A DNA stretch of 63,156 bases, the filler included, from Fonticula-like sp. SCN 57-25 (taxonomy: Eukaryota), in the NCBI GenBank assembly GCA_001724245.1. It is 12 parts of 12 records of this genome, joined end to end, with 100 filler letters (N's around TTAATTAATTAA, not from the genome) between each part and the next. Parts side by side here need not be neighbours in the genome. Positions count along the whole stretch, not along the records: positions 52,847 to 57,951 come from MEDX01000626.1; 11 more parts are not named here. One strand, given 5' to 3'. Shown here one piece after another: positions 1 to 63,156 of the stretch. How positions within the stretch are numbered: position 1 is the stretch's first letter; each line of letters starts with the position of its first letter. The notes under the pieces were generated by a model. It had not been told where the DNA came from, did not search any database, and was given only the letters and a program-made list of their open reading frames with translations. Position numbers and translations under genes: made by a program.

Positions 1-2088
1 TTTTCCCTTCTTTTACGTACGTTTTCACCGCCTCCTTTGCCGCCTCCTTTCCTTCTTCGCCCTCTGCCGCGCCCGCCACGCGGACCATCCTTGGCGTCTC
101 ATTAATTCTGTCGAGCTCACTTGTCAATGTCGTCTCTGCGAGCGCCACGCGGAGCTCTTCCGAGTGCGCCGCGCCGCTCATGCGCATGGCGAGCTCGAGC
201 TTGAGCTGCAGCGCCCCCGCGCGCACGTGACTCGCGCCCTTGAGCAGCTCGTCGTCGGCCATGTCCATAAAGGTGACGAGCATGCTGCCGCAGCTGTTGA
301 GGAAGAAGCGCTTGAGGGCTTGAAGGTGGCCGAGAAGGTCGCGGTCGGATAGGAGGAGGGAGAGGAGCGTCCGCGAGGCGTGGTCAAAGAGAGTGTCGAG
401 GGAGGAAAGGTACGAACGCGCGTCGGGCGAATAAATCAGCTGCGAAATTGTGAGCAAAAAAGAAAGAAATTGACTAATAAAGAGCGGAAAAAGACAGGCA
501 AAATGATACACAAATCTACATTTACGAGCTTGCACCATCAAAATCAGCGACTTTTATGCACTTATACCATCAAATCACACACTTTCCAATATGCCCATGT
601 TCTCTTCCTTAATTTCCATCCCGCGCACCTTTTCGACGGGCGACTTTATCTGCACGCCGCACTCCTTGACCACGTTCAGGTACTTTCCCGTGGTTAAAAT
701 GCGCTCTGCGACGCCCTCGAGCATTGACGGCACGCCGTTCGCCTCGCTTAGCACGTATCTCATCTCCCAATAAGCGTCATTGAACGTCGCCTGAAGACTC
801 TCCTTTGTCACCTTTTGGTTCTCTTGAATCATAAACTCGCCGTACTCGTCGACAAACACGCCTCGCGTCGTCCACGAGGAGAGCATGGCAAAGTACGGCA
901 CGGCGGCCTGCGAAAGGAGAAATGTCAGCAGCTGCGCAAACTGCGGGTGCCCGCGGTGCGCCGCCAGCTGCCCGTCAAGCAGCGACAAAAGGCGACCGCC
1001 GCGGCATGATGTCGACAGGATCAGCAGCACAAGCGACTGCAATCTGCAAACCGGGCATGAGTCACTGAAGGAAGGGCGAAAAAGGGCGCACTTTTCGAGG
1101 GTGGAGACGGACGGCGCCACGTGGAACCACATGCGCTGCATCGTCAGCTTGCCCTGGCGGAACTCGTGCTCCAGCTGTGACACGAGCACGAGGTATTTCT
1201 GCGGGCGGTCAGCGGTGCACGAGAATGTTGTTAGAGGCGCACCTTCATGAACACGCGGAGAGCGGCGCCAAAGGCGTGCGCCACAAGGCCCGACTCGTGC
1301 TTGGCAAAGTCCTCAACGACGCGCTGGATCGTGACGTACGCGGAGCACATGTGCAGCAGCTTGCGCACGATCTCGGCGAGCTGCGGGGCGCGGTCAGAGA
1401 AGCAAAGCAGAAAAAAGAGACGTACAGAGCGATCAAGGGACTCGTCAAAGAGAAAGGTCGGCGCCTGATCAGACGAGGTCGGCGAGACGCGGTTGTACTT
1501 GATATATGTTCCTTCGATTCCCAGCATGGCAAAGAGCTGCGACAATGGCATGAGGATCAGTGGCGGCCGGCATCAAGTGGAAAACGCACCAGCTCTTCGA
1601 TCATGATCTGCTCCTGCAGGTCGACGGGGTGGCGGCCAATCGATGAGGCAGCCAAGGCGGAGGAAGAAGAGTATGTGGGCTTGGTCGGCGACAGCGTCGA
1701 GCGATTGCCCGCCTTGACCCATGTCGGCACAGGGGGCGCATGCGCGGCAGCGGCCTTTTGATGCGCGAAAGGTTAACATGGCGCTATTGTGCGTCGATGT
1801 CAGTATGCGCACCTTGTTGCCAAATGGCGAAATCGACTGCTCCTGCTGCTGCTTGCGCGTCGCCGCGACCGTCGCCGCCAGCTCGCCGTACACCTGCGTC
1901 TGTGGGCCGTCGGCAGCGTTCGTGAGCCGAGCGCGGATCCGCTGACGCTCGCGCTCCGTAAGGACTCCTACCCCAGTCGCCCCGGCAGCGGAATACAAAG
2001 GAGATGCGCTAGACGCCGCCGAGGCTGCGCTCGCACTGCCGTACGGCGCCGCGGTCCCGTCGTAGGGATCCAGATCCTGGTAGTCCAT
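1..2088 (-). CDS. TUBGCP2: gamma-tubulin complex component 2 (GCP2/Spc97), multi-exon, 3'-truncated at window start
   Basis: Spliced translation from ATG 2088 gives QEQIMIEEL|LFAMLGIEGTYI, GLVAHAFGAALR, TFNDAYWEMRY, ILTTGKYLNVVKECG and LQALKRFFL, all GCP2 motifs. Introns are GT-AG. Confidence 0.9.
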
Positions 2089-2196
2089 GCCCGAGCAACA
2101 CAATTATGGCGCCAAGAGCGGATTCAAAATGTAACGGAACAAATATCACAAAAGGTGACTTTAAAACACATTTTCTCCCACACACTTTCACCAGAG

Positions 2197-2268
2197 TCCC
2201 CTTTGGTCTAGGGGTTAGGATTCAAGACTCTCACTCTTGAGGCCCGGGTTCGATTCCCGGAGGGGGAA
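2197..2268 (+). tRNA. tRNA-Glu(CTC), followed by CCA (2269-2271) and T7 Pol III terminator
   Basis: Acceptor TCCCCTT/AGGGGGA; D arm TGGTCTAGGGGTTAGGA; anticodon stem CAAGA/TCTTG with loop CTCTCAC (CTC at 2230-2232); T loop GGTTCGATTCC. Confidence 0.95.
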
Positions 2269-2373
2269 CCATTTTTTTGCCCTTTTTTTGCTCGGGCAGA
2301 GGCGAAGTCTGCCCCAGATTTCAGTTTGACGGTCGCGTGCGGATCGCTCTTGGATCTCGCAGCATCGCTTTGA

Positions 2374-3613
2374 ATGAGTGGCTGGTATGATCTTTTGTCC
2401 GCTGGAGACGTTCTTTTGCTCGTTTTGTCTCATATTTTTTCTTTTTTTTTGTAGGGACCCGGCTGCTGCTGCTGCCGCGGCTGCCGCCGCCGCTGCGGCT
2501 GCTACTCTTGGACTTTCGAACCCCACAGCGACCTCGTCGGCATCCACGCCTTCCGCTGCCCCTGCGGCTGCCCCCTCTGCGCCGGTAGGTCTTGCGCCTC
2601 CCTCTCCATTTCCTACCTCTGCGGCGCCTCCCGTTGCACCTGGAATGCCCCCGCCGTCGCCGCAGGCCCTCTTTATGCTCCAGCAGCAGCAGATGCAGTA
2701 CTACCAGTATTACTATGCCGCGATGCAGGCCGCGGCAGCGGGTGCGCCTGCTGCACCGTCCGCGTCAGCCGCTGCTCCCACTACGCTGATGCCTGTTGCG
2801 TCTACCCTGCCGCCGCCGCCGCCGCCGCAGACGTCGCTGACGCCGCGCGTCGCATCTCCCGCGCCATCGCGCACCGTGTCCTCTGGCATGCCCACCACGC
2901 CGCAGCGGGATCGCCGCGACGATCGCGACACCGCCGACGGCAGGGACCGCGACAGCCGTGACTATGGAAGGGACCGCGACAGCCGCGACTATGGAAGAGA
3001 TCGGGACGGCCGCGACTACCGTGATGGCCGTGACTATGGCCGTGACAGCCGCGACTACCGGGACGGTCGCGACTATGGCAGGGACAGCCGCGATTATAAC
3101 AGGGACGGTCGTGACTATAATAGGGATGGCCGCGACTCTAGAGACGCTCGCGACTACCGCGACAGCCGCGACTATGGCCGTGATGCGCATCGTGATGGCG
3201 GGTACAGCCGCGGCGAATACCGCGGCGGCCGCAGTTCATCGCCGCTGGGGAGCAGCCGCCCCGACTCTCCGCGCGGGGCGTCGACGCCGACGCGCACGCT
3301 GAGCACGCCGTTGGTCTCGTCGCCGCCGATCTCGCGGCGGCCGTCCGAGTACGCCCAGCAGATGCCGCCGGCGCAGCCCCAGATTCAGCCCCAGACACAG
3401 CCGCGGCGGAAGGAGTGGGTGGCCGATGCCGAGCGCGATCTCAGGGCCATGTGGGATGAGGCGGCGGCGCTGTTTGCCGAGCGGACGCGCATGGACGCGG
3501 CGCTGCGCCACGCGATGAGCGACGTCGACGCGACCACGTGGGAGATGGAGAAAGCTGATGCGCTCGTGCAGCTCGCAGAGTCGCAGCTCTCCGCCTTCCT
3601 GACGGCAATCTGA
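2374..3613 (+). CDS. Low-complexity protein with Pro/Ala/Gln-rich N-terminus, RDY/RDGRD mixed-charge repeats and C-terminal coiled coil
   Basis: Exon 1 2374-2384 (MSG W), intron 2385-2454 (GTATGA...TTGTAG), then the open frame of the 411-aa ORF. Confidence 0.7.
2930..3200 (+). repeat. Coding tandem repeat (GRDSRDY / RDGRDY units)
   Basis: Recurrent cgcgactacc/cgcgactatggc units of 18-27 nt in the DNA; about 12 RDY/RD units in the protein. Confidence 0.85.
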
Positions 3614-3978
3614 GGACAAGGTTTTATATTCGTTGTACATAGTGTTGTAGAGTATGTGTGGGCGCTGTGCGCGCTGTTAATGGACGTGGCAAGAGAACTG
3701 AATTGGCAGTAAAGTGGACCAAAAGTGCATACAATCGTCTCATACAATGTTGACTTCGATATCGCGTCTCATTTCCTTTCCTTTCTTCATTATTCGCGTT
3801 AAGACAAAAAGGTTGACTTCATCTCGCTTAGCATAAACCTAAACGCCTTTCTAAGCCACTATGCCTTTTCATGACATAAAACATTGATCCTATCTAGCAT
3901 TTATTATTCTTTCTTGGTATCAGAAATCGTCGGGCATTGCCCACATTTACCTCGAATGTTTCTTTTTTGGCCTTTCCT

Positions 3979-5139
3979 CTAAGCCGTCTTCTCGACGAGC
4001 CTAAGAAGGAACTTGCTCCCCTTAATTTCCTGCTCCTCCTCAATGATGATCTTGCCCTTTGGCGCACCCTCGGCATCGGCCGGCACCGGCACGCCCCTGC
4101 ACGCCCTGACGATGACATCAGCCTGCGTGGCGAGCGCGCTGGCAAGCTGCTGGCCGGGGTCGGCGCGCATCTCAAAGCACATGGCGACGTCGTCCGTGGC
4201 CTTGAGCTCGGCCTTCTTGCGGAGGCGCTGAACACGGTTGACAATCTCGCGCGCGAGGCCCTCCTCGGCGAGCGAGTCGTCGGGCGTCATGTCGAGGAGC
4301 ACGAGCAGGTTGCCGCTCTGGTTAAGCTCGAGGACGCGCTTGGAGGCGCCGGTAGCGGCGCCGCTGCCGGCCTGCATCACAATAACAATGTCGTCCTGGG
4401 CAAGCGTGTGGCCGCAGAGCGTCACAGTGCTCGTCTCGCGGTACTCATTGATGGCGTCGAGAGACATGCCTAAGGGGCGTCAGTAAGGCACAATAATACC
4501 ATCAAATACATAAAATTATGAAAAGGGACCATCGCATCAATAGCAGACACAATTCCCGCCCAATTCCGTTTCCCTTTAAACGCACCCCTGATGGCGGCGG
4601 TGACCTTTTGGAGGTCCGGGCCGAGCCTCTTGCCGAGCGCCTTAAAGTTGGGGTCCGCCTTGAACTCGACGCCGTACGCGGCACGGTCGAGCGTGCACGT
4701 GAGCTGGCGCGCGTTCAACTCCTCCAGAATGTAGCTGCGCAGGCCCGACGCGTCGTCGAGCGCCTGCTGGTCCGACGTCAGCACAATGACCTCGCGGACA
4801 GGCGTCTTGAGCGACACGTTCTTGCGCTCACGGATGACGCGGCCGAGCTCAATCACGCGCTGCATCACGCTCGTGGCGCTGGGAAAAGAAAGGACATATT
4901 AGTACAGGGAGTAAAGCAACGGGATAGTCAAAAAAATGCATAAAAGGGGAATGAACTTGACATTCTGCCAACTTTGCTTCATTCCCTCCTTTCCCGTGCC
5001 CATCAATGTCATATACTTGTCCCATCCCTGGCCCAAAAGGCTGCTTAGGCGCGTACCGAACGATATCCGTGTCAAAGTACGACTGGGTCGGCTGCGGGAA
5101 CATCATAAAGTGCACACTCCTGGTGTCCTGCTTGGACGC
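3979..5139 (-). CDS. IARS1: Cytoplasmic isoleucyl-tRNA synthetase, C-terminal part (5'-truncated)
   Basis: SVHFMMFP, MQRVIELGRVIRERKNVSLKTPVRE, YILEELN and EGLAREIVNRVQRLRKKAEL; two introns. Confidence 0.92.
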
Positions 5140-5239
5140 NNNNNNNNNNNNNNNNNNNNNNNNNNNNNNNNNNNNNNNNNNNNTTAATTAATTAANNNNN
5201 NNNNNNNNNNNNNNNNNNNNNNNNNNNNNNNNNNNNNNN
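5140..5239. other. Artificial contig spacer (44N + TTAATTAATTAA + 44N). Identical spacers at 10374, 16200, 21436, 26670, 31899, 37115, 42325, 47536, 52747 and 57952
   Basis: The same 100-nt structure occurs 11 times. The 12-mer puts stops in all six frames, and genes are cut at every spacer. Confidence 0.99.
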
Positions 5240-5246
5240 CTTTTAG

Positions 5247-6502
5247 CTAATTTTCATGAACATCTTGTGACATTACCAGAGCAGGAGCAACAAGCACAAC
5301 AATTTCAACAACAATCACTGGGACAAGCACAACAATCACTGGAACAGCCACAACAGACACTGGAACAATCACAACAACAACAACAGCGACAAGAGTATGT
5401 GCCACCGTTCACACTCTATAAGACAATCAAGTTTGGCAAGAGATCATACCCCTGTTGCGCACAATTCTCACCAAATGGCAAATATCTGGCCACCGGGAGC
5501 ATGGATGGATTTTTGGAGATCTGGGATTATGATACTGGGAAGTTGAATATGGAGCTCGAATATCAAGCCAATGATCGCATCATGATGCACAATGATGCTG
5601 TACTTTGCATCTCGTTTTCTGATGACTCGCAATGGATTGCCTCTGGCTCGCGAGATGGAATGATTAAAGTTTGGAACATTTCAACTGGAAAGTGTGCTAA
5701 GCGTTTTGACAAGGCCCACAATTCAAGTATCACAAGTATTGCATTGTGTCATGGAGACCAGATCACCCAGGTGCTCTCTGGCTCCCACGATAGCTGCGCC
5801 AGAATTCATGGCTTCTCATCCAAGGGGCTACTCAAACAGTTCTCTGCACCGAATATGGGCTTTGTAAATAGCGTGGCATACGGTGCTCCAGATAATAACA
5901 TAGTGATCACTGGATCCAGTGATGGACTGGTGAGATTGTGGAATAGAGAGAGCATGGAATGTTCGCAAGTGATTTCACTCACAGAATCACACCCAAAGAT
6001 TGGTGCACCTACGCAAACCATCCACCAAGTAGTGCTGATCCAGGGAAGCCCAAACCCGATACAATCAGGTGCTTCTCTGCTGGTTTGCAATGCATCTCCA
6101 GCACTACACCTTGTGACACTATCTACAGGGGATCACCATCGTACACAGCAGTCACAACAATCACTGCAAGTGCACGGTGATTTTGTTGCATGTGCAGTGT
6201 CACCAATGCACCAGATGGCATTTGGAGTCACCGAACAGGGAACACTGTGTTGTTTCCAGATGCACGAATTCAAGAAGAGTGTGGGAACCTGTGATGAGAC
6301 AGCAGAACCCTGTTCTGAATCCAGCACAATGCAACTGGTGTCTGCAGTCAACATTCGCCAGCAGCAGCTGCAGAAGAAGAAGAGTGGGTCACTGGTGGAA
6401 CAAGTTCCTGATGGTGGAACAATTTTGGCCATGGCACACCACCCGAGTCGTTCGTTGCTGGTGATCTGCAGTGACAAGGGGACAGCCAATTTGTTTATCT
6501 AA
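5247..6502 (+). CDS. SMU1: WD40 spliceosomal protein SMU1, last exon (5'-truncated)
   Basis: IKFGKRSYPCCAQFSPNGKYLATGSMDGFLEIWDYDTGKL..L.YQA.D.IMMH.DAVLC.SFS.DS...ASGS.DG.IKVW is the SMU1 signature. Confidence 0.9.
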
Positions 6503-8305
6503 AAGCATTTCTTTTTTACAATGGACTTTCCACTCTCGTTGTATTCCTTCCTGGATATCCAATCGATCACTGCATCTCCCTGGGCAGCCGCAGTGCACCA
6601 GTCGCTACCACCGAGCCATGCCGAGTGTGCAGCTGGTTCCACTGTCTTGATACCGACCTTCTTGATTCGCGTTTTGAGATCGCTATTCTTCACGAGAGTG
6701 CGAATCTCGCGCTCCACACGCTCATTGAAACCCGGAAGCTGGGATGTTCCACCGGCAAGCACAATATTGCTGAACATTGCGCGTTCCAGCTCGCCACCGG
6801 TAGGTGCGCTCTTTCTGATCGACTCCATGATACAGTTGTGTATTCCAGCGTGGCTGTTGCTCAGCAGTTGCGTCGCAGAGTAGATACTGGGGTCGAAGAG
6901 GGATTCGCAGCTCAGGAAGCACTCCTTGCTTAGCAGAAGCTTCTCGCCACTGGGCAACTCGAGCTCCTGCTCAAAATTCTTTGGATTCTCCCGGAACCCC
7001 TCGAGTTCAAACTTGAGATCCTGGCACACGTAGGCCATGTTTTGCTTTACGTGCTGAACTATGCGGTACTCTTCACTCGGGTCCAGCACGTAGCCACTTT
7101 CGCTCAGTGATCGAGAGACGAGCAACGAAACATCATTACCAGCAACTGGGTATTTGATGCTGCGTGGGAGGGAGGGAGGGAGTGAGTTGGAATTGTTGCA
7201 AATTTCAGTTACAATCATTACCACAATCATCACAACCATTACCACTACCACCATTACCATCATTATCACAATCACTACCACTAACGATATCACCAGCATT
7301 ATCACTACCACCACACGCAACTGGTATACATCTTCACTACTTTCACTCACATACGCACATGTTCTTGTGTTGAACTTTGCCCTTGACAATCGGTGTCACA
7401 AAGGAACATCCAGCGCCAAGGTCACAGCAGATCCCATTTTCCTCGCCCTCCGCACCTCGCATGAAGCTCAGCATCTGCGGTGTCTCGATGAACAGCTGCT
7501 GCGCGCCAAATAGTTCGAAGAACATCTCCGCGATTCCCTCTCTGTGCACGTCGGGCATCGTGGGCTGCGCGGTGACGAGAACGGGCTGCGCGTCGGCGGC
7601 CACATTCAGCTGCGCAAACACACCGCGCCACAGGTGCTCCAGGTGCTCCCAGTCCATCAGCATCCCGCGTTGGATCGGGTATCGCAGGCTGTACTGCTTT
7701 CCGCTCTTCTTGCGCTCCTTTATCTTCTTGAGCGCCTCCTTCCCAACCACCGTTTCACCCTTCTCACCGCTCTAGTTCAGTTATTAGTTCAGTAGTTCAA
7801 TCATTTGTTACAGTAGTTCATTTATTCGTTCATTCAATCATTTGTTCATTCAACCATTTGTTCATTTATTCGTTCAATCATTCGTTCAATAATTCATTTA
7901 TTCGTTTAATAGATCAAACAATCAATCGTTCATTAGTTCATTTCACCGTGTGGTTTTTTTTTTGTTTCAAAACAACACAATATTCTCAAGAAGATACACC
8001 ACATGCACACACCACTTACAGGTTCACAACATGCACACAAACAAGAAAAAGTAACACAACACACAAAAACCAAGTATTACACCACACACTTTTAAGAGAA
8101 CAAGAAACATTTAATGGATACCACACCATTACCACACATTGACGAACAAAACGCAACAAACCAATTGCTCCACGGCTACAATGCTCGGAAACACAAGATC
8201 AGGACCCTTCTTTCCTGCCAGCCCAGCCTTCACCTCAAACGAGCCATTGTCGATGATCAGCGCTGCTGCTGCTTTTTGTACAGTTGGATTTCGTTGTTTA
8301 CTCAT
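6499..8305 (-). CDS. Divergent actin-related protein, 3 exons
   Basis: IIDNGSFEVKAG..G...P..VFPSIV; LRYPIQRG...DWE; NIVLAGGT...PGF.ER; SAWLGGS; C-terminal KKCF. Introns about 8161-7772 and 7358-7160 are phase-compatible. Confidence 0.88.
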
Positions 8306-8348
8306 TGTTGCCCAGTTCAGTTGACCCGTCAATCTCGGATTACAATGG

Positions 8349-10134
8349 TCAACTCTGTTTTACAACAAAAGAAAACTTGACCTTTCTGTTCGGTATTCTG
8401 CCATTATCGTCGTCGTCATCGTCGAATTTGAGCTGGTAGTACTGGCTGTTTGCAGAGCACGGTCTCTCCACGGTAGCCGGATAGAAGGTGGTGGTGTCCG
8501 GGAACATTGCCAAGACAAGAGTGCCCTTTGGGTAGGGCTTATGGGTTGGATAGTCCTTTGGAAGTCGCAACACTCTGTTCCTCGGGAGTTTGTAGTGTTT
8601 GCGCACAGGATTGGGGTCGTTGTCGTCGCCTGGGTCCTCATCGACCACTTCGCAGCGGTTGTTGCCCAACTCCTTGACCAGTGACGCAAGAATCCAGAAG
8701 GATTCCTCTCCATCAGCAGCCCCGGACACGCGTGCTGCAACCTTGTCCCCAGCTAGGAACTCTTGTTCAACAACTTCGTTCAAGTAGGCCTTGCTTCCAG
8801 ACTTGGACTGTGGTGCTGGTTGTTGCTGCTGTTGGCGACCACTTGCTGCTGCTGCCCTTCTCGGTGCTGCAGTGACAGTAGTGGGAGTAGCACTCCTCGC
8901 AGGTGTCTTACCTGCAACTACTGCTGCTGCAGCAGCATTCTTGGAACTAACAGCCTGGGGATCTTCTCTTATCTCTTGGAGCTTCTTTACATCGTCTGCA
9001 CCTTGTTTCAGCTGCTGCTGCTGCTGCTTCTTTACATCATCTGGGATTAGCTTCGGCTGTTGCTGCTTCTTCGTATCATCTGCAACTTGTTTCTGCTTCC
9101 TTGTGTCATCTACAACTTGTTTCTTCTTTGCATCATCTACACTCTGCTTCTGCTGCTTCCTCGTAACATCTACACTCTGCTTCCTCGTATCATCTGCAAT
9201 TTGTTTCTGTTGCTTCCTTGTGTCATCTGAAACTTGTTTCTGTTGCTTAGTTGTATCTTCTGCAGTTGGTTCCAGTGTCACATGTGCCTCTCTTGTACCT
9301 GGTTCTTCCTTTGGTACAAGAGAGTCCATCGGTTCTAGTGGTACTACTGGTGTTGGTGCCACTGGTGCTGCTACAGTGCTGGCAGGTGGAATTGTGTCTG
9401 ACGAAGAAGTGGCAGTGGCAGTGGCAGTTACAGTTGCATCAGAAAGTGGAACATGAGCACTAGAGGGTGCAGCAGCAGCAGCTATCTCACTACCATCTGC
9501 TTGTTGCTGTTGCTGTTGGTTGCTTGTGGTTTCATCCAACGTTGGAGCTGTTGAGCTGCCTGGTGTACTACCAATTGCCTTCTTTTGCTTCTTGTTTGTT
9601 GACTTGCGCACAGAAGAAGCAGCACGCGTCTTATCGGGCTTTGTTTTGGTAGTCATGTTATTGTTGCTGTCATCTAGTTTCTCGATCATGTCCTGGATCT
9701 TTGCTTGCAGAACCAACAGAGCACTAGAAACAAAAATACACAAAAGTAGTAGTAAGTAGTGATGGCGATGGATGAAACAAAAAAACACAAGATCAGTGTT
9801 GGTGTTAGTTTCGATGATAAAACACACACACACACACGCACACGCAAACATACTTCTTCTCGTTATCTGCATTCTTGATTGCATCGCGGTACAGTTTCTT
9901 CAGTTTCGCTTGCTCACTCTCGTGAATGCGGAACTGCGTCGAATGGTCGTTCGGATCATCTGGGTTCTCATCACTGTGCTGCGCCTGCAGTTTCGCAGTG
10001 TGCTGCTCCTGGTCGTCCAAGATGGACTCGTGGAGATCGTGAATGTTTCGCTGTAGCTCGTCGCTCTGCTTCCGCACCACCTTGAAATGATTGACTGCGT
10101 GGCACACGTCCTTTGTGAGTTTAATGGTTGCCAT
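8349..10134 (-). CDS. SGF29: SAGA-associated factor 29 (tandem Tudor), with long low-complexity linker
   Basis: C-terminal GDKVAAR...WILA.....CEVVDEDP and YPKGTLVLAMFPDTTTFYPATV...YQLKFDDD; N-terminal coiled-coil exon KLKKLYRDAI; intron containing (TG)n. Confidence 0.88.
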
Positions 10135-10231
10135 GCTGTATGCGTTGCTGCTCCTCGTCTTCTCTGCCCCACTCCAACACACAACCCAGTTCAACTCAAC
10201 TTGGAATTTTTTCTTTATTTTTTTTCTCCTC

Positions 10232-10312
10232 TTCCTGATTGCGCAACAATTTCACTTATTCTTGATTGCACAACAGTATCACCGATTCTTGATTGCGCAG
10301 CAACAATTTATT
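10232..10312. repeat. 3 x 27-bp degenerate tandem repeat upstream of SGF29
   Basis: TTC(C/T)TGATTGC(G/A)CA units start at 10232, 10259 and 10286. Confidence 0.75.
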
Positions 10313-10473
10313 GTCTTCTTTTTCACAACAAACATTTTTTAAATTGTACAAGGATAACTTTTTCTGATTGTACNNNNNNNNNNNNNNNNNNNNNNNNNNN
10401 NNNNNNNNNNNNNNNNNTTAATTAATTAANNNNNNNNNNNNNNNNNNNNNNNNNNNNNNNNNNNNNNNNNNNN

Positions 10474-11947
10474 CGGCTCCTTCCCGCACACCTCAAACAC
10501 CTTATAAGCCGTATTCTTGATAATCTTTGCGCGCGGGTCGTAATTCTTGTACACGCGGTGCCCAAAGCCCATCAAAAGGCGCTCGCGACGCTTGACCTTT
10601 TCCAGGAATTCGGGCACTTTAGCCTTGTCGCCGATCGACTCGAGCATGCGAAGGACGGCCTCGCAGGCGCCGCCGTGAAGGGGGCCGTAGAGGGCGGCGG
10701 CGGCGCCGGCGATGGCGCTGTAGGGGTCGACCTGGGAGGAGACGATGTGGCGGAAGGCGGCGGAGGAGCAGTTGAGCTCGTGCTCGGCGTGGAGGATGAA
10801 CATGACGTCGAGGGCTTTGCTGAGGACGGGGTTGGGGCGGTAGCCTTCCTCACCAAGAGACTGAGGAAGGGTGAGAAAAGTGGGGAAAAGTGAGGAAAAG
10901 TGGGGGAAAAAGAAGGAAAAGAGAGGAAAAAGAGGAGGAAAAGGGCAGAAAAAATGAAAAAGTGGTGAAAAATGACAGTAAAAAGACGAAAAATGACATA
11001 AAAAAGACGAAAAAAGTGGTTTTCCAATAGACAAATAACACCAAATGACACCAAAAGACATAATACTTTTTTCAAAAAGATCACGTACGTCGAGCATGTA
11101 GAGAAAGTTTTCAGTGTAGGTGAGATCGCGCTGCGGGTTGTTGTACGGGCGGCCGATGCGGTGGCGGTACGAACGGTCGCAGCCTTGCCGAGAATGCGGA
11201 AAATCTGCAGGTTGCGGATCGTGGCATTCTTAAAGATGTCGGGCGTCTGGCGATGCGGTTAGCGCGATGGGGCGATGGCATCGCGTGCGTACGGTGAGCG
11301 ACGGGTTGGCCTCGGGGTGGAAGGTGGACATGCCCGACATGACGCTGATAAACATGCCCATCGGGTGCGCGTTGTAGTTGAACGAGCGCATGAGCTGCGA
11401 GAGGTTGTTGTGGAGGAAGGTGTGGCGCATGATCTGGCGGTTCCAGTCCTCGAGCTCGAGCTTGCTGGGGAGCTCGCCGTAGATGCAGAGGAAGGCGACC
11501 TCGAGGAAGGTCGACTTTTCAGCAAGCTCCTCGATGGGGTAGCCGCGGTAGCGGAGGATGCCGCGATCGCCATCGATGAAGCAGATCTTGGAGCGAGCGA
11601 CGGCAGTGTTCTGGTACGAGGGATCGTACACGACAAGGCCTTCCATCTGCGCAAAGGCGTTGGCCTGAACAGACCGGTCCTCAATCGGCACCTCATAAGT
11701 CTATTAACATGTTAATTATATGTGGGGAAAGGAAGAAAAAGGCGGATCGCACCTTGCCCGTGCGGTTATCGACCACGGTCAGCGAGTTGTTACGGGGGCG
11801 CATCGGCAAGAGGGTGAACTGCTGCGCGGGATTCGCGCTCGAGCTGTTGATCTCCCATTTCTGGCCGGTTTGCTTGTTCTCGACAACAATGGTGTGCGAG
11901 CTGTCCGCAGAGGCACTCGCGGCATACGCGCGAAGCTGATACGCCAT
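10474..11947 (-). CDS. Peroxisomal/bacterial-type citrate synthase (3'-truncated; frameshift near 11172)
   Basis: [61 protein letters not shown] and [16 protein letters not shown]. Confidence 0.92.
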
Positions 11948-12097
11948 TCTGATGTTCGCCAAGCGCCTTTGTCAGATGTTGTGGTGTGAAACTTCAATGC
12001 ACTACTGACCAAGCACAGTGTTGTAGCAATGCTGTGGTGCCACACTGCTGTGGCAACATTGTGTCCAATCTACCGGTGAACTGAACTGCTGACAGCC

Positions 12098-12876
12098 ATG
12101 TCGCGCGGCGTGTATGGATCGTCGACAGCCGTACGCTCGCCCTAGCCTCCTTGCCGTGCTTCTCACACTGCGAACTAGTCCGATACAGAGTTTCGAAAGA
12201 CATGGGATCGGGAAGAGTACTTGAAGCGCGCCGCTGATCGCGAGCTTGCCGAGCGCGGTGGCGGTACGCGCTCCTTGTTGTCTGGCATGCTGCTGACGCG
12301 ATGCCCTTGTAGACAAGAAGCAAAAGACGTCGACAGAGCCCAAGGAGCTGCTCACGAGCCGCGACAAGCTCCTCAATCTTGGGGCGCGCGCCAACACGAC
12401 GCAGCTCGCCGCTGCCCCTGGCGCGCAGACCGGCTTCTACTGCAAGGTATGCGATGTGACGATGCTGGACTCGGCAAACTACCTCGACCACATCAACGGG
12501 CGGCGGCGTACGCTATTTTTTTAGTTTGTGCTGTTATTTGCTGACTTTGTGCGTAGACCTCGCCAAGGCGGGCAAGTCGACAAAGGTGGAAAAGGTGTCG
12601 GTGGATCGCGTCAAGGATCGCCTGGAAGCCCTGAAAAAGGCGTCGGAAAAGCCCCAATACGGTTCGCGCTCCGACTTTTTTACGCTATTTTTCTAAATGT
12701 CTTTGTTTATAGACTTGGCGACGTCGGTGCAGAAGCGGGAAGAGGCTGAGCGGTTGGAAAAGGAAGCCAAGAAGGAGCGCAAGAAGGCAGCCGCCAAGGA
12801 ACCCACGCCCGACCACGACGAGGAAGTCGCGGCCATGATGGGGTTTGGCGGGTTTGGCGGGTCGCGCAAGAATTGA
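12098..12876 (+). CDS. ZMAT2: U4/U6.U5 zinc-finger matrin-type protein (ZMAT2/Snu23), 5 exons
   Basis: Spliced: [36 protein letters not shown] and C-terminal MMGFGGFGGS. Confidence 0.9.
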
Positions 12877-13423
12877 GACGTCTTTGTGTCGCATAAAAGC
12901 ATATTTGTCATAATTTAAGTCAGTTTTACCATCGCATATGTTGTGAAATGAGAGGTGGATGCCCGACGCTGGGATGTGATCTAAGAAGTACAAGTATAGA
13001 ACGGCGATCTGAAGTGTCGCAGAAGCTCAGATGTCAGAATTCTGCTTATGTGCTGCGCCTACCAACGCATCGCGCACATGGTCTCTCAGATGAGCCAGCA
13101 TGAGCATCCTCAAACAAACGGCATCGCCTTCAGAAACGCATCCCCTAGGGGCTGATTCCGTGTCCGTTGCCATGCGCGACCGGATCACCCTCCATATCTC
13201 TGGCCCTCGCTTGTCAAAATGGCCCGCGCGTGTCAACGAACGTCCAATTGTGTGGCTGGCACACCTTCCCAAGAAGGCAAGTGTGACACGTTTATGGGAC
13301 ATGTCAAAACGTGTCAACTGTAGTAAGACGCTTCCTGATTGGCTGTTTCGAATCCAATAAAAGCGTCGTTGTCTTTCAGCGCCCTTTGAACTTTCCCTTT
13401 CATCCTGTCTCTTGTCAGCGAGC

Positions 13424-14949
<1,526 letters not shown>

Positions 14950-15268
14950 ATTTGTTCATGCATCATCCACTCGCGTTGTTTTTTGCTAGTTGTTATCGAG
15001 TTTACTGTATGCACCGATCTGGGTGCTCAATTCATTTCTCGTGGTCGATTTTAATATCATTCCGTCACCAATGATTCGGTGTGGAATTTGGAATATAGTT
15101 TAGTCCCTTCCATACGTTTTTTGACCTACGTTCCACAAAGTGACTCTTTTGGCTTTCGAGGGGTCTAAAAGTTTGGGGTTGACAAATCAGAATCACCCCT
15201 GATTGTTGTTACAGTTGGATCCAACTATATTTCAAACACTCAAAACCTTGCAACGGTTGCAGCTCGAC

Positions 15269-16199
<931 letters not shown>

Positions 16200-16342
16200 N
16201 NNNNNNNNNNNNNNNNNNNNNNNNNNNNNNNNNNNNNNNNNNNTTAATTAATTAANNNNNNNNNNNNNNNNNNNNNNNNNNNNNNNNNNNNNNNNNNNNA
16301 AGTGATTTGCTGACGTCACGATTTGTGCGGGGGGCTGCGACC

Positions 16343-17586
16343 ATGTCAGCAGCCGTGAGGACGCTGGCGAGCCTACCGCGGCGAGCGCAGTTTACAGTGG
16401 CAAGCGGGTTGCTGGGCTCCCTGGGCTCTAGAGCGACCTCTGTGCGTGACAATGTTGTAGTTGAAGAATTCGGAACGGACGGCGATGGACTCGTAGCGTC
16501 GTACCCGGCAGTCGCGTGTCAATGTCGGTTGCTGATGCAATACCCAATAGGCATCATTTGATAAAATGGCTGGCTCCCCCGCGGAACATTCTGGTAATGC
16601 AAAAACCCGGGGACCCGATGACTGATGTCGCGTTCACCAAGGTTGCGACGTTGCTGAATCGCCTCGGCAAGTTCAACGTCGTGGTGGAGCCGCATGTCGC
16701 GGCATCGCACTCGCGCGATCTTCCCGATCTAGTTTCCTTTGACGCCAAGGACCCCCTTGACGAACACATTGATGTTGTCATTGCGCTGGGCGGCGACGGG
16801 ACGCTTCTGCACGTCAGCTCGCTGTTTCAGCAGGCCGTCCCGCCAGTTCTCTCCTTTGCCCTCGGCAGCCTCGGCTTCCTCATGCCCTTTAGTACGCAGC
16901 CTATCGAGTTGAGACCCGTCACTCAACGCACGTTTTTCTATTTTCATAGGCATGAATGACTGTGAAACCACGCTGAGCAGCAGCTTTAGCGACTATGTGC
17001 CGTTCGTGCCGCGCATCCGCCTCCAGTGCATTGTCCATTCGCCGCGATCGCCCGACACCCGTACGCCCGCCAATCACATTCTTGTTATATTTACCTTTTG
17101 TTTCCTTTTTAAGAATATCATGTCATGAATGAAGTGAGTCTTCACCGCGGGCGCGAGCCTTCGCTCGCCTTCCTAGACATCCAGGTCGACGGCGAGCCGC
17201 TGACGAGCACGCTGGCCGACGGCATCATTGTCGCCACGCCCACTGGCTCCACCGCCTACTCGCTCTCCGCCGGCGGCCCCGTGGTCCATCCCAACGTGAA
17301 GAGCATCCTCATCACGCCGATCTGCCCGCGGTCGCTCAGCTTCCGGCCAGTGCTGCTGCCGGTCGACGTCGAGGTGCTCATGAGGCTCTCGGCGCAGAGC
17401 AGGGGGGCGGCAGAGGCGTCGTTTGACGGAAGAAAGGTGGTCGGGCTGCAGCCAAACGACTACATTACCGTGCGCACGAGCAAGTACCCCGTGCCGACGC
17501 TCAGCAGGAAGCCGACGAGCACCGCTGATTGGGTGCACGATATCACAAGCTTGCTCAAATGGAACCAGAAATGGGGCCACAATTGA
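16343..17586 (+). CDS. NAD(H) kinase, Pos5-like, with probable mitochondrial presequence, 4 exons
   Basis: LGGDGTLLH, GSLGFL, NEVSLHRG, ADGIIVATPTGSTAYSLSAGG and LLKWN; Arg/Ala/Ser-rich N-terminus. Confidence 0.9.
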
Positions 17587-17782
17587 GCCATGATATCTAT
17601 TACCGCTGTACATTTGTGCTTTATTTGTGAATACAATAATATGGAATATGGGCAAAAAAAATGCAATGACGCTGTGCGAAGGCAGAACACGACGCGACGA
17701 CCAATCATGTGTGTTATGCATCTTTACTCGACCAATCAAATCGCGCCAATCCGTTCCTGTGTACGGTCCTGGTCCTGCAGGC

Positions 17783-20700
17783 ATGTCGACGCCAGGTTTG
17801 CCAGCGCGACCTCGGCCCGGCGACGATAACGCGTGGCCGGAAAACGAATCTTATGCGGAGAGCTCACATGTTGAAGAGACACCGGGGTGCGCGGATCTTG
17901 GGACGCTTGCCTCTGGCACAGTTGACTTACCATTCCTTGGCAGCGGCATCGACGAGACCCCGTTGAACGGCGCAACCCAAAAGCCTGACCGCTTCACGCG
18001 GCTTCCCGTGCGTCTCATTTCTCTCCTTTTGTTGACTATTGTGTTGTGTTTTATTCTCATCTCTGCCACTTTAGCCGATTCCCGCCACTTCCGCCGAGGC
18101 GTCTCCTGTCAAGTCCGATGACGCCATCTTTCCGTCGCCCCCGCTCCACTCCTCTCGCCCGGCCCCTTCGGCGCCCATTGCCATCCGCACGCTTCCCCCG
18201 GTCCCCCCGAGAGAGATGCCTTCCGGTAGCTACGGCGACGGCTCGCCGTCATCCCTTTCCTCTGGGTTGTCCCCCGCGGTGCCGCAGCCCTTTTCCCGCA
18301 GCGCGTCATCGTCGAGCGTTGCTGTCCCGTCTTCGTCCGCGTCCGCCGCGCCGCCAAAGCCGCTGCCCGCGCGGACAACGCGGCACATTTCGCCGCTTAA
18401 TATGAGCGCGTCGTCCGACGCGCCCTCGGACACCGACTCGGTGCCGGGATCCGCAAAGTCACTTTCGACGTCGCCCGGAACTCAGTTTGCGCACCGCCCC
18501 CTGCCATCAGTCCCCCCGACGCCGTCCCTTGACGGCTCGCTCTCGGCCCCACGCCCGCTGCCGCCGACGCCGTCCTCAGAGGTGCTGGGACCGCGCTCGG
18601 CAACGCCCGTGGCCACCCCGACTGTGTCGCAAAAGCCCGCACCCCGCGGTCTCCCGACGCCCTCTTCCGCAGCGCCAAAGACGCCCGTCGTGGCGTCGCC
18701 TTCCATGCCGGCCCCGGCCGCCGCCAGCAGCAGCAGCTCGTCGTTGCCCGTCGACGAGTCCCCCGTCGGCGACTCGCCCGTGCTTGTGAGCCCTCCCGAT
18801 ACCGCCACCCCGCAGGACGACACGGCAGACGCGACGCCGCTGCCGCCGCCGACGCCTGTGGATCCCGACGCGTGGCGCGACAAGCGCGTCAATATTGTGA
18901 ATGAGATCTACGAGACGGAGCAGGCGTACTTTAAGGACCTGGAGCTGCTGGAGAGCGCGTACATGCGGCCGACGCGAGAGTCGGGCCTGCTGTCAAAGCA
19001 CGAGGAGCACGTGCTCTTTGGCGAGCTCGACAACCTGCTCAACCTCTCGAGCGACCTCATGCAGACGCTGTACCCGGTCATCCTGCTGCCGGTCGAGGAG
19101 CAGCGCGTCGGCGCCTGCTTCCTTCAGCATGTGCGCCACGCCCTTTCATATATGATTTTCTAAAATGTACTCTAGGCTGAACGGCTCGCCAAGACGTACA
19201 CGGACTATTGCGTGCAGCAGGACAATGTAGGCAATCTTTTGATTGCGCTGAGCGACCGCGACGACGTGGTCGACTTTTTCGACCAGTGCCAGGCTCAGAT
19301 TCAGGGTCGGACGACGGCGTGGGACCTTGGCTCGATGCTGATCAAGCCCGTGCAGCGCATCCTAAAGTACCCGCTGCTGCTCAAGGACCTCCTCTTCAAG
19401 GGGACGAACGACGAGCACGCAGAGCGCGCAGAGCTTACCGACGCGCTCGGCAAGATGGTGCTCGCCGCAGAGGGCATCAACAAGAGCAGGCGCACAAAGG
19501 ACCTCGTCCTAAAGAGCCACGCAAAGACCAACGTGCGCCTATTTGCTTTGTGGCTGACCCTTTTGCTGACATGTGAATGGTGATAGACGCAGGAAAAGGC
19601 GCAAAAGCTGCTCAGCGGCGAGGTCAGCAGCAAGGCTGTGAGCCGCGTGGCGCAGCGGATGGCGCAGGTCGTCGGCGCGCGGGCGCAGACCGTCGACGCG
19701 ACATTCGTCGAGCTGGCCGCCTCGTTTGAGCGCCGCCGCACGGGCCTCAACCAGATTGTGTCGACTCTGAACCAGATGCTGGCGTCCATGAAGTCGCTCT
19801 ACGAACAGCAGCAGGACCTGCTGGGCGGCTTTGAGGACTTTATGCTGCTCACGGCGGCGACGCCGTCGGTCGCCAGCGTCATCAACATGAAGCAGGTGAC
19901 TGGCTCCATCCAGCACGTTATCCTTCCGCAGCTGCAGCAGGAAATGCAGCGAACGACATTTGCGTGGCTCGCGTGGCTGCAGCAGGGGTTCGCGTCGGCG
20001 GCAGATGTGATCAGCAAGAGGAACAGAAAGCTGCTCGACTTTGATCGCTGCGAGATGGTCAGGAAGAAGGGAGGCGAGCCCGAAAAACTGCTGCAAGTCG
20101 GCGCCGACGCGTACACTGCCCTCAACTCCAAGCTCATTGAAGAGCTCCCCGCGATGCTCAACTGCGCCAACGACATTGTTGACGCGAGCCTCGTGCAGAC
20201 TTCTGCCCTTCTCGCCAACTTTTTCTCGAGCATCCGCGAGCAGCTGACGCAGACGCTGCACGGCAGCTACCCCAACGCCGTGCTCGACGGCGACCTCGTG
20301 GACATGTTTCTCGAGCGCTTCCTCGCTGGCGGGCGAGCCCTCGTCGACCTGTCTCTGCTCAGCGAGCGCTCCAAGGAGATCATCACGCTGTCCGAGCCCG
20401 AGCAGGCCGACACGGCGGGCAACAAGTTCTTTACGCTCAAGGGTATGTTTTCCTCGGCCCCGAGCCACGCCGACGGGTCAATGACGCTGTCGAGGCGCAT
20501 GCAGCAGCGCAACAGCGCGGCGTCGTCGGTGCGCAGCGGCGCGTCGGTTACTTCTTTCTCGAGCACACACGCGGGGAGCGTCGAGTCATTCGAGGCTGCC
20601 GCGCCGCAGCTGCCGACGCCACGTGGCATCGCGTCGTCGGAAGACCTCATCTGCCTCGACTCGCCGGCCCCGGTCGCATCTCAAGAACAGCTGCAGCAGC

Positions 20701-20969
20701 AGCAGCAACCTCAAGAACAGCAACAGGATCAGCAACCTCAAGAGCAGCAGGAGCAATATCAGGATCAGGAATTCCAGGAAGAGCCGACGCGTGTTCGCGC
20801 GCTCTACGCGTACAAGGCAGAGTCAGAGAATGAGGTGTCGATGGAAGAGGGCGCCACGCTGGACGTGGTGCCCTTTGAGGAGGGCCAGGAGAGCACAGAG
20901 TGGGTGCAGGTGCGGGACGCTGACGGAAAGATCGGCTGGGTCCCGAGCAACTACGTAGAATACTGTTGA
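17783..20969 (+). CDS. Rho GEF with Pro-rich N-terminus, DH, BAR and C-terminal SH3 domains (Tuba/DNMBP/ARHGEF37-38-like)
   Basis: NEIYETEQAYFKDL, WDLGSMLIKPVQRILKYPLLL, BAR-type ISKRNRKLLDFD and SH3 ALYAY.AESENEVSM...EW......GWVPSNYV; phase-compatible introns. Confidence 0.85.
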
Positions 20970-21129
20970 TCATCGTGCTTGCAATCATCATCGCTTTGAG
21001 TAGAATTTGTTATGAATTATGTTATTATTAATGTTGCTATCATTATGGGTGTGTTAATGAAAATGAAAACAATTTACACGAAATGCGGCATCATTACAGA
21101 CTAAAGGTAAAAATACATGGCATTTGGGA

Positions 21130-21435
21130 TCACTTTGCAGCGGTCTTGGCAACCTTGTACATCTTTGTTCGCGGCAGAATCTGGTATTGTTTCTTGGAGA
21201 GTTTGTTGTTGGCAAACATGAGCCGCCCGTCGGACCGCCTCAGCTGCGCGTGGACACCCTTGGCGCCGCTGGCGAGCTCGACCACCTCGCTCTCCGAGAT
21301 CGGCTCCAAGTCCTTGACGTTCGCCGCCAGCAGCTTAATGAGCATCTCTGTGTCGACAATGCGGTGCTGGCTCACAAGCGCAGACATTGCTCGCTGAATG
21401 GCAGCAGGGTTGCTCGTCTGCAGCTGCGGAGCGGC
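21130..21435 (-). CDS. C-terminal fragment of a hypothetical protein
   Basis: Open frame from the contig edge to TGA 21130 with GC3-rich codons; no family recognised. Confidence 0.5.
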   Translation of the reverse strand, partial: AAPQLQTSNPAAIQRAMSALVSQHRIVDTEMLIKLLAANVKDLEPISESEVVELASGAKGVHAQLRRSDGRLMFANNKLSKKQYQILPRTKMYKVAKTAAK

Positions 21436-21833
21436 NNNNNNNNNNNNNNNNNNNNNNNNNNNNNNNNNNNNNNNNNNNNTTAATTAATTAANNNNNNNNN
21501 NNNNNNNNNNNNNNNNNNNNNNNNNNNNNNNNNNNCTTGTGCTTCTTCGCGCCTAGGCAAGACATTTGGGAAAAAAGTAACAGTAAAAACAATAATAGGA
21601 AAAAAAGAGTAGCGATAGAGCAAGGTAAAGTAAAGAAAAAGGGCAATTCATAGAGATGTTTATGTAGATGTTTGATTTGAATGTGTAGACTCGGTAATTC
21701 GCGCTTCTTTTCATCTCTTTTCGCGCGCGCGGCGGCGGCATCGCCGTCACTCAACAACAACAGACACGCAATCGTCCTTGTTTTAATAATCTCACCTCAT
21801 ATTCTTCTTCTTTTCAGTTTGCACTTTGCACTC

Positions 21834-23632
21834 TCACGACGACTCTGCCTCGCTCTTTTCCGCCGCCTTTTCCACGATCTTTTCGGCGGTCTTTTCGGCG
21901 ATCTTGTCCGACGTCGTCTCGGCCGACTTTTCCTCTGCCGACTCGGCGGCCGACGCGGCCTTTTCGGCGGCGGCCTTTTCGGCAGCGGCCTTCTTTGTCG
22001 CCTTTTGCTTCAGAATCTCGGCGTAGCTCAGTGTTGTCGAGCCGCTCGCTGCTGTCGTCGTCGTCGATGTCGTCGTCTGAGCAGCAGCAGCAGCAGCAGA
22101 AGCAGAAGCAGCGGCCTTGGCGGCGGCCTTTTCCTTGTCCTCGTCGGCCTTGCCCGCCTTGGCGGCGGCCTTTTCGGCGGCCTGGCGCGGCTGCTTTGCA
22201 CTCTGCTGCTTGGCGCCCTCAGCCGCCACTTCCTTCACTGTCGTCGTCTCCTTGGCCGCCGCCACAGCAGCAGGCTTGGGCGCCTCCGACGTCACGTCAG
22301 AGTACTTTTTCGAGAGCGCGAGCGCGGCATTGACCGACGCCGCCGACGCCGCAGAGGCGCCGCCGAGCGGCGGGAACGCGTCCGGGCCGAGCGCGACGGG
22401 CGCCCTCCTGCCCTGCGACGACGAAGAAGTGCTGGAAGCAGCAGCAGCGCCGTCAGCGGCGGCACCGCTGTTGTGCGAGCGGCGCTTGGGCTGGCGCGTC
22501 GCAGAAGACGCTGAAGCATTGCCGGCATCGCGCCCGCCGCGCGCCGCGCCCGCGTTGGCCGTCGACGCTCTCCGCGAGCCGCCGTGGTGACCGTTGGCCT
22601 GCGGCGCCGCGGCGCCTGTCGACGCAGCGCCAGTGCCCGCCGCCGCGCCAAACTGCTGCTGCTGCTGCGCGCCACCCGCCGGCGCCGGGTACCTCGCGCC
22701 GCCGCGGCCGCCCGCGTAGGCGCCGCCCGCCCCCCCCGCCGCTCCGCGACGCGCGCCGCGGTCCTGGCGAGCGCCGCCGCCCGCCGCAAACTGCGCCTGC
22801 GCGGCCGCCTGCTGCTGCGCGTCGGCGCCCTCGTACATGTAAAACTGGTTGTAGGGCGGCCGCGAGTAGGTGTAGGCGCCGCCGTACATGTGGTAGTCAT
22901 TCTTGTTGGTCTGGCCGTCATAGTTGTACGTGACGTGCGCCTCGGTCGTCGGCAGCGCGAGCGAGAAATTGGTGACGGACGGGTCGTACGTGCTCCTGAG
23001 GAGGTTCTCGCTCTTGAGGCCGGCGCGGACGCGCGCGCCGCGGACAGACTGGGCGAGGGCGACCTCGAGGGCGGCGGTCGCGTGCACCTCAGAGGCAAAA
23101 GTCACAAAGTACGTGTTGCCGACGTCGGGGCGTAATGACCGGATCTCGGCGGACGTCGCGGACGAAAAGATGGCGCGCACTTCCTCTTCCTTGATGTCGT
23201 CGGGGAGGCTGCGGACAATGATCGTGCAGCGCTCGAGCTTGATGCTCGCGGGCTTTACGTACGTCGCGGTCTCGTCGACGGTGAAGAGCTTGGAGGCCCG
23301 CAACACCTCGACGATCACGGAGCGATCCTCGGTCAAATTCTTAACAAGCTTGAAGCCAGCAACAAAATCAATCGGGACAGAGAGGTCCGTGCGCATGTGC
23401 GACACAAGGTAAGAGTCGGACTGGAGATGCTCCTTGCTAAAGTAAAACTCGAGCTGCTTCAGAAGAGCAGCGCGAAGCTCGGCACCCTCTGTTGAAAAAG
23501 CTACAGTCAGCAAAAAGACACATAACCAAAGACAATAGACGGACCTAGTGGCACCTTGACCTCGGGGGTGGCGGCATCAACATTGTCCACCGGCGCCGCA
23601 GGGGCCACAACATCACCTACAGAGTTGGCCAT
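21834..23632 (-). CDS. La-related protein (LARP4-like: La motif + RRM + RGG/low-complexity tail)
   Basis: LLKQLEFYFSKEHL.SD.YL...M, CTIIVRSLP, YFVTF.SE..A..A and FPPL motif; one intron after ATG 23632. Confidence 0.88.
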
Positions 23633-24654
23633 TGGGATTACAGATGCACTCGGGAAAGAGTGCAAGAAAAGTATACAAAACGCGCTTCCAATATCTGAAC
23701 GCGGCAAGCGAAAGGGTGTCAGCACGCGCGCGGAACGATCGCCAAGCGATGACGCACGGGAAAGCGCGGGGACGACACGTGGTCAAGGGAGAGATGGAGC
23801 AAAAGTGGACGATCGACGCGCTCAGACAAGCGCGACAACAGTTCTCACGAGAAAGCACAAGGTACGCGAGCACGCAAAGGACGCTCGGGTAGCTGGGACG
23901 AAACGCGCGACGGACAACCGAGATTACTCGTCACGGCTCCACGTAGCAAGGGATCGCAACGTGTGCCACGCGTTAATCAGTCAGCGGGGTCGCGGAAGCG
24001 GCGCGGTTGGGACAGCAACACACCGCAGTCACAAGAACAAGAGACAGAACAGCCGTAAAGCTAGTCAAGCGCGGCAGCAACACGGATGCCTCCCGCCTCT
24101 CTTTTGTCTCTTTCCACGCGGTCACACACCAGATGACACGGCTGCAAGAAAAGCGGCAATCAGTCGCCCGCCCGTATTCAAAGCAGTGCACGGTACCTGT
24201 GAAACCAACAGCACGGCCAAACACTCTGCACGCACAAAGGCTAGCGCGAGGGCGATCACCACCGACAAAGGATTGTGCAGCGGCGGCCAAAGGCTCCGTC
24301 CACTTCGGGTCGGGTCTTTGAACAACGAAAGTGGGTGTGAGACGATTCCAGAGACGATTTTCATAGTGTGCAAACGGCGGGAAAAGGGGACCACGAGGTT
24401 GAGTTCGGAGGGGATCAAGTGTTTCAGAGATCGTATGTCACTTGGCATCCACCTCGATTTCGGCGCATGCTGCATGCATCACGTGGAAAGCAAACTGGCC
24501 AGTTTGCGTCTTTGATGACTGTGCTTTCCTCCAATCTGACGGGGGGACGGAAAGCGTGCCACCTGTTGTATTTCCCTATCGAATAGCCGCTTCGGGTAGA
24601 CGATTTACAGTCACCCCGGACTCGCTGTTCAAAAGTGCGCGCGCGTTTGGCGCG

Positions 24655-26652
24655 ATGGAGCGGGTGTTTGCGTCGGCGGCATCGTCGAGCCAGGGCCATC
24701 TCCAAAAGTCCTCTGATGTTTTCTGGCGCACCAAGTCGGTTCTTTTGACCAAGTCTGCCGACAGTGACGCGTCCGTCGCTGCACGCAATGTCTGCGCCGT
24801 TGCCGAGTCGCACATGCGCCAGGGGCAGCATTCCCGCGCCTTTGCGCTGCTCAAGCATGACCGCCTGCACATGACCAACCTCGCGTGCATGCATCGCGCG
24901 GCGCTCTGCCTCGTGGCCATGCGCGACTGGGTGGCCGTCAAGGAGCTGCTTGGCGATCAGACGCCCGCGGCCGTCGAGTCGACCGAATCCGATCCCGAGC
25001 AGAGGCGGCAGGTACGATGTTGTTGCGGTCGTTTGATCCCCCATGCTGATTATCCGCATCGCGCAGCTTCTCTCTGGCCTTTCCTTCCTCCGCGGCCGCC
25101 TCAATCAGAGCCTTCAGAACGGCCCGCGTGCCGCCGAGCACTATGATGCCGCGCTCATGCACGACCCCCTCAACTATGGCGCCATCGAGATGCTCGGCAC
25201 GTTCCATCTCCTCACGCCATCCCAAGAAACCCAGCTCGTCGCCCGCATCGTGCAGCGCTGCAAATCCCTTTCCATTCCCGGCGGCGATGTCATCGGCGCG
25301 CTCTACACGACGCAGCTCTCCAAGTTCATCACGACACCCGATCTCAGCGCCGCCTTCGCAGCGCTCGAATCGCACGGGCTGCGGGACGATCTCGACGTCC
25401 GCGCCAGCTACGCAGAGTCGCTTTTTTACCGCCACGCGCTCCGCGACGCCCTCACGCACACCTCATGGTACGCTTTGCACCCTCTTTTTCGCTGATGATC
25501 ATCTGACGATGCCGCCATCTCTGCCTTTACTCAGGGTCATTGCCCGCGATGCGCATCACCAGCGCGCACTTCTCGTTCACCTCGCCGTCCTCTACGAGCT
25601 CGGCCAAGTGAACGACATTTTCCTGCTCGCACACAGCCTCGTCGACAACTGCCCCGAGCAGGCGATCAGCTGGTACGCAGTCGGCGTCTACAACCTCGCC
25701 GCCGGAAAGTACAACGACGCCAAGCGCTACTTTAGGTACGCACATTTTTGACAATATTTTAGACAATATTATTGAACAATTGACGTCACAAATGACGTTA
25801 TTTTGGTCTATTTCGTGTCTAATATTCAACTTTTACTGCAGCAAGAGCACAGTACATGAACTTGACCGCGACTTTCCCGCCGGCTGGATCGGCTTTGGCC
25901 ACGCCTTTTCCCTCCAGCGCGAGCACGACCCCGCCATCAGCGCGTACTCCACCGCCGCGCGGCTCTACCAGGGCTGTCATCTTCCCCTTGTCTTTCTCGG
26001 AATGGAATACCAGCGCATGAGCGACATGAACAAGTGCGACAGCTCGCTTCAGCTGGCGTTTTCGATTGCGCCGAGCGACTATTTGACGGAAAACGAGCTT
26101 GGTGTGAAACATTATCGGCTTAATAATACTGCGGCTGCGTTGCTTCATTTTAGGCGTGCAATTGGGATTGTTGAGGCGCAAGAGTGTCACAAGTCGATTT
26201 TTTATGCGCTTTTGCTCAACGCGGCTTATGCGCACCGACGCCTCGGGTACGATTTTTGAAACTTTTTGGGCTTTTTTGGCACTGAAACTGAATATGAAAC
26301 TGGTTCTGACGCGCTCATTTTTAGGAATTTTGCCGAGGCAGAGGCGCTTTTGTACCGCGCGCTGCTGATTGACCCCAAGATGCCCGCGGCGCACGCGCTG
26401 CTGGGGCTTGTGCACCATGAGCAGGACAGGCTGATCGAGGCGATCGAGTGCTACCATCGTGCGCTGGCGGTGCGCGCTGATGATCCGCCGACGACGATTT
26501 TGCTGTCGTGCGCGCTGCAGGAGTTTGCAGAGGCGGAGCAGTCGGTGCCAGAGGGGCCGACGTGGCCGACGGAGGAGGAGGATCAGGAGGAGGAGATGCA
26601 GGAGGATGAGCAGGAGATGGACATGGATGATGTCAGCATGGAGCTCGAGTGA
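24655..26652 (+). CDS. CDC16: Anaphase-promoting complex subunit 6 (CDC16), TPR protein, 5 exons
   Basis: LAHSLVDNCPEQAISWYAVGVY, AKRYFSKST, WIGFGHAF....EHDPAISAYSTAARLYQGCHLP. Confidence 0.92.
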
Positions 26653-26769
26653 TCTTATTTGGCATGAAGNNNNNNNNNNNNNNNNNNNNNNNNNNNNNNN
26701 NNNNNNNNNNNNNTTAATTAATTAANNNNNNNNNNNNNNNNNNNNNNNNNNNNNNNNNNNNNNNNNNNN

Positions 26770-27500
26770 TCTCTACTGCCTTTTCCTTGACTTCTTCCTC
26801 CTCCTCTGCTATTGTCTCGATCGTCTCCTCTATTGTCGGCGTCTGCGCCGCCGACTCCTTCTTTGGCGACCGCAGCGGCGAGCCCGCCGCCGCCTCGTCG
26901 CGCTTGGTCGACGATCTTCTCCTGACGATGCCGCCGCTGTTGATGGATCCCGAGCTCTGGCCACGCGCGATGGCGCGCGCCTGCTTGTTTTGGCGACGAA
27001 GGCACGCGAGATCGTCGGCTGTGCCGATCGAATACGACACGGGGTTTGGCGAGCGGGCGACAGGGGACGGCACGCTGTCGGACGCGGACGATGCTCCGCG
27101 GCGGCGGGATGAGGAGCGCACAGGGCCGCCATCGGGCGACGCGTCATCGGGAGAGGACATGGTCGCGCGGCTATCGGCGAGATGGTTGCGCGATTTGCGG
27201 CGATCGGCGCCGCGGGGACGGACCGCGAGGGGGTCAAAGTAGCCGACAACGCCTTCGCATTGGCCCTGGGAGCCGCACGCGGCATCAGTACACGAGTCAA
27301 TGGCGGCATCCAAACGGTAAAAGACGCACCTTCCACCGAGAGGGGTCTGAAGTATCCACTACGTGAATCACCTCGCCTTTTAGAAACATAAGGTCGTCGT
27401 CTTCCACGGCCGCCACATCTCTAATTGCGACATACTCGCCTGCGCAGAAAGAAGTGTTAGCGAGGCGCACATTACACGCGCGGCACGCACGGCCCTGCAT
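26770..27500 (-). CDS. Protein with N-terminal SH3 domain (3'-truncated)
   Basis: Spliced MQGREYVAIRDVAAVEDDDLMFLKGEVIHVVDTSDPSRWK|GQCEGVVGYFDP, followed by a Ser/Arg-rich region. Confidence 0.75.
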
Positions 27501-28280
27501 CTTCGGTGCCGCCAAAAAAGAATGTTGATCACGTGAGATCGATGTAATTTTTATGTATTTCTCTCATGTCCAGCGGCTTTTCGTTGCATTGGCATTAAAA
27601 TAAGACAAACGCATAATGGGAGCGGCACCAGTACCTCATTTTGAATGTATCATATTGCTTACTGCTTATTTGGTTACGGAAAAAAAAATTTTTTGAATAG
27701 GCACAAAATAGTGGTTAGAATGAAAAGCCACTTGCTCTTGATTTACACCCTACCTGATAGAATGCTTCAATTTCTTATTTATTTTTGTCTTTTTTTGTCT
27801 CTGAGCATATCTAATTTGCAGAAATATACCATCATGTTTTTTCATCATTTTTATTCGTTTTCAGTGCATTTTATGTCATTGTACACAAGGTCCATCAATC
27901 AGTATCCACACAAAAACTGTCTCACGTGACCTTGTGTCTCAATGACAACACTATGTAGTTTATGTTCATTGATGCAGTACTTTGCCCCTCTGTGTTCAAA
28001 GAGTGTTCTATACAAAAACTGACAATATTTTCATGGTCGTTATTGCCTGCATCATGTATTGTACATTTATAATAAAATATCTAGAGGAGAGCATTGAAGT
28101 TCTAAATGAAAAAACGCAATCAAAACACCTGCAAAATTAACGCAAAAGACGATCAATACTCCTCAAAACTTGAAAAATAACACGAGAGTGGTGCCACTTT
28201 GGAATAGAGCCACAATCTAATAGCAAGTCCAGTTTGCACATTCAGTTTGCAGTATTTGTTTTGACCAAACGACTCTTTCT

Positions 28281-29231
28281 TCAACTCTTTTTCGTGTAGT
28301 TCACCTTTACAGTGCTAGCCGCCACGTGATTCGGAATAGCCCAGTGGTACGCGCGCCAAATCCAGAACCCGACCGCGTAGATGATCTCCTTCACGGCCGG
28401 CACCGACCAGTGCACGACGCTCGCCGGCAGCATTTTGGCGAGCAGCACAGCCGGCAGCAGTACTGGCGACAGCATCAGCAGCACCAATGAATACACGAAA
28501 ATGGTTCTCTACTCGCAGCATCAGGTCAGTTTAAAGATCACTATAAAAGGCAGTCGAGCCACGAGGCGCACCCTGCGCGTGCGGTCGTGCGACGGAAGGC
28601 CTTCGAGCGCCTTAATGTACTCGCCGTCGAGGCCGTTTTGCTTTGCGCCGTCAATGATCATGTTGAGGTAGCGACGCGATGGCATCCCGCCAGTCACCTG
28701 AGTGTCAGAGTAGAGCGTGTAGGCGATCACCGTTCGGCCGTCATACAGCGTCACTGCCAAAAAGTCAATAGCGCGTTCAGCAGTCAATATACAAAGCGCG
28801 CACCGTTCACGGCGACGGGAAGGTATCCGCGGCCGTGGCCCGCGCGGCCCTCGGTCAGCAAAAGGCGGGAAAAGTCGGAGCGGGAGAGCTTGATGGCCGA
28901 GCCGTGGACGCAGTGGCTCTCGCACGGCTCCACGTGGGCAAAGACGGGCTCGACGGCGGGGACGCCGAGATGGCAGAAGGAAAGGCGGTGGTGCTCCAGG
29001 ATGGCGCCAACGCGCTCCAGCGGCTGAAGGCGGCGGCGGTGCAGGGCCTACGTCATGATCGTTATTCGAACCGCATTGGACTGCATCAAAGCGTACCTTT
29101 TCATTGAGGTTGGCGCCGTAGGCAAAGTTCCATAGCTCGGTGACGCTCGGGTCCTCTGCGCAGCGCAAGATCGTTAGGAAAAGAGGCTACATGACCACCG
29201 ACGTACCCCACGGACGATCGCTGATGTCCAT
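28281..29231 (-). CDS. Gamma-glutamylcyclotransferase-like (GliK-like) protein with hydrophobic C-terminus, 5 exons
   Basis: Spliced WNFAYGANLN, EPVFAHVEP...VHG, LLLTEG....GY and PSRRYLNMIIDGAKQNGLDGEYI..L. Confidence 0.82.
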
Positions 29232-29250
29232 GATGACGCTATTGACGCGC

Positions 29251-29290
29251 ACCAATCAAATGCCTTCATTTTGCAAAGCGACCAATCAAA
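29251..29290. promoter_or_regulatory. Bidirectional promoter with two ACCAATCAAA boxes 30 bp apart
   Basis: Identical 10-mers at 29251 and 29281 within the 91-bp gap between divergent ATGs. Confidence 0.65.
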
Positions 29291-29322
29291 AGTAATGTAA
29301 GACGGCTATCACCGACACAACA

Positions 29323-30468
29323 ATGCGGACGGTGATCGTGACGGGATCGACGAGGTGCGCCGCCGCCGCTTTCTCGACTTCTTGGCTGACGCTGCGCGCG
29401 TGGTAGTGGCATTGGCCTTGCTGCCGTTGAGCGGCTCTGCGACGAGGAGCGCGATGTTCATGTGATCATGGCGTGCCGCAATCGCGCCAAGGGCGAGGAG
29501 CAGCGGTCGCGCCTGGTCGCGCAGTACCCTGCGAGCAGCATTGAGGTGATGGTGGTCGATGTGAGCATCCCTGCGTCCGTCTACGCGTTCTGCGACGAAT
29601 TCCGCTCGCGCTTCAAGTCGGTCGACACTGTCTTTTGCAATGCCGGTGTGCTTCCCGTGAAGGGTCTCCGTTACCGCATCCTCTTTGAAACGCTGCTCCG
29701 CCGCGGCGTCGAGCACATCATCCTGACGGGCGCCGAGGACTTTCTCGTGCAGTCGCAGCACCTGATCACCAAGGAAGGGCTCGGCGAGGTGTTTGCGACA
29801 AACATCTTTGGCCATTTCCTGCTCGTGTCCGAGCTGCAGGACATGATGGCCGGCGGGCGCATCGTGTGGACGTCTTCCACGTCGGCCGACAAGACCTACT
29901 TTTCATGGGACGACCCTCAGCACAGGAGCGGGTACGTTTTTAATATATATTAAAAGTAGTTTACTGACGACCCTTTTATGTAATAATTAGCGCATTTCCG
30001 TACCAGTCGAGCAAGTATGTCGAGTCGCTTCTTTCGCGCGGCTTGACGCGTCGCCTGAGCCCCCAGCGCACCGTGTCTGTCCTCGCGGCGCCCGGCTTTG
30101 TTGTCTCACAGCTCGTGGCCAATTTCCTCCCTCTCGTCCTCTGCTACGTGGCCATATTTTTCTGCACGCTTCTTCGCCCTTTCGCGCAGACGGCGACGCT
30201 CAACAATTTCAACGGCGCCGAGTCGCTCCTGTTCACGTTTAGGCTGCCGCACGAGGAGCTGCGCGCGGACCGCGAGTACGTCAGCTGCACGTCGCTGCTG
30301 CCGATGAGCAACCCTTTTACGGGCGCGGGCGGGAGGAGGTACGTCCAGCAGATGCCGCACGCGGTCGATACGACCGAGGAGGAGGACAGGCTGCTGCGCT
30401 ACTTGGACGAACTGAAAAAGGAGTTTGATACGAAAAACGGACGCAAGGGGAGCGCTAAACTGAATTAA
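29323..30468 (+). CDS. HSD17B7: 3-keto-steroid reductase (ERG27/HSD17B7), 3 exons
   Basis: VIVTGSTSGIGLA, IMACRN, FCNAG, GLGEVFATNIFGHF, IVWTSS, D.QH and PYQSSKY. Confidence 0.85.
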
Positions 30469-30639
30469 TTAAAGGAATGCGGCGGCGATGCGCATTTTGA
30501 GTATGGGTGTATTTTTGAGCATTTTTTGTGGTTTTGAACAGCGCCGTTTCGCAAAAAGAGACTGCGGTAAAAAGTGAATAAAATTGATTACAAATGATGA
30601 TGATTGAGTATGTACAGTGTTTTGCAAACATGTGTGGCA

Positions 30640-31392
30640 CTATGCCAGCATGTAGAGCATCAGGAGGATAATACAGAATGCGACGACACCGGCCATGATG
30701 ATTTGATCGCGACGCTTGCGCGCCTGGATCTTGCCAATGAGGTTGTTAAGGCCGGGGAAGCGCGACGCGAGGCCGGTCACGCGGAACGACGACGAGCCGA
30801 GCGACGAGCGCTGCCGGTGAAGATTCTCTTGCGTCGAGTAGGCCATGCTAGATCGATCGTTAGCGATGACGCAAGCGATTTAAAAGGGATCGTACTCGAT
30901 GATTTGATTCGTCATTTGGTTCGATCTGTCGACATGCTGCCGCTCCGATAATAGATATTCTCCCCTCTGCGACGTTTTGTAAGCGTTAATATCGCTCCTG
31001 ACCGACGACAGCAGCTCAGATTGCTCGCGGTGGGCGGTCAGGTTGGCCCGCGTCTTGCGGTACTCATTCGTATAATCGTAGAGGATCTCGCGGTGGCGCT
31101 GCAGGGCGTGCTGCACGGCCGACGATCCCTGCATCCCCGCGATGCGCGTCATGGCGTCAATGACATCGCCGAGCTTCCTCAGCAGCTCGTCGATCTCTTG
31201 CGCGGCGAGATCGGCGAGCCGATCGGCCGACGTCGCGGGCGTGCTCGCCATCTTGGCGTAGGCAACAAGGCGCGCATCAATGTCGCTTTCCGTCTGCCGC
31301 GCCTGTCGCCGAAGGCTCTCCCAGTCGTCGTGCGGAGGGGCCAGCGCAGAAAGGCCCCCGGACGATCCGGACTTTGCCACCGTCCCCGACAT
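30640..31392 (-). CDS. GOSR1: Golgi SNARE GOS1/GOSR1, 2 exons
   Basis: WESLRRQARQTESDIDARL..Y, HALQRHREILYDY, RFPGLNNLI.KI..RKRRD.II plus C-terminal TM helix. Confidence 0.92.
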
Positions 31393-31445
31393 TGCCGACA
31401 CGAGAAGAGTGACGAAGCAATCAACCACACCCTCGGCGATGGATT

Positions 31446-31465
31446 TGACGTCACTGATGACGTCA
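31446..31465. promoter_or_regulatory. Two perfect CRE palindromes (TGACGTCA) between divergent genes
   Basis: TGACGTCA at 31446-31453 and 31458-31465. Confidence 0.55.
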
Positions 31466-31468
31466 GTT

Positions 31469-31898
31469 ATGGGTGAACTTTGCAGTTGGCTTGGCATGGT
31501 GCCTGGCGGCTGGTGAAAATAATGATGGTGACATGAGCCTTACAAACTCTTTTCTTCGCCGTCTGCTCGCTGCGTTAGAATTTGGGCTACGAGCTCAGTC
31601 AAGTCCGCGTCGACATGCGCCGACAAGCAGAGGGTGCGCTACTTTCTGCTCCGAAACATCCGACGTACTTATACTCCGTTTTGCTGCCAGAGGCCCTGAA
31701 CAAGCTCGAACAGGCAGACCGGTCCGACATCGCTGCGGCGCAATCGGCCGCACTGAGCTCTGCCGACGCCATCCCTATGTGCGTGCGCATTCTGAAGCGG
31801 GATGCGCCATCCGGCATCGATCAAGTGCCAGAATGTGGCAGTGACCGGGCTGTTCGGCGTGTCGACACCGCTGCAGCTGTCTTGTGCAAGTTTACACA
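31469..31898 (+). CDS. Hypothetical protein 5' fragment (possibly importin-beta/HEAT-like N-terminus)
   Basis: Phase-compatible short introns give ...VDMRRQAEEALNKLEQ...; only a weak resemblance to IBN_N. Confidence 0.35.
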
Positions 31899-31998
31899 NN
31901 NNNNNNNNNNNNNNNNNNNNNNNNNNNNNNNNNNNNNNNNNNTTAATTAATTAANNNNNNNNNNNNNNNNNNNNNNNNNNNNNNNNNNNNNNNNNNNN

Positions 31999-34900
31999 CG
32001 AAAAGGTACTCAGTAGACTATTTGGGAAGTGAGTAAAAGTGGGTTAAAGTGGGAGAAAATAGTAAAAAGTGACAAAAAAGTAGTTAAAATGAAGTAAAAT
32101 GGACTAAAATGATCAAAAAAGTACCCAAAAAGTACCATAAACAGAAAAATGACACCCAATAATGTCAAAACACAAATTCAAATTACACCAAAAAACACTC
32201 AAATTACACCAAAATTACACCAATAACAAACTCAAATTACACCTAAATTACACCAATAACAAACTCTAATTACACTCCATACACTCTAAATTACCATAAT
32301 ACATTTTTCTTTCCTTCTTTTTCCCTTCTATTTTCCCTTCTATTTTTCCTTCTATTTTTCCTTCTATTTTTCCTTCTATTTTTCCTTCTATTTTCCTCTC
32401 TCTCTTTCACGTACCTCTCAAATTCAACTAGAAACCCAATTGCCGCCATCTGCCTCACCCCCCTTTCACTTCCTCTCCCAATCACCCCCCCAAACACCGT
32501 CACCAACGCAGCCATCGCCTGCCCCACAACACAATCCACCCTCACCTTCATAACAACATCATTCAATTTCCCTGCATCTTCCTTTACAGCACTCATTTCT
32601 AATGAATGCGCAAACTGATCAGCAAGCAATTCAGCCGTTTTTACAGTCTGATTAAGCGTTTCAACTAAACTGTCCACGTGGGCGGATTCAATACCACTTG
32701 CTGCTGCCTTTATGACCATAGTCAGGGCTGGTAGGCCAATCACATTCATGCGGTCGACAAGGCGTTTAATGTCGCCAGAGTCCCATGAGGAAAGTTGGCG
32801 GCCAATTTCGAAAAGGCGCGAAGCGGAATTGACGAGTGTGTCGCGCTGCCCCTCAAGTAAGTCGCGCTGCCCCTCAAGAGCGGGTGTGTTTATTGGGAGT
32901 GTTCGTAAAATGGTGCTTATTTGGGTGCCGCTTTGTTGGACTCGCTTGCGAAGCGATAATACTTCTTGTTTAAGTGAAAGTGCGGAGGCAGACAAGACAA
33001 ATGTGCTTACGTCAGCTTCAACGGTATCTGACGACGTATCTGATGACGTCATAGATGGAAGGGGTGATAGGGTTGGAATATTCGAATCGCGGAATCCTGC
33101 CCATGCGCCCAGCTTGGAAATGCCGCCACGAACACGCGTGAATGACTGTGTCAATCTGTCACGTGATTTGTCACGTGATTTGTCATCTGTACTGGTGGAA
33201 ATAGTAGAAGGTGAAGAAGTGGAAGGGAAAGTGGTGAGTGATTGGGCGCCGCCTTTTTTGAAGCCGAGGAGGTGTGCGGCGGGTGCGCCAAAGGTGACAG
33301 TGTCATAATAAGTGGCTAAAGGGAAGGGAATGAGTGAGAAGAAGGGAAAGGAAGGGTAAAAGGAAAGGGAAAGAGTGAGAAATTGATATGAAATGGGGTA
33401 AGAAAAGGTATCAAAAGAGGCAGAAAGGCATATAGAAAGGCATAAAAGCATATCAAAAGAGACCAACAATACATCAAAGGGTATATCAAAAGAGACCAAT
33501 AATACATGAAAAAGAGTCATGAAAGAGACCAACAATACATGAAAAACAGTCTCAAAAGACACAAAAATGTTTCAAAAACACTCTTAAATGACATAAAAAT
33601 ACATCAAAAAGAGTCATAAAAGATACAATAATACACCAAAACACCTTTCAAAAGACACAAATACACATCATAACACCTTTCAAAAGACACAAAAATATAT
33701 CAAAACACGCTCAAATAACACACATAATCAATCTACGTACGAGTCTGTGACTCTCCATCGACGACAATAAGCTCCTGCAAATGCAAATTAACAGCAACAA
33801 ACTGCAAATTTTCATCCTTTTTCGACGTTGACGGTCTAAAACTGCGCCCATGATAGTCACTTAGGAAGGTCACGTGTTTTTGGTATTCGCGTAAGAGTTC
33901 GTTGTGGCGGTCGATTTGGCGGCGTCGGACGGCGTCGAGCATCACATTCGTGCCATCGGGGTAACTAAAAAAGGGTTTAGATATGAGAAAGGGTGAAGAA
34001 ATAATAAAAATAGATATAAGAATGACAACATTAGATATGAAAATGTAAATATTAGATATGAGAATGGAAATAATAGACAGAAAATGATAGAAATTAGATA
34101 TGAGAATGACAACATTACATAAGAGAATGAAAACATTAGATATGAAATTATGAAAAATAGACACATATAATCATAACAGTTAGATATGAGAATGACAACA
34201 TTAGACACATAATCATAACAATTAGATATGAAAATGACAACATTAGATATGAAATCAACATATAATGAAATCAATTATATCATATTATCATAAACATTAT
34301 ATTGTACCTGCTAAACTCGGCAATGATTGACTCTTCTTCCGCAATACGCAATTTCAAAAACTGCATCGGAACAATAAACGCAAAAACACTCTCTGTCAAT
34401 GTCTGCACATAATTATCAGTATTTAAAAAAAGAGCCAATTTCATATCAAATATCGTACCACTTTGCACTTTACCACCTGCATCGCCGTATTCAACGCCCT
34501 AAACGACCTCGAAATCCGCTCAAAAACAACCCCCGTCACAGGACACGTCATCAAATTTAAAAGAGCCTTTGGCTGCTCTTCTCTGATTGGTCGAGACGGC
34601 ATAATTGAAATGATTGCGTCAGTGTCGGTCGCGTCGACACTTCGGTTTTCCTTGCTGATTGGGATGGCGAGCTCGCCGTCGATAGAGTCGATGAGGTCGA
34701 CAAGTGTGCACATGATTTCACCCCAGAATTTGAGCTAATTTGGGGGGAAAAGTGAGAAAAAGAAGGAAGAAAGTGAAGAAAAGTGATGAAAAGGGACAAA
34801 AAGGGACAAAATATGCCAATTTAAAAGAAACAAAAATGTGATGAAAAGTGACAAAAAGTTATGAAGAGTGACAATAAAGTAACAAAAGAGTGTCAAAAAA

Positions 34901-36219
34901 TGCAAATTTAAAAGTAACAAAAAAGTGACGAAAGGTGACAAAATTACATCAAAATACACCAAAACACACCAATATCCAACAATTTTCACCAAATTTTCAC
35001 CCATATTTTCACCCAATTTTCACCCATATTTCCACCCATATTTCGTTCGTACACGCTCGCTTTCAATATCCTCCACCCGATACAACCTCACCTTAAAATA
35101 ACTCTGCACCGGATTCTCAATCTCATTATCAATCTCAACCGTCGCCAACGCCTCAATAATAAGCGACTTTTGCGTCGCCTTTCCCTCGCACACTTCCGTC
35201 TTTGCGAGCTCGGTAAAGCGGCCTGAAAGGTGGTCCGAGCGCAAAACGACGAGTTGGTAGTCGTTGGAGCTGTCGATGGCGGTGTCGGCGCCGCGCGAAA
35301 TGACGCATTTGAGGGCAAGTTCAAGTGTACTGTAGCGTGTGACGTGTCAGAAAAGGCAGGAAAAAGAGGGAAAAAGAGGAAAAAGGGGGCGTACGGAGGC
35401 TTGCTGGGGACGCGCGGCGCGTCGCGAGGAAGAGAGGGAGTAGGGATTTTGCTGCGGATGTTTAGGGAAGAGGAGCTGCCGTTGCGTTCCATGTCGATGT
35501 CGGCGGATTCGATCGATTCCTGTGCACATCGCATGTCGCATGTCAGAATGGCATGGGATTCGGAAAGAATGGCGTACGAGATCGGGAGAGTCGGGCATGT
35601 CGGGCGAGCCGGGAATGGTGCCGGTGCCCAGGGAGAGCAGCTTGCGTAGGCGCGCGTTCTCGGCGGCGACGCGATCGTAGGCGGCGCGCTGGCGGGCAAA
35701 GGTGGCGTTCTCGATGGCCTTGATCCAGCGCGTCATGTCGTCACTGTAATGCGCGAGCATCAGGCATCAGAATCACATAAAAATGCACTTAAATTCAAGA
35801 AAAAAGACGTACTTGTCCATGGCGATGAGCACGTAGGATCGTGATTGGCCGCCAAACTGGATTGTAAATGCCCATGCGACCTCCTCGGTTGCGGGCGCTG
35901 GCTTGACTGTTGATCCTTCCAGGAGGATGAAGCCGACGGGCGTGAGGTCTTGTGCCGTCTTAAAGTAAAAGAGAACGTTTCCTTTTAGGATAAACCAGCG
36001 CTGGCGAAAGGTCGAGTTGTTGGCGCCGCGCTTGAGCAGGAATCCCTTGTGATCCACATTGGTCGCCTCGCCGGCGAATGCCACAATCTCGCGCTCATTG
36101 AAGCGGATGCTTGACCCGAAAAAGGAGCTGGAAGAGGGCTCGCTGGGGGCGCTCGGCGCTGCAGCGCCGCCCCCAGACGTCGACAGCGTCCGTACCCGCT
36201 GTATGATGCTGAGCGCCAG
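31999..36219 (-). CDS. INPP4: Inositol polyphosphate 4-phosphatase with N-terminal PH domain (3'-truncated; start codon uncertain)
   Basis: PH: RFNERE..F......DHKGFLLKRG.....RQRWFILKGNVLFYFK. INPP4 motifs: ESVFAFIVP, SFRPSTSKKDENLQFVAVNLHLQ, YDTVTFGAPAAH..GFKKGG and IGFLVEFE|SLLST. Confidence 0.88.
32040..35045. repeat. Long strand-biased AT-rich introns of INPP4 built from degenerate minisatellites
   Basis: AAATTACACC units (32180-32290), TTTT(C/T)CTTCTA 12-mers (32320-32395), TTAGATATGAGAATGACAACA units (33975-34255) and AATTTTCACC 10-mers (34980-35040). Confidence 0.8.
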
Positions 36220-36499
36220 GTCAGCGCCGACACGTTACAGGTGAGGGGCGCGGCGGAAAGCAATTCGATCTGGCCAATCAGCGCGGTTATACCGTCACGC
36301 CAGCCAATCAGGATCGAGGTTGTGCATGTCCGGGCGTAATCTTTGTGGGCTGACCAACGGCTGGGCGACGTGGCATATTCAAAAAGTGGCAAAAAGTGGC
36401 ATAAATACTCAAAAAGTGACGTGGCATATTCAAAAAGCGTCGTGTCATATTAAAGATTTCATACAAAAAAGTACAAGAAAGTGGATCAAATCGAATCGT

Positions 36500-37114
36500 T
36501 CAGAGAATCGATGTCCACTGCGTCGTTGAGCACTCGACCTTGTCTGTGGCCTGCTGATGTGCCGCACACGTGACCGGTCTCCTGCAGCGCTCGCTGCACG
36601 CGACAGTCGCCGTGGATATCCTTCTCTGCAGCTCAGTCTCGCTCATGAGCCGCTTCGAGATGTAGATGTCGTCGGGATGGTGCTCGTCGATGCGGACAGG
36701 ATCGAGAAAGTTGGACTTGCGGAAGAGCTCGCGCAGCTCGGACGGGTTCCTGTTAAGCTCAACTTGCACGACATTGATAGGGAAAGAAGGGTTGTTGAGG
36801 TTGAACGTCTTGATCAGGTCGTACTCGTAGCCCTCAGTGTCGATGATCATGTAGTCGAGGCGCGGGAAGCCGGCCTGCTTGACGACCTGATCCAGCGTGT
36901 AGCACTGCACGGTAATGTTCTTGAATGGGTAGACGGCGTTGTTGACATTGCGCTGCTTCTCGGTCGGGAAGGTGTCGTAAAAGCCGCTGTGGCCTTTGAG
37001 CGTCGTAAAGTCAATGAAGGAGCGCGGGCCCTCGCGATCGCACAGGGCGCCGTTGAATGCCATGCAGGAGCGAACGCGCTGGACATTCTCGAAATGATGC
37101 GGGAGAGGCTCTAT
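36500..37114 (-). CDS. FkbM-family methyltransferase (5'-truncated)
   Basis: IEPLP..F, AFNGALC, VQCYTLD, LDYMIIDTEGYEYDLI and VVQVE. Confidence 0.8.
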   Translation of the reverse strand: MEPLPHHFENVQRVRSCMAFNGALCDREGPRSFIDFTTLKGHSGFYDTFPTEKQRNVNNAVYPFKNITVQCYTLDQVVKQAGFPRLDYMIIDTEGYEYDLIKTFNLNNPSFPINVVQVELNRNPSELRELFRKSNFLDPVRIDEHHPDDIYISKRLMSETELQRRISTATVACSERCRRPVTCAAHQQATDKVECSTTQWTSIL

Positions 37115-37214
37115 NNNNNNNNNNNNNNNNNNNNNNNNNNNNNNNNNNNNNNNNNNNNTTAATTAATTAANNNNNNNNNNNNNNNNNNNNNNNNNNNNNN
37201 NNNNNNNNNNNNNN

Positions 37215-40200
37215 TGACATCGCTAATAAACTTGTTCGCCCACGTTTCCTTGACTGACGCCCAGTCCACAGCATACCCGTGCTGGACCGTGCTCGTCAGC
37301 CATGAAATGGACGTTAGATCGCCGTGCCGCGCAAACGCCTCCGACTTGTCTACCGCGTTATTACCCGACATGCGGTACACGAGCGGGAATCCAACTAATC
37401 GACCGCGCGTTAGAACAAAGGCGCAGCACTGGAGCACGCACCTTGGTCGACGACGTGCAGCTGCCGCAGCGAGTCAAGCTTTGGCACTGGCTGGCGCACT
37501 CGCTCATGCGCATAGTGAATCCACGCGGCGATGCGCACCAGCGGATGGTAAATATGTGCCTGAGTAGCGAGGCGGACAAACTCGCCGTACGGGAGCACGT
37601 CACAGTCGGTGTCGCTGCCCAAAAGTGCTGTGTGCACAAGGAGCTGCACGGGGTTGGAGAACTGCTGTTGCTCAGCCGAGGCCACTTGCGAACGTGCTGG
37701 GGCGCGGACTTTGTCGAGAAGTGTCCGCACAACCTGCAGGCTCATGTACTCGCCCTAGTCACGCGTCAGTGCCCTTCGTGGTGAGCCGCAAGATGTCGCG
37801 CACAATAGTCGGCAGCTTGTCGTGAAGAATAGCAGCTAGGCGATGCTCCGACTTGTCCCGGTAAGCGCGCGCTGTGTCCAGGACGTTGCGCATCGTCAAA
37901 ACATCGTCGCTAAAGAGGGCGCGCAGCGCCTTGTACCACCGCCGCATCTCGCCCTTAATATCCTGCAACCAACAATAAGACAAGATTTTCACAAGATTGT
38001 CATCGTACGTCGCTAATCTGATGAGCAAGAATCTTTTCAATATCAAGCCGGGCCGAGAGCGCTTGAATAACGACCATGGACTTTGACCCCAGCTTGGTCT
38101 TAAGCTCGCTCATGAGTGTGTGATCAAGCTCGTGCGAGCGATTGCCGAGCATAACCACCTTGAGCCAGCTGAGGCGCGTACCGATCCATTCAAAGAATTG
38201 GCGCTTAAGGTCGTCCGACAGCATATGAAACTAAGGGCAATGAGCACGCCGCGCGCGAACAATAAAATATAGCGTACCTCATCCGCAATAAGCAGCGACG
38301 GAACATCATCAGACGGAAAGTACTCATCGAGAAGGGATGAAAGCGCACGCTCCACGAGCTCGTCGTCACTACAGTCAATGCGGTGAATTGTGCGCCCTTT
38401 GGTGCTGGCCTGCATCTCTTCCATCTCAAAGGTCTTACCTGCGCCGGGGGGCGACACCAGGAACAGCACGAGTTGCTTTGAGTTATATAGCTCCTTGAAT
38501 TTAGACTCCCACTTGGCCACGAGGCAAGTATTGAAGGAGGCCTTGCTGTCCCATATCCCTGCAAACACGTCGAACCACCCGCCCTCCTCGGGCAAGATCG
38601 GCTGCCGCTCAAAGCGCACGGTGTGCATCTTGATGCCACTGCCGCCTGACGACGCATTACTGCGCCACTCGCTAATGGACGGCTGAATGTACAGCGCGTT
38701 GGTGCAGCGGTCGCGGTTCTCAGAAAAAGTGAAATACGAGTCCGTGTTCTCAAAGTAGACAAAGCGCCATGGGTACTTTTTCGTATACTCGCAAATCCAC
38801 TTGAGGAATAGGTCGCTCTGGATGGACGGCATGCCCTGCACGTATACAATGCACACATAGTCTACCATCCATTGTCAGTCATTTCAAGCCCAACATCAAT
38901 GCATCCCATGCGCGCGAACCCGAAAACTGCTGGATGATCTGAAGGTAGAGCATGTCGGGCGTGACGTCGGGCGACGATGCCTGGACGGCAATGTCAATTA
39001 CGCAGACTTGGAGGCCGGCCTTCTGCAGCTCGCTCAGCGTGCTTGTGTTGCAGAAGTAGACGCCGTACTTGGCATCCTTGCGCTGGATGTACGGGAGCAC
39101 CGCAGGCTCTATCGGGATCGCGTTGCAGTACATGGCCCGCCAGGGAGTGAAGGGACAATTGGTAGCCAGGCAGTGTGCAATGAGCCTCGTCTGGAAAAAA
39201 ACGCGGCGTGTGAGAAATGCAAAATCCAGCCTTCGAAAGCAAGCACGTACCTGCAAGTTTTCCGGTCGAACGGTCGCTTCGGGGAACTGGCAGGCAATGC
39301 GCCGGTGCACAAGCTGCAGAAACCACATCTTACATGCTCGGCGAAGTGGCGAGCGCAGCAGGTGGACCGCCCACTCGGCAAGAAGCGGGATCCGTTCCTT
39401 GTCCACGCCGGCAAAGAATTGTTCGTGGACAAAGAAGAACAGGTCCGTGCCGTCAGCACTTTGGTTCACAAAACGCAAGAGTGACGAAGTGACGGGCAGA
39501 GAAATCAGCGGCGTCACCTTGGGTGCAGTGAGGAACTGAACTCGGTCAAGGACGTCGGTCCCAAGCGGCGGAGCGCAGTTTGTATCGTCGTCCAAGCTCC
39601 ACTCGTCGTCCTCGTTTACCGCTAAAAGTATATCGTTAGCTTCAAAGCTCAGATGCAAGCCGAGAGCCGCACGAGAGCGTTGAAAGACCGTCGACAACAT
39701 GACCTTCTTAACAAAGGTAATGTGCTTCTTTACATCGTCCTGCTTGAAAATGCTGCCGAGTAGTGTGCGCGGCCAATCGCGTTTCATGATGTGCTGAAAG
39801 CATAGCAGCCACAGCGTGAGTAACAGCAATCATTTAAGCAGCCCGCGTCGTACTTGGCATTCTTGGCGGAGACTGGAGGCATTCCGCATGGCATCGGCCA
39901 GCTTCTCCCAGTCAACTTCGCCGTAATCGTTCAGCTGCTGGTGCAAGTAGTCGCCAAGGCTCTGGTCATCGGCTTCCTTCTCCTTTGTTCCGTCCCACAA
40001 GCTCAGAATAATTTCCGATAGCCTATCGAGCACGTCAACGCGCGGCCCTGGCTCGTCGCCCGCGATCTGAAATACGATGTCGCGCAGGACTTTGAAAAAA
40101 TCAATGACTTCGTCCTCCATGTAAAAATTAAGCGTTTTTGCATTCTCAATCACGTCCCACGGGTAAAAGTTTTGCGAATACCAGTCTTCGTCCTCGTTGA

Positions 40201-42324
40201 CGCTCTCGCTTGCGAGAAGCACGACTTCCCAGGCAAAGGTACTCTTGCGCTTTAGCATAGCCCCGTCTGCCAGCACGAGCGTCCCGACGGGGCTCGTGTT
40301 GATGAGCTGCGTCCACGCAACCAGGTTGTTGGCATAGTGCGCGACAATTTTCTTGGCCTCGTCGTGCTTGAGTTCCTCCAGGCTGCAACACTCGAGCAAG
40401 CGCAGCCCGTGTAGCGCGGACGCCATCCGTACAACGCCCGCGCCCCCTGGCTTGATACGCAGGTACGAGAATCCGCCTCCGCTGTTGCTGCTGCTGGTGG
40501 TGCAATCCTGATAATCCACTTGCAGCACGCTAGTTGCACTAATAACGGCTGGATCTTTGCTCAATGCAGGCATCGACACCACACTACGCCGGCTCTCAAT
40601 CGCAATCGATGCGGCCATCCCCACCACCGTGCCGGCGTTATCAGCACGCGGTGTAAAGAAATCGTGGAGGGTCACTAAGGAAACACGCGGATCGCCATTA
40701 GGTTCAGATGTTGCATGCGCGGGTGCGCGAGGAGCCGGGCGGGCCAGCGGCCCGGCGCGGACAATTGATTTCACATACGCAAACGTCAGGTCAGCGGTCG
40801 GGTCAACGCGGCGGAACTGCTCGAGGAGCTGCTTGCTTTCAAGATCCTTAATAATCCCCTCAATGTTGAAGTTTTCGTCGGGCGACATTATGAAAGACGG
40901 GAACAATTTGATCTCGAGTACAGTGAGCTTGCAGCATGGTACGCGGTTTCGGGCGCAGTTTTGAAGAAAAATGGCGACTGCCAGCGACGTGCTCGGAGAA
41001 AGACCAATACGACTTATCATGGCGCGCGTCATTACGGCAAACGCGACGCGCTCGATGGCCTTGTCTTCAACCAGCCGACTCAAAAAACTGTCCAGGAGCT
41101 TGTTGCAAAGATCAATCGGCGACTGGCCATCCTCATTCGCGGCCTCGAGCAGCCGACGCAAAAGTAAAGCAAGCGTGTGCGCAGGGCTTTCGAAGCCCGT
41201 CATGTCGATATGCCCCGACTTTAGTGGCGCCTTCAAAACCGGCAAGAACGCCTCAGCAGCGATCGCCGGGAACTCCTCGACGCACATGCGCCACACCGCT
41301 TCCCGGCGGCACTCCTGCGCAAGGTCATGCAAGAGAGCAATGCGCTCGCTGCTGGCGCCGAGACCTAGAGCAAATGTCGACACAACTTGCGTGGTAAACT
41401 CAATGTCTTGTCCACGGTGACCAAAGAAAACGCGGCCAAATCGCCCCTGTGGCAGATGTAGCGTGACGTCGAGGAAGGAGGGCAGTGGCGCGAGCGTTCC
41501 CTCTGAAATGTGCGACGCGGACCCCTCAATCCAGTTAATATCGTTGCAGTACTCGCCAAGCAACTGCTTAACTCGCTGCCACGAAATGCCGGCAGCGGCA
41601 AACCACGCGAGGATGCAGTTTGCTACAAAGGTGCGCGTCGGAATGCTATTACTCTCCGTCTCAGAGTACTGCACACGCGGAAGATTGATGAGTGCGCTCA
41701 GGTTCATGCCGACAATCTGAGGCGACACGCCGGTCGTGAGATTGTACTCGAGCTCGTGCTTGATCATGGGCGATGTTCGCTTTTTTACGTCTAAATCCGC
41801 TCGTTGAAGCATGGTGATATGGGCCTCTGATAGCGGGCGCTGGCAAAAGAAAAAGCGTGTCAGAGGAGTTCTACGCATACAAGCAATGACGCACAAGAGC
41901 AAAGCGGAGCGAGTAGGAAGCGGCGACTGACGAGCCCTTTTGACAAACAACAACAAATTCCTCCTGTATCGCCTCGTCTGGGCGCTGCTTCAGCCTAAAG
42001 TAGCGGAAGGCCTCCAAATCCAGATACTCGGGCGCGACAAAGTAGAGCGCCAGCGGCGATGCCGCGCGTAGATTGGAAAGCAACAACTCGACAACGGCAG
42101 GGCGCTCATTCAGTGCCTAAAAAGAAACAATAGCGCGCGTCAGATTTGGTCGGTTAAGCAGGCGAACGCGTACCTCTTGAAGAACGTCCAGCTGGTGCTT
42201 TTCGAGCTCGAAAGGAATGCGCCATACCGGGTCTGCAAGCCACAGGCACATAGACAGGACCTTTACATTGCTGCGGCGCGATTTTGACAGCTCTCTGGTC
42301 AAAAATGGCCGGGACGATGGACGG
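37215..42324 (-). CDS. Giant uncharacterised protein with a P-loop NTPase domain (both ends truncated)
   Basis: About 10 phase-compatible GT-AG introns join the ORFs into one frame across the contig. Walker A FLVSPPGAGKT; Walker B LLIADE|FH. Confidence 0.75.
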
Positions 42325-42424
42325 NNNNNNNNNNNNNNNNNNNNNNNNNNNNNNNNNNNNNNNNNNNNTTAATTAATTAANNNNNNNNNNNNNNNNNNNN
42401 NNNNNNNNNNNNNNNNNNNNNNNN

Positions 42425-43533
42425 GTCCTTAAAAGCCCTCCATAATCCCCCTTTGTCAGCTTTGGATGATTAACCGCCGCAAACGTCGCCTCCAACGCAT
42501 CTTTTCTCTCCTTCCACTTTGCAGACGCCAGCTGCTCACTGAGGTCCGCGGGCACCTTTGCCAGCCCGTCCACCGGGTCAATCAAGCTCAGCGGGTCAAT
42601 TTCGACCGCCGCCGCGTCACCTTGCTCGTCGCCCGCGTCGCCCTGCTCGTCCCCGTCACCTTTTACGGTGCCCGCCGCCGGCTGACCCCTCGCGGCGGCC
42701 TCTTCCATGACCTTTCTCTGCGCGCGCGTGAACCGCGTCGGCGTCGCCTTGCCCGCCGGCAGCAGCTCGAACGCGGCCGTGAGCTCGTTGCGCTGCACGG
42801 GCTTGAGGTCTTCCAGAAAGGTGTTGATGGTCGCGCCGATCCAGCGGTAAATTTCGACGGCGAGTTTCGTTGTTTCGGCGCGGACAGACTTGTCGGCGTG
42901 GCCGAAAAGCTTGCCGAGGACCTTGACGATCGGCTTGATGTTGACGGTGGGGGCGCCAAAGGATTCGAGCGAGGAGAAGATGACGTTGATGCAGGCGGCG
43001 ACGAGTTTGGGGAGCTTGTGGTCAGAGTAGGTCAGCAGCTCATCCTGATGATTCGGTTAGCAGATTGGATTCAGATGTTGATGTTCAATGCGTACGATGA
43101 CGGGCTCGGGGCCGTCGATTTCCATTGCGGTTAAGAGGGCTTCTTGGGCCTTGGTCTTGGTTGAGGCGCGCGCGGCTGTCAGGCCTTTTTCGATGAGCGA
43201 GCCGGTGACTTGGCTGCGGAAGCGGCCGGCAATGTCGGCCTGAAGAAGAAAGAGCGTGACCATGTCGAGGCCGGCATCGAGGGCCGCGGCGTTGGAATCG
43301 CTCGCGGCTTTTTTCATGTAGCCGGCATACTTGGCGTACTCGGGATCATCACCGGGTTCCAGACGCTTGAATGCTTTTGCGACGTCCTCGTAGCCGCTCA
43401 GTCGCGCTTTCCACGACTAGACGCGCGCGCGAACCACATCGTTAGCACGCAAAGGAATCAAGCGCGCCATTCGCACCTTGTGCTCGAGTCGATCTGTGAT
43501 GGAAAGAGACGAAAAGTCCTCCTGTTCCGCCAT
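42425..43533 (-). CDS. CKAP5: XMAP215/ch-TOG (Stu2/Alp14) microtubule polymerase, TOG1 region (3'-truncated)
   Basis: DRLEHK|SWKARLSGYE, DSNAAA, LFGHADKSVRAE...L.VEIYRWIG and LASAKWKERKDALE. Confidence 0.92.
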
Positions 43534-44198
43534 GGTCCGCTACTCTGCTCCCTTTTCTGCGCGCCCGACAATGTCTACCAGGCAAGCGTGCAGTATGGAT
43601 TCAGAGAAACAGCGGTTGTCCGCGGGCAGATCGGCGTAATCTTTCGAGTTTTGGCGGAATTTTTCAAAAACGGTCTGATCAAACGTCATGGATGACGTCA
43701 TCATCGGAAACGATGCTCGACACATGAGGACCATCGGGGCATCGAGCAAGAAGTTTAAAAAATAAAATAAAGCGAGCAATGGGCAGTGAAAGTAGCAAAA
43801 TAAATGTTAAAACATGTGTTTTATTCAAATGGAACATTATTCTGCAATAAAGCAAAATTCTAAGCGTTGTCGCGAGGTTGTTTCGTGCAGGAACAGATCG
43901 GGAGGAACCAAAAAGGAGAAGAAAAAAGCGCTGGTCGAATACCGACAATAAGCGATGCAATAGCATCAGCACGGCACGCATAAGTGTACTCGCAAATAAC
44001 AACAAGGAACGAAGCAGACGGCAAAGGGAAAAAGGGTAATTGCGGTACACATACTCGCCGGGGTGCAGCAGGCACATACTTTGATGTACAGTTAATATCA
44101 CAGAATCATCAGCAAAGCAAGTGCTGCGGGAAGAAAAAAGGCCCAAAAAACAACAACGAAACACGCAAACCGGCTCTGTGGCCGCGCTTGCTTGTGGC

Positions 44199-44215
44199 TC
44201 ATTTCCTCTGCCCGA

Positions 44216-44251
<36 letters not shown>

Positions 44252-45392
44252 ATGCCGCGGCCGCCGTCGCCGCCTCGTAGAGCATTGCGCCGTCGCCGTT
44301 GCCCGCGTCGACGTCGCCGCTGCTGCCCGGCGCGCCCGCGAGCGACGCGCTGTTGCTGCTGTCGGTCGACGAGTTCCTTCGCGACGCCGGCTCCTTGACC
44401 TGGTCGCCCGACTTTAACCCCTTTTCCTTCATCTGCTTCCTGAGGTTGTCGAGGTACTTTTTACTGACGCCGTAGATGGCCAGAAAGAGGTCGCGCGAGA
44501 TGGGCGTATTGTGGTCAAAGCAGTAGAACGTGTGCATATTCTTGCGCTTGGCGTTGCGCAGTCGCCTGCTGCGCGTCGTGTCGCCGCCGTCGAGCACGCT
44601 CAGCATGCCAAACATAAAGTAGTCGCGCTGCTCCCGCGTCATCTCGAAAAAGGCGCGGCGCCGCTTGGCGACCTCCTCGACGTCGAGCTTGTCCCAGGGG
44701 CCCTGGGGGTGCAGCTCGCGGATCGCGTTCACGTCCGCCTGAAAGTCAATGTCGCGGTCGCGGTCGTACTTTACGGCGCTGCCTTTGGCCTTGCCCATGC
44801 TCGACATCGAGCTCGATGCGCCGCCGGATGAGGACGGCGCCGAGGAGACCATGTGGCCGCCCATGCCGCGCATGCCGCCGGCGCCGCTGGGTGCGCCGCG
44901 GGGGCCGCTCGGGGGAGGCAAAAGCGTGCCGGGGGCTTGCATGTAGGGGAGGCCAAAGGGCTGGCGCTCCAGCTGCGCAACCGCGGCGACGGCGGCGGCC
45001 AGCATCGCGTTCGACTGCGTCGACGATGAACCGCCGTGTGTTCCAAAGGGATCCCCGTGCTGCGCGCCGTACGCGTTCATCGTGTCCTGCATCGAGACGC
45101 CCGAGGACGACGCCTGGCCGCCGGCCGAGGCCGAGTACAGATCATTCAGGGAACCGTGGGAAGGATTGTAGTTGGGGAGCATCGGGACACCGCGCGACGA
45201 TCCGCCAGAAGAAGCCTGCGAAACAGAATGGTGGTTAAAGTGGCCGACCCCGTGGGTCATCTGATGTTCAAAGGAGACGTTCTGGGACTCGTCGGCAGGG
45301 GGCGGCGCCCCGGCCTGGTTCTGCCTTCCTAATGACCCATCACTCACAGGTAAGCCCGTGCAAAAACACACACAACCGAGCGCACCCATCAT
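44199..45392 (-). CDS. Putative DNA-binding protein with a transposase-N-terminal-like domain flanked by low-complexity/polyQ regions
   Basis: Globular core FFEMTREQRDYFMFGMLSVL...FYCFDHNTPISRDLFLAIYGVSKKYLDNLRKQMKEKGL; Ser/Gly-rich N-terminus and Q11 tail. Confidence 0.65.
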
Positions 45393-46340
45393 CCTGAAAA
45401 CGGTTGAGTAAAAGGGCGCAACAGTATGGGTCTAAATACACCACAGCTTTTTTTCGCCTCGAAGCTTCCACGCTGCTTCCACCGTCCTTCTTGCCCTGTT
45501 TATAGCGGGCTCGAGGAAAACGCTTTTATTTACTCGGCACCTGATCACTGCGCCACCCTAACGGATTGTGGCGCCCGCGGAGAGGCAAAGTGGATTATGA
45601 GATGATTAATCACTTTGATCCGATCGGTGGACAAAGTGCGCTCTTGAGGGTGGCCCAACGGACTTTGCCCAGCGTTATCTATCAATATTGCAAATTAGGA
45701 AACCTGCCGGGACACGGAGCTTCGTAGACCAGTTTTCACCTAATTGGCCGCCATAATTGCAAGGGATTCACTTCAGTAGAGCGCCCTGTGAAGACATTTT
45801 GGAGTTTCGGCGGAGGATTCGAAGGATCACTTTGTTCCCATTCCTACTGACATCTTGATGGGCTCAACTTTCACTCCGAATCTCCCATAAAAGGCAAGTT
45901 GCATACCGAACACGAGCACCGGGGTTCCATAAAAGGAGCGAGCTTGACCACTGCCCTGCGACCTGACATCGAACGATTTCATACGGGCCTTTCGCGCGCG
46001 CGCATTTCGACGGAGAAATCGAAAGCAACTTTCATACTGTATTCAGCGGGCAATATTGGATCATCATCTTGCTGTTGCATAGTGGTGCAACATTCCATTA
46101 TTGTTTGTTTACTCTGGGCGTGCATGGCAGTACACTGTATCGATCGTTATGCCCCCTATATCGGTTGAGGGCGCCATGAATGATATCAAATACCCCAATG
46201 TTTCCATTATAGTATCTAAAAATACCAATGATCGAGTCTATTTGACGGCTTTTGGCGCAGAATAACACAATAAAAGTACAAATGTTTTATAATACATAAC
46301 TAAAACTACACTTTTTACTATGAACTTGTCCGCCGTTCTT

Positions 46341-47386
46341 TCATCGCCGCCGATGATCCTCGGCAGACGCCGACGACCTGCCAAGCCCCGACGGCCCCCT
46401 TGACGACGAATAATTCCCGCGTACCAAATGCGGATTATACTGCGCATGGTACCGCCTATTATTACCCATTTAATGTCAGCACACATACGGAAAAAGAAAG
46501 TGCGTACCCCGCCGGCAAGGGGCGATCCTCGACAGCGCGCCTCGCCCCGGTCAGTTCCTCGACGCGCGCCTTTTCGTTCCGCTCGCGGGCAAGTCGCTCG
46601 GCCCTCAGCTTTGCCATCTTGTCGGCGGCAGAAAGTGGCGCAGAAGGTGTCGTAGTTGTTTGTGGCGTCGGCGGCGGCGGGGCTTGGCGCTCGCGGCGTG
46701 ACGGCCTGCGCGAAGGATCGGCCGTCCTGGCGTGCTTTTTGATGAGCGACAACGGGTCTTCCCGCGCGAGCGTGCGGTTATGGCGCGACCTGCGAGCACA
46801 CTTTTGGTCAGCAGCAGGCACGGCGGACATCAAAAGTCAAGCGAAATGACGTACTTTTTGCGCTTTTCTTGTGGGTCGTCCTTGCCCGCGTCGGTCTCGC
46901 GCGGCGCGTCCTGCTGCGTGAGCGACGCCTGCCCGCTCCAGTACCACGGCTTCTTGTCGGCGAGCTCGACGGCGCCTTCGCCGAGGTACGTGTTGGCGAG
47001 GCGCATCTGCTTGGCCTGCACGGCTTTTTCTTCCTTTGCACGCTCAGAGTTGACCGCCGTGAGGGCCGCGCGCGAGCTCTCTTTCTCTTCCAGGTAAAAC
47101 AGGTTGAGGTGCTGGTCGACTTTCCAGTCGGCGTCGGACACGTCGTCTTCAGCCGCTTCATCGTGGCCGGGATCCCGAGCGCGCTTGCGAAGAAGCTCGA
47201 GGCGCTCGGCCTGCGTCGTCTGGGTCGTGCGCGATTCGGCGGCCGCCTCCTTGTCGCGCGCCGCGGCCTCGTCCCGCTCTATCCGCGCGATATTGTCCTT
47301 GTTCCATATATGCCAACTGCAGGGTGTTAGTCGCGTACAAGGGGATCAGATCCGGCGCACCTCTTGTGTTGCAGCAGGTGCGTCAT
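46341..47386 (-). CDS. LENG1: LENG1-like (Cir_N domain) protein, 4 exons
   Basis: LLQHK|SWHIWNKDNIARIERDE, HLNLF, KPWY, EDPL, KLRAERLARE and YHAQYNP. Confidence 0.85.
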
Positions 47387-47635
47387 CGTGATGTGGGAGT
47401 AGGGAGCAAGTTCGCCTCGTTCTGGTCAGATAACTATAAAGCCTAACAACTTGCCGTTCCAATTGTCACTTCAAAAGAGTATGGGGGATGCAGAATAAGC
47501 ACTGATGAACCGTGACCCTGCTGCTGCTCGCCGCTNNNNNNNNNNNNNNNNNNNNNNNNNNNNNNNNNNNNNNNNNNNNTTAATTAATTAANNNNNNNNN
47601 NNNNNNNNNNNNNNNNNNNNNNNNNNNNNNNNNNN

Positions 47636-48682
47636 AATGCTCGCCTCGTCCACCTCGTCGATCAGCGCGAGCAGCTGCTTGTGCGTCTCATCCTCGTACT
47701 TTACAAAAATGTCGGCGAGCTTGAGCTCGTCAAAGAGCGCCTTTACGACCTTTTCGCTCTCGTCGTCCTTGCGGCCGTAGTGCTGCTCGAGCACGCGGCG
47801 CTGCTCTGGCGTGACAATGTCGAGCGCCTTGTTGATCAGCCACGAGCTAATGGCATGGCGTCAGCATCAGAAAGGAATCAAATGAGATCTGTGCGCGTAC
47901 CACTTGTTGTCCTTGATGTCGGTGCCGATCTTGCCGATCACGGCGGGATCGCCAAAGCAATCGAGGTAGTCATCCTGGATCTGAAAGTACTCGCCCATCA
48001 CGAGGAGGATGCGGCGCGCGGTCGCAAAGCTCGGGGCATCCGCCTTGTGGCCCGCCATGAGGAGCGCGAGCGCCACGGGGAGGTAGAAAGAGTAGTACGC
48101 CGTCTTGAACTCGACGATGTAGCGGTACTTTGTCATCGAGAAGCGCGCGAGATCGACATTGTCCTCGGGCGCCGTGATCAGATCCAACAGCTGGCCGAGC
48201 TCGGTCTGGTACGTCACCTCGTGCATCAAGTCGAGGAGATCGACGTAGTAGGGCTCCTTGCCAAAGTGCTTCTTGAGGAAGCGGTAGATGCACGACTCGA
48301 GCAGAAAGGCATCGTTGATGGCGACCATGCCGACCTCGGGCATCTTGTACCAGCAGGGGGCGCCGCGGCGCGTCACAGAGCCGTCCATAATGTCGTCTGA
48401 CACGAGGAAAAACGCCTGAAGCCACTCGACGCACCAGCCGAGCACGTACGTGCGCTCGAGCTCGATCTTTGTCAGCTCGCGCTCGCCGACGAGCGAGCGG
48501 TACGTGTCGATCACCGAGAGGCCGCGGTTCATCTTGCCGCCCTGCACATTGTGCTCGAGGCTGCGGCTGAACCAGTCAAACGCATTCTCAGGAAGGCGGA
48601 AGGCGGGCGTCTTGAGGTCAGACAGAATGTCAGCCTTGAGCTGATCGAAAAAGGCGACAAACGCCTCGCGCTCGGCCGCCAT
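47636..48682 (-). CDS. FDPS: Farnesyl diphosphate synthase (3'-truncated)
   Basis: [48 protein letters not shown] and FQIQDDYLD. Confidence 0.95.
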
Positions 48683-48867
48683 CCCTCGCAAACGCTGGCG
48701 TGATTGTGCTAAAGTAAGGCCATCTTTCGCGTGCGTGTGATTGGCTGAAATATTGCTTCGCTCGCGTGTGATTGGTTGATAGGAATCATGTCATGCACTG
48801 ATTGGTCAGCACGTCGCGCCACCCCCTGCACACACACTGCTGCTGTACCTCTGCCGTTGCTCGGGCC
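48683..48867. promoter_or_regulatory. Bidirectional FDPS/EBP promoter with three phased inverted CCAAT boxes
   Basis: ATTGG at 48740, 48771 and 48801. The first two lie in a direct repeat GCGTGTGATTGG(C/T)TGA. Confidence 0.7.
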
Positions 48868-49561
48868 ATGTCGGCGCACCCTTACGTTCCCACGGACCTT
48901 GTCCTGCCGTCCTACGTCCCGAACCAGGACGGTCTTGAGGTGATCCTCGGCAGCTTCTTTTCTGTCTGCGCGGCCGTCGGCGTCATCACCATCACGGCGG
49001 CATGGCGCTCCAAGCATCTCTCGACCGCCGAGCGCCTCATCGTGTGCTGGATGACGCTCTGCGCGGGCATCCACTTTTTCCTCGAGGGCTACTACAGCGT
49101 GTACAACCGCTCCTTCCTCGGCAAGCAGGACATTCTCGCCCAGATCTGTACGCATCCCCATTTTCCCGCGCGATGTTCGCTGACATCCCGCAGGGAAAGA
49201 GTACGCGCAGAGCGACAGCCGCTACGCCTCGAGCGACTCTTTCATCGTCGGCATGGAAACCGTGACGGCCTTCGTCGAAGGCCCGCTCGCCTTCCTCGCC
49301 GTCCTCTGCTACTTTGCCGGCCGCCGCCGCCTCGCCGACATGCTCGCGCTCCTCACATCCGTCGGCGAGTTTTACGGATGCGTGCTCTACTTTGCCATGG
49401 AGTGGCTCGACGGCTTCTCGCACGGCCGCCCAGAGCCAATGTACTTTTGGTTCTACTTTTTCTTTATGAATTTCCTGTGGATCGTCTTCCCGGCGCTCAT
49501 CATCATCCGCAACGTGCCCATCCTCGTCGCCGAGCCCAAGCCCATTTCCGCCAAAAAGTAA
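48868..49561 (+). CDS. EBP: Sterol delta8-delta7 isomerase (EBP), 2 exons
   Basis: HPYVP.DL.LP.Y.PN, IHFFLEGY, Q.WKEYAQSDSRY, METVTAFVEGPL and YFWFYFFFMNFLWIVFP. Confidence 0.92.
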
Positions 49562-50235
49562 CCCTTTTTTGCCCTTTTCAACTTGTTCTTTTGCTCAATA
49601 AAAAGAAAGAAAGTGTATTGAAGTATCGATATGATGTTTCAGCTAAACAACCTTGCTCAGAGACAACCCCTAGGCGCGCGCAGCAGCAACGCGCAATGCC
49701 GAGCGACACCCACGATCCGCCCAATACGAAAAACAAAAAGACACACACGGGATCTTGAACGGGAAGCCGCATGCGAAACCCAGCATCATCACCGTGCAAG
49801 GCGTTCGCGCGAGACATGAAATGCGTGAAAAGCAAAACAACAAAGAAGGAAAGCAAGACGAGACAAAGATGATGATAGATGGGTCGTCAAGAGAAATAAT
49901 AAAGCAACGATTCCATTATCGAAACGCGGCCACACAGAAAATGGGACCTCCCCCCATTGAGACCAAAAGGACAGAAAACGAGTAGTGCTACCGGACCAGT
50001 AGAGCAACGATAGAGAGAGAGAGTGGGCAAATGGATTGAAGTTGCTATACATGCAGATGGCGGGCACCTGCGCATGAAAGTTGCTTGAACAGATGGGAGA
50101 AAAACCGGGTTGACGGGGAGGAGAAGAGGAGGCGGGAGAGAGGCCCACGCTGCGACGAGCGGCGGCCGATCGTAAAAAAAAAGATAAAGGAAAACAGAAA
50201 GACCTCAAGAACGCTGACTCAGCATCGCCTTACAC

Positions 50236-51521
50236 TCAAGGGGAACCGGATCCGGGCTTGCGGGCAGGCGCCGTGTTCTTAATGTTGGACTCGACAGCGC
50301 CGGCGGCGAAGAAGAGCATGCGCTCGCGGAAGGAGAGCTTGTCGGGGTTCTCGGCCTGCTTGCGGCCAATCTTGATACGCAGTGTCCGCGAGTTGGACGC
50401 GACATCCTGCGTCTGCCTGATCCACTCGGGCAGGAAGCCGCGGCCGCCGAGACCGCGCGCGCTCTCCATCTGGTCCTTGATGTGGCCCAGGCGCTCGCGC
50501 TCCTCCATCTCGGCGACGAGGCGCTTCTTGAGCAGCAGCAGCTCCATCTCCATCTCGTACTTGGTCATGCGCGGGCGCGAGACGGGCTCGTCGTCGACCT
50601 GCGCGGCAGGCAGGATGCGCGCGCGGCGCGGGTCGCCCATGATGGCGTGCAGCTCATTCTTGAGCGACACAATCTCGACCTCGAGGCGGTGGCGCTCGGC
50701 GGCCTCAACGTTGAGGGCGTTCTGGAGGCGCTCCATCTCGGCCTGCGCGGCCTTGGCCTGCGCAACCTCGTCGACGCCAGTCACGCTCAGGCGCTGGTTC
50801 ATGTCCTTGAGCTCGTTGAGGCGAGCCTTGAACTTTTCAACCTCGTTGACGATCGAGGCAGTGTCGCCCTGCATCAGGCGCTCGATGCGGATGCGCTCGT
50901 CGACATCCGAAATGTCGTCGAGCACGTCCTGCTCCGAGAAGCTCGACACGGAAGACGAGCGCGAGACGGCCTGGTTGCGGAGCTCGAGGAGCTCGCGCTC
51001 GAGCTCGAGACGGCGGATCTCGAGCTGCTGGACGCGCTTCGAGGCATCGTCCATGCGCTTCAGCTCGTCCTGCTGCACGCGGCGCTGCATGTCGTCGATG
51101 CGCTTCTGCTGCTCGCCAATGAACTTGTAGAGCTGCGACACCTGGTAGCGGATGTTGCTATCCCACGGGGGGTCAAGGTACGTCGTCTGGGTGTTGTGGT
51201 CAATGTAGTAGACGCCAATCTCGTCATCGATCGACTCATCCCAGCCGAAGGGGAGCTCGCCCTCCTTGATCTTCATAATGTCCTTCTCACGGGTCTTGGC
51301 CGTGCGGGGATCGATCCAGGTGGTCGTCTTGGTAGCATGGCTGCAATGGGGAAAAAGTCAGCAAAAAAAAGAAAGAAAGAAAGAACGCACTCGACAAAGT
51401 AGACCTGGCTGCCCTTGTAGCCCTTCTCCCAGCCCTCGGGAAGCTCGCCGAGCTCCTCCTCGGTCTCGTAAAAGTCCTCCGGGACCCGTTTCTTAAAGTA
51501 GTCCGCAGACGTGGACGGCAT
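50236..51521 (-). CDS. Tandem-WW + coiled-coil protein, Kibra/WWC-like N-terminus
   Basis: ELPEGWE......YFVD|HATKTTTWIDPR followed by ELPFGWDE..D.EIGVYYIDHNTQTTYLDPP (atypical second WW, as in Kibra), then coiled coils. Confidence 0.75.
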
Positions 51522-52475
51522 GATGTCTGCAGAAAACAAAAACAACGTGGGGTTAGCAGCCGAATTAAACCTCAATTAATTAAGAAAAGACGATATATTC
51601 GACTGGGCCAGCAGCGCTCAGACCGAAAAACAGAGAAAAAGCGGCCCGAATCCCCTCTTTGCAAAAGGGATTGACCTCCAACGACAATCGAAAAAAACGT
51701 TCGAAAAAAAGACCCATAGGCCACAGAAAATAGAAAAAAGGCCTCCACTCCACCTGTCAACACTCCCCACCCCCCCTCACACGCTCTCCTCCACGTTAGC
51801 CATACCTTTCAGAGACCTAGGACAATGGCCTCTTCCTAGACTGTGCGGTGCCGTAACGAAAAGAAACTGTTAGGGGAATGCTCGGTCACACGAGGACTCG
51901 AGTCAACGATTCCGCGCAAAATTGACCGGGGTGACACGAATTGACTACCCATTGTGGCCAATCAGAAGCCATGTCCGACCAATCAAAAGCGTGGATGGTG
52001 ACCCCCGTGCCGATTTTGGTAATCGGAAACGTTTTTGAAGATTGCAAGCGTGTCCGGGGTGGAATCGGGGGCGAAGGCCACAGGACCCCCTGGAGCGCGT
52101 GACGTTTTTGACGCGGGAATGCAGGTAGAAAAGGGCGGCGAGGGTGTACGGCAGCGATAGTGTGTAAAAGGGACAACAGGAGAGTATGTGTACTGTACAG
52201 TTGTGCTTTCAAGGACGAATTGATGCGAAAATAACTGCATTAAGTTTTGCATTCCAGGTCAAAAGGTAAACTGATAAGGGCATTACCAAGATTAGAGGAA
52301 CAAAAAGCACACAATTCACGTCAAACGTAGCAGAATACCAGAAAATACGTATGGCTACCACTTCATGTCGCTTTTCTTATGACAGAGCTTGCCCCAGTAT
52401 TGCGCCCAAGTTGCAATTTTTCCGATGTCTAATGTCGGTTTCAATCCGACGCTATAGCTTGATTTTGACTTTGCC

Positions 52476-52746
52476 ATGGCGTATACGGTGCCGAACGCGC
52501 ATCGGCTGCATGCCGGGTACAGCCACGCGGCTCTCCGCGCCTACCAGCGCGATGCGGGGCCCCTCACTGCGGCGCACCTTGTCTACCCGATCTTTATCAC
52601 CGACAAGCCCGACGCGCTTGAGCCGATCGCAAGTCTCCCCGGCCAGTATCGGTACGTGTCACTGTCCGCTTCCCGCCCTGCTGACAAACATGCCAGGATC
52701 GGAGTGGACAGGCTCGCCGGCGTGATTGGCCCGCTCGTCGAGAAGG
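52476..52746 (+). CDS. ALAD: Delta-aminolevulinic acid dehydratase (3'-truncated)
   Basis: LHAGYSH..LR.YQ......HLVYPIFITD.PD...PIASLPG..R|.GV.RL. Confidence 0.9.
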
Positions 52747-52846
52747 NNNNNNNNNNNNNNNNNNNNNNNNNNNNNNNNNNNNNNNNNNNNTTAATTAATT
52801 AANNNNNNNNNNNNNNNNNNNNNNNNNNNNNNNNNNNNNNNNNNNN

Positions 52847-53398
52847 AGATTCTGACACGTGGCGAACTTCAAGTGAGCGAAAAGGAGCGCGACAGCCAAT
52901 CTGCCAGTCTTCTAAAGGACATTGCGACGACGGTGGCCGAAAAGTGCATCAACCCCGAGACGAAGCGGCCGTACCCGCCGTCCATGATCGAAAAGGCGAT
53001 CAAGGATCTGCACTACTCGGTCAAGCCCAATCAGCCGGCCAAGCAGCAGGCCCTCGATGTGATCCGCCAGCTTCAGGAGAAGAACATTATCGCGATTGCC
53101 CGCGCTCAGATGCGGCTCAAGGTCATGCTGCCGATCAAGGACGCCAAGCGCATTGTCGTACGTGGATCAATTTGCAGTTTGCAGTTGTACTGATGCGATG
53201 CAGGATCCGATGAAGCCGCTGCTGGCCAAGATCGAGAGCGAGGACTGGAGCGCCGACTCGTACGAGTGCACGTGCCTCGTGGACCCGGGCAAGTACAGGC
53301 AGCTGGACGAGCTGATCAGCGGCGAGACAAAGGGGAGGGGGATCGTCGACGTGCTCAACATGCGGCAGATGAAGGACGGCGACGAGAGCCTCATCTGA
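52847..53398 (+). CDS. SBDS: Ribosome maturation factor SBDS/Sdo1 (5'-truncated)
   Basis: IL..GELQVSEKER, AEKCINPETKRPY, KQQALDVIRQL, IARAQMRL and LVDPG.YR. Confidence 0.93.
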
Positions 53399-53655
53399 AA
53401 ATGCGCTATTTTACGCCTTTTGATATTTTGTATGCATCATATGTTTACGGAGAGATATTAATGTAACCTTTCCATGCGATCGTGATTGGAGCAGATATGT
53501 CCATAGCATAATTATGTCATGCTGAAACGAACAGCACACTGCATTGTCGTAGGAATATATTGATATTATGCATTAACAATAAAAATGCCAAAGATTCACA
53601 TATAATAAGTTAATGAAATTCAGGTTTCGCCATCACATTTCATATCAAAACCGCA

Positions 53656-55057
53656 TCATTCCGAAAATAAAGGCCTGATCGCCTCCGCCAGCACACCCGC
53701 CACGTGCTCATACTCGCTGTCCGTCAAGTGCAGGTAGTCATAAAACGCATCCGTCGGCAACACAGCATCAATGGCCACGTGATCAGCCTTCCATGGATCG
53801 ACAAACATTGCGCGATGGCGGCCCTTTAGCGCCGCCGCCAGCAGCGCGTTCACTTGAAGGTGCTTTCGGCGGGGGGCGCAGCGCTGCTCGCCACGTGGCG
53901 GAAGAGCAATGATGGCCACGTGGGTGTCTTCCCAGAGGAGGTGGAGTGTGTCGAGAAGGGAAAGAATGCCGTCGGCGACTTCGCCGCTCGTGTGGTCGCT
54001 GTTGTTGGTGCCGATCAAAAGAGCGACAACTTCGGGAGGACAGCGCTAAAAGTGGGTAAGCAAACTGCAAACTGATATGGCCACGTGGGAAATGCGATAG
54101 ACATAGAGAGCACACTATGCCCATACTATATCGCACAAGCTAATGTATGTGGCAAACTGCAAACCGACTATAGTTCAACCCACCTTTCCTTCCCGCCACT
54201 ATGCGTACCGCGCATGCAACGGCCTCCCTCAGACGAAAGTTTAGAAACTGCACTTGGTCCCCTCCTATCCCCAAGTTTGCAGTTTGCTCGCTTGTCAGGC
54301 CGAGGGCGCCGATGAGGCTCGCCCACGCGGGCGACCGCTCAAAGTGCTGCACGAGGCTGTCGCCCGCAAACACAAACCGAAGCGGCGGCTTCTCCCGCTG
54401 CTCGGCGCCGCCGCTCAACGGGCCGTGGTGCTTGAGCGACATGGTCGTGAGCGCGACCGAGTTTGTGAGCGTCATCGAGACGCCCGGCGGGATCCCCTTG
54501 TAAGTGTCCACCATCACCTCGTTGATGGGCGTGCCCGACATGCCCATCACACAGCGCATCTGGCGGCGATGGATGCTCATCCAGCGAGAGTCGCCGTGCG
54601 TGTCGACGAGGGAAGCCATCACAGCGGCAGAGTTGACGCGCGAGAGATGCGACGGCGGGAGTTCAAGATTGGGATCGCGGCGCGATGGAGGGAGCGAGGA
54701 GACGAGAGAGGTGCGGCACCGCGATGAGGGGGAGAGATAGATGGGCGCGCCGCGGCGAAGAGAGTGAATGATGCGGTCAAGAGGTTTGGCAGTCGCTGGC
54801 GCGGGATCGAGGCGAGAGTCGCCGCCGATGACGCACAGGGCGACGGTTAAGCACTTGTCGTCGGCATGCCACGACAGGCTCGCGAAAGGGATCTTTGCAT
54901 CAAAAAAGCGCCCAAACGACTCTAGTATCAGCGTGAGCACACCGTCCTCTGCACTAACGTCGACCTGCGCCACAAAGCCATTGGTGCAGCGCGCGACGCT
55001 GCCCTCGGACGCATCCCAGCGCACGGCATCGACCGCGCCGAGCATTGCTGTCGTCAT
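53656..55057 (-). CDS. PAF-acetylhydrolase IB-like SGNH hydrolase with N-terminal extension, 2 exons
   Basis: D.HGDSRWMSIH, FAGDSLVQ, NLGIGGD, LIGTNN, PPRG and FYDYLHL (intact S-D-H triad); phase-0 intron about 54207-54046. Confidence 0.85.
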
Positions 55058-55213
55058 CCGTCAGTCATCCGTCAACAAGAACAATGACTCCCCATTCCCA
55101 TACACGGTTAATTTATCCATTTATGGCTAAATTCTTTTTTAAAAGGAAATTGACCCATGTTATTGGCCAATCGCATCGCAGTCGGAAGGTGCTTTGTGAT
55201 GGTGGCGCTAAAC

Positions 55214-57209
55214 ATGGCAGGGATCGCCGCCGCCGCCGCGGGGCCGCTCCTCGCCCTTGTCCTGCCAGCGTCCGCTCAGAGTGCGCCTCCTACTCTATTG
55301 CTTTCTTTACGCACTCACACACGCATCGTCCATTTTTCTATTGTTTGAATAACAGGCGGATCGTGCTCTACCGATGCTGACTGCAACGGTCATGGTAAGT
55401 GCGTCGCTGCAGGTCAGTGCGCATGCGACGCCGGATTTCTCGACAATGCTTCGTGCTCTGCCTGCGAAAGGAGCTCGGACACGTACCCGGACTGCGCCTC
55501 GTCGGAAGAGAGTGCGCACGGAGTGTTGCGAGGGGGTTGATTCTGACACGGTTTTGAATAGGTGGCAGTCGCATGGGGTTGCTGGCCGCGCTCCTAGCCG
55601 GTGTCATCCTTCTCGTAGTGGGGCTCGCGCTCTACCGCTATTTTTACGTAAAGTGCGTTTTTTTTCTTGTTGAAGCTTTTCTCAATGTTGTTTCAGGTAC
55701 CGCGTTTCGTCAAAGACGTCCCCAAGCTACATCGACGAAGTCTCTGAATCGTACGTATTTATTGGTATTGTCGTTCAAATTCGACACCTTGTTTATTTTG
55801 GTCCTTATTGTCTTTTTTCGTATTCTTTATGTCCTTTTTCCATTGAATTTTTCGCCCTATCGCTTCCCTTCTTTTGACTAACGCGATTTAGCGATGAGAC
55901 GCCGCTGATCGACCCCTCGGCCCTCCCCTCGTCCCCCCCCTCGCCGCTCCCCGCCATCTCCCCCCCCGTCCTCGTCGTCCCGCGCTCCTTCTCCCCGCCG
56001 CTGCGCGCCTCCCCCGCCGAGCTCGAGGGCACGTGCCTCGATCTGACCGAGTCGGCGATCCGATCGCGCGCCGATCTGATGTCGCGGCTGTCGGCCAACC
56101 CCGACCTGCTCGTGAGCCGCGTGTGCCGCCGCGTCGCCGTCACCGTCATGAACGGCCACGTGGACGAGATCTTGTCGCCGGACGCGTCCGAGTCGTCTAG
56201 CGGGATCGTCGATGTGACGCTTTTGCGCAACCTGATCGGTTCACTCCTTGTCACCCATGTGGACGCTGTCCTATCAGAGGCCGGCGCCATTGCGAGTCAC
56301 GTGCGCCCGCTTAGTGCTTACGTGGCCGAAGACCAGGGGCCGCGGCCGACCATGGAGGACCGCGCGTGCGTGCACCTCTACGCGCGCGAGCTCATTGAAG
56401 ACACCCACGTGGACAACAGCCTTATTGGCGACGTCGATGGCCTCATGGACAATGGCCTCACGGGCGACACAGGTGCCAATCACACCCACGTGGACAACGA
56501 GCACGTGTCCATCTTTGGTGTCTTTGACGGCCACGGCGGCTCCTCTGTCGCCCACTACGCCGGCACGCACACCCACGTGGCCCTCTTGCGCCACCCGCAG
56601 CGCACGACAGACATTTCTGTCGCCCTCCGCGCCGCCTTTCTCGACACGAACCGCCGCCTATTCGAGGGCGCGCAACTCCGCCCACGTGGCCAATCGCCAT
56701 CCACCGCCGGCTGCACAGCCCTCTTGGTGTGCGTGACACCCCGCGAGGTCGCGACCGCGTGGGCCGGCGACAGCGAGGCCGCCATGTTCTACCGCTCCGG
56801 CCACGTGGTGCCGCTCTGCCGCCCACTTCACAAGCCGTGGGACCCGAAAGAGCGCGCCATGATTGAGCGCCGCGGCGGGACTGTTTTCGAGCGCGGCGGC
56901 GCGGCGCGCGTGTGCGGCGTGCTGGCCGTTTCCCGCGCGTTTGGCAATGCGCGCTTCAAGGACTATATCACGGCAGAGCCCGATGTCCACGTGATGCCGG
57001 TGACGGGCGATGAGGCGTTTATGGTCATTGCGTGCGACGGGCTGTGGGACGTGCTCACGCCAGAGGGGGTCGCGGCGTTCTTGAAGAGCGCCAATACGAT
57101 ATTGAGGGAGGAGGTGGCCGAGGCGCTCGTCATGTATGCGAGGTCGTTGGGGTCGACGGATAATATTACGGTTGTTGTCGTGTTTTTCAACCAGAACGGA
57201 GTGTGGTAG
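55214..57209 (+). CDS. Receptor-like PPM/PP2C phosphatase: signal peptide + laminin-type EGF + TM helix + PPM1E/F-like catalytic domain (561 aa, 5 exons)
   Basis: Exons 55214-55280, 55356-55511, 55562-55652, 55697-55750 and 55892-57209 total 1686 nt, stop-free, with four canonical phase-matched introns. PP2C motifs: MEDR, VFDGHGG, AWAGDS, HKP, LAVSRAFG, ACDGLWD and DNITV. An alternative ATG lies at 55199. Confidence 0.85.
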
Positions 57210-57498
57210 CGAAGAGTCAGAATGAAAGTGTATTCTAGGTGTTAAATACAGGCATTTTATTAGTACTTTATGGGTAACAATGTTGCTATGAAAGTTTGTA
57301 ATTGGAAGGGGTACAAGGGCGTACGAATGACTTGGCTGCGTCGGCACAAACTCACGGCGTCAATGACATTGGCGTGTTCCACAAAGCTGCATCAAAGGTA
57401 GGGACGCAATTGATGACGCGGTGACGCCCAGCACGCAACGCATACAAATCAGAAGAATCAGACTTGAATCAGACGAATCAGACGTAACGGTGGTGACG

Positions 57499-57951
57499 AT
57501 GATGCGGCAGCAGCAGGGCGACCCGGCATCGCATGCGAGCCGCCTGAGCGCCGCTTCCACGAGCTTAACTTCCAACGTCCTTCGCAACGTCAAAGGGATC
57601 CGCGCGGACCTGCTTGACGACTCTTTCGGAACGCGTCCTATTGATCCCGCTGCGGCGCTGCATGGCGATGATGCCGCCGTGGCCGATGACACGGGCAGCG
57701 GATGGGATGATGCCACCGACTTTCACGAGATCGAGCCGACGTTGCATGCCGCCGATACGAGCGATGCGCCGAGCGGCGCTGTTGGAGAAGATCTCCATGA
57801 CGTGATCGAAAGACTGGAGCGCGAGCGCATGGACGATCGCCGCCGCATCATGGACCAGGAGGTACACTAGAGATCGACAGCCAACCCGGTCTAACCCCTT
57901 GTCTCAGAGCGAGATTAACGGACTCCGCCAGCAGCTTGCCTCGAGCGCTTC
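57499..57951 (+). CDS. Hypothetical coiled-coil protein, 5' fragment
   Basis: Open frame MMRQQQGD...ERMDDRRRIMDQE|SEINGLRQQL, cut by the spacer. Confidence 0.5.
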
Positions 57952-58051
57952 NNNNNNNNNNNNNNNNNNNNNNNNNNNNNNNNNNNNNNNNNNNNTTAAT
58001 TAATTAANNNNNNNNNNNNNNNNNNNNNNNNNNNNNNNNNNNNNNNNNNNN

Positions 58052-59250
58052 CTTCCCCTGCGCCGCGTCGTCAAACTCGTCGCTCTGCACGCTGCGCAGG
58101 ATGCGCGACCGCACGGCGGCCATGCGCCCCGAGGCGGCGCCTTCCTCCTCGCCGGCGCCCCCGCGCGCGCGCGTCGCCGATACATGCTCCTTGAGCATGT
58201 CGCTCAGCTGATCAGAGATCATATCAAGATACTTTTCAGCATCGGAGCGGCTCATGTCGAGCGTTTCCAAGAGACGTTCGTGAGCCCTATTGTAGTAAAA
58301 TAGAGTGATTAGCAACATGGAAAGGAAGAAAAAGGTATATGACAAACCATTGGAAGGTGGCGAGCTGCTGCTTGGTGTAGACGAATTCCTGGTCCTCAAG
58401 CTCCTCAAACATCGCCTGGTCCATCCGATCAACAAAGTCCGCCTTCAAGGGGGTGCCAAAGTGCTCCGCCTAGTAATAGGAAAAGCAACAGTAAGTAAAA
58501 ACGGAAAATGAGAAAGAACATAATTAACAATAATACTCCTTTTCTTTTCAAGGATAGTTCATCGTGGCCACATCGGCGATCAAACAAAAAAGACCCGCGA
58601 TCGTCCAAAAAAGACGTCCTTTTCTGCCCTTCCAAACACCAAATTGTCCATTTTTTCAATGCGCACCTCGGCCATTGCGACGGCAGAAGCCGTGTCCTCG
58701 AGATCCTCCGCCTCTTCCCGCTCGTTCTGCACCTGGATCCGGGCCTCGGCGCCATAGATGCCCTTGCTCCACTTTTCGCGCATGCGCCGGCGGTACGACG
58801 CGTACTCGGCGTCGTCGCTCTCCACGCTCGAGTACTCAAAGGGATCCTGCTGCGCCTCGAGCGCATCATCAAACTGCATCCGGCGATGCCACTCGCTATC
58901 GCCGTACGACTTGATCGACTTGCGGGCAGCAAAGACCGGACCCGGCGGCATTTGAAGGGCCTAATAAACAAACAAAATGTTAAAAAATATTCAAGAAAAA
59001 AGGCAAAAAGAGAAGAAGAAAGAGAAATGGAACGCACGGGCTCGAGGCCGACACGCTTGCCGGTGCGCTGGAAGGGATGGGCCAGCTGCCGCTGAGCCAC
59101 GCGCTCCTGCGAGAGGCGATGCGTGCGCGACACCGGAGGAGTGATCGCCGGCGGGAACTTTTCCATCGCAATAAGAGAAACAGGCTTGTCGAGGAAAACA
59201 CCCGAGCGACATAGCGCCGCAAGGCGCTTGTGAACCTGCTGCGCCGCCAT
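58052..59250 (-). CDS. Probable mitochondrial ribosomal protein mS23 (Rsm25-like), 4 exons, 3'-truncated
   Basis: N-terminal VHKRLAALCRSGVFLDKP......KFPP and later AMAE|AEHFG resemble mS23/Rsm25 motifs; introns are phase-compatible. Confidence 0.55.
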
Positions 59251-59463
59251 CGGGGCTGGCGATCCGCGAGGCACAGAGAGTCAAAGTGTACGTTTCAAAC
59301 CGACTGGACAAAAGTCAAATCAACAGTCAGCATTCTGATTTTGCATGAAGAGTTGAAGTTGCCACGGCTCATTCGCCACATTGTGCACAAAAGGCGAATA
59401 AAGGCAGTATATTACACAATAATGTACACGCAAAATACAACTACACACATCAAGTAGTATAAT

Positions 59464-62400
59464 TCAATTACAAAATTGGCGTTCTAGTCTTTCAGAAATG
59501 GCGCGCGCGTTCCCGTGCAGCCTGCCCGTGAGCGTCCTCGCCCACTTTGACGGCAGCAGCGACCAGTACACGGCGGGCTCCTTTGACCGCGGCACTCTGA
59601 GCGCTTCCTCTATCATCTTTGGGTCCACGCGCTGCTCTGCCTTACGCTGCACGACGGCGCGGCTGACCTTTCCGCGCTCCATTCCCTGCCCGACGTCGAG
59701 CAGCAGCCCCGCGACGCCAGCCGTCGCCTTTTGAGCGTGGTCCGCCGCCGACTGCGTGACCGCCGCCGCCTCGCTGTACTGGATTGTCCGCGACCCCTTT
59801 CCGGCGGCCGCCGCACCTGCGTAGAGCACCGCGAGCGCGTCCGATGCGGCAAGGCGCTGGGCAAACGCCCACACAAAGTCGGCGTCGTGGCGCGCCAGCG
59901 CATGGTAATAGTCAAGTGCAAGCTGCTGCAGAGCGCGCGCGGCGCGGTCGTCCAGCGCGGGCACCGCCGCGTCGGCGTAGCGCCCCAGCGTCTCGTACGT
60001 TGGCGCAAACCACGGCGCGTCAAAGAGCGCCGTTAGGAAGCGAAGCATCGCCGCGGCCAGCCGGAACGGCGCAGAAAAAGTGTCAATCGCCGATTGGCCG
60101 TCTATGTTCGCCAGCAGGGACGGCAGGCGCGACATGACGCGTGGCAAAACGTCAGTTTCAACCCGACTATGGAAAAAGTCGTCTTCCTGGAGCAGGAGGT
60201 GGTGCAGGAACGAGATGGCGGCCTCGTCGGCAGAAGCGCCGCCGTCGGACGCGTCGAGGCGGCGCACGATCGAGCCCCACATGCTGTGCAGCAGCGGGCG
60301 CAGCTCGGTGCGCGAGACTCCCAAGACGGGCAGCGACGCGCGCACAAGGGCGAGCACGGCTCCCTGGAGCTTTGCGGACGGCGCGCTCAGCAGCGCAGAC
60401 ATGCGCTCAACAAGGTACTTTACCGTCGCGTAGAGGCGGCGGTCGACGGCGGAGAGCAGCTTGAGCGGGTCCGACGAGTCGTCCGAGGCCATCGCGTCGG
60501 CAACGGCCGCTTGGTCGTCCTCGGGCGTGTCGGCCGCCATAGCGCGCTTGCGATGGTGCGCCGCGAAACCGCGAGCAGCGTCGCCAATCTCTTCCTCATC
60601 ATCGCTCTCACTCTGCATCTGATCCACCTGATCCTTCTTCATATTCTGCTGCTGCTGCTGGGCGGCGAGCGTCTCAAAGTGCGCACCGACGACCGCCACG
60701 TACGCGTTCAGCGGCACGATCACCATGAGCGGCACGTCAGTCTGCGCGTGCTGCTCATCAAGGACATCGAGCAGGTCGCGGACGGCGTCCTCGAGAAAGG
60801 GCGCGACGCGCAGCCCCGCGGTGCGCAGCGCGGCGCACATGACGGCGAGCGCGCTCTGACCACTCGCACGCGTTACGTGGCCGACGCGCGTAGAGATGGC
60901 GTGCGCGATATAGTCAACGCGGTCGAGGATGACCGCCGCGGGGTCGCGCGCGCCGGCAGCAAACGCAACCGCCTCGAGCGCGCATTGCGCCGCAATGACG
61001 ACGCGCGGGTGCGCGTCCTGTGCGCAGCACAGCAGCGGGTAGAGGCATCGAAGCAGCTGCACCTCAAGCACGGCCGCGTCGACGCAAAGGGCGGAAACAG
61101 CAACCGCGCGAAGCAGCGCGACGAGCCGCTCGCCGTCATCATCTGCTTCGCGCGATTCCCATGCAGGGCTACGGAGCGCAGCATCTAAAAGTTGGTACGC
61201 ACACTGCGACGCCGCACCACGCGGCGATCCGTGCGCGCCGGCAACCAGGTGCGCACAAAAAAGCAGGGCCGCGTCAGCATGCGCGCCGGAAAAGAACCCC
61301 ACAAAGTGGTCCACGAGGCTGTCCACGTCGGCGACCGCGCCGATGCGCTGCACAACGTCCTTTAGCAAAGCAACACCGGCGGCGTCGGCTCCAATGTGGC
61401 GGAACCGCACGGACGGCATCCGCGCGAGCAATGCACCGACGTCGCCCGCCGATGCGCCAGACTCGGCGAGCGACGGCGGCACTTCGGCGACAATTGTCAT
61501 GTGATACTTTTGCCGCATCTGCAGCGCGTCCAGAATGTCGACAGCAGAGTCCATGACGGCGACAGTTACGGCGGGCCGCGCGAGGTCACCGGCAAGTTCA
61601 AGGTACCCCGCCGCGCAGCGGATGGCGAGCAGCTTGGCGTCGTCGTGCGCAGCAGCCAGAATCGTCTTGAACAGTGACGAGATGCGCGACGATAAAAGCC
61701 CGGCGACCACGTCGGCAAAGACAAACCCGCGGGCGCGCAGGCGCTCGGCCGTCGCGTTGAGCAGCCGCCCGCCGTCGTCCGCGCTGAGTGAGACGAGGGC
61801 GTCCGCCAGGCGCGACACAGAGACGCCGCCGACCGACAGCGCGCACTCGCACATCACCGCGGACGCCAGGTGGGCAACGGCGGCGCGCACCGACTCGGAC
61901 GAGTGCAGCGTCAGCGGCGGGAGAATATGATTCAAAACATTGCCGATGCGTTCAGAGGTCTTGTCAAGCCAGGCGCGGTCGCGCACGGCGGGCGGAGGCG
62001 GGCCGCGCCGCCTGTCGTCCGCCTTTGCCGGCGACGGCGACGCCTTTTCAAGCGCACGCTCGCTCGAGGTTGGCGTCGCGTCCGCCCGAAGAGACGCAAA
62101 AAAGGCGCCAAAGTCGGCCGACGAGGATGGCGGGGGCGGCGGAAGGATCGGCTCATTCAGAGCGTCTGACAAAGTCGATAGCAGCGCCGCCTCCAGGAGC
62201 GAAAGAGAGCCGACGAGGATGCGCTGGGGCGTCTTGTCGTCGCGGCGAAGGATCGAGGCGCACGATGTCACGATGCCGGGGAGCACAGCGAGCACGCGGT
62301 CGGGCGCGTGGGTCGCGATCAGATCGAGCCAGGCGCGAGATGCGTCCAGGCTGGACACGCGCGCGGCGATAGACGCACTGCCGCTGGCAACGTCCAGCAA

Positions 62401-62862
62401 AGAAGAAAGAGCAAGCGACATTACAAGCGACATGTCGGAAGAAAGCAGGCGAGTCACGTCCGACCGCGCCGTAAAGATGGACAGCAGGCAGCGCGCGATC
62501 AGCTCTTTGACGGGCTCGTCGCTCACGTCCGCTCGTTGGGCCGTGCGCGCAAGCGAAGCTACAAGGTCTACCAGCAGTACGTCGGCTTGCGGAATGACAG
62601 CGCCGCTCTCAAATAGAACAGAGAGAACACCGAGAACTTGCTCCACCTCGCCTTCCCGCGCGCCAGCGTCGCGCAGCAGCATGACCAAGGGAAACAGCAC
62701 ATAATCGCCAAGTCCCCGAACAACATCGGGCTCATACGCTCTCAATTCAGACTCTAGTGCCTTTAAACTACCTCGCCCGTCTATTGAGCGGTCCAGCAGC
62801 GACACTGTGTGTGGCTTGATGGCCCTGAACAGCTCGCGCTGCCGCTGCTCAAAAGCCATCAT
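59464..62862 (-). CDS. TTI1: TELO2-interacting protein 1 (TTI1), intronless HEAT protein
   Basis: LFRAIKP, LGDYVLFPL, VLPGIVT, VRDRAWLDKT, LYPLL, DYI...IS and LRPLLHSMWGSIVRRL. Confidence 0.88.
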   Translation of the reverse strand: MMAFEQRQRELFRAIKPHTVSLLDRSIDGRGSLKALESELRAYEPDVVRGLGDYVLFPLVMLLRDAGAREGEVEQVLGVLSVLFESGAVIPQADVLLVDLVASLARTAQRADVSDEPVKELIARCLLSIFTARSDVTRLLSSDMSLVMSLALSSLLDVASGSASIAARVSSLDASRAWLDLIATHAPDRVLAVLPGIVTSCASILRRDDKTPQRILVGSLSLLEAALLSTLSDALNEPILPPPPPSSSADFGAFFASLRADATPTSSERALEKASPSPAKADDRRRGPPPPAVRDRAWLDKTSERIGNVLNHILPPLTLHSSESVRAAVAHLASAVMCECALSVGGVSVSRLADALVSLSADDGGRLLNATAERLRARGFVFADVVAGLLSSRISSLFKTILAAAHDDAKLLAIRCAAGYLELAGDLARPAVTVAVMDSAVDILDALQMRQKYHMTIVAEVPPSLAESGASAGDVGALLARMPSVRFRHIGADAAGVALLKDVVQRIGAVADVDSLVDHFVGFFSGAHADAALLFCAHLVAGAHGSPRGAASQCAYQLLDAALRSPAWESREADDDGERLVALLRAVAVSALCVDAAVLEVQLLRCLYPLLCCAQDAHPRVVIAAQCALEAVAFAAGARDPAAVILDRVDYIAHAISTRVGHVTRASGQSALAVMCAALRTAGLRVAPFLEDAVRDLLDVLDEQHAQTDVPLMVIVPLNAYVAVVGAHFETLAAQQQQQNMKKDQVDQMQSESDDEEEIGDAARGFAAHHRKRAMAADTPEDDQAAVADAMASDDSSDPLKLLSAVDRRLYATVKYLVERMSALLSAPSAKLQGAVLALVRASLPVLGVSRTELRPLLHSMWGSIVRRLDASDGGASADEAAISFLHHLLLQEDDFFHSRVETDVLPRVMSRLPSLLANIDGQSAIDTFSAPFRLAAAMLRFLTALFDAPWFAPTYETLGRYADAAVPALDDRAARALQQLALDYYHALARHDADFVWAFAQRLAASDALAVLYAGAAAAGKGSRTIQYSEAAAVTQSAADHAQKATAGVAGLLLDVGQGMERGKVSRAVVQRKAEQRVDPKMIEEALRVPRSKEPAVYWSLLPSKWARTLTGRLHGNARAISERLERQFCN

Positions 62863-63156
62863 CAAAGACTGCAAACTACCTTGCAAATCGCAAACTGCAA
62901 ACTTTATGTATGTTGGGAAAGAGTACCGCGGCTTGATAATGCACTGCACAGTTTAGAAGCAGCGGCAAAATAATATGGTTAGTACTGGACAGTGCAGTGG
63001 CAGTGTATGTTGGACAGCCCTGTATATGTACCCACGCCGAGGCATACTCAAAATATCGAAAAAAAAAATATTGCCTGCAGCATCGAGTATTCCGGCGTGG
63101 TCACCCTCCGCTGTACTGACTCGACCAGCACGCGCTTGATTTTCGTGAGCGAGACG

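Follow-up and report, generated by a model that had tools for sequence, protein, structure and literature searches.

A predicted EGF-type transmembrane PP2C phosphatase of the PPM1E/F/FEM-2 lineage in a Fonticula-like genome

The window, the whole stretch of 63,156 nucleotides that was analysed, carries at positions 55199-57209 on the + strand a gene of Fonticula-like sp. SCN 57-25 that we read, with a probability of roughly four in five, as a single five-exon gene for a type-I membrane protein of the PPM1E/F/FEM-2 lineage, in which an EGF-type module, a transmembrane (TM) helix and a PP2C domain follow one another and which falls into a receptor-like PP2C clade. The analysis described below establishes the domain architecture together with the catalytic motifs, the fold and the clade membership. 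The gene is a new receptor-like variant among PPM1E/F-type phosphatases, from a family that is so far undescribed.

Exon 1 (55199-55280) comprises the start codon and the predicted signal peptide (55199-55276), exon 2 (55356-55511) the ectodomain, exon 3 (55562-55652) the TM helix (55576-55635) and the basic residues behind it, exon 4 (55697-55750) the cytoplasmic juxtamembrane segment, and exon 5 (55892-57209) the linker, the N-domain, the PP2C domain and the stop codon TAG (57207-57209), after which an AT-rich 3' region begins. The introns between them were located on the + strand at 55281-55355 (75 nt, GTGCGC..AG, phase 1), 55512-55561 (50 nt, GTGCGC..AG, phase 1), 55653-55696 (44 nt, GTGCGT..AG, phase 2) and 55751-55891 (141 nt, GTACGT..ACTAAC..AG, phase 2, G+C 0.35). 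As proposed in the initial annotation, all four are canonical GT..AG introns with matching phases; the donor is GTGCG in three of them and GTACG in the other. Joining the exons yields a frame of 1701 nt; starting at ATG 55199 it encodes 566 aa, and starting at ATG 55214 the originally suggested 561 aa, while a third in-frame ATG at 55157 directly follows a stop at 55151-55153. G+C content ranges from 0.34 to 0.54 in the introns and is higher in the exons, at 0.52-0.72. Unspliced, the frame from exon 1 halts at 55346-55348 within intron 1 and the ORF containing exon 2 terminates at about 55540 within intron 2; retention of the 44 nt of intron 3 shifts the frame. An intron of a similar kind (about 54 nt, GTACGC..CTGAC..AG) is found in the farnesyl-diphosphate synthase gene and is the sole intron in the window placed by homology. 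The one joint listed for the sequencing contigs described below (55244>56893, side 20, CG..GC ends) was rejected; it is an artefact of repeated GC-rich sequence and no intron. Upstream, a putative divergent promoter region (55061-55198) separates the gene from a minus-strand ORF at 54140-55060 and contains a palindromic double CCAAT box, ATTGGCCAAT, at 55162-55171 (inverted repeat I6).

In the database, the protein is represented by a 376-aa entry from a prokaryotic gene caller (P0001), which begins at ATG 56079. This entry would fit a mis-modelled locus of two genes, with exons 1-4 encoding a small secreted or TM protein that terminates in intron 4 and the PP2C translated from its own mRNA starting at 56079, and so would the stop at about 55878-55881 that the continuing frame reaches when intron 4 is retained. 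However, P0001 is the product of an intron-blind gene call, and the first helix of the N-domain (from about 56013; residues 41-57, pLDDT about 97) lies upstream of 56079, which is the earliest in-frame ATG of exon 5 (open from 55878). Since this helix is conserved and confidently folded, the start codon must sit in an upstream exon. The agreement of phases at all four introns, the presence of a TM segment and a PP2C in one protein in eight relatives, and the position of this PP2C inside the receptor-like clade likewise argue against two genes, which we consider very improbable. On this indirect evidence, the four predicted junctions are taken to form one real five-exon gene.

The signal peptide, the eight-Cys module and the single TM helix followed by basic residues, all claimed in the initial annotation, were recovered by translation and hydropathy analysis. 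The N-terminus is hydrophobic (Kyte-Doolittle 19-mer values of 1.6-1.9 at residues 1-8) and shows A-S-A before the predicted cleavage site (-3/-1 rule, by eye); a signal peptide starting at either 55199 or 55214 lacks basic residues. A single strong hydrophobic segment with a Kyte-Doolittle 19-mer maximum of 2.82 follows, succeeded by Arg/Lys, and all eight Cys of the first 120 residues precede it. From hydropathy and simple rules only, the protein is thus predicted to be a type-I single-pass membrane protein. The ectodomain has one N-x-S site and comprises only about 50 aa, which is small for a ligand-binding receptor.

Within the ectodomain, the module at 55364-55495 contains eight Cys with a spacing of 5,5,5,1,9,2,9. 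It is EGF-like by two observations, a match of the exon-2 peptide to Pfam EGF_2 above the cut-off (E 1.9e-6, 28.6 bits versus 22.1) and six Cys spaced 5,5,5,1,9. The more specific proposal of a laminin-type EGF domain finds only partial support. EGF_laminin (PF00053) was absent among the seven Pfam families found at E ≤ 1 for the exon-2 peptide, yet the module, whose fourth loop reads C-x2-C-x9-C and completes the eight Cys, aligns to repeats of relatives that overlap EGF_laminin matches. In P0249, residues 128-165 are 38% identical to it (E 2e-5) and overlap the EGF_laminin stretch at 124-164. Identity reaches 49% over 41 aa with a repeat of P0244 and 47% over 30 aa with the membrane-proximal EGF of the Fonticula protein P0383 (E 7e-6), whereas BLASTP of the module was not significant against P0007 (E 2.5) and P0242 (E 0.12). 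An AlphaFold2 (AF2) model of the 51-aa exon-2 peptide alone (pLDDT 64, pTM 0.36) was too poor for a fold search.

The cytoplasmic part begins in exon 5 with the Pro-rich linker noted earlier, which was found at 55892-56003 and is disordered according to AF2 (the first 30 residues of the exon-5 product have a pLDDT of 47-59). It is followed by a helical N-domain of the PPM1E/F/FEM-2 type (56004-56297), assigned by AF2, Foldseek and alignments, and by the PP2C catalytic domain (56310-57188), assigned by Pfam PF00481 (residues 199-425 of the exon-5 product, 164.6 bits versus a cut-off of 20.3, E 4.3e-48), invariant columns and AF2. The PP2C domain is intact, as had been claimed. All catalytic motifs (R..MED, DGHGG, GDS, DGLWD and DN) are present in the alignments, including R151, E155, D156, D212, G213, H214, D382, D386, D423 and N424, and in alignment A1 these residues are invariant except for D386, which occurs in at least 90% of rows. 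The domain is accordingly predicted to be a catalytically competent, metal-dependent Ser/Thr phosphatase. A lineage-specific disordered insert of ~33 aa (about 56394-56492) lies between the first two catalytic motifs and sets the first PP2C strands apart from the remainder. The exon-5 product was modelled with a pLDDT of 87 and a pTM of 0.85, the N-domain helices (41-57, 60-65, 70-88, 108-128 and 130-135) at a pLDDT of about 95. The best Foldseek match was FEM-2 (4jnd; TMq 0.63 over 410 columns, N-domain included), while other PP2Cs reached a TMq of about 0.50 over about 325 columns; there were 149 PDB matches at E ≤ 0.001, and those among the matches listed were all PP2Cs. The likeness to PPM1E/F suggested earlier is borne out by this fold match, by the alignment of the ELEG.. 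segment and by the tree.

A hydrophobic 19-mer with a Kyte-Doolittle value of at least 2.0 was found upstream of the PP2C in 15 of the 150 best representatives, eight of them among the best 16. The combination of a TM segment and a PP2C in one protein recurs in eight relatives, in six of which the TM segment is preceded by a Cys-rich or EGF/fn3/TIG part, in agreement with the claim that signal peptide, EGF-type module, TM helix and PP2C are encoded by one gene. P0241 has a signal peptide, fn3, EGF_laminin, a TM segment at 1655 and a PP2C; P0242 has EGF, TM and PP2C; P0006 combines TIG and a Cys-rich part, and P0007 a Cys-rich part, with TM and PP2C; and P0002 shows TM and PP2C. P0244 and P0249 carry EGF repeats, a TM segment and a PP2C-like domain that, by alignment, has lost its catalytic motifs, the ectodomain being kept. 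Teneurin-type EGF is also among the ectodomain modules of clade relatives. The Fonticula alba proteins XP_009496200/1 (H696_04053) consist of a signal peptide, a Cys-rich/EGF part, TM and PP2C, and the alignment between the spliced product and Fonticula P0383 is collinear through the EGF, TM, linker and N-domain.

The initial annotation had called for a PP2C phylogeny that includes PPM1E/F. In the resulting tree, the receptor-like rows (n = 15) form one clade at 99/96, which together with the PPM1E/F rows makes up a group of 30 at 100/98. The clade of the window protein adjoins the 11-row PPM1E/F group and is not nested in it (the root of the tree is not fixed), so that the protein appears from these sequence comparisons to be related to the PPM1E/PPM1F/FEM-2 subfamily but to stand outside its membership. 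The best named PP2C matches were Lithocolla and Fonticula, followed by mollusc, insect and coral PPM1E/F. The named members of the clade are nucleariid amoebae (Fonticula and Lithocolla), which are the sister lineage of fungi. For the farnesyl-diphosphate synthase, the highest identity among named matches was to Nuclearia (68%). The top-scoring named record for this enzyme was a 520-aa Ilex paraguariensis 'unnamed protein product' with 61% identity. From the PP2C and farnesyl-diphosphate synthase matches, the source organism, uncultured and amoeba-like, may tentatively be placed near the nucleariids.

The gene model was also compared with DNA contigs from the sequencing runs X1, X2, X9 and X12, which yielded no spliced joint; a search for RNA runs containing the locus found none. 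Run X2 contains a relative with ~95% identity, for which the comparison starts downstream of exons 1-2, left uncovered by X2. Among the differences listed, 18 of the 20 exonic ones are synonymous and 17 affect codon position 3. Six of those listed lie in exons 3-4, five of them synonymous: exon 3 shows two synonymous differences and one Ala>Thr, and the three in exon 4 all fall on third codon positions of the proposed frame and are synonymous. For intron 3 the differences listed comprise four substitutions and an insertion of 1 nt, and exon 5 has an in-frame 9-nt insertion. A metagenome-contig search with a single protein query returned one match, the 2292-nt contig L001 of the same organism.

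No contig of the four runs bridges the low-complexity, C-rich linker stretch 55919-56033, where the X1 contigs stop at 55918 and restart at 56034, so that support for this join comes from the assembly of the window itself and from the open reading frame. An assembly chimera, in which EGF/TM and PP2C loci, or organisms, were joined within this stretch, would account for the gap. Against it, the X1 contigs simply end, with neither 55918 nor 56034 among the loose ends listed, and the reading frame runs through the join without a stop. Furthermore, the best pairwise match of the EGF module is a Fonticula receptor-like PP2C and the PP2C groups with the clade of that same protein, so that each half on its own leads to the same family and the same order. 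We hold a chimera to be the least probable of the alternatives considered and continue with a single gene.

The protein resembles PPM1E/PPM1F (POPX1/2, CaMKP-N/CaMKP) and C. elegans FEM-2 in its PP2C core with all catalytic motifs and in the helical N-domain before it, with a first helix of the E-x-E-G-x-C-L type. To our knowledge, animal PPM1E/F and FEM-2 are soluble and have no signal peptide, ectodomain or TM segment, and none of these was seen in the PPM1E/F sequences compared. Further differences are D-Q-G-P-R-P before MED, where PPM1E/F have N-T-R-R-K, and the disordered insert. A similar layout is seen in Fonticula alba H696_04053 (XP_009496200.1, XP_009496201.1), which shares the signal peptide, a Cys-rich part with the membrane-proximal EGF (47% identity over 30 aa), the TM segment, the N-domain, the PP2C, the clade and an insert in the same loop. 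It differs in its larger ectodomain (~90 aa), which includes an additional Cys-rich module, and in a loop insert of ~170 aa, and blastp over the PP2C gave 39% identity with 52% of the query covered. Receptor tyrosine phosphatases (RPTPs) are similar in their type-I topology, an ectodomain of the adhesion type (the present family has fn3 and EGF) and a cytoplasmic phosphatase, and the catalytically dead members P0244 and P0249 are an RPTP-like trait. In contrast to RPTPs, however, the fold and chemistry are those of metal-dependent PPM rather than of Cys-based PTP enzymes, and the expected substrates are pSer/pThr; no PTP family (catalytic domain with a Cys-x5-Arg loop) occurred among the Pfam matches of any part. 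The protein is at most RPTP-like in the way it works and shares only the general layout. PP2Cs tethered by one TM segment are also represented by plant KAPP, mammalian PPM1L and bacterial PstP/PrpC-type enzymes, and the window protein shares this tether. KAPP and PPM1L, as far as we know, have an anchor without a folded ectodomain, and in PstP the order is reversed, the PP2C preceding the outer domain. Two sequences named 'protein phosphatase 1L' fall outside the group of PPM1E/F and receptor-like rows in our tree.

Functionally, a cleavable signal peptide would direct one disulfide-rich EGF-type module toward the outside or the lumen, and one TM helix, with basic residues on its cytoplasmic side, would connect it to the disordered Pro-rich linker, the helical N-domain and the Ser/Thr phosphatase (PP2C/PPM) in the cytoplasm. 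The protein would reside in the plasma membrane and dephosphorylate Ser/Thr on membrane-proximal substrates, which by analogy with PPM1E/F may be activation loops of CaMK/PAK-type kinases. Binding or clustering of the ectodomain could set its activity or reach, as in receptor tyrosine phosphatases. We infer a receptor function of the window protein on these lines, and the large adhesion-type ectodomains of its relatives suggest that signalling may depend on a ligand or on contact.

Because the ectodomain consists of a single module of about 50 aa, a plain membrane anchor stays a live rival, in which the EGF module and the TM helix merely hold a constitutively active PP2C at the ER, the Golgi or the plasma membrane and no signal is read. 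The N-terminal anchors of KAPP and PPM1L are a precedent, and a hydrophobic segment upstream of the domain also occurs in seven more PP2C representatives (ranks 38-124 among the best 150); in six of the seven it lies within the first 22 residues with at most one Cys before it, so these look like plain anchors. Yet the ectodomains of the nearest clade members measure 500-1650 aa (fn3, EGF_laminin, teneurin-type EGF, TIG), the EGF module is kept down to Fonticula at the identity given above, which argues for a selected outer function, and two members have retained the ectodomain with their catalytic motifs lost, which is what a role of the outer part in its own right would predict. We regard a mere anchor as the less likely reading.

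Receptor phosphatases are, in textbook terms, tyrosine phosphatases, and PPM-type Ser/Thr phosphatases are taught as soluble or merely anchored; animal PPM1E/F act on CaMK, PAK and integrin tails. No published description of a receptor-like EGF-TM-PP2C family was found in the literature searched. For receptor-type, receptor-like, transmembrane or membrane-bound PP2C, the papers listed dealt with plant ABA co-receptors only, searches for receptor serine threonine phosphatases returned nothing (a spelling with a slash may be missed), and no paper joining Fonticula and PP2C was found. This agrees with the earlier statement that nothing similar has been characterised, yet the architecture is already public in the Fonticula alba H696_04053 proteins, named 'hypothetical protein' or 'PPM-type phosphatase domain-containing protein'. 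According to Suga et al. (PMC4342544), nucleariids have no tyrosine kinases, one PTP each and no receptor PTPs. It is plausible, although somewhat less likely than not, that nucleariids have true cell-surface receptors of type-I topology that read contact or matrix through an EGF, fn3 or TIG ectodomain and signal by Ser/Thr dephosphorylation through a PPM1E/F-type PP2C in the cytoplasm, dead members included, and that these are an independent, PPM-based counterpart of RPTPs that descends from the ancestor of animal PPM1E/F.

The clade is coherent and comprises at least eight distinct TM-PP2C proteins, two of them with catalytic motifs lost. Gene calling that ignores introns conceals such architectures in metagenomes, and the present protein is found in the database only as a soluble PP2C of 376 aa. 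Fonticula alba is sequenced and culturable, and its H696_04053 offers an experimental handle on the family. If its members are true receptors, a lineage next to fungi would have based transmembrane signalling on Ser/Thr dephosphorylation, and the animal PPM1E/F enzymes would gain a membrane-receptor relative.

The gene under study (55199-57209, plus strand) contains four GT..AG introns of 75, 50, 44 and 141 nt, which link its five segments into one frame of 1701 nt, in agreement with the initial annotation, where small exons had been spliced into a PP2C open reading frame. The donors read GTGCG in three of the four introns and GTACG in the remaining one. The G+C content of the introns is 0.34-0.54 as compared to 0.52-0.72 in the exons, and at the third codon position of the proposed frame it reaches 0.65-0.84 in each exon. 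An intron of this type, about 54 nt long (GTACGC..CTGAC..AG), is found in the FPP-synthase gene of the window, where homology to a Nuclearia protein served to place it; it is the only intron outside the gene under study that could be fixed in this way. Three in-frame ATGs, all candidate start codons, are located at 55157, 55199 and 55214. A putative divergent promoter region of 138 nt (55061-55198) is common to the PP2C gene and the minus-strand ORF 54140-55060, and a palindromic double CCAAT box, ATTGGCCAAT, at 55162-55171 overlaps the reading frame that begins at ATG 55157.

Exon 5 is open from 55878, and its first in-frame ATG is at 56079. The opening helix of the N-domain (residues 41-57 of the exon-5 product, pLDDT about 97) is encoded upstream of this ATG and, according to the alignments, is kept both among relatives and in animal PPM1E/F, so that the start codon must lie in an exon further upstream. 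The locus was also compared with DNA contigs of a ∼95% identical relative (sequencing run X2), which left exons 1 and 2 uncovered. Among the 25 differences listed, 20 are exonic and 5 intronic; 18 of the exonic ones are synonymous and 17 fall at codon position 3. Of the six listed for exons 3 and 4, five are synonymous; a 1-nt insertion lies within intron 3. In none of the four runs compared did a contig bridge the C-rich stretch 55919-56033, which encodes the Pro-rich linker; in X1, the run that best holds the locus, contigs end at 55918 and restart at 56034, and none of the loose contig ends listed falls at either position. No RNA run containing the locus was found among the sequencing runs searched. 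The order of parts in the window gene recurs within single proteins of relatives, and the upstream EGF module and the downstream PP2C point separately to the same Fonticula protein or its clade. Taken together, four lines of indirect evidence support the predicted five-exon model.

Translation from ATG 55199 yields a product of 566 aa, in which the peptides quoted by the initial annotation are all present. A hydrophobic N-terminus ending in A-S-A, the claimed signal peptide, is followed by an ectodomain (about 52 aa) that carries a single N-x-S site and eight Cys spaced 5,5,5,1,9,2,9, then by a hydrophobic transmembrane (TM) helix (Kyte-Doolittle 19-mer 2.82) with Arg/Lys behind it, and by a Pro-rich stretch leading into the exon-5 domains. 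The exon-2 peptide matches Pfam EGF_2 (28.6 bits, cut-off 22.1, E 1.9e-6). The more specific assignment to laminin-type EGF held in part: the module aligns to residues 128-165 of the relative P0249 (38% identity), overlapping the EGF_laminin match of that protein, but does not itself match Pfam EGF_laminin at E<=1. The PP2C domain proved intact as claimed, with a Pfam match of 164.6 bits (E 4.3e-48) and a complete set of catalytic motifs, whose columns are invariant or nearly so in the alignments. The predicted topology shows a type-I layout, in which the disulfide-rich module faces outward and the intact PP2C lies on the inner side.

An AlphaFold2 model of the exon-5 product, built on a 50-sequence alignment (pLDDT 87, pTM 0.85), has a disordered linker at residues 1-37, followed by a helical N-domain modelled with confidence (about 38-135) and by the PP2C core, whose first two catalytic motifs are separated by a disordered insert (about 33 residues). 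The X2 relative carries a 9-nt in-frame insertion at 56453 within this insert. At the DNA level, the insert (56394-56492) is flanked by a perfect 17-nt repeat whose two copies (56401-56417 and 56482-56498) lie 81 nt apart, and the same loop of the Fonticula homologue holds an insert of about 170 aa.

In a word-indexed search, the PP2C of the window gene itself was seen only as P0001, a protein of 376 aa starting at ATG 56079 (99% identity), followed by nine metagenomic proteins (35-44% identity), Lithocolla globosa and then animal PPM1E/F. With an exhaustive search, 134 representatives were obtained at E<=1e-30. A hydrophobic 19-mer (KD>=2.0) upstream of the PP2C is present in 15 of the best 150 matches, 8 of these 15 being within the top 16. 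In these eight relatives, TM and PP2C stand in a single protein, several with EGF, fn3 or TIG. As described by Pfam and hydropathy, they are P0241 (2126 aa; signal peptide, fn3, EGF_laminin, TM at 1655, PP2C), P0244 (1834 aa; signal peptide, EGF repeats, TM at 1308, PP2C-like), P0249 (1040 aa; EGF repeats, TM at 539, PP2C-like), P0242 (641 aa; EGF, TM, PP2C), P0006 (641 aa; TIG, Cys-rich part, TM, PP2C), P0007 (557 aa; Cys-rich part, TM, PP2C), P0002 (567 aa; TM, PP2C) and Fonticula alba H696_04053 (777 and 792 aa; signal peptide, Cys-rich/EGF part, TM at about 121-136, PP2C). The window EGF module resembles the membrane-proximal Fonticula EGF (47% identity over 30 aa, E 7e-6) and a P0244 repeat (49% over 41 aa), and the spliced product is collinear with the Fonticula isoform P0383 from EGF module through TM and linker to N-domain; the E-values of the spliced-product search are generous, since it was run without composition correction. 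The other Fonticula isoform, P0248, differs from P0383 by 15 residues inside the membrane-proximal EGF, the shorter form lacking two of six Cys. In P0280 (3624 aa; PP2C at 2692-2958), there is a hydrophobic segment near position 2249 with 63 Cys ahead of it; this protein is a possible additional receptor-like form, of very large size, beyond the main clade.

The main alternative to a receptor is a plain membrane anchor without sensing, a reading favored by the small ectodomain of the window member. However, the EGF module is conserved, and other clade members carry large adhesion-type ectodomains. Pseudophosphatases in the clade likewise speak against a mere anchor: P0244 and P0249, both EGF-rich with large ectodomains, have lost the catalytic motifs (MEN for MED, DGF.G for DGHGG, DGLWD absent), pair in the tree at 100/100, and are receptor-like pseudophosphatases.

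The careful tree (48 rows, 263 columns, unrooted) was built from rows hand-picked from the match lists, omitting P0243 and most unnamed matches; a quick tree gave an agreeing result. The 15 receptor-like rows form one clade (99/96), which makes up a group of 19 rows (99/95) together with two others and the ARM-PH-PP2C proteins; with 11 PPM1E/F-type rows added, this becomes a 30-row group (100/98) opposite plant, fungal, PPM1L-named and G-alpha-fused PP2Cs. The nearest non-membrane neighbors of the receptor-like clade, P0245 and P0246, carry this type of PP2C fused to Armadillo repeats and a PH domain, which may be another route by which such a phosphatase reaches a membrane. The top Foldseek match was FEM-2 (4jnd; 410 aligned columns, TMq 0.63), as compared to about 325 columns and TMq 0.50 for other PP2Cs; this longer match indicates that the N-domain is common to the PPM1E/F/FEM-2 type, whose helical N-domain and PP2C core the window protein shares. 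Given the tree grouping and the fold match, the proposed likeness to PPM1E/F stands as kinship, but the protein lies outside the PPM1E/F clade itself.

The window is eukaryotic; other ORFs in it match TTI1, La, SGF29, BAR-SH3, WD40, RhoGEF, an actin-family protein and farnesyl-diphosphate synthase. The best named PP2C matches are Lithocolla and Fonticula, and for FPP synthase the top identity among named matches is to Nuclearia (68%), followed by chytrids and Mortierella (63-65%). The highest-scoring named match of the FPP-synthase gene (47867-48790, minus strand) is a 520-aa 'unnamed protein product' of Ilex paraguariensis (61% identity), ranking above Nuclearia and the fungi; its presence could reflect contamination of that plant assembly or a fused gene model. 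Locus DNA was found in bioreactor, wastewater and aquatic metagenome runs. We tentatively assign the source, from these sequence matches, to an uncultured nucleariid-like holomycotan.

The 8-base palindrome CCACGTGG (G-box/E-box core) occurs 14 times in the window as compared to 1.1 expected, a count reached in 0 of 100 shuffles. Six copies lie in exon 5 (span 56156-56808) and three nearby at 53891-54088; of the 35 CACGTG copies in the window, 10 fall in exon 5. Since the CCACGTGG copies stand in differing reading frames and the resulting His-Val dipeptides are mostly unconserved among relatives, the cluster looks more like a signal at the DNA level, e.g., a group of transcription-factor sites, than a repeat in the peptide. 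Runs of 44 N, 12 bases apart within a pair, form eleven pairs spaced at ∼5.2 kb (e.g., 5140-5239 and 57952-58051); none lies within the gene, and they resemble masking more than biology.

We propose that the PP2C would dephosphorylate pSer/pThr of neighboring substrates at a membrane (most probably the plasma membrane), that by analogy with PPM1E/F these substrates would be kinase activation loops, and that the ectodomain would control the phosphatase via binding or clustering. PPM1F also acts on integrin tails, according to PMC7604772. Suga et al. (2014; PMC4342544) describe Fonticula and Nuclearia as having no tyrosine kinases, one PTP each and no receptor PTPs, and PP2C is unmentioned there. 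In full-text literature, with subscription journals thinly covered and 'serine/threonine' phrases possibly missed, we came across no report on a eukaryotic PP2C that is receptor-like or transmembrane and has an ectodomain, in line with the earlier claim that no such protein is characterized; in public data the architecture is present as an unnamed hypothetical protein. As far as can be told, the architecture is undescribed so far, and we rate the window protein as a newly recognized, receptor-like form of a known kind of enzyme.
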